NCBI RefSeq assembly: GCF_006345805.1
Contig: NW_021827310.1
Coordinates: forward strand, 1-10,971
Direction: 5' to 3'
Length of the DNA stretch: 10,971 nt
DNA from: Octopus sinensis
Taxonomy: Eukaryota
Part shown: piece after piece, positions 1 to 10,971 of the stretch
Layout of the letters: each line of letters begins with the position of its first letter
How positions within the stretch are numbered: position 1 is the stretch's first letter
Translations under genes and position numbers: made by a program
Notes under the pieces: generated by a model
What the model was told of the DNA's origin: nothing
What the model saw: only the letters and a program-made list of their open reading frames with translations
Databases searched by the model: none

Positions 1-170
1 AACAAAAGACGAGGACAGGTGGCGTAGACAACAAACATGTATTAGTGTAACGTTCGGGAAGTGAAAAAGTCTTTAACGTTTCGAGCCTATGCTCTCCACA
101 GGAAGGAACACAGAAAGAAACAGGGAGAGAAAATAAAGAATGTGAAGTGGCTAGCGATCTATCATAGCGA
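1..170 (-). mobile_element. Probable Penelope-like terminal fragment with a degenerate minimal hammerhead at 71-105
   Basis: Minus strand reads CUUC-CUGUGGA-GAGC-AUAG-GCUC-GAAA-CGU-U-AAAG: perfect 4-bp stem II, GAAAC, palindromic ACGU stem III and a one-base core deviation (A6U). Element boundaries are approximate. Confidence 0.45.
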
Positions 171-339
171 ATGATATATATATCACAACCTTACTGTTTC
201 ACATCCAATTAAATCGAACGTATGAATAAAAGATGTTTAACTTTTAGAAGTATACACACGCCAATCAGTATATGATTCGTGGGTTTTTTCTGTGTTTTGA
301 ATAAAGAAAAAAGTAGATACAGACATATACATATATTTG

Positions 340-490
340 TGTGCAAATAGACACGCTCGCACACACACACACACACACATACACATACATACATGCGTAC
401 ATACGCACATACATATATTTATGTATATGTATATGTACGAATCTATGTATGTATGTAAGTATGTATGTATGTATATATATATATATATAA
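340..490. repeat. (CA)n/(TA)n/(TATG)n microsatellite
   Basis: Directly visible. Confidence 0.95.
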
Positions 491-571
491 TAATAATAAA
501 TATTAGGGAATAATCCAAATTTACAGGGAAAAATCAGATTTAGGATTCAATCCAATTTAATAGTAAAATAT

Positions 572-740
572 TATATAATATTAATTAGAGACAAAACCAC
601 TATTATGCAAATCAAACAAAGAAAGACTTAATCCAATACATAAAAAAAAATTAATATAAAGTAATGTATCTTTATGTATTGATTAAGTCTTTCTTGTTTG
701 ATTTGCAAAATAGTGGTTTGTCTCTAATTAATATTATATA
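572..740. repeat. Inverted repeat, about 70-bp arms with a 26-nt loop
   Basis: 572-644 matches the reverse complement of 671-740, differing by 1 substitution and 3 single-base indels in short runs. Confidence 0.9.
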
Positions 741-752
741 TATAATATATAT

Positions 753-783
<31 letters not shown>

Positions 784-790
784 CTATATA

Positions 791-1005
791 GACGACGAGT
801 GCTGAGACGTTCCTGGATTTGGGTAACAAAACGCGGGAGGATCAGTTGATTATGATTTTATCCACATATTTCCCTCTCCGATTCGCACACTTATATACGT
901 ACGCCCCTTCGGGCTTTCTAAGCCCTGTAAAGAACTCGGAACGTTGACCCTCCAATCAGGCCTCTGCGATACCCTCAAAGCCACGACATTTTCAGCAGCC
1001 CCTCG
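791..1005 (-). mobile_element. Mariner-derived MITE (internally deleted mariner)
   Basis: The right end reads TA|CGAGGGGCTGCTGAAAA on the minus strand, a mariner-type TIR start. A degenerate partner TIR lies at about 791-820, and TA flanks are at 789-790 and 1006-1007. Minus-strand 892->857 encodes KCANRRGKYVDK, resembling the conserved mariner transposase C-terminus (KC....G.YVE), preceded in another frame by LQGLE. Confidence 0.75.
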
Positions 1006-1069
1006 TATATATACACACAAACACAACACCCACGCACACACACTCCCACACACACACAACACACACACA

Positions 1070-1101
<32 letters not shown>

Positions 1102-1196
1102 TATATATTATATATATATATAATATATATGTATATATAATATATATATATGTATGTATATATAATATATACATATATATATATATGAAGAGAGAG
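1006..1196. repeat. (CA)n/(TA)n microsatellite
   Basis: Directly visible. Confidence 0.95.
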
Positions 1197-1198
1197 TT

Positions 1199-1353
1199 AT
1201 CAAAACAGTTTGATTCAAATTCCTTGGTACTCTGAGTTTCAAGCGCGTGGCTAGTCTTCGGCCATTGGACTCTGAATCAGACCCCAGTGGCTAAAGACTA
1301 CCCACACGCCTGAAACTCAGAGTACCAAGGAATCTGAATCAAACTATTTTGAT
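1199..1353. repeat. Near-perfect 155-bp hairpin carrying hammerhead-like motifs on both strands
   Basis: 1199-1268 matches the reverse complement of 1284-1353 at 62/70, with a 15-nt loop that itself contains tctg-aat-caga. Each arm reads UGG-[core]-14 nt-GAAAC-UCAGA-GUA-CCA in its own orientation. Confidence 0.85.
1211..1279 (-). ncRNA. Hammerhead-like motif (U4C core variant, weak stem II)
   Basis: UGAUUCAGA-G-UCC-AA-UGG-CCGAAGA-CUAGCCACGCGCUU-GAAA-CUCAGAGUA^CCA-A-GGA-A-UUUGAAUCA. The extended stem I pairs well. The core differs from CUGANGA at one base, and stem II is poorly closed. Confidence 0.5.
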
Positions 1354-1409
1354 CTATATATATATATACCTCACAATAAATGTGTTGAGTGTCCTTCTTT
1401 CGTTTGTCT

Positions 1410-1498
1410 ACTCACTCATATACATACACACATACACACACACACCCATATGTGTGTGTGTGTTCGTGTGTGTGTGTGTGTCTGTGTGTGTATGTATA
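1410..1498. repeat. (CA)n then (TG)n microsatellite, self-complementary
   Basis: Directly visible. Confidence 0.9.
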
Positions 1499-1789
1499 TT
1501 CTTATAATTATAAGCATAATTATAATTAGGGTTCAGCAAAGAAATTTGCTTCACCACACACCGAAATTTAGAAATAACAGCCAAAACTCACTATTTCTCT
1601 ACCATAATAACGAGTTTTGGCTGATATTTCTAAATTTCTTTGCTGAACCCTAATTATGATTATACTCATAATTATAAGAATTTTTGTTTACGTTTTACCG
1701 ATAGTGGTTCTTTTAACATACCGAACTACTTGGTACAATTATTAATTATTAATTAATTAATTAATTAATTTTATCTTGTATTATTATTG

Positions 1790-1794
<5 letters not shown>
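1499..1794 (-). mobile_element. AT-rich repeat, copy 1, with nested inverted repeats
   Basis: The outer IR is 1499-1547 / 1632-1680 (46/49) and the inner IR is 1564-1589 / 1612-1637 (25/26). It is homologous to 2781-2990, sharing the ataatcaataataa...taaaattaatta end and the ttgctgaaccctaattat segment. Confidence 0.7.
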
Positions 1795-1830
<36 letters not shown>

Positions 1831-2030
1831 ATCATATTATGTTATATTTCAAAAACATGAATGCAAGTGCCTTTTCTGATAATTTTTTCACGTGATAATT
1901 AGATGTTTATAAGTTTGTAAACACATAAACTTCTAATTATTTAATTGGAAAGCTCATCAGAAAATATATTTCTTTTCATTTTTTTCAAGTATTTCATACT
2001 GTGCCAAGCACATTCTATTTCTTATTCTGC

Positions 2031-2036
2031 AATATA

Positions 2037-2085
<49 letters not shown>

Positions 2086-2129
2086 ATATGTATATGTGTG
2101 TGTGTGTGTTTTGTGTGTGTGTGTGTGTA

Positions 2130-2184
<55 letters not shown>
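2031..2184. repeat. (TA)n(TG)n microsatellite
   Basis: Directly visible. Confidence 0.95.
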
Positions 2185-2186
<2 letters not shown>

Positions 2187-2740
2187 TCAGTATGTTTAAA
2201 TCCATTATATATGCAAGTACGCTTAAGCCATATGAAAGACAAAAAGAGGTCTTAATGATTGGTTGATACGAAGTGCATTCAAATTGTATCTGATTTTCTT
2301 TTTTCCTGCTAATCCTTTTGGCCTGAGATGACAACACCCCTCCTGCACACACATGAAAACCCAGCTGCTAAGGTTACGAAAATTTGATAAATGACCGTAG
2401 TTTCTGTGATATTTTACAGAACCTCATCTTTTTTTACACACCATGCACATATAACTGTTGCCTATATTCTGTCAATATTTCGGTGAATTCCAACAATTAA
2501 TTTTTAATTAACGTGTTACGTCATTAATAATTTGAAATGCATTGTATATAAAATGGCCAGCAATTGTTACAGAGCATCGAACTCAGCACCTGGCAAGTTC
2601 CAGCTGAGGGCTTTGTATCGTTGAGCTAAACGACTTCAGACAACTGATATCTTCTTTTATAGTGCTAGGTTTCTGTACAGACCCTACAAAACCTGAAGTT
2701 GCATGGTGCGGAATTAAACTGTTTGAACATATATATATTT

Positions 2741-2780
<40 letters not shown>

Positions 2781-2785
<5 letters not shown>

Positions 2786-2990
2786 CAATAATAAATAAAG
2801 GGTAAAATTAATTAGTTAATTAATTAGTAATAATAATTCCCCCAAGGATACGTTTAGTTGAGTATACGTTGTCTTCTTAAAGTAAAAGAAATAGCTAAGT
2901 TCTTTGGCTGCTATTTCTAATGTTCGGTATGTGGCGAAGCAAATTTTTTTGCTGAACCCTAATTATATATACTCATGATTATAAAAAATA
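2781..2990. mobile_element. AT-rich repeat, copy 2 of the 1499-1794 family
   Basis: About 2885-2985 aligns to the reverse complement of about 1499-1605. 2781-2825 aligns to the reverse complement of about 1750-1794. Confidence 0.7.
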
Positions 2991-3020
2991 ATCTCTCTCT
3001 CTCTGTCTCTCTGTCTATAG

Positions 3021-3055
<35 letters not shown>

Positions 3056-3092
3056 TAGAGAGAGAGAGAGAGCTACATATACACACACACAA

Positions 3093-3177
<85 letters not shown>

Positions 3178-3335
3178 CATATATATATACATATAGATAG
3201 AGATATATAAATTGAGTGCTACCTTCGATTGTTCACGCACTCGTATATAGATAGAAAAATAGATAGATAGATAGATAGAGATAGATAGATAGATAGACAC
3301 AGGGAGAGAGAGAGAGAGGGCGAGAGAGAGAGAGA
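2991..3335. repeat. Compound (CT)/(TA)/(GA)/(CA)/(TG)/(GATA) microsatellite block
   Basis: Directly visible. Confidence 0.95.
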
Positions 3336-3896
3336 TCGCCTACCAAGATTCATGAAGAAGGCATTCACCAACATAAGGAGTGGAATATATCGCAGAAGCA
3401 AATTCTTGCTAAGCAAACATTTTAATCACGCGCCTCCCTCCAGGAACATATCTCTCTTCATTGTCTACGAAGACAATTATATAACATGCCAATTACTTAC
3501 TAATTTACATAGTCCGTTCGTTTCCTTTTTATTATCCATATTTTGGCTTTATATATTAGATTTCTCTTTGTGTAATGCAAATATTAAGAATCCAATAACA
3601 TTTGCCCGTTACTGCTGCATTGTTAGCAATTATGGAAAGAGAAAAAAAAATTCAGATCTTTCATTGAATGTTGGTTCTCAGGTGATTGTTGCAAACAAAA
3701 CACAAAACGAACATCATATACGAAACGAATATAAAAATCAACAGCTAAAAACTAAACACATGAAATCATTTATTGGTATGAAAGAAAGATAACGGAAAAT
3801 GAATATAATCTAATGAAAATTGTGTAAGAAATTATGAAGAAAATGATAACAGCATCTTTTCACAATAACATGTGAAAATATGCGTTATATTACGAT

Positions 3897-3937
3897 TTTA
3901 TTATTATTATCATTAATATTATTATTGTTATTATTTC

Positions 3938-4011
<74 letters not shown>
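3897..4011. repeat. (ATT)n microsatellite
   Basis: Directly visible. Confidence 0.95.
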
Positions 4012-4013
<2 letters not shown>

Positions 4014-4129
4014 ATCAGTGCATGGCCTTGCCTAGATTTATAAGCATCAAAAATATACGCCCTCTCATAAATTCGTTATAAAGTCTTTTAAATTAAAGCT
4101 AAATTTTTTCAGTTTTTCTCTCTTGAAGT

Positions 4130-4420
4130 TATCACCAGATGTTTGGTGCTGGTGAGGACGGTTCGGGTGATTTTGGAAGATATATTTAGAAGGTGGTGAC
4201 GCTGTTGATTTATGAGAGACATAACCCTTCTAATATTTTTAATTTCGACATTATGATTTAATATGAGTCCAATTCCTTTTTTACTAGATAGATCGAAGGA
4301 TATCAGGATGCTATTCCTAACAGGTTGAGTGATTCATAAAGATCGCCTCATTCACTTACCTTAAATTATAAGAATAACCTTCAAGTGGAATCAACCAGTT
4401 TCCATCCAAGCAATGATTTA
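4130..4420 (-). pseudogene. Possible decayed APE-type endonuclease fragment of a non-LTR retrotransposon
   Basis: With one assumed 1-nt deletion, the minus strand gives IIAWME(T)WLIPLEGY from 4417 (compare DII.LQETWL...GY). GIGLIL follows at 4276->4259, then LLNI. There are stops and frameshifts throughout. Confidence 0.4.
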
Positions 4421-4596
4421 AGGAGAATATACCAGAAAGAGTCACACATCCAACGCTTTCTTCTTGAAAACGTCTGATTTAAACTCATCAAAGGGTGAAT
4501 CCGTGGCGCCTAATTAGGAACATCAGGGAGTAGTTCTTCTTGTAGATGTCGCTATTGTATTACTCCAGCCTTGAAAGATAATCCTCATATGTAGAA

Positions 4597-5109
4597 CTAG
4601 CAGTATCGCCCGGCGTTGCTCGGGTTTGTAAGGGAAATAACTATATAAGCATTTTTAGAGAGTTACTTCCCTTATAGATGCCAATTCTGGCTTTCTTAGC
4701 CATTTCTGTTTTGGTATCTTCAAGCCATGAAGTCGTTGTTCTAAAAGAACGCTGGTCTCCTTTACAACGCTTTACGACGTTGATTTCCTTAGACTCCCTT
4801 CCCCACAGCTTTACGAGGGAGGGAAGAAGGGGGAAGAAGCAAACAGGTGCAGGTGTGACCATGGACGCCAACTCCGCCGCCATCGACACACGAAAATTAT
4901 GCATTAAAATGGAATAAAAAATGATTTTAAATTATTTTTAAAATCGTAGACTCATCGTAGACGCGCGCTAATACTCAGACGGGCTTGATATGAATCACGA
5001 CTATAAGATACCTGAATTTGGTTAAACTGCACCGCAAAATGTTGGAGTAGTTAGGAATCTAAATCGAAGGGGACAGACACTCACACAACTACAGTTTTAT
5101 ATATATAGA
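4597..5109 (-). mobile_element. Complete non-autonomous Helitron (513 bp)
   Basis: The minus strand starts A|TCTATATATATAAAA (5109) and ends CTAG|T (4600-4597), giving an AT target site with no TSD. A GC-rich subterminal hairpin, cccgg-cgttgc-tcggg (4609-4624), lies 8 nt from the CTAG. Confidence 0.85.
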
Positions 5110-6232
5110 TATCAGATATCAAGTAGAAAAATTCTGATCTCGAATTTAGAACTCACTCATTCCATTTTATTTGTGTTAACATGTGAATCATAAATGACAT
5201 GTCATACCATAAGCAAGTTGAAACGAATTTGATTGACTGGGAACAGTCGACCGAATTGAACACAATATATTGGTTAATTTATTATTATTATTTATTTTAT
5301 CGATCCGAACGAAATAAAAAAGCAAATAGAATTCAGCGGAAGTTTATATGAGAATAGAAAAAGAGCCATTTGTCTTTAGTTTTATTAAATTTGTTTCCTA
5401 CCTACTTCTATTTGGAATTTAAATTAACACTGTGTAAATAAAATATTTTAAGCTAAGTCTATAAAACATTTACGACATTTAAGTAAATAATTTTCTAATT
5501 ATTCTATCATTTTTCTGTTTAAGAGTACCTATTATAGCTTTTAATTGGAAGAAATATAATTAAGAAAGAATGGAATTCCTAATACAGCTGAAAGATCTTG
5601 AGAACTGTGTGTGTCAGCAGGAAACTAAATTCTTAATATGTTACTTGACTCGTAACTTCCCGTCACTTATGACGAGTTCCTGCCGAGATAGTCTGGGAAG
5701 AGAAAGAGCTACATTTTCAGAAAACAACTCAAAGGGTTGGCTGTTTATATGGTGCTACAAGATTTGTATATTCTTTGTTGCAGAGACACAAGACATGGAA
5801 GTGTAACTTGTTCTCGTTGCCATTATTGATGCTGGTGTCCTTCTATCGTTATTATCTCAGGTGGCCATTCCCAGTTTTCTCTTTTTTCTCTTTTATTTAC
5901 AGTTGACACGATTTGACAGAGGTATATCAACAACTCGTAGTAGGTCTACTGACCGCTAAAAGTTCCCACATTAATCTTCCTCTGCTATTATTATTTCTTC
6001 GTGGTGATTAAATATACAACCAAAGTATTTCGACTTAGTAAAGATATAAGTTAAGGTTTCGAGCATATACCCTTTCTCAGAATAGAGCGGTATATTAGTG
6101 TAGTCCTAAATATATTTTTCCTAGAAAAAAATTATCAATAATTAATAATATCAGGGTAATAAAGATTTTAGAAATGTTTACTATATATGGCCAAGCGTGT
6201 AGAAAAATTAGTCAAGAGACTATATATTATTC

Positions 6233-6736
6233 ATATAAATACAGTGTACATTTAAACACATAAGAGGTATCCGTCATAGGATTCCTTTCACGCTAGAAGG
6301 AACAGCTAAAGTCCAAATCACTATTAGGGATACAAACTCGAAGAGAATGAAGAATAAAAACATTTACCATCTATCTCCTGGACCATTGTTTCAGACATTT
6401 TTTAGCAAATAAAGTAATTTGCTAGGCGAAGTCTTCCTCAGCAGGTACGCCTAGATTAAACATATAAGTACGAGGCAAATCCAGCATGTGCCTCTTGCTC
6501 ATACATTAGAATTTTCAAATCCACCGCGCAAGCGCAGTGTTTTGTGGACAGCATTCTTATTTGCTAAAAAAAGTCTGAAACCATGGTCTAGGAGATAGAT
6601 GGTAAATGTTTTTATTCTTCATTCCCTTCGAGTTTTTATCCCTAATAGTGGTTTGGACTTTAGCTGTTCTTTCTAGCGTGAAAGGAATTCTATGACGGAT
6701 AACTCTTATGTGTTTAAACGTACACTGTATTTATAT
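6233..6736. mobile_element. Fold-back element with 180-bp inverted arms, probably a Penelope-like element terminus derivative
   Basis: 6233-6412 matches the reverse complement of 6557-6736 at 170/180 with no gaps (manual alignment), around a 144-nt spacer. It contains the hammerhead. No target-site duplication seen. The family assignment is inference. Confidence 0.7.
6358..6465 (-). ncRNA. Type I hammerhead ribozyme, apparently intact
   Basis: Minus-strand RNA reads CCUG-CUGAGGA-AGAC-[UUCGCC UAGCAAAU UACUUU AUUUGCUA AAAAAU]-GUCU-GAAA-C-AAUG-GUC^CAGG. Stem I is CCUG/CAGG (6442-6445 with 6377-6380). The core is CUGANGA (6435-6441). Stem II is AGAC/GUCU. GAAA lies at 6389-6392. Stem III is AC/GU with a 4-nt loop, followed by the GUC triplet. 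Stem I extends through AUCUA/UAGAU and AUGUUUA/UAAAUGU. Folded by hand. Confidence 0.85.
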
Positions 6737-6857
6737 TTTTTCCTAAGTAGAAACAGGATGAGAAGCAAACATGTTCCATGGTTTGGGCTGCAAGTAATTT
6801 TTTCCTAGCTCTGCTGATTAGTAACATGACTCACAAGCATATAACAAGTAAATATGA

Positions 6858-7038
6858 AAGGCGGTGAGGTGGCAGAATCGTTAGCACGCCGGACAAGTTG
6901 CTTAGCGTCGTTTCCTCCGTCTTCACTTAATGAGTTCACATTCCGAGGTCGACTTTGCCTTTCATCAAAAAATAAGTCGAGGTAATCGACTTACCCTTGT
7001 CTTCGAAACATGCTGGCCTTGTGCCAAAATTTGAAACC
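6858..7038 (+). mobile_element. tRNA-derived SINE, internally deleted copy
   Basis: A-box-like tggcagaatcg at 6870-6880 and B-box-like gagttcacattcc at 6932-6944, followed by gtcgactttgcctttcatc...ggccttgtgcc, which resembles Octopus SINE bodies as recalled. Confidence 0.75.
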
Positions 7039-7338
7039 GCAAACTAAGTAAATCCGATTCTAAAATTAGGTCTTTAAATCTCTTCGATTAACTGTTACTC
7101 ATCCATCATTTTGTGTATACATGCTGTTTGTAGTAGCAACAAAGAAACGCAGGCAAATAACTTCTACGAATTTGAAAATTTGCCTCAATCTTACAATGTC
7201 AAGGTTTGATCAGATCGATAACAGTTGCGTGTTAAAAATATTTGAAATTTTCACAGAACGTAAACTTGCTCTAAAACCAAACAGGTCATTTGAAATATCA
7301 CACACAAATGTCAAATTTACGAATCTAAAGTTTAACTC

Positions 7339-7669
7339 GTGAGGGCGCGTGGCTTAGTGGTTAGGGCATTCGGCTCATGATCGTAAGGTTGTGAGTTCGA
7401 TTCCCGGCGACGCGTTGTGTCCTTGAGCAAGACACTTTATTTCACGTTGCTCCAGTCCACTCAGCTGGCAAAAATGAGTTGTACTTGTATTTCAAAGGGT
7501 CAGTCTTGTCACTCTCTGTGTCACGCTGATTATCCCCGAGAACTACGTTAAGGGTACACGTGTCTGTGGAATGCTCAGCCATTTGCACGTTAATTTCACG
7601 AGCAAGCTGTTCCGTTGATCGCATCAGCTGGGACGCTCGTCGTCGTAACCGGCGGAGTAAGAGTTAGAG
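7339..7669 (+). mobile_element. Full-length tRNA-derived SINE with a CORE/V-domain-like segment and a 10-bp TSD
   Basis: A box tggcttagtgg (7350-7360), B box gagttcgattcc (7393-7404), and ttgtgtccttgagcaagacactt (about 7415-7437). A short gagt-like tail is present. The direct repeat agtttaactc flanks it at 7329-7338 and 7670-7679. Confidence 0.88.

Positions 7670-10971: not shown

What the first reader, a model, noticed from the sequence alone, without database searches (positions are those of the whole stretch)
6358..6465. Intact extended type I hammerhead ribozyme with a hairpin-bearing stem II and a candidate loop-loop pseudoknot
Seen: every conserved core base is present (CUGAGGA, GAAA, GUC), with stems I-III paired and predicted cleavage on minus between 6381 and 6380. 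Stem I extends about 12 more bp beyond an internal loop GGCGUA/AGA. Stem II carries an inserted 8-bp hairpin (UAGCAAAU/AUUUGCUA). The stem I loop GGCG (6451->6448) is complementary to CGCC in the stem II internal loop (6428->6425). Established: stem I-stem II tertiary contacts, including pseudoknots, accelerate natural hammerheads, and hammerheads mark Penelope-like element termini. Inference: this is an active ribozyme and more elaborate than the usual minimal form. The same bases can instead form CUAGGCG/CGCCUAG (7 bp), which competes with the extended stem I and could act as a switch.
Basis: partly seen in the sequence, partly recalled or inferred. Interest (0 to 1): 0.85.

Follow-up and report, generated by a model that had tools for sequence, protein, structure and literature searches.

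The report
Hammerhead relic in a retroelement repeat
The hammerhead-ribozyme-shaped sequence is really there, but it is one decayed copy of a repeat with well over a thousand copies that behaves like a non-coding Penelope-type retroelement, and most of this copy's close relatives carry a broken ribozyme core, so it is an ordinary member of a known class, not a newly elaborate active ribozyme.

Summary
The motif exists exactly as described on the minus strand. It has CUGAGGA at 6441-6435, GAAA at 6392-6389, GUC at 6383-6381, and helices I, II and III. A descriptor scan finds it once in the window, against 1 hit in 3000 shuffles.

It is not a unique element. It lies inside a ~438-nt repeat unit (6553->6116) with more than 1,284 candidate copies in a 2.72-Gb eukaryotic genome. 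In the window the unit was inserted together with an inverted, 5'-truncated partial copy (6557-6736), and the pair is flanked by a 13-14-bp target duplication.

Across copies, the family shows partial head-to-tail tandems, head-to-head inverted pairs and microsatellite targets. These are hallmarks of Penelope-like elements and animal retrozymes, which are known hammerhead carriers.

About one third of copies (class A: CUGAAGA...GUCUGAAACCAUUGGUC) have a canonical core. The majority lineages carry U3, and usually A11.1 as well. The window copy sits inside the U3 clade, so its C3 is most simply a chance reversion. Its helix III is only 2 bp, and Rfam gives no hit.

The stem II hairpin shows one compensatory C-G to U-A change between subfamilies. 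The proposed GGCG/CGCC pseudoknot is compatible with the data but has no covariation support. Verdict: a new member of a known kind, and this copy is probably inactive.

The parts
6111..6123 (.). Left copy of the putative target-site duplication, TATAT(T)5CCTA
   Evidence: matches 6732-6745 apart from one T indel. It brackets the whole composite insertion.
6116..6553 (-). Full ~438-nt repeat unit that carries the hammerhead-like motif at unit positions 89-196
   Evidence: homology to more than 30 other loci at 85-94% identity ends at these limits, and there are more than 1,284 first-look candidates genome-wide.
6557..6736 (+). Inverted, 5'-truncated partial copy (unit positions 142-321). It holds only the 3' half of the motif (GUCUGAAACCAUGGUCUAGG)
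   Evidence: 180-nt arms, 94% complementary to 6233-6412..
6732..6745 (.). Right copy of the putative target-site duplication
6358..6465 (-).
6435..6441 (-). Core box CUGAGGA (C3-A9). The consensus of the closest copies is UUGAUGA
6431..6434 (-). Helix II proximal 5' strand AGAC (A10.1). It pairs with 6393-6396
   Evidence: these pairs are 86-99% paired across copies, except 10.1-11.1, which is paired in only 46 of 70.
6425..6428 (-). CGCC, the 5' side of the helix II internal loop and one proposed pseudoknot partner
   Evidence: helix 3 in that table.
6403..6424 (-). 8-bp hairpin UAGCAAAU-UACUUU-AUUUGCUA capping helix II
   Evidence: present in the MFE fold. C-G to U-A compensatory change between subfamilies.
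6393..6396 (-). Helix II proximal 3' strand GUCU (U11.1 at 6393)
   Evidence: Most U3-lineage copies read GUCA here.
6389..6392 (-). Core box GAAA (G12, A13, A14, A15.1)
6381..6388 (-). Helix III remnant and cleavage triplet: C15.2, loop AAUG, G16.2, U16.1, C17. The predicted cut lies between 6381 and 6380
   Evidence: The consensus is CCAUGG (class B) or CCAUUGG (class A); the window copy has C to A.
6442..6445 (-). Helix I proximal 5' strand CCUG. It pairs with CAGG at 6377-6380
   Evidence: 95% paired.
6377..6380 (-). Helix I proximal 3' strand CAGG
6448..6451 (-). GGCG in the helix I internal loop, the other proposed pseudoknot partner. It reads GGUG in class A
6452..6460 (-). Helix I distal 5' strand UUUAAUCUA
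   Evidence: 91-95% paired.
6363..6373 (-). Helix I distal 3' strand UAGAU-GG-UAAA

Best explanation
**What it is.** The motif is the hammerhead module of one fossil copy of a non-coding, ~440-470-nt interspersed retroelement. The element is mobilised in the manner of Penelope-like elements (PLEs), so it resembles a non-autonomous PLE derivative or 'non-LTR retrozyme'.

**Likely mechanism (inferred).** The ancestral element, retained in class A copies, carried a genuine type I hammerhead: CUGAAGA, a 6-bp helix II extended by an internal loop and an 8-bp hairpin, GAAA, a 3-bp helix III, and GUC. In head-to-tail transcripts it would cut after GUC. Such elements are copied into staggered breaks, here mostly in microsatellites. 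That produces partial tandems and an inverted 5'-truncated copy upstream.

**What is shown.** The most numerous lineages (classes B, C and D) went on multiplying after the core changed to U3, and mostly to A11.1 as well. So amplification of those lineages did not depend on a canonical core. Loss of self-cleavage in them is expected from that core, not shown. Selection still kept the stem II hairpin.

**The window copy.** It belongs to such a U3 lineage. It regained C3 by a single T to C change and lost a helix III pair. Most likely it is a non-functional relic that merely looks intact.
For: **Repeat family**
- More than 1,284 first-look candidates, and 42 scored matches at 88-100% identity.
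- Homology limits at 6116-6553, plus the inverted arm at 6557-6736.
- Putative target duplication.

**PLE-type architecture**
- Among 74 composite insertions, partial tandems, head-to-head inverted 5'-truncated plus direct copies, and microsatellite flanks ((TA)n, (CA)n, (TATG)n) are each frequent.
- These features match the descriptions in PMC8557442 and PMC4209133.
- EN+ PLEs are abundant in this genome: at least 147 GIY-YIG matches over the cut-off, many with open frames of 600-880 aa.

**Canonical class A and non-canonical majority**
- The 19-mer pattern search gave 314 genome hits. Of the first 100: 33 CTGAAGA, 36 TTGATGA, 22 TTGACGA, 5 TTGAAGA, 2 TTGAGGA, 1 CTGACGA, 1 CTGATGA.
- Core state, position 11.1 and helix III are linked: 26 copies are CTGAAGA/GUCU/CCAUUGG and 31 are TTGATGA/GUCA/CCAUGG.
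- Within-class divergence is similar, about 6%.

**Window copy inside the U3 clade**
- With the core masked, it is sister to L008 (TTGAGGA). C3 is scattered across the tree outside class A.

**Hairpin selection**
- Pair 4 of the hairpin reads C-G 48, U-A 10, U.G 7, C.A 2.

**Chance level**
- One descriptor hit in 3000 shuffles of the window.

**Literature**
- Metazoan type I hammerheads live in 150-450-bp low-GC repeats and in PLE pLTRs, often with a tiny palindromic helix III (PMC7229834; PMC4209133; preprint 10.64898/2026.07.22.740005).
Against: - No Rfam hammerhead hit for the window copy at E<=10, nor for two class A copies in tandem (L049). The long insert in helix II may defeat the filters.
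- 10.1-11.1 is A-U, not the near-universal G-C.
- No sequence link to an autonomous PLE was found. The two PLE families whose flanks I checked share nothing with the unit.
- No long tandem arrays were seen, only dimers.
- Copy ends do not pile up at the predicted cleavage site.
- Cleavage activity of any class is untested.
- The U3.G8 wobble could retain some activity.
Confidence: 0.72

Rival explanations
1. The window copy is an active, extended type I hammerhead. Its helix I and helix II internal loops dock through a 4-bp GGCG/CGCC pseudoknot, possibly switched by the competing 7-bp CUAGGCG/CGCCUAG helix.
For: - All core positions and all three helices are present in this copy.
- GGYG and CGCC are retained in every subfamily consensus, while the opposite loop strands vary (AGU/AGA/AAA, and poly-A of variable length).
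- Pairing is kept in 92.5% of cells.
- Class A has GGUG, which still pairs by G.U.
Against: - The copy descends from a U3 lineage, and C3 is sporadic there (2 of 62).
- Helix III is reduced to 2 bp, helix II has a U.U mismatch, and 10.1-11.1 is A-U.
- The hammerhead fold is 8 kcal/mol above the MFE.
- There is no Rfam hit.
- The pseudoknot shows no change on both sides, and shuffles do as well as the observed structure.
- In class A an extra A breaks the 7-bp alternative helix, and in class C it has a U.U mismatch. A conserved switch is therefore unlikely.
Confidence: 0.12
2. The conserved structure is not a ribozyme at all. It is an RNA recognition or stability module for the retrotransposition machinery (long helix II hairpin, long helix I), and its hammerhead likeness in class A is incidental.
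For: - The most successful lineages lack C3 and U11.1 yet keep the hairpin, with a compensatory change.
- Rfam models do not score any copy tested.
- Copy termini are unrelated to the cleavage site.
Against: - A full canonical core with correctly placed helices is expected only about 3e-4 times per 11 kb by chance.
- It sits in exactly the kind of element in which hammerheads are known to reside.
- The genome holds other bona fide hammerheads (RF00163, up to 48 bits).
Confidence: 0.1
3. The U3/A11.1 lineages are a new, still catalytic core variant (U3.G8 wobble with an A.A mismatch closing helix II). It would work as a dimer through the palindromic ACCAUGGU helix III that arose in those same lineages.
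For: - U3, A11.1 and the palindromic CCAUGG are tightly linked and were amplified together.
- Natural core covariation U3-A8 and dimeric action through palindromic helix III are documented in PLE hammerheads.
- A mismatch at the base of helix II exists in an axolotl retrozyme hammerhead.
Against: - G8 is unchanged, so this is not the documented U3-A8 covariation.
- From general knowledge of hammerhead mutagenesis (not checked here), C3 substitutions strongly reduce cleavage.
- There is no experimental or comparative support.
Confidence: 0.06

Closest known systems
Hammerhead motifs in the pseudo-LTRs of Penelope-like elements (Cervera & de la Pena 2014, PMC4209133)
   Same: - Type I topology.
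[quoted passage not shown]
- A tiny, palindromic helix III (CCAUGG in class B).
- Occurrence as single, tandem or closely spaced opposite-strand copies.
- High within-genome heterogeneity, including core variants.
- Host elements with partial tandems, inverted 5'-truncated copies and microsatellite targets.
   Different: - There is no unpaired nucleotide between A9 and a G10.1-C11.1 pair; here 10.1-11.1 is A-U (A.A in most U3 copies).
- Helix II is interrupted by a CGCC/poly-A internal loop and capped by an 8-bp hairpin, making the motif ~108 nt against ~45.
- No RT/EN ORF lies between repeats.
- No sequence link to a PLE was found.
Metazoan non-LTR retrozymes (Cervera & de la Pena 2020, PMC7229834; Li et al. 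2026 preprint 10.64898/2026.07.22.740005)
   Same: - Non-coding, low-GC (~33%) repeat of a few hundred bp (period ~465-470) with one type I hammerhead per unit.
- Thousands of copies.
- Co-occurrence with abundant PLEs.
   Different: - Retrozymes are described as tandem arrays from dimers to large multimers, expressed as circRNAs. Here I saw only monomers, about 1.3-2.5-unit partial tandems and inverted pairs.
- Expression and circularity could not be tested.
- Two thirds of copies lack a canonical core.
Amphibian satellite 2 / axolotl HHR_Amex hammerheads
   Same: A weak helix III with a palindromic loop implies action as dimers. One variant has a mismatch at the base of helix II.
   Different: Those keep the conserved loop 1-loop 2 tertiary nucleotides and C3. 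The present family has neither the archetypal loops nor, in most copies, C3.
Pseudoknot-stabilised hammerheads (described for many bacterial/phage and other genomic hammerheads; recalled from Perreault et al. 2011, not re-read here)
   Same: Watson-Crick pairing between elements of helix I and helix II as the tertiary contact. This is what the GGCG/CGCC complementarity would amount to.
   Different: There the pairing is supported by covariation and usually involves terminal loops. Here it would join two internal loops, and it has no covariation support.

Membership tests
Hammerhead ribozyme, type I | Conserved core nucleotides C3 U4 G5 A6 N7 G8 A9 / G12 A13 A14 / A15.1-U16.1 / H17 | tested here: met
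   The window copy has CUGAGGA, GAAA and GUC. Caveat: the consensus of its own lineage has U3, and mostly A11.1. Only class A (~1/3 of copies) is canonical at the source-sequence level.
Hammerhead ribozyme, type I | Three helices around the core, with helix I open-ended | tested here: met
   Helix I is 4 bp (+9 distal), helix II is 4-6 bp plus the hairpin, and helix III is 2 bp in the window (3 bp in class A).
Hammerhead ribozyme, type I | G10.1-C11.1 closing pair of helix II (highly conserved in natural hammerheads; PMC4209133) | tested here: not met
   A10.1-U11.1 in the window and in class A; A.A in most U3 copies (paired in 46 of 70).
Hammerhead ribozyme, type I | Score at or above the Rfam gathering threshold for a hammerhead covariance model (RF00163 and its clan) | tested here: not met
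   No hit at gathering score over the window, none at E<=10 in 6250-6600, and none for two class A copies in L049. Other loci of the same genome reach 34-48 bits. The 34-nt insert in helix II may be lost to the filters.
Hammerhead ribozyme, type I | Helix I-helix II tertiary contact supported by conservation or covariation | tested here: inconclusive
   GGYG/CGCC is complementary in all subfamily consensuses. The only variation is a one-sided C to U (G.U), with no change on both sides, and shuffles reach the observed values.
Hammerhead ribozyme, type I | Site-specific self-cleavage giving 2',3'-cyclic phosphate and 5'-OH ends | not testable with these tools
   This needs in vitro transcription and cleavage assays. 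Genomic copy ends show no pile-up at unit position 173/174.
Penelope-like element derivative / non-LTR retrozyme | Partial head-to-tail tandems (pseudo-LTR-like) and an inverted 5'-truncated copy adjacent upstream | tested here: met
   In the window, the inverted arm 6557-6736 lies next to the unit 6553-6116. Both arrangements are frequent among 74 composite insertions. Described for PLEs in PMC8557442.
Penelope-like element derivative / non-LTR retrozyme | Insertion bias for microsatellites | tested here: met
   Most copy 3' ends abut (TA)n, (CA)n, (TATG)n or (TAGA)n. The window copy itself sits in an A/T-rich site with a 13-14-bp duplication.
Penelope-like element derivative / non-LTR retrozyme | Sequence similarity to the pLTR or 3' end of an autonomous PLE in the same genome | tested here: not met
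   No BLAST similarity to the 3' region of a 781-aa-ORF PLE family (L083), nor to the pLTR and flanks of a very young PLE family (L084-L087). Only two of several PLE families were examined.
Penelope-like element derivative / non-LTR retrozyme | Multimeric tandem arrays expressed as linear and circular monomer RNAs | tested here: inconclusive
   Same-strand pairs spaced ~470 nt exist (for example C3:60716199 and 60716668, and C2:142117090 and 142117560). No arrays longer than about 2.5 units were seen in 74 composites. RNA data are not available.

The most novel reading that the evidence does not exclude
Class A of this family would be a natural, extended metazoan type I hammerhead whose tertiary contact is a 4-bp Watson-Crick pseudoknot (GGYG/CGCC) between internal loops of helix I and helix II, with an extra 8-bp hairpin stacked on helix II. 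In addition, the U3/A11.1 lineages would have kept amplifying either with a new active core variant or after complete loss of catalysis. The latter would be a clean natural experiment showing that hammerhead cleavage is dispensable for mobilisation of PLE-type elements.
Probability: 0.15. Interest if true: 0.55.

Novelty: new member of a known kind. Interest (0 to 1): 0.3.

Why it matters
Hammerheads in animal retroelements are well documented, so the finding mainly adds one more family, with an unusually long, hairpin-bearing helix II.

The useful point is evolutionary. Within one genome, a canonical-core lineage (about one third of copies) coexists with more numerous lineages that lost C3 and U11.1, yet kept multiplying and kept the helix II hairpin through a compensatory change.

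This bears on the open question of what hammerheads do for Penelope-like elements and retrozymes. It suggests that RNA structure matters for spread, and that catalysis may not.

It is also a caution for motif scans: a copy that looks 'intact' can be a reversion inside a degenerate lineage.

Tried and rejected
- **Rfam.** A whole-window scan at gathering score, and permissive scans of 6250-6600 and of a class A tandem, gave no hammerhead hit. The 104-108-nt RF00163 hits elsewhere in the genome turned out to be a different family with a 63-nt insert (L058).
- **Two wasted pattern searches.** I set the helix II gap to 40-60 nt when the real gap is about 34 nt. The search was redone correctly.
- **Covariation.** Counting over 70 copies gave nothing above the shuffles, as expected for neutrally decaying repeat copies.
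- **Looking for the autonomous partner.**
  - A PLE ORF next to a family copy in L033 looked promising. It has the DKG motif and YIDD, and a weak RVT_1 match at E=0.034.
  - Both elements simply sit in the same (CA)n tract, and that PLE family's pLTR and flanks share no sequence with the unit.
  - The 3' region of a second PLE family (L083) shares nothing either.
- **tRNA or SINE head.** ARAGORN found no tRNA-like sequence in the window.
- **Bacterial or organellar origin.** Rejected: the genome is 2.72 Gb in 13,516 contigs with about 30 chromosome-sized scaffolds, and the window has no long ORFs.
- **Organism.** I could not identify it. Size and scaffold number recall an octopus assembly, but that is memory only, and the one paper I read did not confirm it.

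Full report
**1. The observation**

Reading the minus strand confirms the motif.
- Helix I proximal is CCUG (6445-6442) with CAGG (6380-6377).
- The core box is CUGAGGA (6441-6435).
- Helix II is AGAC (6434-6431) with GUCU (6396-6393). It encloses UUCGCC, the 8-bp hairpin UAGCAAAU/AUUUGCUA (6424-6417 with 6410-6403) and an A-rich strand.
- GAAA is at 6392-6389.
- Helix III is A-U and C-G with an AAUG loop.
- GUC is at 6383-6381, so cleavage would fall between 6381 and 6380.
- Beyond the GGCGUA/AGA internal loop, helix I continues for 9 bp (AUCUA/UAGAU, a GG bulge, then UUUA/UAAA), not about 12.
- GGCG (6451-6448) and CGCC (6428-6425) are complementary, as is the 7-mer CUAGGCG/CGCCUAG.

I wrote a hammerhead descriptor: CUGANGA, helix II of at least 4 bp, GAAA, helix III of at least 2 bp, UH, and helix I of at least 4 bp. 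It finds this one site in the window on either strand. It found one site in 3000 dinucleotide-preserving shuffles. That is about 3e-4 per 11-kb window, but it still means on the order of 80 chance motifs in a 2.7-Gb genome. A single occurrence therefore proves little.

Several things count against a strong ribozyme.
- No Rfam family matches, at gathering score over the window or at E<=10 in 6250-6600.
- The MFE fold is not the hammerhead: -21.9 against -14.0 kcal/mol for the hammerhead pairing.
- The fold is no more stable than shuffles (z = -1.0).

**2. It is a repeat copy**

The window is contig C3781 of a 2.72-Gb genome with 13,516 contigs. The window is about 33% GC and has no long ORFs or tRNAs.

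The 141 nt around the motif match 42 scored places at 88-100% identity, out of 1,284 first-look candidates. Comparison with 30 flanked loci puts the limits of homology at window 6116-6553, a 438-nt unit read on the minus strand. A second, inverted piece lies at 6557-6736. That piece is a 180-nt arm, 94% complementary to 6233-6412. It corresponds to unit positions 142-321 and so holds only the 3' half of the motif.

The composite is bracketed by TATAT(T)5-6CCTA at 6111-6123 and 6732-6745, a likely target-site duplication. The inverted partial copy and the full unit therefore arrived in a single insertion event.

**3. What kind of element**

I looked at 74 composite insertions in 80 loci. The copies occur in three forms:
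- monomers;
- partial head-to-tail tandems, for example unit 276-438 followed by 2-416, with period ~465-470 (same-strand pairs 469-470 nt apart);
- head-to-head pairs, in which an inverted 5'-truncated copy precedes a direct copy.

Their outward-pointing 3' ends overwhelmingly abut microsatellites: (TA)n, (CA)n, (TATG)n, (TAGA)n.

The literature gives the same three features for Penelope-like elements. They are partial tandems forming pseudo-LTRs, an inverted 5'-truncated copy next to the upstream pLTR, and a strong microsatellite insertion bias. Hammerheads sit in the pLTRs, and non-autonomous derivatives make multicopy head-to-tail insertions (PMC8557442; PMC4209133).

Animal type I hammerheads are also known from 150-450-bp, low-GC tandem repeats, the non-LTR retrozymes (PMC7229834). 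A 2026 preprint argues these are non-autonomous PLE derivatives.

The genome is rich in endonuclease-bearing PLEs. There are at least 147 GIY-YIG matches over the Pfam cut-off, many in 600-880-aa open frames. There is also a very young family with 97-99% identical copies and ORFs up to 1008 aa.

I could not tie the unit to a particular PLE by sequence. The 3' region of one family (L083) and the pLTR and flanks of the young family (L084-L087) share nothing with it. The one adjacency I found, in L033, is two elements sharing a (CA)n tract. The PLE-type mobilisation is therefore inferred from architecture, not from homology.

**4. The decisive point: subfamilies**

The consensus of the 36 copies closest to the window reads UUGAUGA, not CUGAUGA, and its helix III is the palindrome CCAUGG.

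An unbiased genome-wide pattern (TACCTGYTGANGAAGACTT) gave 314 hits. Of the first 100:

| Core box | Count |
|---|---|
| CTGAAGA | 33 |
| TTGATGA | 36 |
| TTGACGA | 22 |
| TTGAAGA | 5 |
| TTGAGGA | 2 |
| CTGACGA | 1 |
| CTGATGA | 1 |

A longer pattern spanning the whole core gave 139 hits and shows tight linkage between features.
- **Class A** = CTGAAGA + GUCU-GAAA + CCAUUGG. This is a fully canonical core with a 3-bp helix III.
- **Classes B, C and D** = U3, mostly with GUCA-GAAA (A11.1, so A.A closes helix II) and CCAUGG.

Within-class divergence is similar, about 6%. The lineages are therefore of comparable age, and the non-canonical ones are the more numerous.

I built a tree of 53 near-full units with the core heptamer masked. 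Class A is a separate clade. The window copy is sister to L008 (TTGAGGA, which shares its G7 and its CAAUGG helix III) inside the U3 clade. C3 turns up here and there among U3 relatives.

In the unbiased list, C3 occurs in 2 of 62 copies whose N7 is U, C or G. That is what a random T to C change would give. The window's 'complete' core is thus most simply a reversion in a dead copy. That copy has also lost a helix III pair and a helix II pair.

**5. Structure under selection**

Counting pairs over 70 copies (alignment A1) gives 92% paired cells, but no covariation beyond shuffles. This is expected, because copies decay neutrally after insertion.

Differences between subfamilies are more telling. 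In the helix II hairpin, the fourth pair reads C-G in 48 copies, U-A in 10, U.G in 7 and C.A in 2. The Fisher test gives p = 4e-6, not corrected for relatedness. The U-A copies form one related group of subfamilies, so this probably reflects a single event. In that group an A-U pair also became G.U.

The hairpin was therefore kept as RNA structure in lineages that had already lost C3.

For the proposed pseudoknot, every subfamily consensus keeps CGCC and GGYG. The only difference is GGCG against GGUG in class A. That is a one-sided, wobble-compatible change at a CpG. It neither supports nor refutes the pairing.

The competing 7-bp helix is perfect only in class B. Class A has an extra A and class C has a U.U mismatch. 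A conserved switch is therefore unlikely.

In the consensus, helix II is really 6 bp (AGACUU/AAGUCU). It continues into an internal loop (CGCC opposite A4-6) and the 8-bp hairpin.

**6. Mechanism**

What is shown:
- the motif itself;
- repeat membership;
- the insertion architecture;
- the subfamily states;
- the hairpin compensation.

What is inferred:
- The ancestral element, as in class A, carried a working type I hammerhead that would cut head-to-tail transcripts after GUC.
- The element is copied by a PLE-type reverse transcriptase/GIY-YIG endonuclease into staggered breaks in microsatellites.
- Catalysis became dispensable, because the U3/A11.1 lineages spread at least as well. This echoes the remark in PMC8557442 that PLEs without hammerheads proliferate freely.
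- The window copy is a relic.

The absence of copy ends at unit position 173/174 shows that integrated copies derive from uncut or religated RNA.

**7. Comparison and novelty**

The closest known systems are the PLE pLTR hammerheads and the metazoan non-LTR retrozymes.

It resembles them in several ways:
- type I topology;
- a short helix I and a long helix II;
- a tiny palindromic helix III;
- a low-GC unit of a few hundred bp;
- PLE-style insertions.

It differs in several ways:
- an A-U (or A.A) pair at 10.1-11.1, not G-C;
- an interrupted helix II with a hairpin on top (~108 nt overall);
- no long arrays seen;
- no Rfam score;
- no sequence link to an autonomous PLE.

I file it as a new member of a known kind. 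The window copy itself is most likely inactive. Interest is modest. The worthwhile angle is the coexistence of canonical and core-mutant lineages, with structure but not catalytic sequence conserved.

Noticed in passing
window 6233-6412 and 6557-6736: The direct unit and the inverted partial copy form a 180-bp, 94% complementary inverted repeat with a 144-nt spacer. If transcribed through, it would give a long hairpin dsRNA, a possible small-RNA source.
   Followed up: no
window 7938-8268: Compound trinucleotide microsatellite: (ATA)n grading into (GGT/GAT)n, (GAT)n, (GAC-GAT)n and back to (ATA)n. It accounts for the GC-skew peak at 8001-9000 and for the artefactual ORFs there.
   Followed up: no
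window ~7339-7634 and ~4899-5110: Two further interspersed repeats unrelated to the hammerhead unit. L001 2500-2795 matches the flanks of L018, L023 and L030 at 76-90% identity, and L001 60-271 matches L023 757-962 at 87%.
   Followed up: no
G000, e.g. L051 1501-1545, L052 1501-1547, L056 1501-1546 and 1932-1977: The genome holds compact hammerheads that do pass Rfam RF00163 (34-48 bits; 8 of 74 scored candidates). They include a same-strand pair 431 nt apart on C16, which looks like a retrozyme-type tandem.
   Followed up: partly
L058 1501-1608 (minus strand): A different hammerhead-like family with a 63-nt insertion in the helix II loop and a core reading CUGAUGUG (A9 replaced by U). It scores exactly at the RF00163 threshold (34 bits), and several other 103-109-nt hits resemble it.
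   Followed up: partly
L084 1020-1395 and L085 2598-2976 (G000:C19:26.80 Mb): A very young Penelope-like family: copies 97-99% identical at protein level, open frames up to 1008 aa, and ~380-nt pseudo-LTRs 98.7% identical. It is inserted next to (CA)n. Its pLTR holds a min-hammerhead-like box CCGACGA-A-GAGC-UCC-GCUC-GAAAC-GUC with C where U4 should be. No Rfam hit.
   Followed up: partly
L033 1150-1900: An inverted-plus-direct pair of the hammerhead repeat and a Penelope-like ORF (with DKG and YIDD motifs) occupy the same (CA)n microsatellite in the same orientation, without any sequence relationship between them. This suggests shared target preference.
   Followed up: yes
L083 ~200-640: The 3' untranslated region of another abundant PLE family (781-aa ORFs) contains about five degenerate ~90-nt repeats, each with GATTGGTCA...TGATGACGTC. 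That box resembles a CRE/ATF-type site. The element ends in (TA)n.
   Followed up: no
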